A stretch of DNA of 64,000 nt from Gammaproteobacteria bacterium (GTDB taxonomy: Bacteria; Pseudomonadota; Gammaproteobacteria; CAJXQU01). Location: the NCBI GenBank assembly GCA_965238175.1, contig CBDEGZ010000003.1, positions 1,792,001-1,856,000 on the forward strand. Direction: 5' to 3'. Below the pieces are notes generated by a model that saw nothing but the letters and a program-made list of their open reading frames with translations, was not told where the DNA came from and made no database searches. The position numbers and the translations under genes were made by a program. Positions 1 to 64,000 of the stretch are shown piece after piece. Each line of letters begins with the position of its first letter. The stretch's first letter is position 1.

Positions 1-336
1 GCTGCCTGAAATATTCATTGCTCGCTCGATCAACGTTTTCTGGATCTCTTCTCGTAGTGAGCCTGCCCATTGATTATGCTCAGAGATTTTTATCTCATTA
101 TTATTTTCTCGATACACCAGTTGTGGTCGATTGAGTATGCTACTTATTTCTACTGGCCCTATACCCAGATTCAATTGTGGGTTTAGTCGTTCGCCTGAAT
201 AAATTTGCGATAAAGGTGTCAGTGAATAGTATCGTGATTCATCGAGCCTTGAGCTAGAAACACAGGCACTTAATCCTGGCAATATAAAACAGAGTGCGAT
301 AATTTTATAAGTATAAAGTAATTTCATATTGAGCAT
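1..336 (-). CDS. pqiC: PqiC-family lipoprotein (5' part; runs off window start)
   Basis: Not in the ORF track. Manual translation from ATG 336 gives MLNMKLLYTYKIIALCFILPGLSACVSS...RYYSL...LGIGPVEISSILNRPQLVYR...HNQWAGSL. It has a lipobox LSAC and PqiC-like motifs, and lies directly downstream of pqiB. Confidence 0.85.
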   Translation of the reverse strand, partial: MLNMKLLYTYKIIALCFILPGLSACVSSSRLDESRYYSLTPLSQIYSGERLNPQLNLGIGPVEISSILNRPQLVYRENNNEIKISEHNQWAGSLREEIQKTLIERAMNISGS

Positions 337-358
337 ATTGGCGTCCTAAAGTGTTCTT

Positions 359-2113
359 TTATTTCCCAAAAATAAGTGCGTCAGGTTTTCGCTGTAAAGT
401 GTCAACTAAGGCATCAAGACTACGGGAAGCTTCGGTTAATTCATCCAACAACACTCTTAGTTTATATTGAAAAGTTGAGTCTTCAGAAAAAGCATTTGTT
501 GTTTCTGACAACGTAATATCCATATTTGATAAAGTTGTGCTTACATCCTGCATAGTTTTGCTAGCAGAGCTTAATGCTTGATCAGCGCTAGCCAAAGTTT
601 TATTTATATTTGGCGAAATAGAATCCGCCAGATGGCCAAATTTGTGACTGGTTTGTTTGATGTCTGCAAGCAGAGCTTCGAGGTTTTTTATACTTTGTTT
701 ATTTTCTGGTGCGGCAACTAATTCTTTAACTTCAAGTACTGTATCGTTTAAATTATTGACGAGTTTATCAATCGGTAATTTTTCATATTTATTCGCCAGG
801 TTAGCTAGTCTACGTGTTAGCTCTCCGAATTGCCCCGGCGCAGTTGGAAATTTTAAATAATAGCCGGTTTCACGAATGCGATCGGGCATATTTTCTTCAT
901 CAAATTCAAGTTCAACATACATCTGCCCGGTTAATAAATTACCTGTTTTTAAACGTGCTTTTAAACCACGGGCGACAATGTTCTCGATAAATTCAGAAGG
1001 ATCTATTGCATCATCTTGTAAAGATAAACGTTCTGGATAGAGCTCCATTAAAACGGGCAATTCAACATTCAATGAGATTGGATCTATACGCGTTTCTTTA
1101 TCAAGAATTTTACCTACTGTCGTACCGCGGAAATCAACTGGCGCACCGACATTCAAACCTTTTAGATTCTCTTCAAAATATAAGACATATTCAAGTTTTA
1201 AAGACGGTGTTTGATCATTAATGCTGGAAGCATCTGGATGTAGAAAATATTCTTTACCTTCTATGGCAGAATTACTGTTAGACAAATTTCGTGGTGTATC
1301 AAAAACAATGCCACCGCTGATTAACGATGTTAATGATTCAACATGTGCTTTGACACCTTCTGATCCAAGACTTAGATCAAATCCACTGCTATTCCAGAAG
1401 CGACTGTTTTTTTGTACAAGGTGATCATAAGGTGCGCGAATAAAAATATTAATTTTTACATATTTTCCAGACTCATCCAGTTTGTATTTAACGACCTCGC
1501 CAACATCGATCTGTCGATAATAGATTGGCGAGCCGATATCGAGTGAACCAAGTTCGGTTGATCTTAAGACAAATGATTTACCTTTTGTTGAAAATGGGAT
1601 CTGTGGAGCTTCTTCTAAGCCAATATAAACCTCAGGGTTGTCATTTTCTCCCACCACACCGGGATCGATTGCTATATAAACACCCGAAATCAGTGTACTT
1701 AAACCAGTAATGCCTTTCGCACTGATACGTGGTCTAACAGCCCAGAAGTTACTATTTTCATTTAGATGCCTACCCATTGTCTGTTTCAGTTCAACGGTAA
1801 TAATTACATTTTCCAGATCGTTATCAAGCTCTATCTTTTCAACTTTACCAACATCAACATCTTTATAACGTATGCGGGTTTTTCCAACTTCGAATCCCTC
1901 AGCACTCGTGAAACTGATTTTGATTTCCGGACCTTTTTCACTGAGTACTTTTGCAATCAGCCAACCACCTGCAAGCAAGGCAACTAATGGGATTAGCCAA
2001 ACTAGCGACAGAGTCCGCGCACGTGTGACCTTAGCGGTGGGTAAGTCGTTTAACTCGATTGATTGTTTGTCATTCAATTTATCTTGTTTATTTTCTTTTT
2101 GTTTCACAGGCAT
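359..2113 (-). CDS. pqiB: PqiB, multi-MCE-domain intermembrane transport protein
   Basis: N-terminal TM (SLVWLIPLVALL), three MCE-like repeats (IRYKDVDVGKV, IYYRQIDVGEV, VDFRGTTVGKI) and a helical tail ending PDALIFGK. Confidence 0.93.
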   Translation of the reverse strand: MPVKQKENKQDKLNDKQSIELNDLPTAKVTRARTLSLVWLIPLVALLAGGWLIAKVLSEKGPEIKISFTSAEGFEVGKTRIRYKDVDVGKVEKIELDNDLENVIITVELKQTMGRHLNENSNFWAVRPRISAKGITGLSTLISGVYIAIDPGVVGENDNPEVYIGLEEAPQIPFSTKGKSFVLRSTELGSLDIGSPIYYRQIDVGEVVKYKLDESGKYVKINIFIRAPYDHLVQKNSRFWNSSGFDLSLGSEGVKAHVESLTSLISGGIVFDTPRNLSNSNSAIEGKEYFLHPDASSINDQTPSLKLEYVLYFEENLKGLNVGAPVDFRGTTVGKILDKETRIDPISLNVELPVLMELYPERLSLQDDAIDPSEFIENIVARGLKARLKTGNLLTGQMYVELEFDEENMPDRIRETGYYLKFPTAPGQFGELTRRLANLANKYEKLPIDKLVNNLNDTVLEVKELVAAPENKQSIKNLEALLADIKQTSHKFGHLADSISPNINKTLASADQALSSASKTMQDVSTTLSNMDITLSETTNAFSEDSTFQYKLRVLLDELTEASRSLDALVDTLQRKPDALIFGK

Positions 2114-2711
2114 CCCAAATTAAACGTGGATCAAAACTATGTGCAGCTAACATTGTAGCGATAACAACAATCGCAAAAGCAATCGAACCGGCACCGACTT
2201 CGATATAAGCCAATTCTCCAAACTGTACTAAAGCAGCCAGTATAGCAATAACGAAAATATCAACCATTGACCAGCGACCAACAAATTCTGTAATACGATA
2301 ATAAAAGGTCCGATCCTCCGGTCGCCAATCCGATTTTTCATGCACACTGACTAATAACCAGAACAATACGATCAATTTCATTAAGGGCACAAATATACTT
2401 GCGAAAAAAACGATCAAAGCAAGTGGCCACATGCCTTCATAGAGCAAGTAAATAACACCAGATAGAATGGTGTCAGGATTACTTTCACCTAATTGTGCAG
2501 TCGTTATTACCGGTAAAAAATTTGCCGGAATATAAAAAAATACAGCGGTCAGCAACCATGCCCAAGTACGGCTTAAACTACGCCTTATACGCAGACTGAC
2601 ACGGCTATTACAAGTCGGACAAAACAGTTCTCCAGAACCATCAACCTTAACAATCGAATGACAAAGGTGGCATTCTGCAAGATTAAAATCAGTTGCTCTA
2701 AGGTATTTCAT
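2088..2711 (-). CDS. pqiA: PqiA-family inner membrane protein (second PqiA unit)
   Basis: CxxC...CPxC N-terminus, PANFLP and GRWSMVDIFV motifs, FDPRLIWD end. Confidence 0.9.
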   Translation of the reverse strand: MKYLRATDFNLAECHLCHSIVKVDGSGELFCPTCNSRVSLRIRRSLSRTWAWLLTAVFFYIPANFLPVITTAQLGESNPDTILSGVIYLLYEGMWPLALIVFFASIFVPLMKLIVLFWLLVSVHEKSDWRPEDRTFYYRITEFVGRWSMVDIFVIAILAALVQFGELAYIEVGAGSIAFAIVVIATMLAAHSFDPRLIWDACETKRK

Positions 2712-3331
2712 GAATGTTGTCGAAGTTGTATCTCATGACGAACACGGGGTGGATCAAACAGATTATTCAGTAAGGTCATTAAAATGATCAATAGCACAAA
2801 TGCGTATAGCGATGGGCCAGTAATGATCACTGCTTGCTCACCCAGTTTAACAACCGCGACAAGAAAACCTAGCAAAAATATTTCGATCATATTCCAGGGT
2901 ACACTGTGATGACTAAGGCGCAATACCGAATCACTCATGACAGGAATTTTACCGAATAAAGGAGGAAGCAATAACCATGCATACGCTAACAACTGTAATA
3001 GCGGTGTTAAAAATGTAGTGGTAAAAACAACGATAGCCAAAAAATGCTGATCAGATCCCCAAAGTGTCGAAGACGAAGAAAGAATGGTAGCTTCGACGAT
3101 TTGGCCATTAGCACTTATAGATAACAGTGGGAAAATATTTGCCAGTATAAATAAAATAAACCCAGTGATCGTCAACGGTAATAGCCGGTTAAAAAACGAA
3201 TTATCTCCTTCGCGAAGTACACCTTTGCAACGAGGGCAATGCGCTTTTTCAGAACGATCTAATGGAGGTACTAGCATCAACACATCACATTCGTGACAGA
3301 TTGCCAGATTGCTTTGTATTTGATCAGACAT
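2708..3331 (-). CDS. pqiA: PqiA-family inner membrane protein (first PqiA unit)
   Basis: CHECD...CPRC, ANIFP and PWNMIEIFLLG motifs; 4-bp overlap with the next gene. Confidence 0.9.
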   Translation of the reverse strand: MSDQIQSNLAICHECDVLMLVPPLDRSEKAHCPRCKGVLREGDNSFFNRLLPLTITGFILFILANIFPLLSISANGQIVEATILSSSSTLWGSDQHFLAIVVFTTTFLTPLLQLLAYAWLLLPPLFGKIPVMSDSVLRLSHHSVPWNMIEIFLLGFLVAVVKLGEQAVIITGPSLYAFVLLIILMTLLNNLFDPPRVRHEIQLRQHS

Positions 3332-3604
3332 TAGTAACTCTCGTTGAAATCAAGAGCCAATGGAATGTACTAAGTTAAGCGTGTTTAGCACGATATCTGC
3401 TCCTATGTTGTATCTCTTTTATCACGTGTCTTGGTGCGGTTAAGGAAATCTAAGGGGCCAGCTTGATATTTAACCATTAGAATTTATAGCAATGAGCACT
3501 TTCATCAGAATAAACTGTTTTTTCTTATCCCAAGTTCAGGTTCTAAGCGCTGTGAAATTGTGCCCAGAGCACCTTCTAATCTTCCACTTCTATGTCGTGT
3601 GAAT

Positions 3605-4021
3605 TCAACCCCAGCCAAGTTGTTGCAAACTGATAGTATCATTCCAGATCTTCGTTAAGTGTTTGATTTTATCACTCTCGAAGACCATCGCGTATACATA
3701 ATCTGCTGAAATAGATTTTCCTGTGGGCGGTATTGGCCCACCTTCGCCGGTTTGTGTGCCTTTAAATACCCCGTATGCTGTTACGGTGTTATTCGCATCG
3801 TCTGCAGAAAAAGAAAGTAACTCGTAATGAGCATCAGGAATGGGAGTGAATAGACCTTTCATCCATTCGGTATAGCCTTCTACGGTGGATATTTCTGCAA
3901 GTACGGTTGTTTGTGATGAAAATGACGCATCTGTGTGACAGTATTTCTTACAGTGTTCCCATCCCTTTCCATTTTCACATGCTTCAAAGAATAATTCTGC
4001 AGGTTCTAAAATATTGCTCAT
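3605..4021 (-). CDS. SnoaL/NTF2-like ester cyclase family protein
   Basis: FKGTQTGEGGPIPPTGK motif and DKIKHLTKIWND end are typical of SnoaL-like folds. Confidence 0.75.
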   Translation of the reverse strand: MSNILEPAELFFEACENGKGWEHCKKYCHTDASFSSQTTVLAEISTVEGYTEWMKGLFTPIPDAHYELLSFSADDANNTVTAYGVFKGTQTGEGGPIPPTGKSISADYVYAMVFESDKIKHLTKIWNDTISLQQLGWG

Positions 4022-4393
4022 ATATATTCCTTAACTATTAGTTGGTTATCAAGTTTGATTGGTTAATTACATTATTAATGTAGGACGCCAGTATAAGGTA
4101 TTTTTCTGTTATTTTGATGGGAAACTATATATCAATGTATAAATAGATTCAGCAATGTGAATGAATGATTTATTAGGTGGATCTATGAGTAAGGATTGAG
4201 GTGTTTTGTTATAACATTTTTGTTCAATTGATCATCTCACGCTATTCATTTTAATAATCGTTTGCTTATGTCAGGAAGAGTAGGCAAGAAGGACCGATCA
4301 TTTCAGGATTTTCGATCTTGACCGATCTTTGCTATGTTACGGTGCAGTCGTTAAAGTAATATCAACGTAATTGGACTACTAAGGTGTATAATT

Positions 4394-4804
4394 ATGAAGA
4401 AAGCCATCGTTTTGCTTATGTCGATGATCGTATTCCACTCTACTGTACTTCTCGCCGAGGAGAACATTGAAATCGAGTTAAATAAACTGGAGGACAGAGA
4501 CGATAGTTGTCGTGCTTATCTGGTCTTCAAGAATCAAACCACTTCACAGTTTAATGAGTTTAAGCTTGATCTGGTGATGTTTGGTGCTGATGGCATTATT
4601 AGTCGCCGTCTTGCGGTTGACTCATCGCCATTAAGATCAAATAAAACCAGCGTTAAATTATTCGATATTGATGGGCTTTCTTGTGCGGGTATTAGCCTGA
4701 TTTTGATCAATGATGTCTTGAGCTGTCGCGATGAGTATGAACGCAATGATTGTGTGGATTTGATCGATGCCACCTCAAAAGGGAATGTCTCTTTTGTGAA
4801 ATAA
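4394..4804 (+). CDS. Exported Cys-containing protein associated with ExbBD-TonB clusters
   Basis: Signal peptide, ELNKLE...CR...LDLVMF...KTSVKLFD...C...NDVLSC pattern with 4 Cys; first gene of the exbB operon. Confidence 0.65.
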   Translation: MKKAIVLLMSMIVFHSTVLLAEENIEIELNKLEDRDDSCRAYLVFKNQTTSQFNEFKLDLVMFGADGIISRRLAVDSSPLRSNKTSVKLFDIDGLSCAGISLILINDVLSCRDEYERNDCVDLIDATSKGNVSFVK

Positions 4805-4851
4805 CAAATAGCTTTCGTGCAAGGGTCTCATAATAATTATAGGAAAGCAGT

Positions 4852-5508
4852 ATGAACGCCACACTGGAAAGAGCTTCATTTTTATTAGATGCGGGCGGCA
4901 TTGTCCTCATCATACTATTGATTCTATCGGTCATTGCCTTAGCCATTGTTTTATTAAAGTTCTGGCAGTTCCGGCAATTTCATTTAAATGATCAAAGCTT
5001 TATTCAACACACGCTCGATTATTGGCGCGCGGGACAAGCCAATGCCGCGATGGTTGAGTTGTTTAGAGCTTTTCACCCAGCGGCGCGGGTGATGGAAATT
5101 GCCATCAGAGGTATTGCTGAGCGACGCGTTGGTGAGGAGACAATTCGTGAAGAAGTGACGCGTGAAGGGGTAGAGCAAGTTGAGGAACTACGATCACATC
5201 TACGTAGCCTTGAAGTTATCGCTAGCATAAGTCCACTGTTAGGATTACTTGGTACCGTTATGGGAATGATCAATGCCTTCCAACAAATGGAAATTGCCGG
5301 TACTCAAGTTAGTCCGTCGATTCTTTCCGGTGGTGTATGGGAGGCGCTATTAACCACGGCGGTAGGGCTAGCGATAGCGATCCCCGTTGTAGTGGTGTTG
5401 AACTGGTTTGAGCGACAGGTCGAGAAGGCAAAACACACGATGGAAGACACCGTTACTCGTATATTCACTATACAAATGACAACTCTGCCGAACGAAGAGA
5501 AAGCGTGA
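4852..5508 (+). CDS. exbB: MotA/TolQ/ExbB proton channel protein
   Basis: SPLLGLLGTVMGMINAF and EALLTTAVGLAIAIP motifs. Confidence 0.92.
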   Translation: MNATLERASFLLDAGGIVLIILLILSVIALAIVLLKFWQFRQFHLNDQSFIQHTLDYWRAGQANAAMVELFRAFHPAARVMEIAIRGIAERRVGEETIREEVTREGVEQVEELRSHLRSLEVIASISPLLGLLGTVMGMINAFQQMEIAGTQVSPSILSGGVWEALLTTAVGLAIAIPVVVVLNWFERQVEKAKHTMEDTVTRIFTIQMTTLPNEEKA

Positions 5509-5513
5509 TTTAA

Positions 5514-5918
5514 ATGCAGTTTGATTTTTCATCTAATCAAACGCAACAGCCTCGAGCATTAATTGGTTTGACGCCACTGATCGACGTGGTTTTTATTTTA
5601 TTACTTTTTTTCTTACTCGCTTCTAGTTTTCTTGAATGGCATACAATCAAATTATCCACGCCAGCAACGCAAGGAATGGTGGCTAATTCTTCAGGTGGAG
5701 CAGTGTTGATCAGGCTTGGGTCAAATGGCGTACTTGATATTAATGGTCGTCCGGTGCTTATCGATGAATTGCCAAGTAAACTGATTCAATTTCTGGATAA
5801 AAAACCCGATCAAAAAATTCTTATTCGGCCAGCCAAAGGTGTTCCTTTGCAACCGGTAGTTAGTGTCCTTGATGCGGTGAAAAAAGCTGGCGGACAAAAT
5901 GTCTCTTTGACACGTTAG
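5514..5918 (+). CDS. exbD: ExbD/TolR family protein
   Basis: LTPLIDVVFILLLFF TM with the conserved Asp. Confidence 0.9.
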   Translation: MQFDFSSNQTQQPRALIGLTPLIDVVFILLLFFLLASSFLEWHTIKLSTPATQGMVANSSGGAVLIRLGSNGVLDINGRPVLIDELPSKLIQFLDKKPDQKILIRPAKGVPLQPVVSVLDAVKKAGGQNVSLTR

Positions 5919-5927
5919 GAAGCAATC

Positions 5928-6332
5928 ATGAAATTTCCTCAAACAGAAAAAAAACGACAATTAATTGATCCGATTCTACCGCTGATCAATGTCGTGTTCT
6001 TACTTTTGATTTTCGTCATGATGATGTCGCGGGTTGAAGGCACAGATGGTTATGAGGTTGAACCACCTGTTTCTAGCAGTGAAGATCCTGCGGGTACTCA
6101 AGAGCGCATTCTGGTTTTGACAGAGGAGGGCGGTGTATTGCTCAATGGTATTGAAGCCACTGAAAGTAAACTATTGAAGTTCGCGCAAGATCAAAAACGA
6201 GATGCACCTAATCAAATCGTAAAAATTAAAGCAGATGCCGATGTTGGCGCAATGAAACTGATTTCACTGATGGAAAATTTGCGTATTGGTGGCATTGAGA
6301 ACCTGGTCTTGTTAACCGAGAAAAGAAATTAA
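5928..6332 (+). CDS. exbD: ExbD/TolR family protein (Asn variant)
   Basis: ILPLINVVFLLLIF TM (Asp replaced by Asn) and IKADA motif. Confidence 0.88.
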   Translation: MKFPQTEKKRQLIDPILPLINVVFLLLIFVMMMSRVEGTDGYEVEPPVSSSEDPAGTQERILVLTEEGGVLLNGIEATESKLLKFAQDQKRDAPNQIVKIKADADVGAMKLISLMENLRIGGIENLVLLTEKRN

Positions 6333-6337
6333 ATTCG

Positions 6338-7588
6338 GTGTTGGGTATGTTAACAGCGGGACGCTCATCTAGAAACTCTACTAATTCTGCTATTATCAAT
6401 AGCCGTTTTATTGAGAGTAATAATACGGGGCAAATTCTTGCAGTTACTGTTCTTTCCGTTTTATTACATTCCGGAATTATTTTCTGGTTTGCTTCTCAAT
6501 CACCGGAATTTCCCGCTGTCGAGTTTAGCGAATTCAAAGTTGGTCTTGTCAGCTCTGAAGGCGTAGGTGAAATCTTGCAGGCAAACTTACCCGATATTGT
6601 TGCAGCATCTGAAGTAGTGACGGAAGAATCCGGCATTGTCGCACTGCAAGATGAGCTTGTGAGTGATGTTATTAGAGAACAGGCTATTGTTGAAGAGATA
6701 GAGCATGCTTTGACTCCAGTACAAAGTACGCTGACAGAAAACATAGAAATCGTCACGGCCATCACCGCTGAAGCAGCTAGTGTTGCCGATGTGTCTTTGC
6801 CCGAGATCAAAAATGTAGAATTAGCCTTAAGCAATGAAATTGAAGAATCGCGTCCAATCGAGATAGTTGAGACCGTTGTACCTTCTGCAAGCTCAAGTGA
6901 AGATGTGATTGAAACTGCCGGCATTTCTGACGAGGTTGAGAATGTTGCTCCGGTTAATGATTTTTTTAAGCCAGCAGAGATATTGGCCGAAGGTGATCCA
7001 ATTACATCTTTACCGATCGAACATCTAGTGGCAGTACCAGCACCCATAGCAATTCAAGCAAATAATAATCCTACTCAAGCTTCCAATGATGTTGAAATTC
7101 TGGAAATCAAAGCACGTGATGTGATCGTTGTTAAACCGGAATCAGGCAATGAAGCTTCGCCAGCAAAACGAGTAGCAGTCATAACACGAGGTGATGACTC
7201 ATCACGACCTCGACAAAGTCCTGCAGAAAATCTGGGTTCTGATGATTCTGATCGAAAACCATTGGTGAAAGAAATCGAACCACCTAAACCTGTGATCATT
7301 CCTAAAACGTATGTTTTGGAATTAAAAAATTGGCTTGGGCAATATAAAAAATATCCAGTAAATGCTTATCGGTTAAAACAGGAAGGCGTTGCGATTGTGG
7401 GAATTGTGATCAATCGAAGTGGCGATATTATTTCTTATGATATTCGACGCAGCTCTGGACACAAAGCATTGGATTTGGAAGTGGAAAATATGATCAAACG
7501 TGCTAAAAAAATGCCGGCACTGCCTGCTGATTTTCCTAGAGAACAATTGGAGTTATTGATTCCGATCCGTTTTAAAGTTAAGGGTTGA
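6338..7588 (+). CDS. tonB: TonB family energy transducer with long acidic linker
   Basis: TM with SxxxH (SVLLH), long Glu/Val-rich linker, C-terminal YPVNA...QEG...SSGHKALD...IPIRF. The exact start is uncertain. Confidence 0.85.
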   Translation: MLGMLTAGRSSRNSTNSAIINSRFIESNNTGQILAVTVLSVLLHSGIIFWFASQSPEFPAVEFSEFKVGLVSSEGVGEILQANLPDIVAASEVVTEESGIVALQDELVSDVIREQAIVEEIEHALTPVQSTLTENIEIVTAITAEAASVADVSLPEIKNVELALSNEIEESRPIEIVETVVPSASSSEDVIETAGISDEVENVAPVNDFFKPAEILAEGDPITSLPIEHLVAVPAPIAIQANNNPTQASNDVEILEIKARDVIVVKPESGNEASPAKRVAVITRGDDSSRPRQSPAENLGSDDSDRKPLVKEIEPPKPVIIPKTYVLELKNWLGQYKKYPVNAYRLKQEGVAIVGIVINRSGDIISYDIRRSSGHKALDLEVENMIKRAKKMPALPADFPREQLELLIPIRFKVKG

Positions 7589-7694
7589 TTATCAAGAGCT
7601 TTTTTTCGTTTAGCAGAATATAAAATAGTAGCTGTTTAAATCAAAAAGGTCTTTAATCTTTCGTTATAAAAACTCCGACTACACATTCTTTTAT

Positions 7695-8001
7695 GTGAAG
7701 CATTTTACTATTTTAATAATGGCAGCTCTAGCAGTTCCAGTTTGTTTAATATTCTATGGTTCTTGGATTTATCAGTTTTATGAAAAGCCAGTTATAAGCT
7801 TTTGTGATTCATTACAAGAGGGCGGAATACAAGCGTGCAATCACAGGATCTGCGAATGTTAAAAATGCTTCGCTCAATAAATTTTCATCAGGAAGCAACT
7901 TGGTTCAACTACGCAGCAACACTTTTCTTCTCGGCTGTATTTGTTTTATGAAATTCAAAAATGGAAAGCTTGCAAAGGCATATTTAAGAGAAGCAGACTA
8001 A
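7695..8001 (+). pseudogene. Possibly frameshifted small membrane-anchored hypothetical protein
   Basis: GTG at 7695 opens VKHFTILIMAALAVPVCLIFYGSWIYQFYEKPVISFCDSLQEG (TM anchor). An overlapping frame continues AEYKRAI...CICFMKFKNGKLAKAYLREAD to 8001, with the switch near 7820. Confidence 0.35.
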
Positions 8002-8057
8002 AATAAAGAAGTGAATTATGTTGAAGAAAATGATCAATAATCTTAGAAAGTACCCAT

Positions 8058-8927
8058 TTAACGAATCTCTTCAACCCTCACAAAAATATGATTCTGTTCG
8101 TTACCAGATCGACGTGTCTGATACATTCCAGAATTATTTTTATTATGGTATTCCTCAGTCACACCACCGAGTTCAATCCATTGTCCGAGTTTTCCTGAGA
8201 GTGTTGTCTCGGCTTGTTGAGTTTCAACGTGACTAACTCCAGAAGAAGAATTTAATCGTGATTTTTCTGGTGAGATAAACAAGGTCACATTATCACCAGA
8301 CAGATTCGGTACAACATAAAACCCTGAAGTAATATCGCGGTAATTTACCGAGTCGTAAACATCGGTTCCGTATGGATGTAAAACAACGGTTCTTTCATGA
8401 GTCGGTATCGCTTTGCCAGTTTGTATCCAGGCGGGCTGACCTTCGACAGTACGGACAAAATAGACATTGTCATCGTCAAATTGTGATCGGGTACTATTAC
8501 TTCGGTATCTGATCTCACCATGTTTGTTGCGTGCGGATATAACTGTTCCATCGTTGTAATCTGAACCTGGGTTTTGAGTTTCGATGCGAACATTGCCAGA
8601 ATCATAATAACCACCAACACTGTGCTCGCGATTTTGATGCGTTGCTTGGGAATCGTAACGGACACTTATTTTTAGTGAACGCAGAGGGCGATCAATAACA
8701 TCTAACGTTTTGATCAGATCTCGCATATTTTGATCGGTAGTACGAATAATCAATTGATCGTTCATACCTGAAACGCTACCACCTTCTACAAGGAGTGGTT
8801 GTAATATCGGCACAATATCACTCACTAGACGGTGTTTAAGTGGAATAATTTCCAGTGACATTTGCTCTGCATTTGCAGAGAGAATAATCATGAGGTTAAT
8901 TACAAATACAGTCAGGAATTTTTTCAT
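8058..8927 (-). CDS. Short secretin-like protein (secretin N-terminal/NolW-like domain)
   Basis: Signal peptide, then LEIIPLKHRLVSDIVPILQPLL...NDQLIIR...LDVIDRP, followed by a beta-rich C-terminus (GFYVVP, GQWIELGG). Confidence 0.7.
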   Translation of the reverse strand: MKKFLTVFVINLMIILSANAEQMSLEIIPLKHRLVSDIVPILQPLLVEGGSVSGMNDQLIIRTTDQNMRDLIKTLDVIDRPLRSLKISVRYDSQATHQNREHSVGGYYDSGNVRIETQNPGSDYNDGTVISARNKHGEIRYRSNSTRSQFDDDNVYFVRTVEGQPAWIQTGKAIPTHERTVVLHPYGTDVYDSVNYRDITSGFYVVPNLSGDNVTLFISPEKSRLNSSSGVSHVETQQAETTLSGKLGQWIELGGVTEEYHNKNNSGMYQTRRSGNEQNHIFVRVEEIR

Positions 8928-9436
8928 AGTGAAAGACGTCTGAAATTAGGATCTTGCCTGCTATGATCCCAAATCTGGTTAAACTCACGCTGAATTTCCG
9001 AGACAGTTTTTTGATCATAAAAATTAGCGCGGCCATCAAATCGATCAGAATGTGGGCGGCGAATATAGCCGCAGTCATCGGTCAAAAATAAAGCTTTATT
9101 ATAGCTATCGTATTCTCTATCTGGTTTGCGAATTTCGATAAAGCTACTTAACCGTTCGGCCAGATCTAACAGGCGGTGATTATGAGAGCGTAGTGTTTCG
9201 GGTTGCAGAACAATAATACGGATCTGCGTCAAACGAGATCTCAGGGCCAATTTTTTGATCGCAGCTATCATTTCCAAGGTGTCATAGATGCAAGGATCTA
9301 AATCCCGGCTGATGATATCCAAATGTCGTCGACAGCCATTGATCATTTGTACTGCTACTGCACGATTCTGATCACTGGACTCCAGGATCAGTTCTTGATC
9401 TGTTTCGCCGAGTATAAGGTGATCATAATTTTCCAT
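8924..9436 (-). CDS. Conserved hypothetical protein (resembles the C-terminal domain of some GNAT acyltransferases)
   Basis: IISRDLDP.IYD, HRLLDLAERLSSFIEIR, FLTDDCGY and F..IWDHS..DPNFRRL motifs; 4-bp overlap with the downstream gene. Confidence 0.6.
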   Translation of the reverse strand: MENYDHLILGETDQELILESSDQNRAVAVQMINGCRRHLDIISRDLDPCIYDTLEMIAAIKKLALRSRLTQIRIIVLQPETLRSHNHRLLDLAERLSSFIEIRKPDREYDSYNKALFLTDDCGYIRRPHSDRFDGRANFYDQKTVSEIQREFNQIWDHSRQDPNFRRLSL

Positions 9437-9464
9437 AGGTTAATATTTTAGATTAAAAAAATAA

Positions 9465-10841
<1,377 letters not shown>

Positions 10842-10955
10842 TTACCTTAGAACTTGTTTTTAATATCAGTTGATCTTACATGAAATAGACTGCTAGCTCT
10901 AAGTGGTAATAAGGTTCATGTTTTCGTAGTGGTACGTAAATCAAGTTTTTATTAT

Positions 10956-11606
10956 CTATTGAAGCAAAGGTTCAAGTTCTTTCCATACTGTTTCAAGAAT
11001 AACAGCTTGTGCATGGGAATTAGGGTGAAATCTGTCTTGCTGCATCATGTCGGGATTTTCGCTCACGCCATCCAGTAGAAAAGGAACAAGTGGGATCTGA
11101 TTTTGTTCGGCCAGCTGGGAGTAGCTTTGTGCGAATTGTTCTGTGTAAGCTTTTCCATAGTTGGGCGGCAATTTCATACCGATCAATACTACGTCGCCAT
11201 AACAACGACAGTCATCGATCATTTTTTGCAAATTGGATCGCATTACCGAGAGTGACTGGCCACGTAAACCATCATTCGCGCCTAGCTCTATTATGCACAG
11301 ATCAGGTTTATGTTGATCAAGTAGCTTTTCTAGACGTGCCAGTCCGCCGGTGGTGGTTTCCCCAGAGATTGAAGCATTAACAACTTTCCAGTGAGACTTT
11401 TCTGGTGATTTTTGCAGGCGCTCCTCTAATAGTGTGACCCAACCTTGTTCTAATGAAATGCCATGCGCTGCGCTGAGGCTATCGCCATGAATGAATAGTG
11501 TCCTTGCTGAAACTGTTGTTGATAGAATAAGTCCCATAGCTATCACTATAGTCATCGTTATAAAATTCGAAAACAATTTAAAAAATAAACATCTAACTAA
11601 ATACAT
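10956..11606 (-). CDS. tesA: SGNH/GDSL arylesterase (thioesterase I)
   Basis: GDSLS, NASISG, ELGANDG and DRFHP blocks; divergent from ybbA as usual. The true start may be downstream. Confidence 0.88.
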   Translation of the reverse strand: MYLVRCLFFKLFSNFITMTIVIAMGLILSTTVSARTLFIHGDSLSAAHGISLEQGWVTLLEERLQKSPEKSHWKVVNASISGETTTGGLARLEKLLDQHKPDLCIIELGANDGLRGQSLSVMRSNLQKMIDDCRCYGDVVLIGMKLPPNYGKAYTEQFAQSYSQLAEQNQIPLVPFLLDGVSENPDMMQQDRFHPNSHAQAVILETVWKELEPLLQ

Positions 11607-11649
11607 ATCCGATTCTCAATTTTTTAATACTCAACTGACACTATAAAAT

Positions 11650-12330
11650 ATGGTCGAAGCAAATATTATTCAATGCCACAACGTTAACAAAGTTGTATCA
11701 ACAGCGGAAGGTCAACTAATCATTCTGGATGACATCTCATTTGGTATTTCAAAAGGTGAAACTGTCGCGATTGTTGGTCAGTCAGGTTCAGGTAAAACAA
11801 CATTGCTCAGTTTGCTTGCTGGTTTGGACCTGCCGACCACCGGTAGCGTTCGGTTATTCGATAAGAAGCTGGAATCGCTGGATGAAGATGCTCGGGCTGA
11901 GTTAAGAAATCAGTCTATCGGTTTTGTCTTCCAGGCGTTTCACTTGCTGCCCGGTTTTACCGCACTTGAGAATGTGATGGTGCCGATCGAAATTCAGGAC
12001 GATATCAATCCACAAGAGCGGGCAACGCAGTTATTAAAAGAAGTCGGTATGCAGCATCGTCTCGATCATTTTCCTACGACACTGTCTGGTGGCGAACAAC
12101 AACGGGTTGCGATTGCACGCGCTTTTGCTACTCAGCCACCGATGCTTCTTGCAGATGAACCTACCGGGAATCTTGATGCAGAAACTGGCCAGACGATTAT
12201 CGATTTGTTGTTTAAGTTGAATGCTGAGCAAGGCACGACATTGATCCTGGTTACGCATGATGAAGTACTTGCCTCCCGATGTTCTAGGCGTTTCAGGTTA
12301 GATAAAGGTCAATTGCAGGTTATTGAATGA
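11650..12330 (+). CDS. ybbA: ABC transporter ATP-binding protein (YbbA-like)
   Basis: GQSGSGKT, LSGGEQQR and LLADEPTGNLD motifs. Confidence 0.9.
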   Translation: MVEANIIQCHNVNKVVSTAEGQLIILDDISFGISKGETVAIVGQSGSGKTTLLSLLAGLDLPTTGSVRLFDKKLESLDEDARAELRNQSIGFVFQAFHLLPGFTALENVMVPIEIQDDINPQERATQLLKEVGMQHRLDHFPTTLSGGEQQRVAIARAFATQPPMLLADEPTGNLDAETGQTIIDLLFKLNAEQGTTLILVTHDEVLASRCSRRFRLDKGQLQVIE

Positions 12331-14825
12331 TCTCGACATTCTATTTGCGATTGATCAAGCGTCAGTGGCGTTTGGGGGCAGTACGATTATTCTGTTTGGC
12401 TGTCGCCATTGCCGTGGCAGTGACATTCAGTATTAATTTATTAAGTGATCGCCTGGAGCAATTATTTAACCAGCAAGCCAAAGAAGTGTTGGCTGCAGAT
12501 CAGGTTTTAGAGTCAACGACAGTATTAACATCTAGCCAAAAATTATTTCTAAATTCTTCAACGATAGAAAAGGCCGAAACGGTTGTTTTTCCAACCATGG
12601 CCAGCGCTGAAGATGAATTCTTACTGGTTAATCTGAAGGCTGTTTCAGAAGAATATCCATTACGAGGACAGTTGCGAATAGCCGATGCTTTGTTTGAAGA
12701 TCCTGTCCCGATCAAAACCGGACCTGAAGCAGGTAAAGCTTGGGTAGAAGATCGCGTACTTAATACATTGAATATCACGATAGGAGATCAACTCACTATC
12801 GGCGATCAGAAATTTGATGTAGAAAAAGTGCTCGTATATGAACCTGATCGAGGTGGTAGTTTTTACAGCTTCACACCGCGAGTGATGATGCATTTAGATG
12901 ATCTTGAAGCGACTGGTGTTATCCAACCGGCTAGTCGAGTGAAATACTATTATTTAATGGCTGGTAATGCTGAACTCCTTCAACAACTGCGTGATCAACT
13001 AACGTCTGAATTGCAAGCAAACCAACGTTTCTTGACCATAGATGACACTAATGCCACGTTAGCGACTACATTAGAGCGAGCATTTAGATTTTTATCTATT
13101 ACTGCGTTGATAGCTGTCTTGCTGGGAGCCGTTGGTGTGGCCTTGGTCAGCTATCAATATGCGCGTGAAATGACGCAGCCTTACGCCATTTTACGTTGCC
13201 TGGGTTTGCATGGAAAACGTCTAAAAATTTCAGTGATCTTGCCTTTGTCGATTTACACACTGGCAGCAATCCTATTTGGATTATTGATCGGATATGGCGC
13301 ACATTTATTGTTGTTGAACAGTCTAGGAGGTTTGTTACCTGATAATTTACCTGGCGCAACAATCAATCCGCTACTTATCTCCTGCTTAATGGCGTTAATT
13401 GTTGTGATCAGTTTTGCCTGGCCGTTTATCTCACAACTGCTGACAACATTGCCGAAGCAATTATTACATGCTGCAGAAGTGCAGCCTTTTCCTATTGTGC
13501 GAGCCTCAATGGGTATGTTGATAGGGATTCTGATTCTGGTGCAAATTGCCACACAAGAGTGGCGCTTAAGTTTTGGTGTCATCGGTGGAATGGCTGTTTT
13601 TGTCGCTCTAGCTTATGGCTTGACTCAGTGGATTATTAATCTATTAGTTAAGCATCGACAACGAAAGGGCAATGCTTATGCGAAGCTTGGCGCAAGGATG
13701 CTCAGTGCAAATCGGCGTATGGCGAGTTTGCAAATTATTGCGATTGGGATCACCTTCTTTGGTCTCGCACTGATCCAGACTCTGCGTGATGATCTACTTA
13801 CTACCTGGCAATCAAAAGTCCCGGAAAATGCACCAAATGTATTTGCGATGAATTTATTTGAAAGTGATAAAGAAGCCTTTCAGTCATTGTTGAAAAAAGA
13901 GCAGATTACGCATAGTCCTTTTTACCCGATTGTGCGTGGTCGCTTGACTGAAATCAATCAACAAGGCGTGCAGCGACGCGTGAGCAAAGAAGAAAGGGGA
14001 AATCGTGTGACAGAACGTGATCTGGCTTTAACGTTTAGCCAGGATTTACCCAAAGATAATTTGATCATAGAAGGCAGCTGGCATGCGCCGGTTAAAGAAA
14101 AAGATTCGCGATCTACCGTGCCTGTTTCAGTTGAAGCAAAATTAGCCGAACGTTTAGAAATAAAATTGGGTGACAGATTAGATTTCACTATTGCAACGCA
14201 ACGTTTGTCTGCTGTTGTTACCAGTCTTAGATCAGTCGAATGGGAATCTTTTACACCTAATTTTTATATGATGTTTCCACCAGGTGCTCTGGAAGGATTA
14301 CCTGTCACTTATTTAGCCAGTGTGCATCTGGAACGAGAACGAAGATCATTAATGGCTGACTGGATAAAGCAATTTCCTAACGTAGCATTTTTCGATGTGG
14401 ATTATCTACTAAAAAGAATACAAGGGATCACTCAACAGCTGAGTTTGGCCTTGCAAACCATTCTCTATTTTTCGTTGATTGCGAGCCTGGTTATTTTTAT
14501 TTCGATTGAATTAATCCTTTATCATTACCGAAGTTATAGCACCGCAATCTACAAAGCTTTAGGTGCAAAGACCAGCCTGATCCAGAAAATGTTTCGTTCA
14601 CAATTTATTCTGATCGGGTTGATCGCTGGTGGCATTGCTTATGGTCTTAACCTAATAACCAGTTTTCTTCTGAGTAAATATTTTATAGAAGGGGAAACGC
14701 AGATTAATATAAGCACGATTATTCTTTGTTTAGTGATCATACCATTGTTGGTTTTGATCGCGGGAATGATTTCTATTCAAAGAACGAAATCAGTATCGGC
14801 TAAGGAGTTGCTTGTTTCGGAGTGA
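12327..14825 (+). CDS. ybbP: ABC transporter FtsX-like permease (YbbP-like)
   Basis: 832 aa with YPLRG, APNVF, YPIVRGRL and WESFTPNF motifs; coupled to ybbA. Confidence 0.88.
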   Translation: MISTFYLRLIKRQWRLGAVRLFCLAVAIAVAVTFSINLLSDRLEQLFNQQAKEVLAADQVLESTTVLTSSQKLFLNSSTIEKAETVVFPTMASAEDEFLLVNLKAVSEEYPLRGQLRIADALFEDPVPIKTGPEAGKAWVEDRVLNTLNITIGDQLTIGDQKFDVEKVLVYEPDRGGSFYSFTPRVMMHLDDLEATGVIQPASRVKYYYLMAGNAELLQQLRDQLTSELQANQRFLTIDDTNATLATTLERAFRFLSITALIAVLLGAVGVALVSYQYAREMTQPYAILRCLGLHGKRLKISVILPLSIYTLAAILFGLLIGYGAHLLLLNSLGGLLPDNLPGATINPLLISCLMALIVVISFAWPFISQLLTTLPKQLLHAAEVQPFPIVRASMGMLIGILILVQIATQEWRLSFGVIGGMAVFVALAYGLTQWIINLLVKHRQRKGNAYAKLGARMLSANRRMASLQIIAIGITFFGLALIQTLRDDLLTTWQSKVPENAPNVFAMNLFESDKEAFQSLLKKEQITHSPFYPIVRGRLTEINQQGVQRRVSKEERGNRVTERDLALTFSQDLPKDNLIIEGSWHAPVKEKDSRSTVPVSVEAKLAERLEIKLGDRLDFTIATQRLSAVVTSLRSVEWESFTPNFYMMFPPGALEGLPVTYLASVHLERERRSLMADWIKQFPNVAFFDVDYLLKRIQGITQQLSLALQTILYFSLIASLVIFISIELILYHYRSYSTAIYKALGAKTSLIQKMFRSQFILIGLIAGGIAYGLNLITSFLLSKYFIEGETQINISTIILCLVIIPLLVLIAGMISIQRTKSVSAKELLVSE

Positions 14826-14829
14826 ACTG
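14631..14829 (+). repeat. Copy 1 of an imperfect direct repeat (ybbP last 65 codons plus ACTG)
   Basis: Ungapped match to 15675-15873; 22 mismatches over the 195 coding nt by manual count. Confidence 0.95.
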
Positions 14830-14832
14830 AGG

Positions 14833-15543
14833 TTATTTGGGTTTTTTCGCGATCAAATTAATCAGTGTTTCTTCACGTTCCAATGGTGGTTTGATACCGA
14901 ACCAGTTTTCTAGAATTGCGAAGTCTTCACGACTCCACCATAAAAATGGATAGGATATCTGATCTTCCGATATTTCAAACCCTGCATCTTTGATAAGTTG
15001 TATATATTCACTAGCAGTTTTTTGTACACTCATGGGATGTCGGAATAAAAGCCGAATAACCCATGAATGAATATAGCGTTTGGTGGATTCAGCAAAGAGT
15101 AATACACCACCGGGTTTTAAGATTCTAAAATATTCCTTCATTGCTTCGGTTTGGTAAATCAAATGGTGAAAAGTCTGATGACAGAAAAGCATATCGACTG
15201 AACTATCCTCGAGTTGAATCATTGAGCTGGAGCATCGTACATAGGTTACGTTGTCCAGCCCATTTAGTTTGGCCTCTTGGGCGCAAGCGGTTAATATTTC
15301 CTTATCTATATCGATCGCGATTAATTTTTCTGGATTAAACCGTTTATTCAGTTTTTTTAATGAACGCCCATAACCACAACCCACATCGGCAATGACTGGG
15401 TAGTTTGGATTGTCTTTCATCAGCAAACGTGAAAGGTCTTTTAAAGCAACTTCGATCACCTGATCTGTCCAGGTTTTACTGCGTAAAAACCATTTTCCAA
15501 ATGTTGATTCCGGTACGTGTGCTTCAGCTAATACATTATTCAT
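14833..15543 (-). CDS. Class I SAM-dependent methyltransferase
   Basis: IADVGCGYG motif I, SSVDMLFCHQTFHH and RILKPGG. Confidence 0.88.
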   Translation of the reverse strand: MNNVLAEAHVPESTFGKWFLRSKTWTDQVIEVALKDLSRLLMKDNPNYPVIADVGCGYGRSLKKLNKRFNPEKLIAIDIDKEILTACAQEAKLNGLDNVTYVRCSSSMIQLEDSSVDMLFCHQTFHHLIYQTEAMKEYFRILKPGGVLLFAESTKRYIHSWVIRLLFRHPMSVQKTASEYIQLIKDAGFEISEDQISYPFLWWSREDFAILENWFGIKPPLEREETLINLIAKKPK

Positions 15544-15674
15544 TCGTTGTTTATTATTCTATCCATAAAGTTTCTTGAGCTTCATGGGAAACATGAGCTG
15601 CTAAAAAAGTAGGCTATCATATTTTTATCTGGCTTAATCTGCAAATGGTCTTGAATTGGTTGTTAGTTTTACGT

Positions 15675-15873
15675 GGGATTGTTTATAGCCTTAATCTCTT
15701 AACCAGTTTTCTACTGAGTAAATATTTTATAGAGGGGGAAACGCAGATTAATATAACCACGATTGCTCTCTGTCTGGCGATCACACCATTGTTGGTTTTG
15801 ATCGCGGGAATGATTTCTTCTCAAAGAACTAAATCAGTATCGGCTAAGGAATTGCTTGTTTCGGAATGAACTG
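15675..15873 (+). pseudogene. Copy 2: orphan duplicate of the ybbP 3' end
   Basis: Encodes ...SFLLSKYFIEGETQINI...QRTKSVSAKELLVSE, the same C-terminus as YbbP; about 89% nt identity. Confidence 0.9.
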
Positions 15874-15961
15874 TGCTTCAAGTTTCTTTATATAAAAAAC
15901 TATATCATTCTGATCTGTTTCATAGATCTGATTAGAGTAGTGTAATCAGACCTGCTATGCA

Positions 15962-17089
15962 TTAACTCAATAATCCTTCCAAAATCCTCTCATAAATCTC
16001 AGTCAACTTATCCAAATCGTCAACAGCAACGCATTCATTCACTTTATGGATTGTGGCATTCAAAGGACCGAGTTCGACAACTTGAGCACCGGTGGGGGCG
16101 ATGAAGCGTCCGTCGGATGTACCGCCAGCGGTGGAGAGTTTTGTTTCATAACCCATGACATTTTTGATCGCAGATTGAGTGGCTTCGACTAGTTTTCCAG
16201 CAGGTGTGAGGAAAGCTTGGCCGGAGCAACGCCATGTGATCTCATAATCCAGTTTATGTTTGTCCAGAATTGTGCACAGTCGTTGTTTTAGTTGATCAAT
16301 AGTCACTTCTGTACAAAACCTAAAGTTACACATAACAAATGCATCTCCGGGAATGACATTTTCAACACCCGTGCCAGATTGTATATTTGAGATTTGGAAG
16401 GAGGTTGGTGGATAAAATTCATTACCATCATCCCAGATTTCTTGCTCTAATTCCCGTAGGGCTGGGAGCATTTCATGTACCGGGTTTTTTGCCAGATGCG
16501 GATAAGCAACATGGCCTTGAATTCCCTTGAAGGTAATATCTGCACTGAGTGATCCGCGGCGGCCATTTTTGACGACATCGGCGAGTTTTTGATCGCTGGA
16601 GGGTTCTCCAACCAGGCACCAGGTGATCTTTTCGTTTCGAGCTTCCAGTGTTTCTATGACTTTGACGGTTCCTTCTGTCGCAACACCTTCTTCATCGCTG
16701 GTGATCAAAAAAGCGATAGATCCCTCTGGTTTAGGATTGTTTTTTAAGAATTGATCTACAGCTATGACCATCGCTGCAATGCTACTTTTCATATCTGCTG
16801 CACCGCGTGCGTAGAGCATCCCATCTTCAATGGTGGGTTCAAATGGATCAAATTTCCACGCTTCAACTGGGCCGGTTGGGACAACATCTGTATGACCTGC
16901 GAAAGCAAAAACTGGCGCTTCTGTTCCAAAACGTGCCCAGAGGTTATCAACCTTTCCAAAGCGCAGATGTTCGCATTTAAAGCCAAGCGCTGTCAGGCGT
17001 TCTGCGAGCATTTGTTGGCAGCCGTCGTCTTCAGGCGTTAGTGATTGACGACGGAGTAAATCAAGCGTGAGATCTAGTGTTTCGTTCAT
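15962..17089 (-). CDS. dapE: Succinyl-diaminopimelate desuccinylase
   Basis: [28 protein letters not shown] and GGTSDGRF motifs. Confidence 0.97.
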
Positions 17090-17161
17090 GGTTACCTCAA
17101 TAGATACGGATTTTTATTAATGTGTTTCTAATTAACCGACAACAAGTAATAGGTGAGAAAT

Positions 17162-18052
17162 TTACTCATCTTTCTCATCAATAATATTTGCAAAAGCGAG
17201 CAATATTCCTAAATTATTATTATTCATTCCTTCTATTAAAGTTGAAATTGGTAATGTAATTGAGTGACCATTGTCTTTGTTATTAAAGGTGATTGTTTTA
17301 CCCTCTTGCTCAATCGTAAAGAAGGATGGGACATCACGATTTAGTTTTTCAAGAAGCTTTTCTAATAAGGAGTCCTTCTTAAGTTTTTTTGCTATTAACT
17401 TAGCAATTTCTGTCGGTGTGTATGAGTTGGCATCTATATAACCAATAGTAGTGGTTATTCCTGGGATCTCAGTATCATCGATTCGAATCGGCAAGATATA
17501 CTCGCTCTGTTCCTCAAAAGCTCTCGCTTGAGCAGATTTGCGTTCATGGTTAGTCCATAGCTTTTCTTTATAGTGGTTCGAAAGGAACATCACACAATAC
17601 TTGGATTTCACTCGATAAACTTCATCAAGATGTGTATATAGATCTTTGCCCCATAGTGTATGTGTTTCATATGAGTCGTAAAAAACCTCAATATCATATG
17701 CTTTTAGTATTCCGACGATTTCAATAACGAGTTCACGATCCTCACCTGCAAATGATAAGGCAACATCATAATCAAAGACTTTTGGAGTGGGTGGTTTAGA
17801 TTGATTGACTATTTGTGTATGTAAATTTTGAAAATTCTCCCAAGTGATCTCTTCAGAAAAATTTATTTTATATTTTTTATTTTCCAATGCGGTGAGAATG
17901 TTTGTTACTACCCATTTTTTGCTTATGTACGTAGTAACTGAGCTTTTTGCCCATCCCGTACAATTTACAATATCCTCAGTATTTACAATCTTTCCATTAT
18001 TCTCTTTCAGAAATTCGTAGGCTAATCTGACTTTATCCCATTTTGTACTCAT
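17162..18052 (-). CDS. TIR domain protein with N-terminal putative winged-helix domain
   Basis: YDVALSFAGEDR...EVFYD...WG...CVMFLS.HY..KLWTNHE...YILPIRIDD is a bacterial TIR domain with the catalytic Glu. The N-terminal ~80 aa (AYEFLK...EDIVNCTGWAKSSVTTYISKKW) look HTH-like. Confidence 0.85.
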   Translation of the reverse strand: MSTKWDKVRLAYEFLKENNGKIVNTEDIVNCTGWAKSSVTTYISKKWVVTNILTALENKKYKINFSEEITWENFQNLHTQIVNQSKPPTPKVFDYDVALSFAGEDRELVIEIVGILKAYDIEVFYDSYETHTLWGKDLYTHLDEVYRVKSKYCVMFLSNHYKEKLWTNHERKSAQARAFEEQSEYILPIRIDDTEIPGITTTIGYIDANSYTPTEIAKLIAKKLKKDSLLEKLLEKLNRDVPSFFTIEQEGKTITFNNKDNGHSITLPISTLIEGMNNNNLGILLAFANIIDEKDE

Positions 18053-18056
18053 ACAA

Positions 18057-18548
18057 CTATCGAATAGTCTGATTAATCCATCTTACGAAGTCTGAAATAT
18101 TCATCAACTGAACCTTGTTAATCTTATCTGCGGGGATGTACTTGTTTGTTTCGCAGGCTTTTCTAAGCCACTCAATAGCCCCATCTTTTGCTCCACCACC
18201 ATCTATGATTATAAACACATTTTCTTCAGGCATCTGCTCAATACAGTTCAGATAAACGTATGGAAATTTTTCATCGACTGAACCTTTCGATTGTTGCCAT
18301 TTGCATTCAATTCTTACTTCAAAGGAATAGTGTTCTGATTTTAATACAAACTCGCTTTTACTGTTATGACCATAAATACTATCGTAAGGGACATTTTTCA
18401 ATAACAGTTCACTACCGTATTTGGTTGGGTTTTTTATATATTCTCTGTAAGGGACGCAAGTGAAGCCTTTATTTGAAAGTGAGTCCTCAATGATCCGTTC
18501 GAGGGTCTTTCCTGCTTCAACTGCAAGTCCGCCCTGGCTAGTTGTCAT
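18057..18548 (-). CDS. PD-(D/E)XK superfamily nuclease (putative restriction endonuclease)
   Basis: GKTLE helix Glu, SEFVL, IECKWQQSKGSVDEK (ExK plus Q..GS.DEK motif), IIIDGGG; adjacent to dam. Confidence 0.78.
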   Translation of the reverse strand: MTTSQGGLAVEAGKTLERIIEDSLSNKGFTCVPYREYIKNPTKYGSELLLKNVPYDSIYGHNSKSEFVLKSEHYSFEVRIECKWQQSKGSVDEKFPYVYLNCIEQMPEENVFIIIDGGGAKDGAIEWLRKACETNKYIPADKINKVQLMNISDFVRWINQTIR

Positions 18549-18554
18549 AATTTA

Positions 18555-19373
18555 CTAATCTCCACGATCAAAAACAGCGATCAGTTCATCTGCTTTTTTA
18601 CGATTATTCTTATCTTGGCTGATATAGCGCTGTACTTGGAAAGTTGTGATTTTTGCCTCTTTGTATAATTCCCTTATCTCTGGTGTATTGTGGTTTGAGA
18701 TTACGACGCGGATCCCTCTGGAGGCCAGTTTTATTGCTGACTTAGCAAGATCTTCCTGTTTGTCCCAACCAAAACCACCAGTGCTGTAATCGGTGAAGCT
18801 TGCTGTTTTACTAAGCGGCGTATAGGGAGGATCACAATACACAACGTCTATATTTTTACGGGCTTTTTTCATCGTTGTCAGGAAATCAGCCGAAATGAAT
18901 TCCGCATGTTTACTTTTATCTACAAAAGCTTTCATGGCTTGTTCGGGAAATAGGGGGGTTTTATAGCGTCCAAAAGGGCTGTTGAATCCTCCACTTCCGT
19001 TATATCGACAAAGGCCGTTATAGCAATGTCTATTCAGATAGATAAATAAAGCAGCTTTCAGACGTATATCATTACTTTTATTAAAGACCGCACGAAAACT
19101 GTAGTATGCATCAGCAGTATTGCATTCGGGTTGAAAAAAACTGCGTGCGTATTCAATAAAATTATCGCTATCTTGGCATAAAATTTTATACAAATTGATC
19201 AGATCAGAATTGTTATCTGCCAGGATATATTTCTTGTAGGGTGCGTTAAGAAAAACTGCACCAGAACCTAAAAAAGGTTCAATGAGACGTTTTCCTGGCC
19301 CCAATTCATTACATATCCTTTCTATGAGACGGTATTTACCGCCAGGCCATTTTAGAAATGGTTTTGATGACAT
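18555..19373 (-). CDS. dam: Dam-family N6-adenine DNA methyltransferase (predicted GATC)
   Basis: LKWPGGK, EPFLGSG, YLNRHCYNGLCRYN..GGFNSPFGRY (Dam GATC-recognition hairpin) and YCDPPY. Confidence 0.93.
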   Translation of the reverse strand: MSSKPFLKWPGGKYRLIERICNELGPGKRLIEPFLGSGAVFLNAPYKKYILADNNSDLINLYKILCQDSDNFIEYARSFFQPECNTADAYYSFRAVFNKSNDIRLKAALFIYLNRHCYNGLCRYNGSGGFNSPFGRYKTPLFPEQAMKAFVDKSKHAEFISADFLTTMKKARKNIDVVYCDPPYTPLSKTASFTDYSTGGFGWDKQEDLAKSAIKLASRGIRVVISNHNTPEIRELYKEAKITTFQVQRYISQDKNNRKKADELIAVFDRGD

Positions 19374-19645
19374 TATTTTTGTTCTTCTGGGGTTTTAGCC
19401 TTGATACTGAGTGCGTGAATATCGGTTTGCATAAGATCGGTGACTGCTTCGTAGATCATTTTATGCCTTTTGATCAATGATTGACCGGAGAACTGATCAG
19501 AAACAATCAGTACATTAAAATGGCCTTTGCCATCTTTTGCACCAGCGTGGCCAGCATGTAGATGACTTTCATCAATGATGTCTAGTTGATCTGGTGTGAA
19601 AGCAGATTCCAACTTTTCCCGGATCATCTCAACCCGTTCACTCAT
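19373..19645 (-). CDS. bolA: BolA family protein
   Basis: DESHLHAGH, GHF, KRHKMIY and IHALSI motifs. Confidence 0.93.
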   Translation of the reverse strand: MSERVEMIREKLESAFTPDQLDIIDESHLHAGHAGAKDGKGHFNVLIVSDQFSGQSLIKRHKMIYEAVTDLMQTDIHALSIKAKTPEEQK

Positions 19646-19944
19646 TATAGGTCTACTTTTTTAAATGGCTTAACGGTTACTTTTTGATAGACACCGGCTT
19701 TAAGGTAAGGATCTGCATCTGCCCATGTTTGAGCATCTGCAAGTGAATCGAACTGCGCGACGATCAAACTACCGGTAAAACCTGCTTTGCCGGGATCTTC
19801 ACTATCTATAGCAGGGTGGGGGCCAACCAATAAAACGCGCTCTTCTTCATTAAGCTTTTTCAGGCGTTCGATATGCGCAGGGCGAGTTTTCATACGAAGC
19901 TCAAGGCTGTTTTCGATATCTTCACTGATAATGGCGTAATACAT
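19645..19944 (-). CDS. yciI: YciI family protein
   Basis: RPAH, GPHPAIDSEDPG..GFTGSL and ADPY motifs. Confidence 0.93.
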   Translation of the reverse strand: MYYAIISEDIENSLELRMKTRPAHIERLKKLNEEERVLLVGPHPAIDSEDPGKAGFTGSLIVAQFDSLADAQTWADADPYLKAGVYQKVTVKPFKKVDL

Positions 19945-19948
19945 TTTT

Positions 19949-20530
19949 CTATTCCTCGTTTGAATCTTTACTTGCTACTGTTTCAGGTTCTTCTTGAATA
20001 TAACGTGATAAGTACACGGCTTGAGCGATGACAAATGCGATGGTCAGACCAAGAATTCCGAACAGTTTGAAGTTGACCCAGGTTTCTGTCTCGTAATTAA
20101 ATGCGACGTAAAGGTTTGCGCAACCGGAGAGGAAGAAAAATACCACCCATGCAAAGTTCAATTTCCTCCAAACGTGTTCTGGTAGTTCAACTTGTTCACC
20201 CATCATTCTTTTAATGATGGTTTTTTCTCCAAAGAATTGGCTACCTAGAAAAACGGCTGCGAAAAGCCAGTTAACGACTGTTGGTTTCCATTTGATAAAT
20301 CTTTCGTCTTGGAAAATGAGGGTTGCCCCACCAAGGACGACAATTAATCCCATGGTGATCAAATGCATTTTTTCGACTTTGCGATGCTTTAACCAGGAGT
20401 AGCTGACTTGCGCGATAGAAGCAATTATGGCAATGACGGTTGCCAGCATGATCCCATCTTGTGGATCTTCAGGGATCTTAAATGCGATAAAAAATAGCAG
20501 GATAGGTAAAAAGTCGAAAAGAAATTTCAT
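19949..20530 (-). CDS. yciB: Inner membrane septation protein YciB/IspZ
   Basis: FDFLPILLFF, FIKWKPT and WVNFKLFG motifs. Confidence 0.95.
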   Translation of the reverse strand: MKFLFDFLPILLFFIAFKIPEDPQDGIMLATVIAIIASIAQVSYSWLKHRKVEKMHLITMGLIVVLGGATLIFQDERFIKWKPTVVNWLFAAVFLGSQFFGEKTIIKRMMGEQVELPEHVWRKLNFAWVVFFFLSGCANLYVAFNYETETWVNFKLFGILGLTIAFVIAQAVYLSRYIQEEPETVASKDSNEE

Positions 20531-20680
20531 AGAGATATTTGAAGCCAGTTTTATAGAGAATTATTAGTGCGCTGATTCTAGCGGAATTTATTTAAATTCA
20601 CTATCTATGTGGATTAAATCATTTGTTAAGTACTCAGTACAAAGCTATAAATAAGAATAATTATTAATTGCAAACGCAAA

Positions 20681-20700
20681 CGACAATAGTTATCATTAGT
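20681..20700 (+). promoter_or_regulatory. Putative Fur box
   Basis: CGACAAT-A-GTTATCA matches 11/14 of the 7-1-7 TGATAAT-n-ATTATCA. GACAATAGTTATCATTAGT matches 13/19 of the classical box. It lies about 50 bp upstream of 20749. Confidence 0.6.
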
Positions 20701-20748
20701 AGAGTGATTATAAATTAATACGCAAATATAAGAACTTGGGAGAAAGTA

Positions 20749-21729
20749 GTGAAACGGGATATAACAAGAAAGGGCCAAAGTATATTGGCTATGGGTTTAT
20801 TGACGCTTGCTGTGAGTACACAAACGGCAAAAGCAGAAGAGAATTTGTGGGTTTATACCAAGGGGACGGATACTCGACCTCAAGGTAGTTTTGAAATGAA
20901 AATAAGTGATATTGCCCGGATCAGTAAAGATTCTGGCCATTATCGTTTTCATGACATCAGACCAGAAATTGAATACGGTATTACAGACAAGTTAACCATT
21001 GGCGCAGAAATTATGATTTTTGATCATAACTATTCGGTTAATGATCCTGAGTTGAATCCCACGTATGAAACGCAGGAAACTGAAGGTGGCACTTTTAATA
21101 AAACACAATATGGTGGTTTTGAGATATCACTAAAATACAATATTTTAAGTCCTTATAAAGATTTCATGGGTTTGTCTCTGGGAATAGGTTATGAAGATCG
21201 TGACCGTTATCGTTTAGACGGTTCTGAAATAGATCAAAAATCTTATACAGCAACAGTCTTTATGCAAAAGAACTGGATCGACGATAAACTAACTTTAGCG
21301 GGTAATGGTAAAATAGAGTTGGAACGACGAAAAGGCCCAGGTGTTTTAGAAGAGGAGATCGCTTTTGATCTCAGCATAGGCCTTTCATATAGGATTGCGC
21401 CAAAGCATTTCATTGGTATTGAGTATCGCCGTCAGCAAGATCATTTAAGCCCATTTAATACTGAAACGGGTGAATATGATGATCCGAGTTTAAAACCTTC
21501 AGAATTTGATCTTCCTTTTGGAAAATTCCAAATAGGTACGAGGCATCAGTATGGTGAGTACATTGGTCCAACTTATCATTATGCAGAAAAAAACTGGTGG
21601 TTCACTGGTGGGATTTTGTATCAGTTTAATGGTGGTGGACATTCAGAAAATGCTTATCTTAAAGATGGCAAGAACTACGATGAACATGAGAAGTTTCATG
21701 TTGGATTATTCTTAGGATATGAGTTCTAA
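20749..21729 (+). CDS. Putative outer-membrane beta-barrel (DUF6662-like)
   Basis: Signal peptide, ENLWVYTKGTDT N-terminus, EIEYGITDKL, alternating beta strands, terminal aromatic motif GYEF. Confidence 0.7.
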   Translation: MKRDITRKGQSILAMGLLTLAVSTQTAKAEENLWVYTKGTDTRPQGSFEMKISDIARISKDSGHYRFHDIRPEIEYGITDKLTIGAEIMIFDHNYSVNDPELNPTYETQETEGGTFNKTQYGGFEISLKYNILSPYKDFMGLSLGIGYEDRDRYRLDGSEIDQKSYTATVFMQKNWIDDKLTLAGNGKIELERRKGPGVLEEEIAFDLSIGLSYRIAPKHFIGIEYRRQQDHLSPFNTETGEYDDPSLKPSEFDLPFGKFQIGTRHQYGEYIGPTYHYAEKNWWFTGGILYQFNGGGHSENAYLKDGKNYDEHEKFHVGLFLGYEF

Positions 21730-21734
21730 ATTAT

Positions 21735-22277
21735 ATGAAGCAGAGTTTTAGAAGATATATTTTAACGATATCAATACTGGGGCTATTTATAGCCCCAATT
21801 TTTGATCTCTATGCTGAAACATTTTTAACACCCGATGAGGCTAAAAAGGTTTTATGGCAAGATGAAGCAATGCAAGCTGTCCCGGTCGTTTTAACTGAGG
21901 CGCAAATGAAGTCGATCAAATCCGCTTCAAAAACTAGAGTGCGTACAGATAAAGTAAACTCTTGGAAAACCGAAACGGGCGGTTGGTTTATTCTTGATCA
22001 AGTCGTTGGTAAACACGAAATGATCGATATTGCAGTTGCCTTGACTCACGAAGGTAAAGTGAAAGGAATAAAAGTTCTTACGTACCGCGAAACTTATGGT
22101 GACGAAGTTAAAAATCCTAAATGGTTAGCGCAATTTATTAACAAAGATAATTCTGAGGTTTTAAAACTCGATAAACAGATCGTTAATATTTCTGGTGCAA
22201 CACTTTCATCTAGACACATAACAGATGGAATCAATCGTCTAACACATACTTGGGACCAAGTGCTCCAACATAAATAG
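21735..22277 (+). CDS. Exported FMN-binding domain protein
   Basis: Signal peptide, GKHEMI, YRETYG.EV and the flavinylation motif NISGATLSS. Confidence 0.85.
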   Translation: MKQSFRRYILTISILGLFIAPIFDLYAETFLTPDEAKKVLWQDEAMQAVPVVLTEAQMKSIKSASKTRVRTDKVNSWKTETGGWFILDQVVGKHEMIDIAVALTHEGKVKGIKVLTYRETYGDEVKNPKWLAQFINKDNSEVLKLDKQIVNISGATLSSRHITDGINRLTHTWDQVLQHK

Positions 22278-22411
22278 ATCAAAATAAATTAAAGAAAAAA
22301 AGATAATTGTTTATTTTGCTAAATAAAGGTTTAAGTAAAATTATAGTAACGATGAGATTTTTAAGGACAGTTAAAGAGTCATAAAACAACAATAAAAAAA
22401 GAGTTGCTCGA

Positions 22412-22915
22412 TTGAGAAAAGTAAAATTAAGAATTCCGAAGCCATATCAGTTATGGCTTTTTTGCGTCTTGGGAACAGCATGGCTGAGTGGCACGACGTT
22501 TTTCATTTTAAAAACCTGGTTTGTTGTCGAAGGTGAGTTTGGCCTGGTGAAACATCCATGGCAATTTACTTCATTACAGATTCATGGCGGTGCTGCATTT
22601 TTAATGATGGTGAGTTATGGATTCTTGTTGGGAACTCATGCAACTTACGGTTGGAATGTAAAACCACGACGTATTTTAGGTGTGATTTTAGTAATCATGC
22701 CAGCAATATTAATGTTGACTGCTTACTTGCTTTATTACATTGCAGAAGATGATGCGAGAGAAATCGTTGGTTATGTCCATCTGGCTATTGGCTTGTTTTT
22801 TCCAGTTGTATTAACAGCGCATATATTAACTAAAACTAAGAAAAAGAAAAAAATTAAAGACAAAAATAGAAAAGTGTATAAGAGAAAAAGAAAGGAAAGA
22901 AAGTTCACACCATGA
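22412..22915 (+). CDS. Four-TM membrane protein with several His (putative heme b binder)
   Basis: Four hydrophobic helices with His in IHGG, GTH, YVHL and AHI; Lys/Arg-rich tail. Confidence 0.6.
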   Translation: MRKVKLRIPKPYQLWLFCVLGTAWLSGTTFFILKTWFVVEGEFGLVKHPWQFTSLQIHGGAAFLMMVSYGFLLGTHATYGWNVKPRRILGVILVIMPAILMLTAYLLYYIAEDDAREIVGYVHLAIGLFFPVVLTAHILTKTKKKKKIKDKNRKVYKRKRKERKFTP

Positions 22916-23457
22916 AAATAAATTGGAAAAAATTTAATCGAAAAACACATTATTGGGGATCAATAATTTGTGCGATACCGATCCTTGTTGTTATCGGATC
23001 AGGTGTGCTTTTACAATTGAAAAAAGATGTTGATTGGGTTCAACCTTCCTCAATGCGCGGCGAAGGAAAAATACCTTTAATAAGTTTTGAACATGTCCTT
23101 GAAGCTGCAAAAACTGTCCCAGATGCGGCAATTAAAAGTTGGGATGATATTGATCGTCTGGATGTCAGACCAGGTAAAGGTATTATAAAAATTCGCGCAA
23201 AAAACCGATGGGAAATTCAAATAGATCATCAAACAAAAGAAGTGTTGCAAGTAGCTTATCGACGATCTGATCTGATCGAATCTATTCACGATGGCAGTTT
23301 TTTTCATGACTCTGCAAAGCTGTGGTTGTTTCTTCCGTGTGCGATCATTCTTTTTGTACTTTGGGTAACGGGATTGTATTTATTTTTAACAACACATTTT
23401 GCTAAAAGTAAAAATAAACAAAAAAGAAAAGTGCGATCAGAATTAGCTCGTTCGTAA
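22912..23457 (+). CDS. PepSY-associated TM helix protein
   Basis: RKTHYW...SGVLL, IESIHDGSFF and WVTGLYL motifs. Confidence 0.8.
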   Translation: MKINWKKFNRKTHYWGSIICAIPILVVIGSGVLLQLKKDVDWVQPSSMRGEGKIPLISFEHVLEAAKTVPDAAIKSWDDIDRLDVRPGKGIIKIRAKNRWEIQIDHQTKEVLQVAYRRSDLIESIHDGSFFHDSAKLWLFLPCAIILFVLWVTGLYLFLTTHFAKSKNKQKRKVRSELARS

Positions 23458-23477
23458 CAAACTGTATTTAATTTAGT

Positions 23478-24125
23478 ATGCCAGCCATGTTACGTTTTCT
23501 TGTTGTTTTTTTTATGCTGACTCCAAGTTTAACTACTGCTATTGAGCATAACTTAAAGTTGGCAGTTAAGAAAAAAGTAAATGATATTTCATTTTTAGGC
23601 GAACTTGATTATCGTCGAGATCATGGCCATCTTTTTAAACGACATTATGATCTTGGTGTTCGTTTCCCTATTGATTTTTTTGGTGAGGGTTGGTCGTTTG
23701 GAGCACATTACCGATCAATTTATAACGCAATCGGTGATGGTGATTGGGATCTGGAAAAAAGACCTTATTTCCAAATACAAAAAACTTTTCTTACTGTGGA
23801 GGGTAATCTGCTTCCAGCATTAAAGTGGGCAATCAGAACACGTCACGAATTTCGTTTTCGAGACAAAAAAGACGATTCAACGCGTAATCGAATAGGTCTA
23901 AAAATAAAATCAGATAAAACTTTTTATAATCTCAAACCATTTGTGAGTAATGAATATTTTTATGATTTTAAAAAAGATCAGTTCACTAAGATCCGTTTTG
24001 CTTTTGGTATGGAGTTTCCTGAAACCAAAAGCGTTAAACCAAGCCTGCAATATAAAATAGATACGGATAGACGAAATGATGATTGGGAAACAAGATCTAG
24101 CCTTATTTTCAAATTGGTATTTTAA
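23478..24125 (+). CDS. Putative outer-membrane beta-barrel (DUF2490-like)
   Basis: Signal peptide, EKRPY, RTRHEFR, RNRIGL, SNEYF and a terminal Phe. Confidence 0.6.
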   Translation: MPAMLRFLVVFFMLTPSLTTAIEHNLKLAVKKKVNDISFLGELDYRRDHGHLFKRHYDLGVRFPIDFFGEGWSFGAHYRSIYNAIGDGDWDLEKRPYFQIQKTFLTVEGNLLPALKWAIRTRHEFRFRDKKDDSTRNRIGLKIKSDKTFYNLKPFVSNEYFYDFKKDQFTKIRFAFGMEFPETKSVKPSLQYKIDTDRRNDDWETRSSLIFKLVF

Positions 24126-24179
24126 GGACTCAATTTAAAGTACTGACCGAAGAGTATCAAAAAGTTATAATGGCTGGTT

Positions 24180-24806
24180 ATGGCCCAATATCTTCAAATT
24201 CACCCAGAAAATCCGCAAGCACGGTTGATCCGTCAAGTGGTGGATTCTATGCGCAAAAGTGGTGTGGTGGTTTATCCAACAGACTCTTGCTACGCGGTAG
24301 GTTGTCAGATTGGGGATAAGACAGCACAGGATCAAATTCGTAAGTTGCGAGAGCTGGATGATAATCATGACTTCACTCTGGTTTGTCGCGATCTTTCAGA
24401 AATTTCTTTATATGCAAAAATCGACAATAGCGCGTATAAATTGATCAAATCTTTAACGCCGGGGCCATACACATTTATCCTTAAAGCGACACGTGAAGTG
24501 CCGCGACGATTACAGAATCCAAAACGTAAAACGATTGGCTTGCGTATCCCAGATAATTCGATCGCTTTAGCTCTTTTGGAAGAGTTGGGTGAGCCGATTA
24601 TGAGTTCCACCTTACAAATGCCGGGTGATGATTTACCGATGAGCGATCCGGATGAAATCAATGAAAGACTCGATAAAAGGGTTGATATGATCATTAACGG
24701 TGGATCTTGCGAACTTGAGCCTACTTCAGTGATTGAGTTGATGGATGGTGTGCCTGTGATACGACGATGTGGCCGCGGTGATGTCACTCAGTTTGAGGCA
24801 GTTTGA
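24180..24806 (+). CDS. yciO: Sua5/YciO/YrdC family protein
   Basis: IHPENPQARLI, YPTDS, PGPYTFIL and TIGLRIP motifs. Confidence 0.93.
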   Translation: MAQYLQIHPENPQARLIRQVVDSMRKSGVVVYPTDSCYAVGCQIGDKTAQDQIRKLRELDDNHDFTLVCRDLSEISLYAKIDNSAYKLIKSLTPGPYTFILKATREVPRRLQNPKRKTIGLRIPDNSIALALLEELGEPIMSSTLQMPGDDLPMSDPDEINERLDKRVDMIINGGSCELEPTSVIELMDGVPVIRRCGRGDVTQFEAV

Positions 24807-24841
24807 AGACTGATATTTAACAATGTCTCTGATATGATCTC

Positions 24842-25531
24842 TTGATGATAGAACTATCCCTTATCCAGAAAATTATTGTTTGTGTTCCCCCCATTTTATT
24901 AGCAGTTACTCTCCACGAAGTGGCACATGGTTGGATGGCTAAAATAAACGGTGATCGAACTGCAGAAATGATGGGTCGTCTGAGCTTGAATCCGCTCAAA
25001 CATGTTGATCCTGTTGGGACAATCGTAGTACCCGCGCTTATGGTTTTAAGTACGGGTTTCATCTTCGGTTGGGCTAAACCTGTTCCCGTTTCATATAACG
25101 AACTCAATAGTCCGAAGAAAGATATGGCCAAAGTGGCTATAGCTGGGCCAGCTTCAAACCTGATCATGATGATTATCTGGGCGATCATTCTCAAAATGTC
25201 ATTGCTCGCACCGAATTCAATGCAATGGGTTACTGTCCCGCTAACCTATATGGCATCGGTAGGTGTTTATATTAATTGCATTATAATGGTACTGAATTTA
25301 TTGCCAATACCGCCTCTTGATGGTAGTCGTATTGTTGCATCGTATTTGCCCAATTCTCTCGCGTATCAATACGGCCAAATGGAGCGTTATGGCGTGATCA
25401 TCTTAGTGGCTTTAATGGTATTAGGTATTTTAGGTAAAGTATTGCTACCATTGGTTTCAGGTATCACGAATTTGTTCTCGGGTTTCGCCGGGATTGATAT
25501 CTCTGACCTTGTGTATATCTTGTTTAGTTGA
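24842..25531 (+). CDS. Site-2 protease (M50) family protein
   Basis: HEVAH zinc motif, GPASN and NLLPIPPLDG. Confidence 0.92.
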   Translation: MMIELSLIQKIIVCVPPILLAVTLHEVAHGWMAKINGDRTAEMMGRLSLNPLKHVDPVGTIVVPALMVLSTGFIFGWAKPVPVSYNELNSPKKDMAKVAIAGPASNLIMMIIWAIILKMSLLAPNSMQWVTVPLTYMASVGVYINCIIMVLNLLPIPPLDGSRIVASYLPNSLAYQYGQMERYGVIILVALMVLGILGKVLLPLVSGITNLFSGFAGIDISDLVYILFS

Positions 25532-25559
25532 AAATGATAAAATTGTGGAGAGTCGTTAA

Positions 25560-26771
25560 TTGAGCCCAACTCAAAACCCACGCGTTCTATCAGGGATGCG
25601 CCCTACAGGTCGTTTACACCTGGGTCACTATCATGGCGTATTAAAAAACTGGATCGAGCTTCAAACTCAGTATGAGTGCTTCTTTTTTGTGGCTGACTGG
25701 CATGCGCTGACCACCGCTTACGACGATACTGGAATTATTGCTGATAGTGTTTGGGATATGGTGATCGATTGGTTGGCTGCCGGGGTTAATCCTAGTCAAT
25801 CAACACTCTTTATTCAATCACGCGTTCCAGAGCATGCAGAGTTGCATTTATTACTTTCTATGCACACGCCTTTAGGTTGGTTAGAACGCGTTCCGACCTA
25901 TAAAGACCAGCAAGAGAAACTAAAAGAGAAGGATCTGACAACCTATGGATTCTTAGGTTATCCATTGTTGCAATCTGCGGATATTTTGATCTACCGGGCG
26001 GGTAAGGTTCCTGTCGGTGAAGATCAAGTTGTGCATGTCGAATTGACTCGTGAAGTTGCACGACGATTTAACCATCTATACGGTAAAGAAGTAGGTTTTG
26101 AAGAAAAGGCCGAGACAGCAGCAAAGAAAATGGGAAAGAAAAATGCACGTCTTTATTTCAATCTTCGTAAGCAATTTCAAGAAAAAGGTGATACTGAATC
26201 ATTGGAAAAGGCACGTGCTTTATTAGCCGCACAGCAGAATATTAGCATCGGTGATCAGGATCGCCTATCAGGTTATTTGGAAGGTGGTGGTAGGGTTATT
26301 TTGCCGGAGCCAGAAGCTTTATTGACACCGCAATCTAAAATGCCTGGGTTAGATGGTCAGAAAATGTCTAAGTCATATGGTAATACGATTGGTTTGCGAG
26401 AAAGTCCTGAATCTGTCACGCAAAAGTTACGCACTATGCCGACGGATCCTGCCAGAGTAAAATTGACTGATCCGGGTGAACCGGCCAAATGTCCAGTTTG
26501 GCAATTGCATGAGGTTTATTCAAATGATGAAGTTAAAACCTGGGCTAGTGAAGGTTGTCGAACTGCTGCAATGGGCTGCCTTGATTGCAAGCAGCCTTTG
26601 ATAGATGCAGTAATAAAAGAGCAAGAACCGATCCACGCTCGTGCTGAAGAATATACTTCTGATCCCGAATTAGTCAGAAATGTGATCAATGAAGGTTGTG
26701 AAAAAGCCCGTGATGCTGCGCGTGATACGATGGAAGAGGTTAGGCAGTGTATGGGTTTGGTTTATAAGTGA
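25560..26771 (+). CDS. trpS: Tryptophanyl-tRNA synthetase
   Basis: SGMRPTG.LHLGH (HIGH), YPLLQSADI and KMSKS. Confidence 0.97.
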   Translation: MSPTQNPRVLSGMRPTGRLHLGHYHGVLKNWIELQTQYECFFFVADWHALTTAYDDTGIIADSVWDMVIDWLAAGVNPSQSTLFIQSRVPEHAELHLLLSMHTPLGWLERVPTYKDQQEKLKEKDLTTYGFLGYPLLQSADILIYRAGKVPVGEDQVVHVELTREVARRFNHLYGKEVGFEEKAETAAKKMGKKNARLYFNLRKQFQEKGDTESLEKARALLAAQQNISIGDQDRLSGYLEGGGRVILPEPEALLTPQSKMPGLDGQKMSKSYGNTIGLRESPESVTQKLRTMPTDPARVKLTDPGEPAKCPVWQLHEVYSNDEVKTWASEGCRTAAMGCLDCKQPLIDAVIKEQEPIHARAEEYTSDPELVRNVINEGCEKARDAARDTMEEVRQCMGLVYK

Positions 26772-26781
26772 GTCCAAACAA

Positions 26782-27657
26782 GTGACTAATCACCAAGAAC
26801 AAAAATCATTAGAAGATCCAGCCTTATCAGAAGAGCATGATCTGACTGATTCCGAGCAAACTCAAAACCGAAATCCTGCACAGACTGAAATGCCATTCGC
26901 AATTGTTCAAGGTCAAGCAGTTACTATTCCACCTAAGGATTTATACATTCCTCCAGAAGCATTGGAAGTTTTTCTCGAAGCCTTTGAAGGGCCTTTGGAC
27001 TTACTCTTGTATTTGATCAAAAAGCAGAATCTGGACATTCTCGATATACCTATCGCTAAGATCACAAAGCAATATATGAATTACATCGAAGCGATGACAG
27101 ATATCAAACTTGAACTTGCTGCTGAATATCTGGTGATGGCAGCAATGTTGGCAGAAATCAAATCTCGCATGCTATTACCGAGACCAAATGAGGATGAACA
27201 GGAAGAAGATGATCCGCGTGCAGAATTAGTCCGTCGTTTACAAGAATATGAGCGTTATAAAAAAGCGGCTGAAGAAATTGATGAAATGCCAAGGTTGGAA
27301 AGAGAGATCCGATCAGCAGTGATTTCTTTTCCGTATAAAAACCAAGATAGACCTTTACCAGAAGTGTCATTAGATGCCATTTTGAAAGCCTTTGGTGAAG
27401 TGATGTCCCGGGCTGAAATGTATACAAATCATCAAATAGCGCGCGAACCACTTTCTGTTCGAGAGAGAATGAGTATTGTCTTGGATGTGGTTAAGGGTGA
27501 TGAGTTTATTGAATTTACCCAATTGTTTAGGCCGGAAGAAGGGCGTGCTGGTGTAGTGGTTTCACTGCTGGCAATATTAGAATTATTGAAGGAAACCTTG
27601 ATCGAAATGATACAAAACGAACCTGAAGGTGCAATTTATCTGAGAGCAGCAGCATGA
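26782..27657 (+). CDS. scpA: Segregation and condensation protein A
   Basis: FEGPLDLLLYLI, AAEYLVMAA, IKSRMLLP and DPRAEL motifs. Start moved to GTG 26782 (alternative ATG 26890) to avoid overlap with trpS. Confidence 0.92.
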   Translation: MTNHQEQKSLEDPALSEEHDLTDSEQTQNRNPAQTEMPFAIVQGQAVTIPPKDLYIPPEALEVFLEAFEGPLDLLLYLIKKQNLDILDIPIAKITKQYMNYIEAMTDIKLELAAEYLVMAAMLAEIKSRMLLPRPNEDEQEEDDPRAELVRRLQEYERYKKAAEEIDEMPRLEREIRSAVISFPYKNQDRPLPEVSLDAILKAFGEVMSRAEMYTNHQIAREPLSVRERMSIVLDVVKGDEFIEFTQLFRPEEGRAGVVVSLLAILELLKETLIEMIQNEPEGAIYLRAAA

Positions 27658-28325
27658 GCGAAAAGAATAGTTTACAGATAAAAAATATCCTCGAAGCAGC
27701 AATGATGGTGGCTGATGAACCATTGAGTATTGATCGCCTGTTAGGTTTATTCAGTGAAGATGCAGGAGATCCACCTGAACAAAAGCAGATAAAAGATGCG
27801 CTAGAAAGTCTTGATCAAGACTATGCCGACAGAGGAATAGAATTAAAGCAGGTAGCGAGTGGTTATCGGTTGCAGGCAAAAAGTGAAGTTACGAAATGGG
27901 TCAACCGACTCTGGGTAGAACGACCTGCAAAATATACCCGAGCCTTATTAGAAACCCTCGCCATTATTGCCTATCGGCAGCCGATCACAAGGGGTGAAAT
28001 TGAATCAATCCGGGGTGTCAGTGTTAGCAGTAATGTCGTTAAAACCTTACTTGAAAGGGAATGGATTAAAGTTGCCGGACATAGAGACGTGCCCGGTCGC
28101 CCGGCCGTATTTGCTACAACACGTCACTTCCTCGACTATTTTAATCTCAAAAGTTTGTCAGAATTGCCTACCTTGGCTGAGCTGAGAGATCTGGATGAAA
28201 TTGCGACAGATCTATTTCAGGAACCATTTGATTCTGTAACCAAACCAATTCAAGAAAATGAACCTGAAGTTACAATTCATGAAGATGATCAAGAAGAAGA
28301 CAGTGACAAGAGTGCTTCAGTATAA
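27654..28325 (+). CDS. scpB: Segregation and condensation protein B
   Basis: LETLAIIAYRQPITRGEIESIRGV, PGRP and FLDYF motifs. Confidence 0.95.
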   Translation: MSEKNSLQIKNILEAAMMVADEPLSIDRLLGLFSEDAGDPPEQKQIKDALESLDQDYADRGIELKQVASGYRLQAKSEVTKWVNRLWVERPAKYTRALLETLAIIAYRQPITRGEIESIRGVSVSSNVVKTLLEREWIKVAGHRDVPGRPAVFATTRHFLDYFNLKSLSELPTLAELRDLDEIATDLFQEPFDSVTKPIQENEPEVTIHEDDQEEDSDKSASV

Positions 28326-28374
28326 TTACTCACTAAAATCATTTCTGAAAAATCAATATGCGTCATGTGGATCC

Positions 28375-28455
28375 ACCAATGCCTTAACAGTATGGTTATT
28401 TGGTTCTGGGTTTGCAGCATTGTGTGGGTTGAGAAGGCGTAAAGAAGCCGTATAA
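28375..28455 (+). pseudogene. Isolated VPLPA-CTERM/PEP-CTERM-like sorting-signal remnant
   Basis: Encodes TVWLFGSGFAALCGLRRRKEAV*, matching the WLFGSG-TM-RRRK tail, with no upstream body. Confidence 0.55.
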
Positions 28456-28490
28456 AAAAGTTTATATATATAATTAACTAAAGATTATTT

Positions 28491-28567
28491 TGGCGTCCCC
28501 GGCAGGATTCGAACCTGCGACCTTTCGCTTAGGAGGCAAACGCTCTATCCAGCTGAGCTACGGGGAC
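28491..28567 (-). tRNA. tRNA-Arg(CCT)
   Basis: Reverse complement GTCCCCGTAGCTCAGCTGGATAGAGCGTTTGCCTCCTAAGCGAAAGGTCGCAGGTTCGAATCCTGCCGGGGACGCCA: 77 nt, anticodon loop CTCCTAA, TTCGAA T-loop, encoded CCA. Confidence 0.97.
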
Positions 28568-28572
28568 ATAAT

Positions 28573-29274
28573 TTATTTTAGCGATTCTTGCATTCGAGTA
28601 TAGATCTTTTTAGCCAGTTCTTGGGCTTGATCAAGTTCATGTTGTGTCATTTTTGAACTTAGTATTTGTTGGCTCGTTTCTGCTTGCTCATTTCCTGATA
28701 GTGAGGCGATGGAGTACCAGGCAAAGGCCAACTCACTATCTTGTCTAACTCCTAATCCCTGATTATAAAAATTAGCCAAGTTGTGTTGTGCTTCAGGAAT
28801 ACCCTGTTTTGCTGCAAGTTTTAGCCATTTGACTGATTTCACAAGATCTTTTTCCACAAGCTCGCCTTGTTGGTATGCGACTGCCAGATAAAACTGAGCT
28901 TCTGGACTACCTTGGACAGCGGCTTTTTCAAACCAACTGATTGCAGTGGCAGGATCTTTTTTGGTTCCGAAACCTTCATTGTAGGCCAGCCCAGTTTTAA
29001 ATTGTGCTTTTGAATGTCCTTGTATTGCACTCATTAGAAACCATTGGAATGATTTTTCTTTATCCGGCTCCGCTCCTTGACCTCCAGCATACATATTTGC
29101 CAGGTAGTATTGAGCGACAGGATCGGTTTCTGCAAGCCTTTCAAAAGCGCTAAAAGCCGCGTGATAGTCTTGTGCGTTGTAAAGCGCTATTGCCGAGTCA
29201 GTATCACTTGCTGCGTTGGCAAAATGAGATTGTCCGAGAGAAAAGGTTAGAAATAAAAAGAATGTTCGTAACAT
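28573..29274 (-). CDS. Exported Sel1-repeat protein
   Basis: Signal peptide and repeated AQY.L..Y..G.G..D..KA..W...AA.QG units. Confidence 0.92.
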   Translation of the reverse strand: MLRTFFLFLTFSLGQSHFANAASDTDSAIALYNAQDYHAAFSAFERLAETDPVAQYYLANMYAGGQGAEPDKEKSFQWFLMSAIQGHSKAQFKTGLAYNEGFGTKKDPATAISWFEKAAVQGSPEAQFYLAVAYQQGELVEKDLVKSVKWLKLAAKQGIPEAQHNLANFYNQGLGVRQDSELAFAWYSIASLSGNEQAETSQQILSSKMTQHELDQAQELAKKIYTRMQESLK

Positions 29275-29363
29275 TTAATTGTTTTGCCCAAATTTGATAT
29301 GGAGATTATACAGTATCAAGGTTAGGGATAATTGAATTTGAGACAATTAAATATGGGCTAAGA

Positions 29364-30589
29364 TGTAGAAGTTTAGACCCAATCTGACACATCACTAAAT
29401 CAAGCGGAGCGTAGCGACGCTTGATTTAGTGAGAGTTACCCGCTTTGATGTAACTGCAACGTAAACATCAAAACACAAAGAGGTAACTCTCATGATTCAT
29501 ACTAATGACAAAGTTATAAAACATAAAGTTGGTCTACTCAATCTCGCTGAAGAACTCGGCAATGTCTCAAAAGCCTGCAAGATGATGGGTTTGTCCAGAG
29601 ATACATTTTATCGCTACAAAGAAGCGGCTGATGAAGGCGGTGTAGAAGCCTTGTTTGATCGTAATCGGCGTACCCCAAATCTTAAAAACAGAATCGACCC
29701 GGCTATTGAAACCGTTGTGCTCGAGTATGCACTGGAAGAGCCCGCACATGGTCAAACGCGCACCAGTAACGAGCTGCGCAAACGGGGAACATTTGTCTCA
29801 CCCAGTGGCGTTCGTTGTATCTGGCTTCGTCATGGTCTTGCTTGCTTTAAAGATCGCCTGAAGGCATTGTCTGATAAGGTAGCTGGTGAAGGCTTGATCC
29901 TCACTGAGTCTCAAGTCGCGGCGATGGAACGCAAAAAAGACGACGATGAGGCTTGTGGCGAGATAGAAACGGCACACCCTGGTTATCTTGGCTCGCAAGA
30001 TACTTACTATGTCGGTACTTTCAAAGGCATTGGTCGGGTTTATCAACAAACGTTTGTTGATACTTACAGCAAGGTCGCTCACGCGAAACTGTACCCGACT
30101 AAAACACCGATTACGGCAGCTGACATGCTCAATGACCGCGTCCTCCCATTCTACGAAGAACAACGTTTGCCTATGTTGCGCATTTTGACAGATAGAGGGA
30201 CGGAGTATTGTGGGCGAGCTGACCAGCATGATTATCAGCTTTATATGGCGTTGAACAATATCGAACACACCAAAACCAAGGTCAAATCACCTCAGACGAA
30301 TGGTATTTGTGAGCGATTCCATAAGACGATCCTCAATGAGTTTTATCAAGTCGCTTTGCGTAAGAAAATTTACCAATCGATTGATGAACTGCAACTCGAC
30401 CTTGACGAATGGTTGCTCAAATACAATACTCAACGAACTCACCAAGGCAAAATGTGCTGCGGGAGGACGCCGATGGAAACACTCATCGACGGACAAGCTA
30501 TCTGGAAGGAAAAGTTTGTGAATTAAACTTAACCTGACAGTCGGTTACTGATAATTGGGTAACTGTCAGATCAAATCTGAATTTCTACA
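29364..30589 (+). mobile_element. IS481-family insertion sequence (1226 bp)
   Basis: TGT...ACA ends. Imperfect 26-bp IRs: TGTAGAAGTTTAGACCCAATCTGACA and revcomp TGTAGAAATTCAGATTTGATCTGACA. Flanking direct repeat GCTAAGA at 29357-29363 and 30590-30596. Confidence 0.93.
29492..30526 (+). CDS. IS481-family DDE transposase
   Basis: N-terminal HTH (GNVSKACKMMGLSRDTFYRY) and DDE triad in SQDT / TDRGTEY / NGICERF; intact. Confidence 0.93.
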   Translation: MIHTNDKVIKHKVGLLNLAEELGNVSKACKMMGLSRDTFYRYKEAADEGGVEALFDRNRRTPNLKNRIDPAIETVVLEYALEEPAHGQTRTSNELRKRGTFVSPSGVRCIWLRHGLACFKDRLKALSDKVAGEGLILTESQVAAMERKKDDDEACGEIETAHPGYLGSQDTYYVGTFKGIGRVYQQTFVDTYSKVAHAKLYPTKTPITAADMLNDRVLPFYEEQRLPMLRILTDRGTEYCGRADQHDYQLYMALNNIEHTKTKVKSPQTNGICERFHKTILNEFYQVALRKKIYQSIDELQLDLDEWLLKYNTQRTHQGKMCCGRTPMETLIDGQAIWKEKFVN

Positions 30590-30620
30590 GCTAAGATTTA
30601 ATTTAATATGCTGTTTTAAT

Positions 30621-31616
30621 TTAGCTATCTGCCAATGTTTTTTTATTTTTGGTTGCTTCGGGGGAGCCTTGTTGTGCAGCTTTTGAAAACCAGGAAAGTG
30701 CTTTTTGAGGATCTTTTTCAACACCAGATCCCGTTGCATACAAGTAACCTACGTAGTTTTGTGCTTCAATGTTACCTGCAGTTGCCGCTCTTAAATACCA
30801 TTTTACTGCAATAGATTGATTTCCTTTAATTATCTTCCCTTCATCGTAGAGTTTGGCTAATGTTATTTGTGCGCTGACATTATCTTGATCTGCAGCTTTA
30901 TTCAACCAATTGATTGCTGGATCAATATTCCCTGATGCTGAGTTTTCGTTTAAAAGTAACAATCCATAGTTATATTGTGCTTTTGGATTACCTGCACGTG
31001 CTGTTTTTTCATACAAGCTTTTCGCTAAGCTTGGATTTTTTGCTACGCCGGTACCGGTGGCATAAGAATGAGCGAGGTTATATTGTGCTTGGACGATTTT
31101 CGCATTAGCTGCTTTTTCCGTCCAGATAAAAGCATGTTCAAGATTTTTCTTTAGTACTTTCCCAGTACGATAAAGATTACCTATATGGAATTGCGCGATA
31201 GGAAGTCCTTTGTTTGCTAACCCATGCAGGCGACTAACTGCATCTCTATTACCACTTTGGGCTGCTTTGCCGTACCAACGCGCTGCTTTTTTTTCATCAA
31301 CTTCAGTTCCTTCACCTGTTTGATAAAGAACTGCCAGATTATATTGAGCTTTACTGTTCCCATTTTTAGCACCAGCTTGATACCACTTAATAGCTTGCGC
31401 CTTGTCCGGGGTAACACCATCACCATTGTCGTACATCAGACCCAAAGCGAATTGTGCTCTGTTGTCATCTTTATTGGCGAGATCTTCAAAAATACTGATC
31501 GCTTTCTCGAATTCACTATTCTTATAGGCGGTAACTCCTTCAACAAAATCAGCTTTTGATATGCCAGAGAAGATTAGAAGCGTACTAAAAATGATTATTT
31601 TTGTGAATAGATCCAT
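30621..31616 (-). CDS. Exported Sel1-repeat protein
   Basis: Multiple Sel1 repeats; the likely start is ATG 31616 (MDLFTKII...SKA signal peptide). Confidence 0.9.
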   Translation of the reverse strand: MDLFTKIIIFSTLLIFSGISKADFVEGVTAYKNSEFEKAISIFEDLANKDDNRAQFALGLMYDNGDGVTPDKAQAIKWYQAGAKNGNSKAQYNLAVLYQTGEGTEVDEKKAARWYGKAAQSGNRDAVSRLHGLANKGLPIAQFHIGNLYRTGKVLKKNLEHAFIWTEKAANAKIVQAQYNLAHSYATGTGVAKNPSLAKSLYEKTARAGNPKAQYNYGLLLLNENSASGNIDPAINWLNKAADQDNVSAQITLAKLYDEGKIIKGNQSIAVKWYLRAATAGNIEAQNYVGYLYATGSGVEKDPQKALSWFSKAAQQGSPEATKNKKTLADS

Positions 31617-31789
31617 AAACAATATTTTTGAACAAATGTAATTGAGTTTATCGGCAGTTAAGCGAACTAGCATAGACTGATGCAGCAAACGTGCCTGAAA
31701 TGTCCCAGATAGTCAGATTATTTAGTTAATCAAAAATATTGTTGTTGTCACGATTATTTATAGTTGTGTTTAGCTTTAATTTTTGGCCT

Positions 31790-32218
31790 CTAATAAGTGA
31801 GATTTTCGATAAAGTGATCTAGTCGTGACTGACTTTTTTGATCAAAATAGAGAAATTTTAGCCCAATACGCATATTTTCTTCATCGGCTTTATCTATCGC
31901 TTGAATTGCACAATCGAAGCTACATTCAGATAATTTATTCATATATGGCAAAGCTATCTTTATTTCATAGATATCATTATTGGTTTTTTTTGCGGAGGGA
32001 TTCATTGTTTCTAGTTGATAAGCTGTCTTTGCCGAACACCGTAGTTGTAGGCCTTGTCGAGAGATATCAAAAGCATGTCCGGTAAGGATCTTTTCATCAG
32101 GATTTTTGATCAAAATACGACGTTTAATCTGGTAACGTTGATATTTTCTATGTTCTTTATTTCGTACGCTATGGAAAGGGATTTGAAAAATTGAGTTGAT
32201 GCTATCTTGTCTGGACAT
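31790..32218 (-). CDS. Stand-alone PilZ domain protein
   Basis: RxxxR (RKYQR) and DxSxxG (DISRQG) c-di-GMP motifs, GLKF. Confidence 0.85.
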   Translation of the reverse strand: MSRQDSINSIFQIPFHSVRNKEHRKYQRYQIKRRILIKNPDEKILTGHAFDISRQGLQLRCSAKTAYQLETMNPSAKKTNNDIYEIKIALPYMNKLSECSFDCAIQAIDKADEENMRIGLKFLYFDQKSQSRLDHFIENLTY

Positions 32219-32265
32219 AACTTTAACTACTCCTTTAGTTAAATATTGACGTTATTTAAAAATGA

Positions 32266-32487
32266 TCAGTGGTGGCTGTTTACCCTGAATAACATTTGAG
32301 TCACTTTGCTCATACCTAAAGAAAGAAAAGCAGTGACGAGGAAGATGAAGAAACCAGCAAGATAGATTATTTGATCATATTCATTGCTGATTACAAAGTA
32401 CAAGCCAAGGCATAGGATTGAGCCTATCAGTGAAAAGATACCCAAAATCATAAGAACTGGGATATACCATGGGGTAGAAATTTGCAT
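32266..32487 (-). CDS. Small two-TM membrane protein
   Basis: 73 aa with two hydrophobic helices; downstream of a sigma54 consensus. Confidence 0.65.
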   Translation of the reverse strand: MQISTPWYIPVLMILGIFSLIGSILCLGLYFVISNEYDQIIYLAGFFIFLVTAFLSLGMSKVTQMLFRVNSHH

Positions 32488-32530
32488 TTATAAAAACGTC
32501 CATTTAGTTGTTTCGATATATCTATATAGG

Positions 32531-32546
32531 AGCAATTGGTGTGCCA
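32531..32546 (-). promoter_or_regulatory. Sigma54 (-24/-12) promoter
   Basis: Minus strand TGGCAC-ACCAA-TTGCT, an exact TGGCAC-N5-TTGC match. Confidence 0.8.
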
Positions 32547-32680
32547 GGTATTTTTAGCTATATTTATATTAATGAATTAGGTTGCTAAAGATATATAACT
32601 AATTAATATATATAGATAAATATTCTAGTGTTGAATTACTGATGTTTTTTTCTCATCAGAATACTATTTTGATTTTTACA

Positions 32681-32708
32681 AAAAGCGTCTCTTTAAGGAG
32701 ACGCTTTT
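32681..32708. promoter_or_regulatory. Perfect inverted repeat (possible activator site or terminator)
   Basis: AAAAGCGTCTC-TTTAAG-GAGACGCTTTT between divergent genes. Confidence 0.45.
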
Positions 32709-32829
32709 GAGTGTTTTTAAAAAGGTTGATTTAGAATTTATCGCATGTCATTCTATCTACAGATAGATACAATATAGGTACAGAATACATCAGGCAGCAT
32801 AGCTATCCAATTTTTGTTTCGAGGCGTGT

Positions 32830-34179
32830 ATGAAGCAGCAATCAGTTCCAACAACTCTTTCAAAAGGTTCCAAATCAGTTGATTCAAGCTTACATGATCA
32901 TGAATTAGCACCCGTTGCTGGAGGGGGTTTACTTGACCGTCGATTATTCTTAAAGCGCGGACTTGTTTTCGGTGCTGCGAGCGTTGCAAGTGGAGCTACA
33001 GCAACAAAACTACTGGCGAAAGAGGGTGCCTCTGAATCCATTGTAGGTAGAACGCCTTCAATGTTAAAGCCAGGGAAAGCTTTCAGTAATTATGGGAAAC
33101 CATCGCCATACGAAGATAAAACGATCCGTTGGGTCTCGGCGAATACGATGGCGGGTGGTAATGGCGTGTCCTGGTGCCCACTCCACGAGCTGGAAGGTAT
33201 GATCACACCGAATGGATTGCATTATGAACGGCATCATAATGGTGTCCCAGATATTGATCCTGCAGAACATAAATTACTTGTTCATGGCATGGTTGAAAAG
33301 CCGCTGACTTTTTCTATTGAGGATCTGATGCGGTATCCACGCGAGTCGCGGATCTGTTTTATAGAATGTGGTGGGAACAGTAATGCAGCTTGGGCTAAAA
33401 AACCGGTTCAGTCTGAAGCAGGTTATTTTCATGGCCTGGTTTCTTGCAGTGAATGGACCGGCGTACCGTTATCAGTCATTTTAAACGAGGCGGGAATTGA
33501 TCCAAAAGCTGCCTGGTTGATTGCTGAAGCGGCTGACGGCATCTCAATGAATGTCAGTATCCCGGTAGAAAAAGCCATGGATGATGCAATACTCGCTTTG
33601 TATCAAAATGGTGAACGAATACGACCTGAAAATGGTTATCCTTTGCGATTACTACTTCCGGGTTGGGAAGGGGTAACCAATGTGAAATGGCTACGGCGAT
33701 TACAAGTGGCAGATCAACCGATTATGTCTCGAAATGAAACTGCAAAATATACCGAACTATTGCCCTCAGGAAAAGCGAGACAGTTTACATTCGAAATGGA
33801 GGCCAAATCATTGATTACCTCACCGAGTGGTGGCCAACAAATGCCCGGTAAAGGCTATTTCCAAATCACAGGTCTGGCGTGGTCAGGAAAAGGCAAAATA
33901 ACCAAGGTTGAAGTTTCTGCTGATGGTGGTGAAACCTGGGCGGAAGCACAATTGCAAGATCCTGTTCTCTCAAAAGCTTTTACGCGATTTAGAATTCCCT
34001 GGCGTTGGACGGGTGAGTCAGTAGTGATCAAAAGTAGAGCCACTGATGAAACGGGTTACGTACAGCCCGAGCGAGATGTGTTAGTTGAAGAACGTGGCAG
34101 ACATGGATACTTTCACTACAATGCTATTGTGAGCTGGCTCATTGCTGAAGAGGGTTTTGTAAGTCATGTCTATGCCTAA
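32830..34179 (+). CDS. soxC: SoxC-like molybdopterin sulfite/sulfane dehydrogenase subunit
   Basis: Tat motif DRRLFLK, ITPNGLHYERHH, FIECGGN (Mo-Cys), NGERIRPENGYPLR and VKWL. Confidence 0.88.
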   Translation: MKQQSVPTTLSKGSKSVDSSLHDHELAPVAGGGLLDRRLFLKRGLVFGAASVASGATATKLLAKEGASESIVGRTPSMLKPGKAFSNYGKPSPYEDKTIRWVSANTMAGGNGVSWCPLHELEGMITPNGLHYERHHNGVPDIDPAEHKLLVHGMVEKPLTFSIEDLMRYPRESRICFIECGGNSNAAWAKKPVQSEAGYFHGLVSCSEWTGVPLSVILNEAGIDPKAAWLIAEAADGISMNVSIPVEKAMDDAILALYQNGERIRPENGYPLRLLLPGWEGVTNVKWLRRLQVADQPIMSRNETAKYTELLPSGKARQFTFEMEAKSLITSPSGGQQMPGKGYFQITGLAWSGKGKITKVEVSADGGETWAEAQLQDPVLSKAFTRFRIPWRWTGESVVIKSRATDETGYVQPERDVLVEERGRHGYFHYNAIVSWLIAEEGFVSHVYA

Positions 34180-34744
34180 AATCTTATTCGTGATTTTTAT
34201 AAGCTGGTCGGTGTCTGTATACGCAGAGTGCGATCAAGATCATAACCATAGTAATAAAGATAACGAAAACGGTCCGATGTTAGGTCCTGAATTAGGCAAT
34301 CCAGCCTCAAAAGAATTGATCAAAGCATGGGATCAAAGCATTTTTCCAGATGGTAAAGGTTTACCGGTTGGAAAAGGTTCTGTTGAACAAGGTGAAGGCA
34401 TTTATAAACTCCAATGTGCTATTTGTCATGGGCCGGGAGCCATTGGTGGAACTGCTGAAGAACTCGCCGGTGGACAACAAGGCCTAACGGGTGAATATCC
34501 AGATAAAATAGTCGGTGTTTACTGGCCTTTTGCGACAACATTGTTTGGTTTCATCAAGCGAGCAATGCCACTAAATGCACCGGGATCACTCTCTGATGAT
34601 CAAACCTACGCGCTTACTGCTTACTTATTAAATTTGAATGATATTGTTGAAGAAGGTGCCACTTTGAGTAACGAGACTTTGTCTAAAGTTGAGATGCCGA
34701 ATCGTGATGGTTTTATTTGGATTTATCCAGAACAGGAAAATTAG
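34166..34744 (+). CDS. soxD: SoxD-like monoheme cytochrome c
   Basis: PDGKGLP.G.G, CAICH, YWPFATT, RAMP and MPNRDGF motifs. Confidence 0.85.
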   Translation: MSMPKILFVIFISWSVSVYAECDQDHNHSNKDNENGPMLGPELGNPASKELIKAWDQSIFPDGKGLPVGKGSVEQGEGIYKLQCAICHGPGAIGGTAEELAGGQQGLTGEYPDKIVGVYWPFATTLFGFIKRAMPLNAPGSLSDDQTYALTAYLLNLNDIVEEGATLSNETLSKVEMPNRDGFIWIYPEQEN

Positions 34745-34851
34745 TAGTGAAATTCTTTGTTGATTACTTCAAGATGCAAGATGCGAGGAATAATATTTTG
34801 TATATGTAAGAAGAGAATACAGAGAATTCAGACTCATAAAGTTAGATATTT

Positions 34852-35073
34852 ATGAGTCTGAAAGACAAAATTTTAAATTGGTATGAAGGAGAATTTGTTC
34901 CATACGAAAATGATCCTGGCTCGGGTATTGTTATATTTGGTGGTCAATATGAACGACATTGGACAGCGAATACTGTTCGCTCACTTATTGCTTTTTATCT
35001 TATGCACTGGAAGTGGTTATGGGATTTTTGTGCATCCATGTTCGGTTTATACATAGCCTATCTAAAACGTTAA
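34852..35073 (+). CDS. Small hypothetical protein with C-terminal TM
   Basis: 73 aa, Trp/Tyr-rich (WYEG...RHWTA...HWKW), ending in a hydrophobic helix. Confidence 0.55.
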   Translation: MSLKDKILNWYEGEFVPYENDPGSGIVIFGGQYERHWTANTVRSLIAFYLMHWKWLWDFCASMFGLYIAYLKR

Positions 35074-35355
35074 CTATCAGACTATGAGAACACAGACAAA
35101 GCAATTATAAATCATCTACAAAAGTCTCAAAAGCGTGGGCTGGATGTGTAAAAGAAGCAGACCATTTGTTGAGACGTTAGAACAGAAAACGAATGGATAT
35201 CACAACAAATATACTAATCGGAATACCAATCGTTATTTGGTTATGGCTGTCACTCAGGAACCACTGCGGCAAAATTTGATAGCACACTTGATCCATTTCA
35301 AAGAAAGGCTCAAATAACAATTGTGTGGCTTTTCCATTTCTTGAGGCTTCTCTAA

Positions 35356-35976
35356 TTATTTACTAATCGCTTCACTCTCAATCAACAATTCTAAAACTGC
35401 TTCAGCCATTTGGTAATAACCTTTAGCATTTGGATGAACTGCATCCGATTTTAATTCATTATTCGAAATGATCTCTGACAAAACCCCAGTTTTGATCGGG
35501 ATTTGCATTTCAGCGGCTATCTCTTCATAAAAGGTTGCAGGGCTTAAAAAAATCCCAGGTTTAGGTACCGATAACAATACAACTTGAGACTGACTATCTT
35601 TGATCATTTTAATCATGGTTTTTAGATTATTTATGATCTGAGACTTATCCAATTTTTGTAGCAGATCATTGCCGCCATGACAGAGGATAACCAGATCTGG
35701 TTTATATTTTTTGAGCAAACCAGTCAAACGATTTTTCCCTTCAATTGAAATTTCACCAGGGATTCCAGCATTGATCACCTTTATGCCTGTTAATTGATTC
35801 AAAACTGCGGGATAACTTTTTTGTTTGGAGGCTCCAGTTCCATAGGTCAAACTGTCGCCGAAAGCTAAAATAGTTGCGGAAGGTTTAAGTGGTTTGAGCT
35901 CAGGTTGTTCGCCACCACAATTAGCGATAAAGAACAACAAACTGATCAAAACCAGAAATGCAAGCTTTAGTTTCAT
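35356..35976 (-). CDS. GDSL/SGNH arylesterase, probable lipoprotein
   Basis: GDSLT, GGND and DAVHPN motifs; Cys after the signal peptide. Confidence 0.88.
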   Translation of the reverse strand: MKLKLAFLVLISLLFFIANCGGEQPELKPLKPSATILAFGDSLTYGTGASKQKSYPAVLNQLTGIKVINAGIPGEISIEGKNRLTGLLKKYKPDLVILCHGGNDLLQKLDKSQIINNLKTMIKMIKDSQSQVVLLSVPKPGIFLSPATFYEEIAAEMQIPIKTGVLSEIISNNELKSDAVHPNAKGYYQMAEAVLELLIESEAISK

Positions 35977-36002
35977 TCCCGCTTAAGCTTCAATCTGGGA
36001 AC

Positions 36003-37589
36003 TTAGTTGACATTTGTATTTTCGAAATATAGTACCAGCGGTTGATCACCGGTAACTTTAGCATTGAAAGTTACACCTTCTGGGATTATCAAGTGATCTC
36101 CTGCATTTAGATCATATATTTCATTATCAATAGTAAGTGTAAAAGTTCCTGAATAAACTGCGAACAAAGTTCGTTGTGAAAACCGCTGATCTTGAAAAAC
36201 CGTATTAGCAGGAACTTCTTCATTCATGGTCGCATAGCCTTTGTTAAACAGGGCCATCTCAAAGTTTTCTTCGTTTAAATCACCATCTCTTGGCTGATCC
36301 CACGGGATGATTTTTATGTCGTTATTACCATTGCGATAGGGGATAACGCGGTTACCACCCTGAAATTCAGCTTCATAATTGGCCGCTTCCGCATGTTCAT
36401 ATAGCTCATCAAGTTCAATTCTCCGGTCAGGGATTTTAGTTGCTACACCAGCGTGGATGGTTATTTGTTTTTCTATATCGGTCATCAAATTTAATTCGTT
36501 AACTGTATTGCGAATATTATCAACGATACGTGTTGCATCCTGAGCATGGGCTCCGACTAAAAGTAGCGCAAAGTTAGCTTCACCATCCAGGTGAGCTGGC
36601 AGATCACCAGCTCGACGACCATGAGATTTAATTGATGCACCGACTTTTTTCAGTACTGAGAGTATAGATTTTTGGTCTTTTACTCGTTTTAGCTCTTGAA
36701 AATGATCGACCGTTATATATGCAAGAGTAATGGGATCTTTGCTTCGAGCAGAGCGTTGCCATTCCTGGCTGATCGTTTCTGTAAAGGTTCTTTGATTAGG
36801 AAGGTTGGTAACAGGATCAATACGGATTTGTGAGCGTAAGGAATTGATCAATGATTTACTTCGTTTGTGCCAAACATGTAAGTCTTTTGTTGTTTTGTTG
36901 AGGGTTGTGACTGTTTCTTCATGTTCTAGATTGGTTGCTCTCAAACTTGTCTGTAATTTTTTTGATTCTTTGATCAACGTGTCATATTCATGGTTTAGAT
37001 CATTAAGTTGAATTTGTGCACGAATTCCATCTTTCGAAGCACGACGGAAAAATAACAAAATAAGGAAAAGAAAAGCAGCTATTGCGATTAAGGTAACTGT
37101 CGCGGGAGGATTCCATGGATAAGACTGTTCATTTAGACCTAAAACAGTTAGGCCAACGGCAGGTAGAGTGAAGCCTAAGTAGTACGTTAGTTTATTTGAA
37201 TAGCTGGTAGCGACCAGGATTGTCAGTCCTATAAGCCAGATCAATAATCCCAATTTATGCAGATCAGAATTGATAGACGAAGCAAAATATCCAGCGACAC
37301 CCCACAAAACTCCAGAAAAAATAAGTAATAGGAAGAATATAAATGAGCGTAACCCCCCAACTTCATCAGATTTCTCAAAACTAACAATTAATATGCGTAA
37401 CAGGTAAAGAGTGGCAGCAGATGCTAGCCAATAAAATAGGTAAGTTTGATAAACTAAGCCATTGAATAATTTAGATATAATCAATGTCGAGATTATGCCT
37501 AGAATAATTTCTGGCCAAGCACGTTTGAATACTATTGCTGAGATTTCTTTGTTAATGTTTGGGGGGATGGTTTTGTCAGTATCTAACAT
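36003..37589 (-). CDS. Membrane-bound degenerate GGDEF protein with C-terminal cupin domain
   Basis: Multi-TM N-terminus and coiled coil; DPVTNLPN, I-site RAGD, A-site replaced by LDGEA; C-terminal VYSG.F.LTIDNE.YDLNAGD.L.IPEG cupin. Confidence 0.8.
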   Translation of the reverse strand: MLDTDKTIPPNINKEISAIVFKRAWPEIILGIISTLIISKLFNGLVYQTYLFYWLASAATLYLLRILIVSFEKSDEVGGLRSFIFFLLLIFSGVLWGVAGYFASSINSDLHKLGLLIWLIGLTILVATSYSNKLTYYLGFTLPAVGLTVLGLNEQSYPWNPPATVTLIAIAAFLFLILLFFRRASKDGIRAQIQLNDLNHEYDTLIKESKKLQTSLRATNLEHEETVTTLNKTTKDLHVWHKRSKSLINSLRSQIRIDPVTNLPNQRTFTETISQEWQRSARSKDPITLAYITVDHFQELKRVKDQKSILSVLKKVGASIKSHGRRAGDLPAHLDGEANFALLLVGAHAQDATRIVDNIRNTVNELNLMTDIEKQITIHAGVATKIPDRRIELDELYEHAEAANYEAEFQGGNRVIPYRNGNNDIKIIPWDQPRDGDLNEENFEMALFNKGYATMNEEVPANTVFQDQRFSQRTLFAVYSGTFTLTIDNEIYDLNAGDHLIIPEGVTFNAKVTGDQPLVLYFENTNVN

Positions 37590-37859
37590 AATTGTTTGAA
37601 AACACTCAATATTTTATCGATATTCTAATAACTGGAATTATACGACTTGTGATTATACGTTAATTTGGATAAAAAGCTTTTTAGAGAATTATTAGAACTT
37701 TTTTATTTAATAGGAAAAATGAATGCATATTTTTCATCAGCTAATGTATAGAAAAAAGATCATTTATTGTTAGATAAATATCTGAAAAGACTCCCGAAAA
37801 ACACTTCAACCTGATAGACTTCACGCCCTTTGAGTATACCATCATCACCCGGAGCATGA

Positions 37860-39404
37860 ATGTTTCAATTAATCACCTCGAAAACAGCAAGTTTAAAATC
37901 TGATCTACTATCCGGATTGACTGTTGCTCTTGCATTAGTACCTGAGGCGGTAGCGTTTGCATTTGTCGCAGGTGTTGAGCCATTGGTTGGATTATATGCG
38001 GCGTTTATGGTTGGATTAATCACCGCAACGATTGGTGGACGCCCTGGGATGATTTCAGGAGCCACGGGTGCGCTAGCGGTTGTTATGGTCAGCTTGGTTG
38101 CACAACATGGTGTTGAATATTTGTTCGCAGCCGTTGTACTGATGGGGATTCTCCAAGTGTTTGCGGGTGTGTTCGGCTTAGGAAAATTCATCCGCATGGT
38201 TCCTCATCCTGTAATGCTTGGATTTGTAAATGGTTTGGCGATTGTGATCTTCCTAGCACAACTGAAGCAATTTCAGGTTTTAGATGGCAATGGTGACATG
38301 GTTTGGCTGCAGGGGAGTACCTTGCTGTTGATGCTAGGTTTGGTTGGCATGACCATGATGATCATTTTTCTATTACCGAAATTCACTCGCGTGTTGCCGG
38401 CATCTCTAGTCGCGATTGTATCCGTATCGTTGCTTGCATTAGGCTTGGATCTTGATACACATAACGTTCAGGATGTCTTAAGAAATATGACGGGCGATCC
38501 TGCTGCAACGTTAGCGGGTGGTTTCCCAGAGTTTCATTTTCCAACAGTTCCACTTAATCTCGAAACATTGAAAATCATACTTCCATATTCAATCATTCTC
38601 GCTGGTGTTGGTTTGATCGAATCCTTGTTGACCTTAACTCTTATTGACGAATTGACTGAAACTCGAGGACGCGGTAACAAAGAGTGTATAGGGCAGGGTG
38701 TTGCAAATGTTGCTACTGGATTTTTTGGTGGCATGGGTGGCTGCGCAATGATTGGTCAAAGTATGATCAATATTAATTCTGGTGGACGTGGTCGAGCTTC
38801 AGGAATTTTTGCAGCACTTTGTTTGCTTGGATTTATACTTGTAGGTTCAACCTTGATCGAAAATATTCCGGTTGCGGCATTGGTAGGTGTAATGTTCATG
38901 GTTGTTTTAGGTACATTTGAGTGGGCAAGTTTTAACCTGCTTGGAAAAATCCCATTAGCAGATACTTTCGTTGGAATTTTAGTTGCAGTCGTGACTGTTA
39001 TGACAGATCTTGCTATCGCAGTTATTACAGGTGTGATCGTTTCGGCCCTTATTTTTGCCTGGCAGCATGCCAAGCATATGGTGGTAGAAACGCGATCTGA
39101 AAATGACGGGAAGACTAAAATATATTTGCCATACGGGCCATTATTTTTTGGATCAGTCAGTTATTTCAATGACTTCTTTGATCCCGGCAGTGATCCGGAT
39201 GATGTGATTATTGATTTCGTGAATTCACGTGTAATGGATCATTCGGGCTTAGAAGCAATTGATTCGCTTGCAGATAAATATCTGAAAGCTGGAAAGACCT
39301 TGCATTTAAGACATCTAAGTCCTGAATGTCGTTCATTATTGGAAAAAGCGGGTAATTTAGTTGAAGTGAATGTCATGGAAGATCCAATTTATACCGTTGC
39401 CTAA
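37860..39404 (+). CDS. SulP/SLC26 anion transporter with STAS domain
   Basis: [29 protein letters not shown] and GPLFFGS...D.SG motifs. Confidence 0.93.
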
Positions 39405-39426
39405 GTGGTTACTAATAGTTGCTTGA

Positions 39427-40260
39427 TTAGTTAGGAGCCTGGCGATGTTTGCAATCGAGTTGGAAGATCCTGCAATCATCTAATCTTAATGCGGTCAGTT
39501 CACCTCCCCACAAACAACCGGTATCAATCGGGAAGACATTATTTTCGGCTACGTTCACTTCGGCTAGTTTATGTGTCGACCAATGGCCAAAGATAATTTT
39601 AAGTTCTTTGCTCTGACGATCTTTGATTTCATACCAGGGCTGTAGTCCTTGTGTCTGACTACCGGGTGGGCCTTTTTGATCAAAATTCATCCGGCCATTT
39701 TGTTCACAATATCGAACCCGAGTAAAAAAGTTCGTTATGCAGCGTAATCGTTCCCAGCCGGTTAAATCATCAGACCAGATATTCGGCTGGTTACCATAAA
39801 TTCTTGCCAGGTAATGTTTGTAGTCTTCGCTAATTAAAACATCTTCAACTTCTTTAGCTAATGATTTGATTTTGTTAAAATTCCATTGTGGTGAAATGCC
39901 AGCATGCACCATTGAATAATCTAAGTTTTGATCATGATGGAACAGAGGTTGTCGCCTTAACCAATCGAGCAATTCATCACGATCAGAAGCAGCGAATATC
40001 GCATCAAATGTATCTTTACGATGTGCTTTTCCTGCTTGATCTGCAGCGAGCAGATGAATGTCATGGTTACCAAGCACTGAGACGGCCTTATCACCAAGAG
40101 AGGCTATAAAACGTAGCGTTTCTAATGATTGAGAGCCTCGGTTAACTAAATCTCCAGCAAACCATAAATGATCATGTTCTGCTGAAAATCCAATGAGGCT
40201 AAGTAGATCGTTTAATTCTTGAAAACAGCCTTGAATATCACCAATTGCATAAGTTGCCAT
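39427..40260 (-). CDS. apaH: Symmetrical bis(5'-nucleosyl)-tetraphosphatase
   Basis: GDIQGC, GDLVNRG, LGNHD, FGHW and DTGCLWGG motifs. Confidence 0.96.
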   Translation of the reverse strand: MATYAIGDIQGCFQELNDLLSLIGFSAEHDHLWFAGDLVNRGSQSLETLRFIASLGDKAVSVLGNHDIHLLAADQAGKAHRKDTFDAIFAASDRDELLDWLRRQPLFHHDQNLDYSMVHAGISPQWNFNKIKSLAKEVEDVLISEDYKHYLARIYGNQPNIWSDDLTGWERLRCITNFFTRVRYCEQNGRMNFDQKGPPGSQTQGLQPWYEIKDRQSKELKIIFGHWSTHKLAEVNVAENNVFPIDTGCLWGGELTALRLDDCRIFQLDCKHRQAPN

Positions 40261-40268
40261 AATTACAA

Positions 40269-41774
40269 TTATGCTTTATCTCGATCAAGCCTGCGATAAG
40301 AAATTGCTTCTGTAAGGTGAACTGTCTGGATATGTTCTGAGTTTTCAAGATCCGCTATGGTTCTTGAAACTTTACGAATACGATTAATTGATCGCGCTGA
40401 TAAGTTTAGTTTTTGCATTGCTGATTGCAACAAGGTTTTATCCTTATCATATAAAGTACAAGTCTCTGTTAGTTCTTTTTCAGAGAGTAAGTGATTAGAT
40501 TTACCCTGACGAGATAGCTGACGATTTCTAGCATATTCAACTCTTTGTCGGATCGTATCACTTGTTTCTCCACTTGGCGCATCATCTAGCAATGCCGAGT
40601 CTTTAACGTTCATGACTTCGATGTGTAGATCAATTCTGTCCAGCAAAGGGCCAGAAATTTTTGATTGATAACGAAGGATTTGATCGGGACTACAATGACA
40701 ACGGCCGCCTTTATCACCATGATAACCACAAGGACAGGGATTCATTGCCGCAACCATCTGAAAACTTGCAGGAAATCTGGCTTGATGCGCTGCTCGTGAA
40801 ATATTGATATGGCCTGTTTCTAGCGGCTCTCGCAAGACTTCGAGCACTTTTCGATCAAATTCTGGAAGCTCGTCTAAAAATAATACGCCATTGTGCGACA
40901 GAGAAATTTCGCCGGGCTTAGGTTGACTGCCTCCCCCGACCAACGCAACAGCTGAAGTTGTATGGTGAGGAGATCTAAAAGGTCGTTGTTTCCAATTTTC
41001 GGTAGACAGATTTTGCGTGATCGACGCAATAGAGGCTGTTTCGATTGCTTCCTCTTCAGTCATTTCGGGTAATATACCGGGCAAGCGACTAGCAAGCATG
41101 GTTTTACCGGTACCAGGAGGCCCAATAAACAATAGGTTATGACCACCAGCAGCTGCAATTTCTAACGCACGTTTAGCATGTTGTTGGCCCTTCACATCAG
41201 AAAGATCTGGTATGTTTTCAGGTTCTGCGTTTTTTTTCATGTGTGAATATTCGGGAATCACATTAGATTGATCAAGATGTGCACAAACATCGAGCAGATG
41301 TTTAGCCGGATTAATGATAGCTCCTTTAATCAGCGAGGCTTCTTCAGCATTTTCTAACGGTAAGGTGATGGGGCGATCTGCATTTTTTGCTGCAATGGTA
41401 AAGGGGAGTACGCCAGGAATAGAGCGTAATTCACCGGTTAAGGCAAGTTCACCGACAAATTCTCGCAGGATCAGATTTTCTTTTGGGATTTGATCAGAGG
41501 CGGCAAGAATACCTAAAGCGATGGGTAAATCATAGCGTCCACCTTGTTTAGGTAAATCAGCGGGAGCCAGATTGATTGTTATGCGTTTTAGTGGAAAATC
41601 GAAACGGCTGTTGATAATTGCACTTCTAACTCGGTCTTTGCTTTCTTTTACGGTCGCTTCGGGTAATCCAACGATAGATAAACTAGGTAAGCCATTAGAA
41701 AGGTGAACTTCGATTGTGACGAGTGGAGCTTCAACTCCTAACTGTGCACGACTATAGACAATGGCAATGCTCAT
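40269..41774 (-). CDS. comM: YifB/ComM Mg-chelatase-like AAA+ ATPase
   Basis: ITINLAPA, GPPGTGKT, RSPHH, LFLDE and NPCPCG motifs. Confidence 0.94.
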   Translation of the reverse strand: MSIAIVYSRAQLGVEAPLVTIEVHLSNGLPSLSIVGLPEATVKESKDRVRSAIINSRFDFPLKRITINLAPADLPKQGGRYDLPIALGILAASDQIPKENLILREFVGELALTGELRSIPGVLPFTIAAKNADRPITLPLENAEEASLIKGAIINPAKHLLDVCAHLDQSNVIPEYSHMKKNAEPENIPDLSDVKGQQHAKRALEIAAAGGHNLLFIGPPGTGKTMLASRLPGILPEMTEEEAIETASIASITQNLSTENWKQRPFRSPHHTTSAVALVGGGSQPKPGEISLSHNGVLFLDELPEFDRKVLEVLREPLETGHINISRAAHQARFPASFQMVAAMNPCPCGYHGDKGGRCHCSPDQILRYQSKISGPLLDRIDLHIEVMNVKDSALLDDAPSGETSDTIRQRVEYARNRQLSRQGKSNHLLSEKELTETCTLYDKDKTLLQSAMQKLNLSARSINRIRKVSRTIADLENSEHIQTVHLTEAISYRRLDRDKA

Positions 41775-41808
41775 ACATGCTTCCTTCCTTGGAAATGTTA
41801 TTTAGGAT

Positions 41809-42057
41809 TTAATCTTTAGTTCCTGATTCTAATTCTTCCAGACGTTTTTCAAGTTGTTCAAGCCTCGTGCGCGTTCTAGTGAGTAGTTCTGTTTGAATTT
41901 GAAAGTCTTCACGAGTGACAAGATCCATTCTTTCAAGTGCTGACGCTAAACCTGTGCGTAAATTATTTTTAAGATCATCTGCTAAGGCTTTACCACCTGA
42001 AGGTAATGAAGAGGTGATTTTTTCAGCAAGTGACTCAATTGTTGTTGTATTTATCAT
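41809..42057 (-). CDS. ubiK: Ubiquinone biosynthesis accessory factor UbiK (YqiC)
   Basis: MDLVTREDF..Q..LL.RTR..LE.LE; usual synteny with comM and glnK. Start set at MINT. Confidence 0.88.
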   Translation of the reverse strand: MINTTTIESLAEKITSSLPSGGKALADDLKNNLRTGLASALERMDLVTREDFQIQTELLTRTRTRLEQLEKRLEELESGTKD

Positions 42058-42112
42058 ATCTTTCTTCGTTGTTGTGCGTATATGCACTATATCACGAGTT
42101 AGTAATTCTAAA

Positions 42113-42158
42113 AGCTCACCTTGGGTGCAAAATTATTCTGCTGCACTAATTTAGTGCA
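42113..42158. promoter_or_regulatory. Tandem NtrC binding sites
   Basis: AGCTCACCTTGGGTGCA (42113-42129) and TGCACTAATTTAGTGCA (42142-42158) versus TGCACC-N5-GGTGCA. Confidence 0.78.
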
Positions 42159-42222
42159 TATGAATTGCTTATGATAGATTTGAGAACAAGCTATCTAATT
42201 GAATTAGATGGAAATATAGGTT

Positions 42223-42238
42223 TGGCATGGATAGTGCT
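42223..42238 (+). promoter_or_regulatory. Sigma54 promoter of the porin-glnK-amtB operon
   Basis: TGGCAT-GGATA-GTGCT (GG-N10-GC) downstream of the NtrC sites. Confidence 0.78.
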
Positions 42239-42326
42239 CAAATTAAAACGTGACACTGAGTATCAGTTTAGTGAAACACTTTTTTTTAATTAATGGTACT
42301 AAATCTTGGTAAGAGGGGATTTAAAA

Positions 42327-43061
42327 ATGAAAAATTTAACAAAAACTTTAATCACAGGTGCTTTATTGAGCACAAGTCTATTAACCCATGCCGAAAGTCC
42401 ACATGAATTCAGCGGCAATGTTGCTGTGACAACAGACTACGTATTCCGTGGTATTTCTCAATCGAATGAAGATCCGGCTTTATCTGGTGGGTTTGATTAC
42501 GCACATGAGTCCGGTATTTATGCCGGTTTCTGGGCTTCAAGTATTGAGTTTAATACGGCGGGTAATTCTGATGATGCGTCAACCGAAATGGATTATTACC
42601 TTGGATACGGTGGTGAGTTTGCTGGTACGGGTATTAGTTTTGATATTGGAGGACTTTACTTTGCCTATCCTGATCAGAACGAAGATACGGGTGCAGATTT
42701 TGACTATTATGAAATCTATGGTTCCGTTGGATATAGCTTCAACGACACAGTAAGTACAGGGCTATATGTTGCTTATTCACCTGATTTCTTTGGAGAAGAT
42801 GATCGTGGTATCTATGTCGCAGCTAATTTTGATCTTGCCTTACCACAAAACTTCGGATTGTCATTTATTGTCGGTCACCAAGATGTTGAAGGTGATAAAT
42901 CTTCAACAGGGTTTGATTATTCACATTGGTCGCTTGGCCTGGCAAAAGAAGTGGGTATTTTTGGTTTTGATCTGACTTATCACGACACTTTCAGTAGAAA
43001 TGATATTGATGGAGATGCTTTGGATTCGAGACTAGTCTTTACCGTATCAAGTAGTTGGTAG
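42327..43061 (+). CDS. TorF/Gcw_chp-family putative porin
   Basis: Signal peptide, TDYVFRGISQ, P.LSGGFDY, G.WASS and EMDYY.GY motifs; upstream of glnK. Confidence 0.87.
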   Translation: MKNLTKTLITGALLSTSLLTHAESPHEFSGNVAVTTDYVFRGISQSNEDPALSGGFDYAHESGIYAGFWASSIEFNTAGNSDDASTEMDYYLGYGGEFAGTGISFDIGGLYFAYPDQNEDTGADFDYYEIYGSVGYSFNDTVSTGLYVAYSPDFFGEDDRGIYVAANFDLALPQNFGLSFIVGHQDVEGDKSSTGFDYSHWSLGLAKEVGIFGFDLTYHDTFSRNDIDGDALDSRLVFTVSSSW

Positions 43062-43071
43062 CTCTAAACAT

Positions 43072-43096
43072 AAGCCTCGTTTAGTCGGGGCTTTTT
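43072..43096 (+). terminator. Stem-loop/intrinsic terminator after the porin gene
   Basis: AAGCCTCG-TTTAGT-CGGGGCTT followed by a T run. Confidence 0.65.
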
Positions 43097-43141
43097 ATTT
43101 TTAAAAAACTTATTGATAGAAATTAATAATGGAGGAGCTGA

Positions 43142-43483
<342 letters not shown>

Positions 43484-43507
43484 ACAGTTCGGAGGAGAAT
43501 AAAAAAA

Positions 43508-44767
43508 ATGGAAAATCAAATATTTGAATTGCAGTATGCACTGGATACTTTTTACTTTCTGGTGATGGGTGCTTTTGTTATGTGGATGGCTGCAGGCTTT
43601 GCAATGCTCGAAGCAGGTCTGGTTAGAGCAAAGAATACAACTGAAATTTTAACCAAAAATATCGCTCTCTATGCAGTGGCCAGTACTATGTACATGATAT
43701 GTGGATATTATTTTATGTACGACGGTGGATTACTTTTATCAGGTGTAGAAACGGTCGCTTCACTTGATGTTGAGGCAGCGCTTGCAACATCTGTCGAAAA
43801 TGGTTTCGATGGAGATTCTGTATATTCCGGTGCATCTGACTTCTTTTTCCAGGTAGTTTTTGCTGGCGCCGCGATGTCGATTGTATCTGGCGCGGTTGCT
43901 GAGCGTATGAAACTTTGGGCTTTTCTTACCTTTGCAGCTGTGATGACGGGTTTCATTTATCCCGTGCAGGGCGGGTGGACATGGGGCGGCAACGCGGTTC
44001 CTTTCATAGGTGAGTTGAGTTACAGCGATTATGCAGGCTCAGGTATCGTTCATATGGCCGGTGCGGCCGCTGCGCTCGCAGGTGTGTTACTGCTTGGGCC
44101 ACGAAAAGGTAAGTACGGTCCTAATGGGCAAGTGAATCCAATCCCAGGTGCAAACCTGCCAATGGCAACGTTAGGGACCTTTATTCTGTGGATGGGATGG
44201 TTTGGTTTCAATGGTGGTTCTACCCTGAAACTCGGTGGTATTGCGGCATCAAATGAAATTGCAAATGTATTCCTGAATACAAATGCCGCAGCAGCAGGTG
44301 GTTTGATAGCAGCATTGATTCTCGCACGGATCTTATTTGGAAAAGCAGATTTAACCATGGCACTGAATGGTGCACTGGCTGGTCTGGTTGCGATTACAGC
44401 TGAACCGGCTGATCCAACACCATTGCTTGCTGCATTGATTGGTGGGACTGGTGGTCTGATTGTAGTCTTCAGTATCATTACATTGGATAAATTAAAAATT
44501 GATGACCCTGTAGGTGCGATTTCTGTACATGGTGTGGTTGGATTGTTTGGGATATTTGCAGTGCTATTTTCCGATGCAGAGGCAACCTTCATAGGACAGC
44601 TCACAGGTGCCATGGTAATTTTTATCTGGGTCTTTGTTACAAGCGTAATCGTCTGGTCTATTCTAAAAATAGTTATGGGTATAAGAGTCGATAAAGAAGA
44701 AGAGTCAGAAGGTGTTGATATAAGTGAGTGCGGTATGGAAGCGTATCCTGAATTCACACACCAATAA
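43508..44767 (+). CDS. amtB: Ammonium transporter
   Basis: FQ..FA, SGAVAER, DYAGSGIVH, WFGFNGG and DDPVGAISVHG (twin His). Confidence 0.95.
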   Translation: MENQIFELQYALDTFYFLVMGAFVMWMAAGFAMLEAGLVRAKNTTEILTKNIALYAVASTMYMICGYYFMYDGGLLLSGVETVASLDVEAALATSVENGFDGDSVYSGASDFFFQVVFAGAAMSIVSGAVAERMKLWAFLTFAAVMTGFIYPVQGGWTWGGNAVPFIGELSYSDYAGSGIVHMAGAAAALAGVLLLGPRKGKYGPNGQVNPIPGANLPMATLGTFILWMGWFGFNGGSTLKLGGIAASNEIANVFLNTNAAAAGGLIAALILARILFGKADLTMALNGALAGLVAITAEPADPTPLLAALIGGTGGLIVVFSIITLDKLKIDDPVGAISVHGVVGLFGIFAVLFSDAEATFIGQLTGAMVIFIWVFVTSVIVWSILKIVMGIRVDKEEESEGVDISECGMEAYPEFTHQ

Positions 44768-44811
44768 CCAATAGTCATCATTAAGAACTACCTCTTGCCG
44801 TAAAGGTATTA

Positions 44812-44837
44812 GGGGGTGCTTAGGCACCCCTTTTTTT
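44812..44837 (+). terminator. Intrinsic terminator after amtB
   Basis: GGGGTGC-TTAG-GCACCCC followed by TTTTTTT. Confidence 0.85.
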
Positions 44838-44911
44838 ATTCTTGATTGGGTTATTTGATTGCAAAGTACAGAAGAGAATTAAGAAGGAAAGCTAACAAGA
44901 TCTTTCTGAAA

Positions 44912-46075
44912 TCAATCAATTTGTTGATTAATAATCTCTTTAGAGTTTTTCATATTACGAAACACAAGGGGTTTTTCTTCTATCACTGGGTTGACCGCAT
45001 TCGCTTCAATACGACTGACATCATTTTGTAGCGTCTGATGGTTCACTGATTTACCACAAATAGGATCAGCATTGGTTGCATCACCCGTCAGCATATAAGC
45101 TTGGCAACGGCAGCCACCCAGATCAATTTCTTTTTCATCACAGCTACGGCAGGGTTCTTTCATCCAATCCATACCGCGAAACTTGTTAAAGTCGTTTGAC
45201 TCATTCCAGATATCTTGAATACTGAAATCACGAACATTGGGTAGCTCAAGTCCTGGTAATTGTCTTGCAGAGTGACAAGGGAGCGCAACGCCATCTGGTG
45301 CAATAGTTAGAAAGATATTGCCCCAACCATTCATACATTTTTTTGGACGATCTTCAAAATAATCGGGAACAACATAAATGATCTTCATCTGATCTTTCAT
45401 GCGTTCTTGATATTCATTTGCGACTTTTTCCGCACGCCCAAGTTGTTCACGCGTTGGAAGTAATTGCTCGATATTGTGTAATGACCAGCCATAATATTGT
45501 GTGCTGGCAAGTTCCACATAATCAGCTTTTAATTCGACAACCATATCGAGAATGTCGCGAATTTGATCAATATTCTGGCGATGGATAACAATGTTCAAGA
45601 CCATTGGATATTCGTACTTCTTAACTAAGCGCGCCATTTCCAATTTGTGTTCGAAAGATTTAGTACCACCAAGGAAATTATTTAATTCTTCATTACTGGC
45701 TTGAAAACTGATCTGAATGTGATCAAGGCCAGCTTCTTTAAAAGCTTTGATTCGATCCTCATCCATGCCAACACCTGAGGTGATCAGATTAGAGTAGAAA
45801 CCTAACTTTCGTGACTCGGCGATCAGTTCTTCAAGATCTTGTCGAACTAATGGTTCGCCACCCGAAAAACCGATCTGTGCAGCTCCCATAGAACGGGCTT
45901 GTCGCATAACGCGTATCCAGTCATCAGTCGAAAGTTCATTTTTATAGGCCGCAATATCGGTAGGGTTAGAGCAATAAGGACATTGAAGTGGGCATTTATA
46001 AGTCAATTCAGCCAACAACCAAAGTGGTGGCGTGAGTTTATGACCCGCTTGATTAAACTGTTCTGATCCAGCCAT
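44912..46075 (-). CDS. pqqE: PqqE radical SAM peptide cyclase
   Basis: [23 protein letters not shown] and SPASM cysteines; start reset to ATG 46075. Confidence 0.96.
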
Positions 46076-46331
46076 TTTGCTTTGACACCTCAAATAATTG
46101 CAGTACATCGTCTTTTAGATCGGCACCTTCAAATTGCACCTCTAAATCTTTAATAATGTCACCGATAGATTTTTTACCATCAACACGTTTTAAGGATTCA
46201 CCTGCACTTTGGCTGAGCTTGACCATGCCTTCTGGGTAAAGAATGACAAACGCATCTTGTACTTCTTCCCATTGCAATCTAAACATGGGTGCAATCTCGG
46301 GGATATTTTCTAGGGTAAGTTGTTCGCTCAT
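46053..46331 (-). CDS. pqqD: PqqD peptide chaperone
   Basis: [18 protein letters not shown] motif. Confidence 0.94.
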
Positions 46332-46339
46332 AATGTTCC

Positions 46340-47095
46340 TTATAGGATTAGGCTACCAATTTGATCAGGATCTTCGCAGTTGTGGAAAGGTGGTTTCTTT
46401 TCTATATAAGCCATCCACATGCAATCTAACATTGTCCATAGAATATTGAGCTTAAATTGTAAGACTCTCAACATAAATTCCTGTTCTTCACGTGTTTTAT
46501 AATGATCTAAAGTGACATCAAGACCATGTTGTACATCGCGGCGGGCTTCGCTGAGTCGCTTACGGAAATAGTGATAACCTCTTTCATCGATCCAGGGATA
46601 AAACTCTGGCCATTTGTCGAGTCTTTTTTGATGAATTTTTGGGGCAAAAAGTTCTGTCAGTGATGAACTTGCTGCAATTTCCCAAGGTTGTTGTTTTGCA
46701 AAATTGATATAAGCATCGATGGCAAACTTCACACCGGGTAATAAAAATTTATGTGATTTTAGATCTTCACGTGATAAGCCAACAGCTTCACCAAGTAATA
46801 ACCAAGCTTCAATTCCACCATCATCACCTTCGGTACCATCGTGATCAATAATACGTTGTGCCCATTGACGACGGGTGTCTCGATCCCAACAGTTGGACAT
46901 GATTGCTGCGTCTTTGACCGGGATGGCTTCTTGATAATAAAAACGGTTTGCTACCCAACCCTGGATCGCTGTTTTATCAAGTTTGCCGTTATTCATTAAA
47001 ATGTGGAATTCGTGATTAATATGATAATACTTTTCCTTATCACGGAGTTTTTGTTCAAACTCTTCTCTTGTCCAAGGTGTGTTGTCTGTGCTCAT
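46340..47095 (-). CDS. pqqC: PqqC PQQ synthase
   Basis: [21 protein letters not shown] and SSLTELFAP motifs. Confidence 0.96.
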
Positions 47096-47104
47096 TTGTA
47101 TTCC

Positions 47105-48019
47105 TTATAGGATCAAATCCATACCATCGAAAGAAACTTCTATATCGGCTTCATTCAGCTGACGTCTTTCGTCTGACGCTTCATCAAGAATTGGGTTGGT
47201 GTTGTTTATATGGATCAGAATTTTTCGCGTAGAGTCTAGCTTAGAAAGGGTCTCTTTGATTCCACCTTTATCATTTTGCGAAAGGTGTCCCATTTCACTG
47301 GCAAGTTTATTACTAATCCCTTCTTTGGACATTTCATCATTAGTCCAAACGGTTCCATCGACTAATACCGCATCGGCTTGATCCATGTAATTGAAAACGT
47401 GATCTTCAATAACGCCGAGTCCTGGTGCATAAAATACGGACTTTCCAGTGTTTAAATCCTCGATCAATAAGCCAATATTATCGCCAGGAACTGTGTTGTG
47501 ACGATGTGGCGAATAGGGTGGTGCTTCGCTTTTAAGCGGCACACTGGTGAAGCGTAATCCTTCGGCTTGGGAGATTGTGAAAGAAGACATATCCGGCATC
47601 ACTTCATGCCAGTTTACGCCGCGAAAGTGACCAAGGATATTGAAGATCGGGTAGCCTGTTGTCATGTCTTCGTGAACTTCTTTTGTGCAATAAATATCCC
47701 AGGGTTTGTCGTGCTCTCTGAGAATCAATAATCCTGTTGAATGATCAATTTGCGCATCAGTAATTATTATCGAACAAATGCCAGTATCTCTAACCTTTCG
47801 AGCAGGTTGCAGTGGTGAGAATGATTCGATTTGCGCGCGTATATCGGGCGAGGCATTGATCAGTACCCAGTTTTCACCGTCAGCGCTGACTGTAATTGAT
47901 GACTGTGTTCTAGCGACGCATTTAACCTCGCCAGATCGTACTCCGCTACAGTTTTTGCAGTTGCAATTCCACTGTGGAAAGCCACCGCCCGCGCCAGAGC
48001 CTAAAATCCTTATATGCAT
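47105..48019 (-). CDS. pqqB: PqqB
   Basis: GAGGGFPQWNC.C..C, RTQSS and HINNTNP motifs. Confidence 0.96.
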   Translation of the reverse strand: MHIRILGSGAGGGFPQWNCNCKNCSGVRSGEVKCVARTQSSITVSADGENWVLINASPDIRAQIESFSPLQPARKVRDTGICSIIITDAQIDHSTGLLILREHDKPWDIYCTKEVHEDMTTGYPIFNILGHFRGVNWHEVMPDMSSFTISQAEGLRFTSVPLKSEAPPYSPHRHNTVPGDNIGLLIEDLNTGKSVFYAPGLGVIEDHVFNYMDQADAVLVDGTVWTNDEMSKEGISNKLASEMGHLSQNDKGGIKETLSKLDSTRKILIHINNTNPILDEASDERRQLNEADIEVSFDGMDLIL

Positions 48020-48077
48020 GATGTGTGTTATTTATTTTGATTGAGAAAAACGGTGAAAGTACTAGAAACAATAAGGT

Positions 48078-48109
48078 AAAAAAGGGAGAAGTGATGGACA
48101 CTTCTCCCT
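48078..48109 (-). terminator. Stem-loop between pqqA and pqqB
   Basis: Minus strand AGGGAGAAGTG-TCCAT-CACTTCTCCCT followed by a T run. Confidence 0.85.
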
Positions 48110-48118
48110 GATCAAATT

Positions 48119-48193
48119 TTAACGATTCATGATGTACATTGTTACTTCAAAACCGAATCGTAGATCTTCATATGCTGGAGTTTCCCATTTCAT
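48119..48193 (-). CDS. pqqA: PQQ precursor peptide (24 aa; not in ORF track)
   Basis: MKWETPAYEDLRFGFEVTMYIMNR* with the ExxxY motif; AGGAGG RBS upstream; directly upstream of pqqB. Confidence 0.97.
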   Translation of the reverse strand: MKWETPAYEDLRFGFEVTMYIMNR

Positions 48194-48259
48194 GATAATT
48201 ACCTCCTAAAGGTATGTTAATTAAAATTTGACCACAGTTTTTTGTAGTCTCCCTTTACA

Positions 48260-48276
48260 TGGCATTGTTTATGCCA
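48260..48276. promoter_or_regulatory. Palindromic sigma54-like element upstream of pqqA
   Basis: TGGCATTGTTTATGCCA reads TGGCAT-N5-ATGC on both strands. Confidence 0.55.
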
Positions 48277-48381
48277 GTTTTTTGTCGAAAGTTGAAAGGT
48301 TAAATAAAAGATTTGTAAAACAATAAGATAACATTATTGAGACGTTGTAAAGAGGCTTGTTCTTATGGCACGAAGAGGTTG

Positions 48382-48424
48382 CGAATGGTTCTCTTACAAC
48401 CAGCCGAATGGTTCATTACAACCA
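48382..48424 (+). repeat. Tandem direct repeat (candidate regulator sites)
   Basis: CGAATGGTTCTCTTACAACCA (48382-48402) and CGAATGGTTCATTACAACCA (48405-48424). Confidence 0.7.
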
Positions 48425-48639
48425 ATCGTAATTAGCAGATAGACTCATGAAGTTTTATTCTACTTGATACTGTTTGTTAGCGATAAAAATACAGCTTGTT
48501 CATCTGTAATGTATTTGTAGTATTGAATTAACACACTAGTCATTTTTCGCGAGTTTAATGTTCATGTCAGCTTAATGCATTAGGGAGTAGATATTTCTAG
48601 GGAACTGGCATCTATATAACAAAGCTCTATGGAGAACTC

Positions 48640-50274
48640 ATGAAAAAACTAACAGTATCATTATTGTCTGCAAGTATTTTTGCGGCAGTTTCACAAGTAT
48701 CTGTAGCAGGTACAGATATTTATTTCACACCTTTAACCCATTCAGCACCAACGGCGACGGTTGTTGCGGATAGGGATGGAGTTAAAAACACACACTTCAA
48801 TGAAGTTAACCATCCATGGCGTGCACCTGCAGGTGTCAGTCAGGTAAATTTAACGAGTATGAGCGAGATTGAGGCTGACATCATGCAATCTGTCGTTCGT
48901 GTTGATGGTTTAGGAACTGGTGCTTCTATGTGGGATATGGTTGCATTTGACCATACGGGTAAATATATCTTTATACCTCATGAAACAGCAATGGGGGCTG
49001 GTGTAACCCGTTATGACATCGAGAATGATAAAGCCGAAGTTTTATTCTCAGGTGATGCAAAAGGTGTTCGTGGTGTCGATGCTAACTGGGAAAATGATTG
49101 GGGTGCTTTTGATCCAGCAACCTATACACCAAACAGTACTTTGCTGCTTGGTGAAGAGTGGTCCGGTCAAGGTCGTCTAATGGAAGTAACGAATCCAATG
49201 GCTGATCCAGCAGATATTAAAGTGCGTGAGCTGGATGTAGTACCTAATGTTGCTCATGAAGGTCTACGATTTAATAAGAGAGGCAAAACGTTGTATTTTG
49301 TTGATGAATATAATTCAGGTTCACTCTATAAAATAGTTTTCAACAAAAAACGTAATTATGCCAGGGGTGGACAGGTTTATGTTCTATCTGTTGATGCCTT
49401 CAAAGGTGATTCATCCGAATACTGGAATGCTGAAGTAAATGCCACAGAGGCTCGAACGGGGCGTGCTACCTGGATACCTATGACGGATAGCAATGGCTAT
49501 AAGTTGACAGACATTGATCCATTCAAAAATGGTATCTCAAGTACATGTGACAACCCTGATACTTTTGGTGGTCGTTGTGCTGCTGATGAATTGGGAGCGA
49601 CTCCTTTTGGTCGCCCAGAAGATATGGAAGTGGGCAAATTACGTAACCGTAATGAAGTGGTTTACTTCACCGCAACTTCAGAAAGAACGGTTTATTCCGT
49701 TGAAGAAACGGGGGGCAACTCCGCCTATGTTCGTGTTTTTGCTAGCGATGAATCAACCCCTAAGAATCTGGGGCATCCAGCAACAACTGCTGTTATGAAC
49801 TCTCCAGATAATCTGGCGCAAGATGCTCTGGGTAATATCTATGTGATTGAAGACGCCCCAAACAGCAGTAACATTGGTGGTGACATCTGGTTTGTTAGAG
49901 ACACAAATACAGATGGCGTTGCCGAGTCTTTGGATCATTTTTTGAGTTTATCTGCTGATGGTGCTGAGCATACCGGTATGATCTTTAACCCTGCAAACGC
50001 AACACAATTTGTTGTTACGGTTCAACATCCAGATAGTACAAATCTAAATATTTACGAACAAGGTTTTGGTGATTCTCTGTGGATGTTTGATATTGCTGAG
50101 GTATATCCAACGCGTTGTAATGAGTACTCAGTTCGTGCTCGAGGTGTGAAAAACTGCGAATATGGTAGCGATAACAATTTTGTTGATAAGTTAGAAGAAA
50201 AAGGTCGTAAAAAGTATCGACGTGATCTTCGAAAACATAGAAAACATGTTAAACGACATTCGAATAATCATTAA
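48640..50274 (+). CDS. PhoX-like (DUF839) exported beta-propeller phosphatase
   Basis: Signal peptide, PHE, GEE, HEG, VDE, FGRPED, SPDNL, IED, GAEHTG and VQHP motifs. Confidence 0.75.
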   Translation: MKKLTVSLLSASIFAAVSQVSVAGTDIYFTPLTHSAPTATVVADRDGVKNTHFNEVNHPWRAPAGVSQVNLTSMSEIEADIMQSVVRVDGLGTGASMWDMVAFDHTGKYIFIPHETAMGAGVTRYDIENDKAEVLFSGDAKGVRGVDANWENDWGAFDPATYTPNSTLLLGEEWSGQGRLMEVTNPMADPADIKVRELDVVPNVAHEGLRFNKRGKTLYFVDEYNSGSLYKIVFNKKRNYARGGQVYVLSVDAFKGDSSEYWNAEVNATEARTGRATWIPMTDSNGYKLTDIDPFKNGISSTCDNPDTFGGRCAADELGATPFGRPEDMEVGKLRNRNEVVYFTATSERTVYSVEETGGNSAYVRVFASDESTPKNLGHPATTAVMNSPDNLAQDALGNIYVIEDAPNSSNIGGDIWFVRDTNTDGVAESLDHFLSLSADGAEHTGMIFNPANATQFVVTVQHPDSTNLNIYEQGFGDSLWMFDIAEVYPTRCNEYSVRARGVKNCEYGSDNNFVDKLEEKGRKKYRRDLRKHRKHVKRHSNNH

Positions 50275-50335
50275 CGCTGAGTTGAATTTATGAGGTGGTA
50301 TAACTCATATAACTTAATGTTTTCTTGCTTCACTT

Positions 50336-50363
50336 AAAGCGCCTGTTTCTAGCAGGCGCTTTT
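50336..50363 (+). terminator. Stem-loop between the PhoX-like gene and the cytochrome gene
   Basis: AAAGCGCCTG-TTTCTAG-CAGGCGCTTTT. Confidence 0.75.
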
Positions 50364-50413
50364 CTTAAGTTTATAAAAAACAAATTCTATTATTTTTCAT
50401 ATAAGGAACTTCT

Positions 50414-52150
50414 ATGACAACTCGCTATCTTTTTGTGAAAACTATTTTGATGGTTAGTCTTACCTTGGTTTGTATACAGCAATCAGGTTTAGCTGAGCAG
50501 AGTGAGAATAAAACATCGACCGGTTCAAAAGAAACTATGGCATACCATCAACAAATTATTGAGCTGAATAAGAGAAATGAGTCTGTCATCGCAGAAAAAT
50601 TAGATATACATCCAGTCACTGCAGTCTATAACCGGGAAGCGATCATTCCTGCAATGTGTTACACAAAAACCAAAGGGCAACACAACCCTTGTTATGTCTG
50701 TCATCAAAATCCTCAGCAAGATAGAGAAAATAAAATGGCCGATGGTGCGCTTCAGATCGCATACAGTTTTAGTGATGTGGGTTTGCAAAATCATTGGAAA
50801 AATTTATTCGAAGATCGAAACGAAAGAATCGATGCGATTTCTGATCAGGAGATCATGCAATGGGTCAATCAAGACAATTATTCTGAGTTGTCGACTCGAC
50901 TTGAAAATGCAAGTTTTAAAGGATGGATCCCCGATCTAAAAGATCTACAAAAAGGCGCAGATGCTTTTGATCAAAATGGGTTCGCAAAAGATGGAAGTTT
51001 GTGGGTTGCGTTTAGTTATAAACCTTTTCCGAGTACTTTTTGGCCGACAAATGGAAGTACAGATGATGTCATGATCAGACTCGATAAACCCTACCGAACA
51101 AATCAACAAGGTAAATACGTTAAAGATCTTTATATAGCAAATTTATCAATCACCGAAGCAAACATGAAAGGATTGAAATCTATTTCTACTTTGCCGATTG
51201 ATGAAAATGTGATCGGGGTAGATTTAAATAATGATGGGGATTTGAGTGTCATTTCAGAAATAAATAAAGTTGATCAATATGTCGGTGCAGCTGAGACGCA
51301 TTTTTTACAGCAAGGAACATATCCTCAAAAGACAGAGTTTTTACATACAGTACGCTACCTGGGTTTTAACGAAAAAGGTGAAGTAACGGTATCAAAACGA
51401 ATGAAAGAAGTGCGCTATCTTAAGAAGTGGGCTGCTCATCCCCTGGTGGCATTAACCGAATATTATCTTGAAGAAAGTTATGAAAAGGAGGCGGGAAATT
51501 TGCCCGGCTATACGAATCTTAAAGATCATGGTTTAGATAATGGTATGGGTTGGTCAGTGTCAGGTTTTATTGAAGATGCGCAAGGTCGCTTACGTACTTA
51601 TACTTTCGAGGAAAATCTGGCCTGTATGGGGTGCCATAATTCAATTGGTGCGACGATCGATAAAACTTTTTCTTTTCCAAGGAAAATTGATGGCGCAAAA
51701 GGTTGGGGTTATATCAACTTAAAAGGCATGCCAGATGCACCTAACAGGTCAGAGCAACAAGGTGAAATTCTTACCTACTTTAAACGTGTTGGCGGTGGTG
51801 GAGAGTTCAGAAGTAATCTTGAAATGTTCAAGCGTTGGTTTAATAAAGATGGAACAGTCAACGACAAAGCAGTGCTTGCGGCTGAGGATGTTTACGCATT
51901 GATCACACCGTCTAAACAAAGAGCTATAAAACTAAATAAAGCTTATAGAACCATTGTCGAAGATCAGGATTACATTTTTGGAAAAGAGGTTTTTTTAACA
52001 CCACCTTTAAATGTGTATGAGCAGATAAAGAATGAAACTTCCCCAACTTTGCCGGAAGAAAAATATTTTGTGTGGGATTTACGTCTAGATTGGTCTGCAA
52101 AAGAAAAATTCGAGAAGGCAGATCAAGCAATTGAGGTGAGTCAGAAGTAA
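50414..52150 (+). CDS. Exported uncharacterised diheme c-type cytochrome
   Basis: Signal peptide, two CxxCH motifs (CYVCH, CMGCH), FWPTNGSTDDV, Ca-loop-like DLNNDG. Confidence 0.7.
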   Translation: MTTRYLFVKTILMVSLTLVCIQQSGLAEQSENKTSTGSKETMAYHQQIIELNKRNESVIAEKLDIHPVTAVYNREAIIPAMCYTKTKGQHNPCYVCHQNPQQDRENKMADGALQIAYSFSDVGLQNHWKNLFEDRNERIDAISDQEIMQWVNQDNYSELSTRLENASFKGWIPDLKDLQKGADAFDQNGFAKDGSLWVAFSYKPFPSTFWPTNGSTDDVMIRLDKPYRTNQQGKYVKDLYIANLSITEANMKGLKSISTLPIDENVIGVDLNNDGDLSVISEINKVDQYVGAAETHFLQQGTYPQKTEFLHTVRYLGFNEKGEVTVSKRMKEVRYLKKWAAHPLVALTEYYLEESYEKEAGNLPGYTNLKDHGLDNGMGWSVSGFIEDAQGRLRTYTFEENLACMGCHNSIGATIDKTFSFPRKIDGAKGWGYINLKGMPDAPNRSEQQGEILTYFKRVGGGGEFRSNLEMFKRWFNKDGTVNDKAVLAAEDVYALITPSKQRAIKLNKAYRTIVEDQDYIFGKEVFLTPPLNVYEQIKNETSPTLPEEKYFVWDLRLDWSAKEKFEKADQAIEVSQK

Positions 52151-52220
52151 TGTGCTTTTTTGTTCTAAGATCATGAACCTAATATTATTTAAATACTTTT
52201 TTTAGTCTGACTTTTAAGAA

Positions 52221-52245
52221 TCAGGGTGTTTATAAAACACCCTGA
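52221..52245. terminator. Hairpin between convergent genes
   Basis: TCAGGGTGTTT-ATA-AAACACCCTGA. Confidence 0.7.
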
Positions 52246-52284
52246 ATACACAGTTTATTTAAAAAAAAGAAAAAATATTCGAAA

Positions 52285-53700
52285 TTAATTAGCTAAAATT
52301 TTCTCATTAACATCTCGAAGAGCCGTTCTTAAACCTTCTTCGATAACTGGATGATAAAAAGGCATATCGAGCATATTTTCAATAGTCATTTCATTTTGTA
52401 ATGCCCAGGATAATAAATGGGCTATATGTTCCGCTGCTGGCCCGATCATTTCTGCACCAAGGAATTTTCCTGACCCTTGTTCAGCATAGACATGCATTAA
52501 ACCTTTGTTTTTTAGCATGACACGTGAACGGCCCTGACTTTCAAAAGAGACTTCACCGGTTAATAAATTATCAACATGTTTTTTATTTAATATTTTCCAG
52601 TTCGGTCCAATGGTTGCGATTTGTGGGTCACTAAAGACCACACTTACTGGAACGCGTCGGAGGCCGGTATTTATGGTTGGATAATTACCTGCATTATCAC
52701 CGGCAATTTTGCCTTGATCAGCGGCTTCATGAAGTAATGGGATCTCGTTATTAGCATCACCTGCGATAAAGATGTGGCTTTGGCCACATTGCATTGTATT
52801 TTGATCAAATATGGGAATATTTCTCTCATCTAACTCAAGGCTAGTCTTTTCAATTTCAATATTATCGACATTGGCTCGACGTCCGGTGGTGGCTAAAACA
52901 TAGTCCACATTTGTTTCCTGAATTTGTCCTTGCCTGTCGGTGTACTTCAGGAAAACACTGTCACTGTCACGTCTCATTTCGAGAATTTTGCCTTTAGTAT
53001 CGAGATAAAACTCATCGGCAAATGTCTTTAGGCTGTATTCCTGAATATCAGGATCAGAAAGTGGCCCAATGGTCCCACTGCGTCCAAACATCAATACTTT
53101 CACGCCTAGACGATGTAGTGCTTGACCTAGCTCAAGCCCGATCACACCTGGTCCAAATACAGCGATAGATCTTGGTAAATCATCCCATTCAAAGACATCA
53201 TCATTAATGATCAGACGATCGCCGAGATCATTAAATGATTCGGGCCAGACTGGACGTGACCCCGTTGCGATAACAATTCTGTCAGCTTCTATTTGGAAAT
53301 CATCACCGTCTTCAGCCGTGACTTGCAGGGTATGATCATCAACAAACTGGGCATAACCACGTTGTTTATGTTTCGCTGGAATATTGTCTACAGATTCAAG
53401 TACGAAACCGACAAATCGATCGCGCTCACGTTTCACCCGATCCATCACTTCCAGGCCATTGATCTGGGTTTTGCCACCAGGATAGACACCAAAGCCGGAT
53501 GCTTTTTCAATGCTATGAGCTGCTTCGGCGGCGGCGATCAATAATTTACTCGGCATACAACCAACGCGAGCGCAGGTTGTTCCATAGGGACCACCTTCGA
53601 TCATGATGACATCTTCAGTATGAAGTAAGGCTGCACGAAAGGCGGATAAACCTGCCGTGCCTGAGCCAATGACAATCACTTCTTTTTTGATCTTATTCAT
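52285..53700 (-). CDS. Dihydrolipoyl dehydrogenase-like flavoprotein disulfide reductase
   Basis: GSGTAG, TCARVGCMPSK (CxxxxC), IATGS, GPGVIG and HPVIEE. Confidence 0.88.
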   Translation of the reverse strand: MNKIKKEVIVIGSGTAGLSAFRAALLHTEDVIMIEGGPYGTTCARVGCMPSKLLIAAAEAAHSIEKASGFGVYPGGKTQINGLEVMDRVKRERDRFVGFVLESVDNIPAKHKQRGYAQFVDDHTLQVTAEDGDDFQIEADRIVIATGSRPVWPESFNDLGDRLIINDDVFEWDDLPRSIAVFGPGVIGLELGQALHRLGVKVLMFGRSGTIGPLSDPDIQEYSLKTFADEFYLDTKGKILEMRRDSDSVFLKYTDRQGQIQETNVDYVLATTGRRANVDNIEIEKTSLELDERNIPIFDQNTMQCGQSHIFIAGDANNEIPLLHEAADQGKIAGDNAGNYPTINTGLRRVPVSVVFSDPQIATIGPNWKILNKKHVDNLLTGEVSFESQGRSRVMLKNKGLMHVYAEQGSGKFLGAEMIGPAAEHIAHLLSWALQNEMTIENMLDMPFYHPVIEEGLRTALRDVNEKILAN

Positions 53701-53871
53701 TATTGATCCTGTTAGTTTTTGGAGAGTTAGAATTATGATTACATAAATAAAAAGACAATATTAGTCGAGATAATGTTTTTTAAGTTTCATGAATTTTTAT
53801 CTCATCGCCGAAAAACTGCCAATATATTGTGATAGTATTACTCAACTTAAGGGAATAATGAGAATAATAAG

Positions 53872-55386
53872 ATGAATCTACACATTCGATGTTTGTCCTA
53901 CTTGGCTCTTTTTCTAGTAACAACTTCCGCCCAAAGTACAACTTCTCAGGAAATCTTTCCCATGCATTCTGGTGTTAGTTGGAGCTACCAATCTTCAGGT
54001 GGAAGTCACACGATAACCATACTTGACCAAAAGCATAATGTTAATGGTGTACTGACAACTGCAAATTCGTATTCAGATGGCAGTATCGAATACTACACAA
54101 ATGATAGTAATGGTTTGAGGCTACATAAATTAGCTAGCCCAGGCGATTTTGGTACAGATACAATCATTTTTAACCCTCCCGTTCAGCTGATTGATAGGAA
54201 CGTCATAGTCGGTGGTAGTTTTGTTTCAAATGGGACTGCTACAGCCACATATCCAGGCTATGGTGTAGCTGATGTGAGTTACACTGCTAATGCTGACATT
54301 ATTGACCAAGAGAATATTACAGTTATAGCTGGTAAGTATGAACATACTTATCACATGCGTTATAGAATTACCTTATTTGCAAACGGCGATTCAGAAACAC
54401 TCACAGTTAATCATTGGCTAGCACCTGGTGTTGGTCGTGTTAAACGTGATGCTACAGACTCAGATGGAACTAAATCTGCTCAACTTACTAGTGCAACCAT
54501 TCCGGTAACATCTCCTACACAGTTATTCTGGCACCATGCCATAACCGGTGAGACTCGACTCTATGAGTTAAATGGGCCTGCCATTACCTCCGAAACTAAC
54601 TTAAACACCGTGTCAGATATTAACTGGGCCATTGCTGGAACCGGTGATTTTGATGGTGACGGCGAAAAAGATATCTTCTGGCGTAATGGTGTTACAGGTG
54701 AAAACCGGATCGATTTTATGAAGGGGGCTACTGTTCTTAACAATACTCCAGTAAATACTGTCGCAGATACAGGTTGGAATGTAGCCGGGATTGCCGATTT
54801 TAATGGTGACAAAAAGGACGACATTCTATGGCATCATAGTGAAAATGGCCGGGTTTGGATGTATCTCATGGACGGAACAACCATCGTAGATAGCCAACAT
54901 GTGGCTTTTACAGCGCTTGACTGGCAGATAAAAGAAACCGGTGATTATGACGGTGATGGACGTGGAGACATATTGTGGCGCAACAGCACACATGGCCGTG
55001 TCTGGATGTACCTGATGAACGGTATTAGCATTCACACAAATGAACATGTAGCCTTTTCAGGAGCGGATTGGGATATACAAGGTACAGGTGATTTTAACAG
55101 TGATGGCAAAGACGATATTCTCTGGCGTAATTCACTAACGGGATTGAACTGGCTTTACACGCAGAACGGAACAAAAATTGAGATAAACCAAGCAATCAAT
55201 ACACTTGCCGATCTGAATTGGGAGGTGGTTGCTACAGAGGATTTTGATAATGATAACCTGGCAGATATTTTGTGGCGGAATCGAGCTACCGGAGATGATA
55301 TGTTGTATCAAATGAACGGTACAATCGTGATTGATGCAAGTATTGTTAATCAGGTTCCGGATCTGAATTGGGAAATTGTGAAGTAG
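53872..55386 (+). CDS. Secreted FG-GAP/VCBS-repeat protein
   Basis: Signal peptide, N-domain ending WLAPGVGRVK, five D(F/Y)(D/N)xDxxxDI(L/F)W Ca-binding repeats. Confidence 0.85.
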   Translation: MNLHIRCLSYLALFLVTTSAQSTTSQEIFPMHSGVSWSYQSSGGSHTITILDQKHNVNGVLTTANSYSDGSIEYYTNDSNGLRLHKLASPGDFGTDTIIFNPPVQLIDRNVIVGGSFVSNGTATATYPGYGVADVSYTANADIIDQENITVIAGKYEHTYHMRYRITLFANGDSETLTVNHWLAPGVGRVKRDATDSDGTKSAQLTSATIPVTSPTQLFWHHAITGETRLYELNGPAITSETNLNTVSDINWAIAGTGDFDGDGEKDIFWRNGVTGENRIDFMKGATVLNNTPVNTVADTGWNVAGIADFNGDKKDDILWHHSENGRVWMYLMDGTTIVDSQHVAFTALDWQIKETGDYDGDGRGDILWRNSTHGRVWMYLMNGISIHTNEHVAFSGADWDIQGTGDFNSDGKDDILWRNSLTGLNWLYTQNGTKIEINQAINTLADLNWEVVATEDFDNDNLADILWRNRATGDDMLYQMNGTIVIDASIVNQVPDLNWEIVK

Positions 55387-55566
55387 GTTCAAACTATTTA
55401 AAACTCTAAAGATAGGTTTGTATCGAAACCACAAATATCTGATAGCATAGTTTGAGTGAGTTTTTATGATTGATATGTGTGTGCTAGAAGTAAAAGATCA
55501 TTTGTAAACTGGTTTTGATAAGCTAAAAAGTCAAAGATTATTCACTCTGTCTCCCAAAGTTTATTT

Positions 55567-55687
55567 GTGTCGTAAAACTGTCGGGATACTGTGGTACGAC
55601 TATTTTTATTAGTGGAATAATAAAATGAATCTATATAGCATTCGATATGTAGCCTACCTAATTCTTTGTATTAGGAATGAACAATAA
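55567..55687 (+). pseudogene. Decayed paralogous copy of the upstream region and 5' end of the FG-GAP gene
   Basis: Aligns by eye with about 53805-53912. ORF 55625-55687 MNLYSIRYVAYLILCIRNEQ* resembles MNLHIRCLSYLALF. Confidence 0.6.
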
Positions 55688-56122
55688 ATCGCACCGACTT
55701 CGTGGATGGCACCTTGCATGTCAACAACGGAATCCTTATTGATTCGATAATAAGCCTTTGCCAGATTGATTAAGAATCATCCCACTATCCATATAGCAAT
55801 TTAGTCGATTTTTGGTCAATTCTTCGATTGGGGCCATTGTGGTGGCAGTGATTTAAGAGGAGGACGTTATAGATCGAGACTCTCGGGTCGTGCATCTAGG
55901 GTCTGGTTCTTATGCGTTATAGTCGGTATTTATATTTCCTCAAATTAGCCTTAAATTAGATTGTCACTTGCATAAAAATGAGATGAAAAGCAAATTTCTT
56001 ATAGCATGTTTTGAATAGATAATGTATTAGATAAAAGCCTTGTATAAATCACTTTCGATAACTACTAAAATTCCAAACGACAGGAGTCTCCACAAATAAC
56101 GATAGTTAGATAACATCATGCA

Positions 56123-57046
56123 ATGAATCAAATAAAGTTGATCATAATTTTATTAATCTTAATGGTGGTTATGTTGCCGGTTGGTTTTGTCCAGGCCGAG
56201 CTTGAAATTGGTGGTTTATGGGTATCACCGGGAAAATTAATCAGTGTTGGAACACATCGTTTGCATATTTATTGTAGAGGTGAGGCGAATGATAAACCTG
56301 CTGTCATTATAGATTCAGGTTTAGGTGGTTTTTCGTTAGAGTGGAGACAAATTCAGGATGAGTTGTCAGATAAGTTGCAGATCTGTACTTACGATAGGGC
56401 AGGCTATGGATGGAGTGATCCTGGACCTTTTCCAAGAACCACCAAGACCATTACAAGGGAGTTAAGAACCTTACTCAATGGCGCGAAAATAGCACCGCCA
56501 TATTTATTACTTGGCCATTCTTTTGGTGGCTATAATATGATGTATTTTGCAAAGTCATTTCCTGAAGAAGTGGCAGGCCTGGTTTTGATCGACTCTTCGC
56601 ATCCTCAACAAGCAGATTGGTTTCCCTCGGTTTACCCAGATCTTCCCGAAGGTAGACGTCGCACACGATACGTATCAACTGCAAAGTTACCGAATAATTA
56701 TCCTCAGGATTATCGAGAGATTGCCTATCATCTAATGAGTGCAAAAAAAGCACGTAATGCATTACGATTTGAGAGTATGAATTTCGAAATCAGTGGTCAT
56801 CAGGTTGGTCGAATGGGTAAGTTGCCTGAAATGCCCTTAGTGGTTTTAACACGAGGAGAACGTGCGTGGCCAAAAACACAAAAAGGTGAAAAATTAGAGA
56901 CAGTTTGGATTCGGTTACAAAATGAATTGGCCAGAATGACAGAAGGTTCTACGCATGTGACAGCAGATCTAAGTGGACATTATATTCATTTGGATCAACC
57001 TGTTTTGATTAAAGAAGCAATCTTTAATATTGTTGATAGACCTTGA
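56123..57046 (+). CDS. Exported alpha/beta hydrolase
   Basis: YDRAGYGWS, GHSFG nucleophile elbow and SGHYIH. Confidence 0.9.
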   Translation: MNQIKLIIILLILMVVMLPVGFVQAELEIGGLWVSPGKLISVGTHRLHIYCRGEANDKPAVIIDSGLGGFSLEWRQIQDELSDKLQICTYDRAGYGWSDPGPFPRTTKTITRELRTLLNGAKIAPPYLLLGHSFGGYNMMYFAKSFPEEVAGLVLIDSSHPQQADWFPSVYPDLPEGRRRTRYVSTAKLPNNYPQDYREIAYHLMSAKKARNALRFESMNFEISGHQVGRMGKLPEMPLVVLTRGERAWPKTQKGEKLETVWIRLQNELARMTEGSTHVTADLSGHYIHLDQPVLIKEAIFNIVDRP

Positions 57047-57089
57047 TCAACAGTAAGGGTGGATCCTGTTGAAAATATCATTGGTATGA

Positions 57090-57422
57090 TTCAAGGAACG
57101 TTTGTTGGTAGTTTATAACAATTCTAATCTGGGATATGCGACATTTTTCCTCCCCGAACGTTAGCGAACAAATGAAGCCTTAAAGTAAAGCCATAGAACC
57201 AGCAATAGTGCTTTTGCCTTGTCGAGTCAGGCCGAGGTAAATTGCCGACAGAAGTACCTCTGGGTATTCTCTCTGCCTGCGGCATTCACTTTATCATCGA
57301 TTTGAAAATACAGTTGCTCTAGACGATTCATGCTTGAATTCTGTCAAGTTATCATTTTCGTAAAATGATTTGATTGTGGCTTAAGCCTTGAGTTCAGCTT
57401 TTCTTATCCGCAGCTGAGATTA
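57090..57422 (-). mobile_element. Degraded, internally deleted IS982-family remnant
   Basis: Minus-strand fragments across frameshifts: MNRLEQLYFQIDD, GLTRQGKST and WFYGFTLRLHLFANVRG, resembling IS982 G..RGKS..GWFYGFKLHL..N..G. Boundaries are approximate. Confidence 0.55.
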
Positions 57423-57521
57423 GGTAATATGTTTACATGTAAAATAAATAAAGGTAAGCAGGAATGAAAGCTTAAATAGACTAGCTAGAATAGTGCATTC
57501 CAGCTAGCCTGTTCAAGTTTG

Positions 57522-58208
57522 TTATTTATTAATGCTAAGAAGCTCTATTTCAAAAATAAGTGTTTCGTTAGGGCCTATTGCAGCACCTGCTCCTGTTGGA
57601 CCATAAGCAAGATCAGAAGGGATAAAGATCTCCCATTTACCACCTTCTTTCATCATGGGTAACGCTTCTTGCCAACCTTTGACAACACCGCCTACATTAA
57701 ACGTTGCTGGCCCTCGTTCAGCTGAACTATCAAATTCGTGTCCGTCGATGAGTGTGCCGCGGTAGTGGACTGTCACTGAATCTGAAGTAGTCGGTTTTGC
57801 ACCTGTGCCCGCTTTGATGATGCGATATTGCAAGCCACTTGCGGTTGTTTTTACACTATCAAGCTTTTTATTCTCGTCAAGAAAAGCTTGGCCAATTTGT
57901 TTATTTTTGTCTGCCGCTGCCATTTGTTTTTGTTGCATCTTTTGTTCTTCTTTTGTCATTACTTTTTGTAATTCTTCAAGAGAGACACGTGGTTCTTGAC
58001 CATTGAGTGCATCTTTAAGTGCCATAATCAAAGCATTTTGATCAATGTCGACACCTTGTTGTGCAATACCTTGGCCTATTTGCAAACCAATCCCATAGCT
58101 AAATTTCTGGTTATCGGTGGTTAATTCTGCGTCTTCAGCTATTGCGACGGACGTGAATAGAAAACTACCTGTAATAAAGGAAGCGGTGGTAAGAAATTTT
58201 TTTTTCAT
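57522..58208 (-). CDS. FKBP-type peptidyl-prolyl isomerase (Mip/FkpA-like)
   Basis: Signal peptide, SYGIG, SGLQY, VHYRGTL.DG.EFDSS and IPSDLAYG. Confidence 0.93.
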   Translation of the reverse strand: MKKKFLTTASFITGSFLFTSVAIAEDAELTTDNQKFSYGIGLQIGQGIAQQGVDIDQNALIMALKDALNGQEPRVSLEELQKVMTKEEQKMQQKQMAAADKNKQIGQAFLDENKKLDSVKTTASGLQYRIIKAGTGAKPTTSDSVTVHYRGTLIDGHEFDSSAERGPATFNVGGVVKGWQEALPMMKEGGKWEIFIPSDLAYGPTGAGAAIGPNETLIFEIELLSINK

Positions 58209-58311
58209 GAGGTTCTCCTAAAAAAGTTTCGGTATCTTCTCATAGAGAATGGAAATATGACAAGATCTCGCTGTGTCTGATTGTGACTGATTCACGAAGT
58301 TCAGCGTAATT

Positions 58312-58851
58312 TCAGTGTTTTGTGGGCCGTTTCTGTAGTTTTCGTTGTAATGTTCGTCGGTGCATTCCTAATTGTCTTGCCGCTTCAGAGATATTTCCAT
58401 CGCACTCGGTTAGGACTTTTTGAATATGTTCCCAGCCAATTCGATTAACGGAAAGCGGCTTTTCTGCTACGGGTGTTTCACTATTACCTGCATGTTTATC
58501 AAATGCGGCAACAATTTCATCGGCATCTGCTGGCTTAGTCAAGTAATGTGTTGCACCTAGCTTGATCGCTTCTACAGCCGTTGCAATGCTAGCGTAACCA
58601 GTCAGAACGATAATTTTTGCATCAGGATTCACTGCATGGAGTTTTGACACCAACTCTAGACCTGATGGTCCGGGCATTTTCAGATCAAAAATAGCGTAAT
58701 CAGGTATTAACGTATTAAGTTGAATTAATGCGGATGGAACATCATGTGCTACAGTTATTGTGAAGTTTCGATCTACAAGTGCATCTTCCAATACTTCACA
58801 ATAGATTAAATCATCGTCAACTAATAGTAATTGATCTGAGCTATTCGTCAT
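58312..58851 (-). CDS. regA: RegA/PrrA/RoxR-family response regulator
   Basis: LTGYASIATAVEAIKLGA, WEHIQ.VL and NISEAARQLGMHRRTLQRKL. Confidence 0.92.
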   Translation of the reverse strand: MTNSSDQLLLVDDDLIYCEVLEDALVDRNFTITVAHDVPSALIQLNTLIPDYAIFDLKMPGPSGLELVSKLHAVNPDAKIIVLTGYASIATAVEAIKLGATHYLTKPADADEIVAAFDKHAGNSETPVAEKPLSVNRIGWEHIQKVLTECDGNISEAARQLGMHRRTLQRKLQKRPTKH

Positions 58852-58857
58852 CGTTTC

Positions 58858-60147
58858 CTATAGAGCGGTTAAATTATTTAATGGCAAGTTTAATTTTGCC
58901 GTTACACCAGGTGTATTGATTCTATTTTCTAAACTGACATCGCCACCGAGTCTTGTTAACGTCGCCTTTGCTAAATAAAGACCAAGGCCGAGACCTTTTT
59001 CAGGGGACTTGGTTGATAAAAATGGCTCAGCTCCAATTTTTTCTTCAAGGCCAGAGGATAAGCCTGTGCCATTATCCTGGATCACTAATTCAAGATTGTC
59101 TTCACTCCAAATACCTTCAATCTTGATCAAATCTGATGATGCATCGGCAGCATTATTCAGAATATTAATAATTGCTTGTGTAATTGTTTGATCAGCAATA
59201 ATTTCAGGTGCAGGTTCGGTTCCCTTAAACACGCTCTCAACGACAACTTCTGGTCTGATTTTTAACCATTCTTGCAGGATCTTTTCGAGATATTGATCAA
59301 TCTTAATTAATTCACCAGAATCGGCACGACTCTGTCCAGCAGATGCAGCCATTCTTGAGAGAATTTCTTTACAGCGATCTATCTGGCCTCGCAGCAATGT
59401 CATTTTTTTACTGATAGTCGGTGTTTCTGTTGTAGTTCTCTCAAGCTCTTTAGAGAGTATTGCGATGGTTGCTAGTGGAGTGCCTAGTTCATGAGCGGTA
59501 CCGGCCGCGAGCGATCCTAAAGCAACAAGCTTTTCCGATTCCAGTGCGTGTTCACGCGTTTCTGCTAATAATTTATCCCGTGCTTTTAGTGTATGTCCGA
59601 TACGTGATACAAAATAAGCGACTAATCCAGCTGCAAGTAAAAAAGCGGCCCACATGCCCCAAACGTGAAGTGCAAAACCATGCCCATGGTGTTGCCATAT
59701 CATCATGGGTTCGTAGAAAGCCATCAATGTTGTATAACAAACGATCGCAATAACTGCCGTCACCCAGATATAAAACGGACGCAACATTGCAGCTGCGAAA
59801 GTAACCGGTAACATAAATAAGGAAACGAAGGGGTTTGATGCTCCACCGGTTGAATAAAGTAACAGTGAGAGTGCAAAAATATCGACAAGTAATTGGATAA
59901 AAACAAATCGGTCTGAGACAACGGTTATTTTTTCTGCCCATCTCCAACTGACTGTGGTGAATAGTCCTAAAATGATCAAAACTGCGAAAACGGGAGTATA
60001 GGGAAAAGGTTGAGCAGAAAGTTTTGTGAGCATCCACAAAATTAATGCATGACCCCAAAATGCGATCGAACGTAGCAATAAAACATAGTGAATGCATAGA
60101 CAAGTTAGATCGCGAGAGCGCTCAGGGTATTTCATAATACGCGGCAT
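58858..60147 (-). CDS. regB: RegB/PrrB/RoxS-family redox sensor kinase
   Basis: Quinone-site GGASNPF, H-box AHELGTPL, redox Cys in RCKEIL, G-box GLGLGL. Confidence 0.9.
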   Translation of the reverse strand: MPRIMKYPERSRDLTCLCIHYVLLLRSIAFWGHALILWMLTKLSAQPFPYTPVFAVLIILGLFTTVSWRWAEKITVVSDRFVFIQLLVDIFALSLLLYSTGGASNPFVSLFMLPVTFAAAMLRPFYIWVTAVIAIVCYTTLMAFYEPMMIWQHHGHGFALHVWGMWAAFLLAAGLVAYFVSRIGHTLKARDKLLAETREHALESEKLVALGSLAAGTAHELGTPLATIAILSKELERTTTETPTISKKMTLLRGQIDRCKEILSRMAASAGQSRADSGELIKIDQYLEKILQEWLKIRPEVVVESVFKGTEPAPEIIADQTITQAIINILNNAADASSDLIKIEGIWSEDNLELVIQDNGTGLSSGLEEKIGAEPFLSTKSPEKGLGLGLYLAKATLTRLGGDVSLENRINTPGVTAKLNLPLNNLTAL

Positions 60148-60200
60148 GATTGTTGGCGTTTCATTATGATGAATTTATCATTCTGCCGAAGATTATACAC

Positions 60201-60232
60201 TGCGACAAAATGTCACATGCGACAATTTGCCA
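60201..60232. promoter_or_regulatory. Tandem RegA/PrrA-type binding sites
   Basis: TGCGACAAAATGTCACA and TGCGACAATTTGCCA resemble the GCGNC-(A/T spacer)-GNCGC RegA consensus; adjacent to regB. Confidence 0.7.
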
Positions 60233-60269
60233 TCTTGCATCTTTTTAAAACCAAATGTCTAATGGTTCC

Positions 60270-60375
60270 AGCGGTTATTTTAAGGAAAGAATACGCTAAA
60301 GCAGGCTTATCAATTAGTTGAAATAATCCCGATTTCCGAGGTAGTGACTCTCCAGTGGGTAATCGGGGTTTTTTA
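60270..60375 (+). ncRNA. Candidate small RNA (about 105 nt)
   Basis: Promoter-like TTGCAT-17bp-TCTAAT (60235-60263) right after the RegA boxes; hairpin AATCCCGATT...AATCGGGGTT plus T run at 60325-60374; no in-frame ATG-initiated ORF noticed. Confidence 0.4.
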
Positions 60376-60523
60376 CTTTTCTTACTGCTCTTCTATCCAC
60401 AAAATTCTTATAACTTCATTAATGCATCGTTGAATATCTATTTTCGCCTCTTTCTTTTTTAGTTTGATCACTATTTAGTCTAAAATGACGGAATACTATT
60501 TTAGGATTTGGGGAGAAGTTGGC

Positions 60524-60937
60524 ATGAAAACAGTATTGAACTATTTATTTCTCTTTTTAAGTTTATCTTTATTGGTCGCTTGTTCTTCGCCTGACGAGGA
60601 AATAAAAGCAGTGGGAATTCAGTCGATTAATGCGGTTGATGCGTCGAAGAAATTTTCCGATAAAGAAGCTGTCATTATTGATGTGCGTGAGCAAGGTGAA
60701 TGGGATGAACAGCATATTCCTGGTGCCATCTTTATTCCGGTTGCTCAGTTAGGTTCGCGTTTGGCTGAAATTAATAAGTACAAAGATCGGCCTGTCATTA
60801 TGCAGTGCCATAGCGGGAGACGATCAGCACAGGCAGCTGTGCTGCTACATGGGGCAGGTTTTAAGGAAGTTTATAATTTAAGTGGTGGCATTTTGGCCTG
60901 GAAGCAGGCTGGTCTGGAGTTAGAGAAGAAAAAATAG
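60524..60937 (+). CDS. Rhodanese-domain lipoprotein
   Basis: Lipobox LVAC, DVRE..EW...HIPGA, CHSGRRS active loop and GGILAW. Confidence 0.88.
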   Translation: MKTVLNYLFLFLSLSLLVACSSPDEEIKAVGIQSINAVDASKKFSDKEAVIIDVREQGEWDEQHIPGAIFIPVAQLGSRLAEINKYKDRPVIMQCHSGRRSAQAAVLLHGAGFKEVYNLSGGILAWKQAGLELEKKK

Positions 60938-60984
60938 CCTGCAGTAATTTGGGGGTTCAAGCTGCTTAATTGTTATATCTTAGT

Positions 60985-62025
60985 TCAAGGGCTTGGATTC
61001 GGGTATTTCTGATGAATAGCTTCGATGCCTGCTAACACTTCTTCGCTTAGTGTGACATCTTTGCTGTCTATATTGGTTTTCAGTTGTTCCATTGTTGTAG
61101 CACCAATGATGGTACTTGTGAGAAAAGGACGAGTATTAACAAAGGCCAGTGCCATTTGCGCGGGATCAAGATCGTGATCTTGCGCCAGTTGTATATAGGC
61201 TTCGGTAGCATTGAGTCCTTGTTCTTTTGTGTAGCGGCTGAATTCTTTAAACAGCGTCAAACGTGCACTTTCAGGTTGTTGGCCATTTAAATATTTACCC
61301 GAAAGCACACCAAAGCCGAGTGGCGAATATGCTAGTAGACCAACATTTTCTCGAATAGAAACTTCAGAGAGTCCAATTTCAAAAGTACGATTCAGCAAGC
61401 TGTATGGGTTTTGGATACTGACGATTCGATGTTGTTTTTGATCCGCAGCAACTTGCAGATATTTCATGGTGCCCCAGGCGGTTTCATTGGATATACCGTA
61501 ATGTCTTATTTTCCCTGCTTTTACTAGATCGGAAAGTGCGTCTAGTGTTTCTTCTATTGGCGTAACTTCTTCATTTGGATCTGGTGTAAAACCTAATTTC
61601 CCAAAGAAATTAGTCGATCTATCTGGCCAGTGGAGTTGATAAAGATCGAGATAGTCGGTTTTAAGGCGTTTGAGGCTGGTATCAATAGCGGCTTCGATAT
61701 TGGGTCGATCAAGCCGGATCTTCATCTCTCGCATATGTTTGACCCATTCACCGCGACCGCAGACTTTTGAAGCGAGAATGAGTTGGTTACGATTTTTACG
61801 TTGCTGTATCCAGTCTCCAATGATGCGTTCAGTATCACCATTTGTTTTAGGATGGGTTGGAACAGGATAGAGCTCGGCTGCATCAATAAAGTTGATCCCA
61901 GCTTCAATAGCATAATCGAGTTGTTCAAATGCCTCTGCGGGAGTATTCTGTTCACCCCAGGTCATGGTGCCAAGGCAAATTTCACTTACGTCTATATTGG
62001 TGTTACCTAGCTTATTATATTTCAT
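60985..62025 (-). CDS. tas: NADP(H)-dependent aldo-keto reductase
   Basis: CLGTMTWGEQNT, DAAELYPVP, LHWPDR, SNET.WG and SIQNPYSLLNR motifs. Confidence 0.92.
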   Translation of the reverse strand: MKYNKLGNTNIDVSEICLGTMTWGEQNTPAEAFEQLDYAIEAGINFIDAAELYPVPTHPKTNGDTERIIGDWIQQRKNRNQLILASKVCGRGEWVKHMREMKIRLDRPNIEAAIDTSLKRLKTDYLDLYQLHWPDRSTNFFGKLGFTPDPNEEVTPIEETLDALSDLVKAGKIRHYGISNETAWGTMKYLQVAADQKQHRIVSIQNPYSLLNRTFEIGLSEVSIRENVGLLAYSPLGFGVLSGKYLNGQQPESARLTLFKEFSRYTKEQGLNATEAYIQLAQDHDLDPAQMALAFVNTRPFLTSTIIGATTMEQLKTNIDSKDVTLSEEVLAGIEAIHQKYPNPSP

Positions 62026-62144
62026 TGTTTTTCTTCAAAATGTACGTCAGGTTGTTGTAAGATCGTTTAATTAAACTCAAGTAAGAGATAGAGTATAGCG
62101 AATCTATTTTCTTGCCCAAATTTTCAAAGAATAATAATATATCA

Positions 62145-63185
62145 ATGCCACAATCAATAATACAAATTGCTCGTCCGGATGATTTTCATCTACACGTGCG
62201 CGATGGTGATGCTTTGAATAGTGTCGTGCCTGATACGGCAAAACAGTTTGCGCGGGCAGTTATTATGCCCAATTTGAAAATGCCAGTGACAACAGTTGAA
62301 CAGGCAGAAGCCTATCGTCAGGCAATTTTAACAGCGGCGGAAGGCTTTGATTTTGAACCTTTGATGACACTTTATTTAACGGACAAAACAACTGCATCAA
62401 CGATTAAATCTGCTAAACAATCTGGGATTATTCACGCGTTAAAACTTTACCCCGCCGGAGCAACAACAAATTCGGATGCCGGTGTTACTGATATCAGTAA
62501 TATTTATCCGGTTTTAGAAGCAATGCAAGAAGTTGGGTTGCCTCTTCTGGTGCACGGGGAAGTGACTGATCCTGATGTCGATGTTTTTGATCGAGAACGC
62601 ATTTTCATTGAAACAATTCTTATCAATCTTAGTCAGCAATTTCCTGATCTGAAAATCATCATGGAACATATTACGACCAAGGATGCTGTCGATTTTATCA
62701 TGAATGCTTCAGACAATCTTGCAGCGACAATAACTGCTCACCATTTATTGATGAACCGAAATGCTATTTTTGCTGGTGGGATTAGACCACATCATTATTG
62801 TTTGCCGATCCTGAAAAGAGAAATGCATCGTCAGGCATTGCTCAATGCTGCTGTCAGTGGCAATAGAAAATTTTTCCTCGGCACGGATAGTGCACCTCAT
62901 CCGCAAGGTGCAAAAGAATCTGCCTGTGGTTGTGCAGGTATATATACCGCTTATAATGCGATAGAACTTTACACCGAAGTTTTTGATCAAGAGAATGCAC
63001 TTGATAAATTAGATGATTTTGCCAGTACTTTTGGCGCTAATTTTTATGGTTTGGCAAAAAATAAAAGTACAATTACGCTCAAACGAGAACAGTGGCATAT
63101 TCCTGATTTTTTACCATTAGGTGAAGAGAAGGTGATTCCATTGAGAGCTGGAGAATATTGTTTGTGGAAGATGAGCGAGAATTAA
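62145..63185 (+). CDS. pyrC: Dihydroorotase (type II)
   Basis: [26 protein letters not shown] and GTDSAPH motifs. Confidence 0.96.
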
Positions 63186-63817
63186 TTTCTGAAGGTGTTA
63201 ACGATACGAGGAATTTGATCAATTCCCGTTTCCGAGGATTTTTGCCCGTTGTTATCGACGTGGAAACAGCAGGATTTAATTCCGAAACAGACGCGTTACT
63301 TGAAGTTGCGGCCGTTATTTTGGATTGTGATCAAGAGCAGGGTTGGCATCCTGTTCAAACAGTATCAAGCCATGTTGTTCCTTTTGAAGGAGCGAACCTT
63401 GATCAGAAGGCGTTGGATTTCACCGGGATTGATCCCTACCATCCGCTAAGATTGGCAATGAAGGAGCCGGAAGCTTTGGGTAAAATATTCAAACCAATTA
63501 GAAAGATGGTTTCTGATTCTGGCTGCACTCGTGCAATCATGGTCGCCCATAATGCTGCTTTCGATATTGCGTTTTTGAAAGCTGCAGTTGAACGCTGTGG
63601 AGTAAAAAGAAATCCATTTCATTCTTTTAGCACTTTCGACACAGTAACGATGGCGGGTTTGGTTTATGGCCAAACAGTGTTGGCGCGTGCAATTCAAACT
63701 GCTGACATTGAGTGGGATGAACGAGAGGCACATTCGGCAGTTTATGATGCAGAAAAAACCGCTGAATTATTTTGTAAAATGGTCAATACTTTTGATCGAC
63801 TATCAGCAGAAAAATAA
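63158..63817 (+). CDS. rnt: Ribonuclease T
   Basis: [28 protein letters not shown] and [12 protein letters not shown] (DEDDh). Confidence 0.96.
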
Positions 63818-63827
63818 TAAATCATTT

Positions 63828-64000
63828 TCAGCTCCTAGTAATACGTTTTAATAATTCAATAGAGGCGTCAATTTCTACTTTCCTAATTGCAACACTCTCA
63901 ATATTACATCCGATGGGTATATTTTTCTCATCGGCAAAGTCTTTTAATTCGCGCCAGATCCGCTCTGACTTGTCGACGGATTTTTCTAAAATATCACTTG
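63828..64000 (-). CDS. 3' end of a CDS entering from outside the window (possibly an alternative-type methylenetetrahydrofolate reductase-like protein)
   Basis: Manual translation gives SDILEKSVDKSERIWRELKDFADEKNIPIGCNIESVAIRKVEIDASIELLKRITRS*. The family guess rests only on the G.N.ESV.IRK.EI.AS motif. Confidence 0.45.
   Translation of the reverse strand, partial: SDILEKSVDKSERIWRELKDFADEKNIPIGCNIESVAIRKVEIDASIELLKRITRS

What the first reader, a model, noticed from the sequence alone, without database searches (positions are those of the whole stretch)
17162..19373. dam + PD-(D/E)XK nuclease + wHTH-TIR: candidate restriction-modification system with a coupled TIR effector
Seen in sequence: three co-directional genes. 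dam overlaps the bolA stop (TAATG at 19371-19375), dam to nuclease is 6 bp and nuclease to TIR is 4 bp, so they extend the housekeeping yciB-yciI-bolA transcript and sit just upstream of dapE. Dam keeps the GATC-reading GLCRYN/PFG hairpin and DPPY. The 163-aa protein has a restriction-endonuclease-like E...E...ECK core. The third protein has a TIR domain with an intact catalytic Glu (WTNHE), an N-terminal HTH-like domain and a small unknown C-terminal domain. Established: bacterial TIR domains act as NAD+-cleaving effectors or signal producers in anti-phage systems (Thoeris, CBASS, Pycsar, short pAgo/SPARTA), and RM systems can be backed by suicide effectors (PrrC with EcoprrI). Enterobacterial dam normally lies in the aroK-aroB-damX-dam operon without a nuclease. 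Inference: this is a compact defence module in which the nuclease restricts unmethylated GATC, and the wHTH-TIR either senses DNA or guards the RM pair and depletes NAD+ when restriction fails. I do not recognise this three-gene combination as a named system.
Basis: partly seen in the sequence, partly recalled or inferred. Interest (0 to 1): 0.82.

Follow-up and report, generated by a model that had tools for sequence, protein, structure and literature searches.

The report
Dam restriction pair plus wHTH-TIR effector
A bacterium's housekeeping DNA-methylase gene is followed by a probable restriction nuclease and by a DNA-binding "suicide" enzyme, and relatives of that enzyme's sensor domain turn up next to DNA methylases again and again, pointing to an undescribed way of coupling DNA marking to cell-suicide defence.

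Summary
The three genes, their 6-nt and 4-nt gaps and their motifs are confirmed.

- **dam.** It sits at its native position for the genus. 5 of 5 congeners have yciB-yciI-bolA-dam-dapE with no nuclease or TIR gene. Here dam-nuclease-TIR is one divergent block between about 90%-identical flanks.
- **Nuclease (Pfam PF20472).** In 77 of 80 other loci it lies beside an adenine methyltransferase from one of three families. It is most likely an uncatalogued GATC restriction enzyme.
- **TIR protein.** It belongs to a conserved wHTH-TIR-CTD family.
- **The wHTH domain.** It is also fused to HEPN, Schlafen, kinase and RES effectors. In 8 of 12 readable loci it lies next to DNA methyltransferase genes, and dam-nuclease-wHTH-effector recurs. 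TIR genes without the wHTH show no such link: 0 of 73.
- **Limits.** No function was tested. The TIR or wHTH gene is missing from 80 of 80 of the best nuclease loci.

Verdict: a new variant of restriction-linked abortive defence.

The parts
19373..19645 (-). bolA, upstream housekeeping gene; its stop overlaps the dam start. Left edge of high identity to the sister species.
   Evidence: PF01722 2.1e-31. TAATG junction. 93% aa identity to G002. Nucleotide identity to G002 is 0.89-0.92 here and falls to 0.57-0.67 inside dam.
18555..19373 (-). dam, D12-class N6-adenine DNA methyltransferase. It is the only close Dam in the genome and the presumed modification gene of the pair.
   Evidence: PF02086 5.6e-63; TIGR00571 283.7 bits against cut-off 114.85; the E. 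coli-type equivalog NF008152 scores 334 against 441, so that is not reached. The only other D12 gene in the genome is 29% identical. Same position in 5 of 5 congeners. Only 63-68% identical to congener Dams although flanks reach 95%.
18057..18548 (-). PF20472 (PDDEXK_11) PD-(D/E)XK nuclease, candidate GATC restriction endonuclease.
   Evidence: PF20472 4.6e-46. No PADLOC or NCBIfam model matches. E66, E81, K83 and GSVDEK are invariant. Model pLDDT 88.5, with only weak fold matches to PD-(D/E)XK nucleases (E >= 0.012). Adjacent adenine methyltransferase in 77 of 80 loci. Not found in 6 congeners.
17798..18052 (-). N-terminal winged-helix (wHTH) domain of the TIR protein, residues 1-85; the proposed sensor module.
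   Evidence: Model topology H5-17, E22-24, H25-32, H36-47, E53-55, E60-63 with pLDDT 85-96. No Pfam family reaches threshold; only weak wHTH-type hits. A profile of 12 such domains finds 564 cluster representatives, fused to DUF3644/HEPN, Schlafen, TIR, kinase, AAA_21 and RES domains.
17387..17776 (-). TIR domain, residues about 93-222, with the invariant glutamate E170; the proposed NAD+-consuming effector.
   Evidence: TIR_2 7.6e-18. PADLOC PDC-S66 1.5e-18 over the TIR part only; ThsB 2.5e-7. E170 is invariant in 32 sequences. Foldseek matches bacterial TIR domains BtpA/TcpB, AbTir and PdTIR and SPARTA TIR-APAZ at E 4e-6 to 1e-3. It is the only TIR_2 match in the genome.
17162..17380 (-). 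C-terminal domain, residues about 225-296, of unknown function. It is conserved with the TIR domain, including in relatives that lack the wHTH.
   Evidence: Conserved columns. pLDDT about 94, helix plus three strands plus two helices. No Pfam hit at E <= 10. About 200-aa TIR+CTD relatives cover 61-72% of the query.
17090..19373 (-). Divergent block (dam, nuclease, TIR gene and the 72-nt spacer) that replaces the plain dam gene of the sister species.
   Evidence: blastn against G002 aligns 15962-17089 at 88.5% and 18571-20548 at 77.7%, with nothing between. The identity step falls at the bolA/dam border. GC is 0.33-0.37 over the TIR and nuclease genes against 0.42-0.47 in the flanks. Run X3 holds pieces of the block at 90-97% identity and flanks at 86-89%.
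15962..17089 (-). dapE, downstream housekeeping gene; right edge of the block.
   Evidence: Peptidase_M20 7.3e-46 plus M20_dimer. 95% aa identity to G002. It directly follows dam in 5 of 5 congeners.

Best explanation
There are two layers on one methylation mark.

(1) Dam and the PF20472 nuclease form a type II restriction-modification pair. It most likely acts on GATC: Dam methylates the host genome and the nuclease cuts incoming unmethylated sites. The pair, together with the TIR gene, came in as one block by homologous replacement of the genus's resident dam between bolA and dapE. The same Dam therefore also serves MutH-dependent mismatch repair.

(2) The third protein is a methyltransferase-linked abortive-infection effector. 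Its N-terminal winged helix is a sensor module that is shared with HEPN, Schlafen, kinase and RES effectors and that travels with DNA methyltransferases. I propose that the winged helix binds DNA lacking the Dam mark. Bound copies then cluster, the clustered TIR domains become active NADases, and NAD+ depletion stops the infected cell.

Shown here: the gene anatomy, the domain identities, the conserved gene linkages and the block structure. Inferred: GATC specificity, cleavage, DNA sensing by the wHTH, NADase activity, and any coupling between the two layers.

My odds are about 0.8 that the pair is a restriction-modification system, about 0.55 that the wHTH-TIR is functionally tied to the methyltransferase, and about 0.35 for sensing of unmethylated DNA specifically.
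For: Restriction-modification pair:
- A scan of one genome per species (185,579 species) found 430 loci encoding a relative of the nuclease.
- Of the best 80, 65 have a D12 Dam-family gene: 64 directly upstream on the same strand and 1 convergent. Ten have a PF01555 N6_N4 methyltransferase directly upstream. Two have a PF05869 Dam directly downstream. Three have none.
- The nuclease is 45-60% identical across Chloroflexota, Bacillota, Cyanobacteria, Campylobacterota, Legionella and an archaeon, as expected of a horizontally moving restriction gene.
- The own genome has MutH and one Dam.

Block transfer:
- G000 and G002 are 89-95% identical in yciB, yciI, bolA and dapE but 66% in Dam, with a sharp step at the bolA/dam border.
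- In the Dam tree, G000 sits inside the genus clade (support 100/99) on the longest branch and is not sister to G002.
- Run X3, from another study, has contigs bridging dam/nuclease, nuclease/TIR and TIR/dapE. Block pieces are 90-97% identical and flanks 86-89%.

Link of the wHTH to methyltransferases, over 12 readable loci:
- window;
- L101: dam, nuclease, then a convergent wHTH-TIR;
- G209: D12, PF20472 nuclease, wHTH-unknown effector, all co-directional;
- the L104-106 group: N6_N4 methyltransferase then wHTH-kinase in one operon, and wHTH-TIR next to a D12 gene;
- G785: N6_N4 methyltransferase then wHTH-kinase;
- L102: hsdR-hsdM-hsdS, then wHTH-TIR and a wHTH-DUF3644 protein;
- two loci of G045 (an unpublished genome): D12 then wHTH-unknown effector.
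That is 8 of 12, or 6 of 10 without G045.

Internal control: 0 of 73 TIR loci without the wHTH hold a D12 gene (0 of 32 loci of 4 kb or more), against 4 of 7 wHTH-TIR loci.

Effector role:
- The fusion partners of the wHTH are toxic-effector domains. Of 71 fusions scanned: DUF3644 16, Schlafen 12, TIR 10, kinase 7, AAA_21 4, RES 1.
- Their effector parts match the PADLOC entries PD-T4-6/mad6 kinase, PDC-S19 and PDC-S66.
- The three dam-nuclease-wHTH loci are divergent (nuclease 45-62%, Dam 42-51%, wHTH 28-44% identity), so they are not one recent cassette.
Against: - No TIR homologue (tblastn) and no wHTH domain (profile search) lies in any of the 80 best nuclease loci. The effector is dispensable for the pair.
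- Four of the 12 wHTH loci show no adjacent methyltransferase: G060, G276, G010, and G053, where one lies 5 kb away in a prophage. For these I checked only a catalytic-motif pattern, not profiles.
- The sample is small, L104-106 are related copies, and two loci rest on an unpublished genome.
- Restriction-modification genes are common in defence islands, so part of the linkage could be co-location.
- The nuclease matches no PADLOC or NCBIfam restriction-enzyme model and no solved restriction enzyme closely. REBASE could not be consulted.
- The family's conservation (mean column identity 69%) is high for a restriction enzyme.
- Three nuclease loci have no methyltransferase nearby.
- No expression data exist for these genes.
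Confidence: 0.45

Rival explanations
1. Independent neighbours. Dam plus nuclease is a restriction-modification pair. The wHTH-TIR is a self-contained single-gene defence that responds to some phage cue and merely lands or hitch-hikes next to methyltransferase genes, for example because methyltransferase 3' ends or R-M loci are favoured cassette insertion points.
For: - 0 of 80 nuclease loci carry a TIR or wHTH gene.
- Four of 12 wHTH loci have no adjacent methyltransferase.
- wHTH-DUF3644 proteins (PADLOC PDC-S19) and PDC-S66-like TIR proteins are listed by PADLOC under single-gene candidate names.
- L101 and L030 carry truncated dam 3' fragments beside cassettes.
- An earlier scan note (e1-4960617) describes methyltransferase-tail relics at defence-cassette junctions in another genome.
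Against: - The methyltransferase linkage follows the wHTH, not the TIR: 0 of 73 against 4 of 7.
- The methyltransferase-then-wHTH-kinase operon recurs in the metagenome contigs L104-106 and in genome G785.
- In two settings the wHTH gene is the only non-methyltransferase partner, with no nuclease (L104-106; G045, unpublished).
- Dam-tail repeats are not general. None of 63 nuclease loci shows a significant dam-tail copy downstream, and the 13-nt match in the window is reached by 60 of 500 shuffles.
Confidence: 0.3
2. PrrC-like guard. The wHTH-TIR binds the Dam or nuclease proteins and is held inactive by them. A phage anti-restriction factor that disables the pair releases the TIR NADase.
For: - The same logic was proposed for HEPN proteins embedded in R-M operons, including the wHTH-bearing EC042_2821/DUF3644 family (PMC3710099, passages read).
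- The three genes are tightly packed.
Against: - The partner methyltransferases belong to unrelated families (D12 of at least three clades, N6_N4, type I HsdM). This is easier to reconcile with a DNA-level signal than with one protein interface.
- A winged helix is first of all a DNA-binding fold (established knowledge).
- No result here bears directly on protein-protein binding.
Confidence: 0.12
3. The PF20472 protein is not a restriction enzyme. It is a Dam-associated repair or housekeeping nuclease, for example a nicking enzyme acting at hemimethylated sites, and the TIR gene is unrelated to it.
For: - Unusually high conservation across phyla.
- No restriction-enzyme model or close structure matches.
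- In three gammaproteobacterial lineages it sits in a housekeeping operon between bolA/dam and dapE.
Against: - The genome already has MutH.
- The nuclease was not found in any of 6 congeners searched; 5 of them keep dam at this locus. It was found in 1 of the other 54 families sampled.
- It pairs with three unrelated methyltransferase families, as isospecific restriction enzymes do.
- Its patchy spread from Archaea to Cyanobacteria fits a mobile restriction gene.
Confidence: 0.1

Closest known systems
DpnII / MboI-type GATC type II restriction-modification systems (recalled knowledge; REBASE not available here)
   Same: A Dam-family (D12) methyltransferase sits directly upstream of a small restriction-type nuclease. 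In other members the partner is an N6_N4-class methyltransferase instead, as with DpnM and DpnA. The pair moves horizontally.
   Different: The nuclease belongs to Pfam PF20472, not to the DpnII family. It has no PADLOC or NCBIfam model and no close solved structure. Specificity and cleavage are untested. Here the methyltransferase is also the cell's only Dam and sits in a housekeeping operon beside a MutH-bearing genome.
wHTH-HEPN(-REase) proteins of the EC042_2821 / DUF3644 family in R-M operons (Anantharaman et al. 2013, PMC3710099; PADLOC candidate PDC-S19)
   Same: They share the same N-terminal winged-helix family. My profile of the domain finds 16 DUF3644 fusions among 71 scanned, and L102, G060 and G276 carry it. 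They also lie in restriction-modification loci. The paper proposes a PrrC-like suicide back-up.
   Different: The effector here is a TIR domain plus an unknown C-terminal domain, not a HEPN RNase with a nuclease domain. The tie to D12/Dam methyltransferases and to PF20472 is not mentioned in the passages I read.
PrrC with EcoprrI, and RloC (restriction-linked anticodon nucleases)
   Same: A toxic effector gene is embedded in a restriction-modification locus as a second line of defence.
   Different: There is no ABC ATPase and no HEPN domain. The partner is type II rather than type Ic. The proposed trigger is a DNA state rather than a phage peptide. Nothing here shows inhibition by the restriction proteins.
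Bacterial TIR NADase effectors and signal makers (AbTir, BtpA/TcpB, Thoeris ThsB, SPARTA TIR-APAZ; PADLOC PDC-S66)
   Same: The TIR fold with the conserved glutamate. PDC-S66 matches at 1.5e-18 and ThsB at 2.5e-7.
   Different: No ThsA, pAgo or APAZ partner is adjacent. The PDC-S66 match covers only the TIR part, profile positions 121-240 of 282. The wHTH and the C-terminal domain are not part of those families.
Methylation-associated defences that use kinases (MADS mad6, PglW of Pgl/BREX type 2, PD-T4-6)
   Same: The sister proteins wHTH-kinase, encoded directly after a methyltransferase, match mad6 (1.7e-49) and PD-T4-6 (3.1e-47) over the kinase domain.
   Different: Those are multi-gene systems or stand-alone kinases without this wHTH. 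The window carries a TIR, not a kinase.

Membership tests
Type II restriction-modification system | A DNA methyltransferase gene adjacent to the nuclease gene | tested here: met
   dam (PF02086, TIGR00571) lies 6 nt upstream.
Type II restriction-modification system | Nuclease with a restriction-type catalytic core | tested here: met
   PF20472 PD-(D/E)XK 4.6e-46. E66, E81 and K83 are invariant in 27 sequences.
Type II restriction-modification system | Nuclease-methyltransferase linkage conserved across unrelated genomes | tested here: met
   77 of 80 loci: D12 65, N6_N4 10, PF05869 2, none 3.
Type II restriction-modification system | Match to a characterised or catalogued restriction enzyme | tested here: not met
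   No PADLOC or NCBIfam hit. PDB sequence search best E 0.46. Foldseek best E 0.012. REBASE was not available.
Type II restriction-modification system | Site-specific cleavage blocked by the cognate methylation | not testable with these tools
   Needs enzyme assays.
Housekeeping (orphan-type) Dam of Gammaproteobacteria | Dam-subfamily D12 methyltransferase | tested here: met
   TIGR00571 283.7 bits against 114.85.
Housekeeping (orphan-type) Dam of Gammaproteobacteria | Equivalog of E. coli Dam | tested here: not met
   NF008152 scores 334 bits against a cut-off of 441.
Housekeeping (orphan-type) Dam of Gammaproteobacteria | Conserved chromosomal position and partner functions (MutH, SeqA) | tested here: inconclusive
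   Same bolA-dam-dapE position in 5 of 5 congeners. MutH present. SeqA not found. The allele itself is divergent.
Thoeris | ThsB-type TIR protein | tested here: inconclusive
   PADLOC ThsB 2.5e-7 and 3.1e-4, far weaker than PDC-S66.
Thoeris | Adjacent ThsA (SIR2 or Macro effector with a SLOG sensor) | tested here: not met
   The neighbours are the nuclease and dapE. I did not search the rest of the genome for ThsA.
PADLOC candidate PDC-S66 | Full-length match to the profile | tested here: not met
   Only profile positions 121-240 of 282 match (the TIR part), at 1.5e-18.
PrrC / RloC restriction-linked anticodon nucleases | ABC-type ATPase fused to a HEPN nuclease | tested here: not met
   Pfam finds only TIR domains in the third protein.
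PrrC / RloC restriction-linked anticodon nucleases | Gene embedded in a restriction-modification locus | tested here: met
   4 nt after the nuclease gene.
EC042_2821 / DUF3644 wHTH-HEPN family (PDC-S19) | N-terminal wHTH of this family | tested here: met
   The profile of the domain, which includes the window's copy, recovers DUF3644 fusions.
EC042_2821 / DUF3644 wHTH-HEPN family (PDC-S19) | HEPN (DUF3644) domain | tested here: not met
   No DUF3644 hit in the window protein.
SPARTA / short pAgo | TIR fused to APAZ, with an adjacent short pAgo | tested here: not met
   Fold matches cover the TIR only. No such neighbour is present.

The most novel reading that the evidence does not exclude
The winged-helix domain defines a class of defence that works like restriction-modification without needing a nuclease. 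An adenine methyltransferase marks self DNA. A wHTH reader of the mark's absence is fused to interchangeable suicide effectors (TIR, HEPN, Schlafen, kinase, RES, an unknown domain). One housekeeping methyl mark would then feed repair, restriction and abortive infection at once.
Probability: 0.3. Interest if true: 0.85.

Novelty: new variant of a known kind. Interest (0 to 1): 0.64.

Why it matters
If the reading holds, three things follow.

- **An uncatalogued restriction-enzyme family.** PF20472 would be a widespread family (430 loci among 185,579 species genomes) for the most studied bacterial methylation site, GATC. No PADLOC or NCBIfam model matched it.
- **A portable sensor module.** The wHTH domain (564 cluster representatives) would link DNA methylation to at least six kinds of toxic effector. 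That would extend the PrrC idea from one curiosity to a general design, and it gives a directly testable route from "unmarked DNA" to TIR activation.
- **An evolutionary snapshot.** The locus shows the same chromosomal slot holding a plain dam in five species and dam plus nuclease (plus effector) in others. This bears on the long-standing question of how orphan methyltransferases and restriction systems turn into one another.

Tried and rejected
- Complex prediction of Dam with the TIR protein: no support, controls not run. This is not evidence either way.
- Word-indexed protein search with residues 1-90 only: 2 hits, uninformative.
I did not pursue it.
- wHTH profile in 400 further genomes of the phylum: no hit besides the window's genome.
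- Protein atlas look-ups of the wHTH and of the unknown effector of G209: no usable hit.
- PDB sequence searches with the nuclease and wHTH profiles: best E values 0.46 and 0.094.
- Plasmid and phage collections: one plasmid holds the nuclease. There were only TIR-domain-level matches for the third protein and no full-length relative.
- Sequencing runs: no RNA holder listed, so there is no expression evidence.
- Runs X5 and X6: only stray short matches.
- The idea that dam-tail repeats bracket the insert: the 13-nt AGATnAGTAAATT found at both the dam stop and the TIR stop is reached by 60 of 500 shuffles. None of 63 nuclease loci shows a significant dam-tail copy downstream.
- Paper searches: 'PDDEXK_11' gave 0 papers. 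'PDC-S66' gave 2 genome-survey papers, listing only. The TIR/R-M/winged-helix search and the GATC/orphan-methyltransferase search listed nothing on this trio; I saw titles and abstract openings only. Supplementary tables of PMC3710099 and of the 2024 embedded-defence preprint were not seen and may list these architectures.


Full report
**Observation.**
The bolA stop overlaps the dam start in TAATG. Six bases separate dam from the nuclease gene, four separate the nuclease from the TIR gene, and 72 bases separate the TIR stop from the dapE start.

- Pfam calls dam a D12 methyltransferase (5.6e-63), the 163-aa protein PF20472 PDDEXK_11 (4.6e-46), and the third protein a TIR_2 domain over residues 97-219 (7.6e-18).
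- NCBIfam puts dam in the Dam subfamily (283.7 bits against 114.85) but below the E. coli equivalog cut-off (334 against 441).
- PADLOC has methyltransferase models for dam and nothing for the nuclease. For the third protein it gives only TIR-part matches: PDC-S66 1.5e-18 over profile positions 121-240 of 282, and ThsB 2.5e-7.
- No terminator-like site separates the genes on the coding strand. No RNA data were available.

**dam is at home here, but this allele is not the local one.**
The genome has one close Dam, one distant D12 gene at 29% identity, a MutH gene, and no SeqA match. All five congeners that I searched have yciB-yciI-bolA-dam-dapE, with dapE directly after dam and no TIR gene. 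The nuclease was not found in any of six congeners, and it was found in only 1 of the other 54 families sampled in the class.

The sister species G002 is 89-95% identical to the window in YciB, YciI, BolA and DapE, yet 66% in Dam. G002's Dam is 69-76% identical to the other congeners'. At the DNA level, identity is 0.86-0.92 through yciB-yciI-bolA and 88.5% in dapE. It drops to 0.57-0.67 exactly at the bolA/dam border, and nothing aligns across the nuclease and TIR genes. GC falls to 0.33-0.37 there.

In a Dam tree, the window's protein lies inside the genus clade (100/99 support) on its longest branch and is not sister to G002. The simplest reading is that the whole dam-nuclease-TIR block replaced the resident dam by recombination in the flanks, from a donor in or near the genus.

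Contigs of a public run from another study (X3) support this. They bridge dam/nuclease, nuclease/TIR and TIR/dapE. Block pieces are 90-97% identical to the window, while the bolA-yciB flank is about 86% and the dapE side about 89%. These are short, low-depth contigs, so this is a hint of a second carrier, not proof.

**The nuclease behaves like a restriction enzyme for a Dam-type site.**
The family is compact and strongly conserved: 401 hits, 45-60% identity across phyla, with E66, E81, C82, K83 and GSVDEK invariant in 27 sequences. A scan of one genome per species found 430 loci. In the best 80:

| Adjacent methyltransferase | Loci | Notes |
|---|---|---|
| D12 Dam-family gene, directly upstream on the same strand | 64 | includes one fragment at a contig start; two show split matches |
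| D12, convergent downstream | 1 | |
| PF01555 N6_N4 methyltransferase, directly upstream | 10 | seven Pfam-tested; three are 78% identical to a tested one |
| PF05869 Dam, directly downstream | 2 | |
| None | 3 | |

One nuclease family serving three unrelated adenine-methyltransferase families is the pattern of isospecific type II systems. From memory, DpnII uses both a D12 and an N6_N4 enzyme, and D12 'Dam' and PF05869 'Dam' enzymes are typically GATC-specific.

Two other gammaproteobacterial lineages (L063, and G021 = L083) carry yciI-bolA-dam-nuclease-dapE at the same slot without any TIR gene.

Against a simple filing: no PADLOC or NCBIfam restriction model matches. The best PDB sequence hit has E 0.46. 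The confident model (pLDDT 88.5) matches only generic PD-(D/E)XK nucleases at E >= 0.012. REBASE could not be checked.

**The TIR protein is a member of a defined three-domain family.**
Forty-six of the 120 listed homologues cover at least 87% of its length at 38-76% identity. In 32 aligned members, E170 of WTNHE and many TIR residues are invariant, and both the N- and C-terminal parts are conserved.

The model (pLDDT 82) shows three parts: a canonical winged-helix order for residues 5-63, a TIR domain, and a confident small alpha/beta C-terminal domain. Foldseek finds bacterial TIR domains (BtpA/TcpB, AbTir, PdTIR) and SPARTA TIR-APAZ. This is the only TIR_2 match in the genome.

**The winged helix is a shared module of defence effectors.**
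A profile of 12 copies finds 564 cluster representatives at E <= 0.001 among 1.84 billion. I dropped the 79 listed proteins shorter than 190 aa; these may be stand-alone domains or fragments. Among the remaining 71, Pfam finds DUF3644 in 16, Schlafen AlbA_2 in 12, TIR_2 in 10, protein kinase in 7, AAA_21 in 4, and RES and an AHJR-like nuclease in 1 each.

DUF3644 is a HEPN domain. [quoted passage not shown]

The effector parts of these relatives match the PADLOC entries PD-T4-6 and mad6 (kinase) and PDC-S19 (DUF3644). Each match starts after the wHTH. The wHTH itself reaches no Pfam threshold.

**The wHTH tracks DNA methyltransferase genes.**
The readable contexts are these.

- Window: dam, nuclease, wHTH-TIR.
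- L101: wHTH-TIR and a DUF4365 protein, convergent with a PF20472 nuclease, a Dam and a PF05869 Dam, plus a truncated dam 3' fragment.
- G209: D12, PF20472 nuclease, and wHTH fused to an unknown 190-aa domain. All are co-directional, which is the window's order with a different effector.
- L104-106 (three related contigs): an N6_N4 methyltransferase overlapping the start of a wHTH-kinase, and a wHTH-TIR next to a 423-aa D12 enzyme.
- G785: the same N6_N4-then-wHTH-kinase pair beside a type I system.
- L102: hsdR-hsdM-hsdS, then wHTH-TIR, facing a wHTH-DUF3644 protein.
- Two loci of G045: D12 then wHTH-unknown effector, one of them followed by a dapE-like gene. G045 is an unpublished genome, so these two contexts may not be published without its depositors' consent.
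- No adjacent methyltransferase: G060 and G276 (wHTH-DUF3644 with a weak nuclease-domain match), G010 (a broken copy), and G053 (an 86-aa stand-alone wHTH inside a prophage, with a ParB-methyltransferase 5 kb away).

That is 8 of 12 loci, or 6 of 10 without G045. The wHTH is rare. It was found in 7 of 400 genomes of the class including the window's, in 1 of 401 of the phylum sample, and in 2 of 7 genomes in the order of G209.

As a control, none of 73 metagenome loci that encode the TIR(+CTD) part without the wHTH holds a D12 gene (0 of 32 loci of at least 4 kb), against 4 of 7 wHTH-TIR loci. The three dam-nuclease-wHTH loci are mutually divergent.

The link runs one way only. No TIR and no wHTH gene lies in the 80 nuclease loci.

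**Mechanism.**
I commit to the following.

- Dam plus the PF20472 nuclease is a GATC restriction-modification pair (about 0.8).
- The wHTH-TIR is functionally tied to the methyltransferase (about 0.55).
- Most likely, the wHTH binds DNA that lacks the mark, the bound copies cluster, and the clustered TIR domains act as NADases (about 0.35).

The last step borrows from established knowledge that bacterial TIR NADases are switched on by assembly, and that a winged helix can read GATC methylation state (the C-terminal domain of DpnI, recalled). The methyltransferase-plus-wHTH-effector pairs that have no nuclease are the strongest hint that the effector itself plays the 'restriction' role.

The rivals are a protein-level PrrC-like guard, and simple co-location of an independent single-gene defence. 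Nothing here measures activity. A complex prediction gave no verdict and is not used.

**Novelty and score.**
The parts are known kinds: Dam, PD-(D/E)XK nuclease, TIR, and restriction-linked suicide effectors. The wHTH-HEPN relatives in R-M operons were described in silico in 2013.

In the searches I ran, I did not find the following described:
- PF20472 as the regular partner of GATC-type methyltransferases;
- the TIR, kinase and unknown-effector versions of the wHTH module;
- the module's preference for methyltransferase genes;
- a housekeeping, MutH-serving Dam doubling as the modification gene.

I rate it a new variant of a known kind, interest 0.64.

Noticed in passing
window 15645-15869 (+), with 12327-14825 (+) and 14833-15543 (-): A 74-aa ORF repeats the last 60 or so residues of the 832-aa FtsX-like permease almost word for word. 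The two copies flank a 236-aa class I SAM methyltransferase gene on the other strand. It looks like an insertion that duplicated the permease 3' end.
   Followed up: no
L104:4008-5884, L105:4036-5854, L106:1886-3782, L212:2818-4683: A two-gene operon recurs in three related metagenome contigs and in genome G785. It consists of an N6_N4 DNA methyltransferase followed directly by a wHTH-protein kinase whose kinase part matches PADLOC mad6 and PD-T4-6. No nuclease gene is present.
   Followed up: partly
L205:7518-8321 (G209); L208:8385-9242 and L209:2900-3730 (G045, unpublished): Three proteins share the wHTH and a roughly 190-aa C-terminal domain with no Pfam, PADLOC or atlas match (39-43% identity, conserved GYSIxHVxGRF and DETTA motifs). 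Each lies after a D12 methyltransferase.
   Followed up: partly
L206:8256-8516 (G053): An 86-aa stand-alone copy of the wHTH lies inside a prophage-like region, between the large genes at 4674-6512 and 6767-8224 that I took for terminase and portal by their size and order alone, and the gene after them. Many of the 564 profile hits are also 60-130 aa long. They could be regulators or phage decoys of the sensor domain.
   Followed up: no
L101:52-336 and L030:6494-6661: Truncated 3' fragments of dam-like genes lie beside the TIR cassette (L101) and directly after the nuclease gene (L030). This recalls an earlier scan note on methyltransferase-tail relics at cassette junctions. It is not a general feature: 0 of 63 loci show it.
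   Followed up: partly
window 17159-17184 and 18549-18574: The stop regions of the TIR gene and of dam share AGATnAGTAAATT. The window's TIR protein also ends in five extra residues that its closest homologue lacks. The match is not significant by shuffling: 60 of 500 shuffles reach it.
   Followed up: yes
G000:C3:2114051-2114803 (L002): A second D12-class methyltransferase gene in the same genome, 29% identical to the window's Dam. Its context was not examined.
   Followed up: no
L182 (G016), L063, L083/L189 (G021), L084: The yciI/bolA-dam-dapE slot is shared by several gammaproteobacterial families, with or without the nuclease. In a Psychromonas MAG (L084) the nuclease pairs with a PF05869 Dam, about 1.3 kb from a dapE homologue on the opposite strand with two small ORFs between them.
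   Followed up: partly
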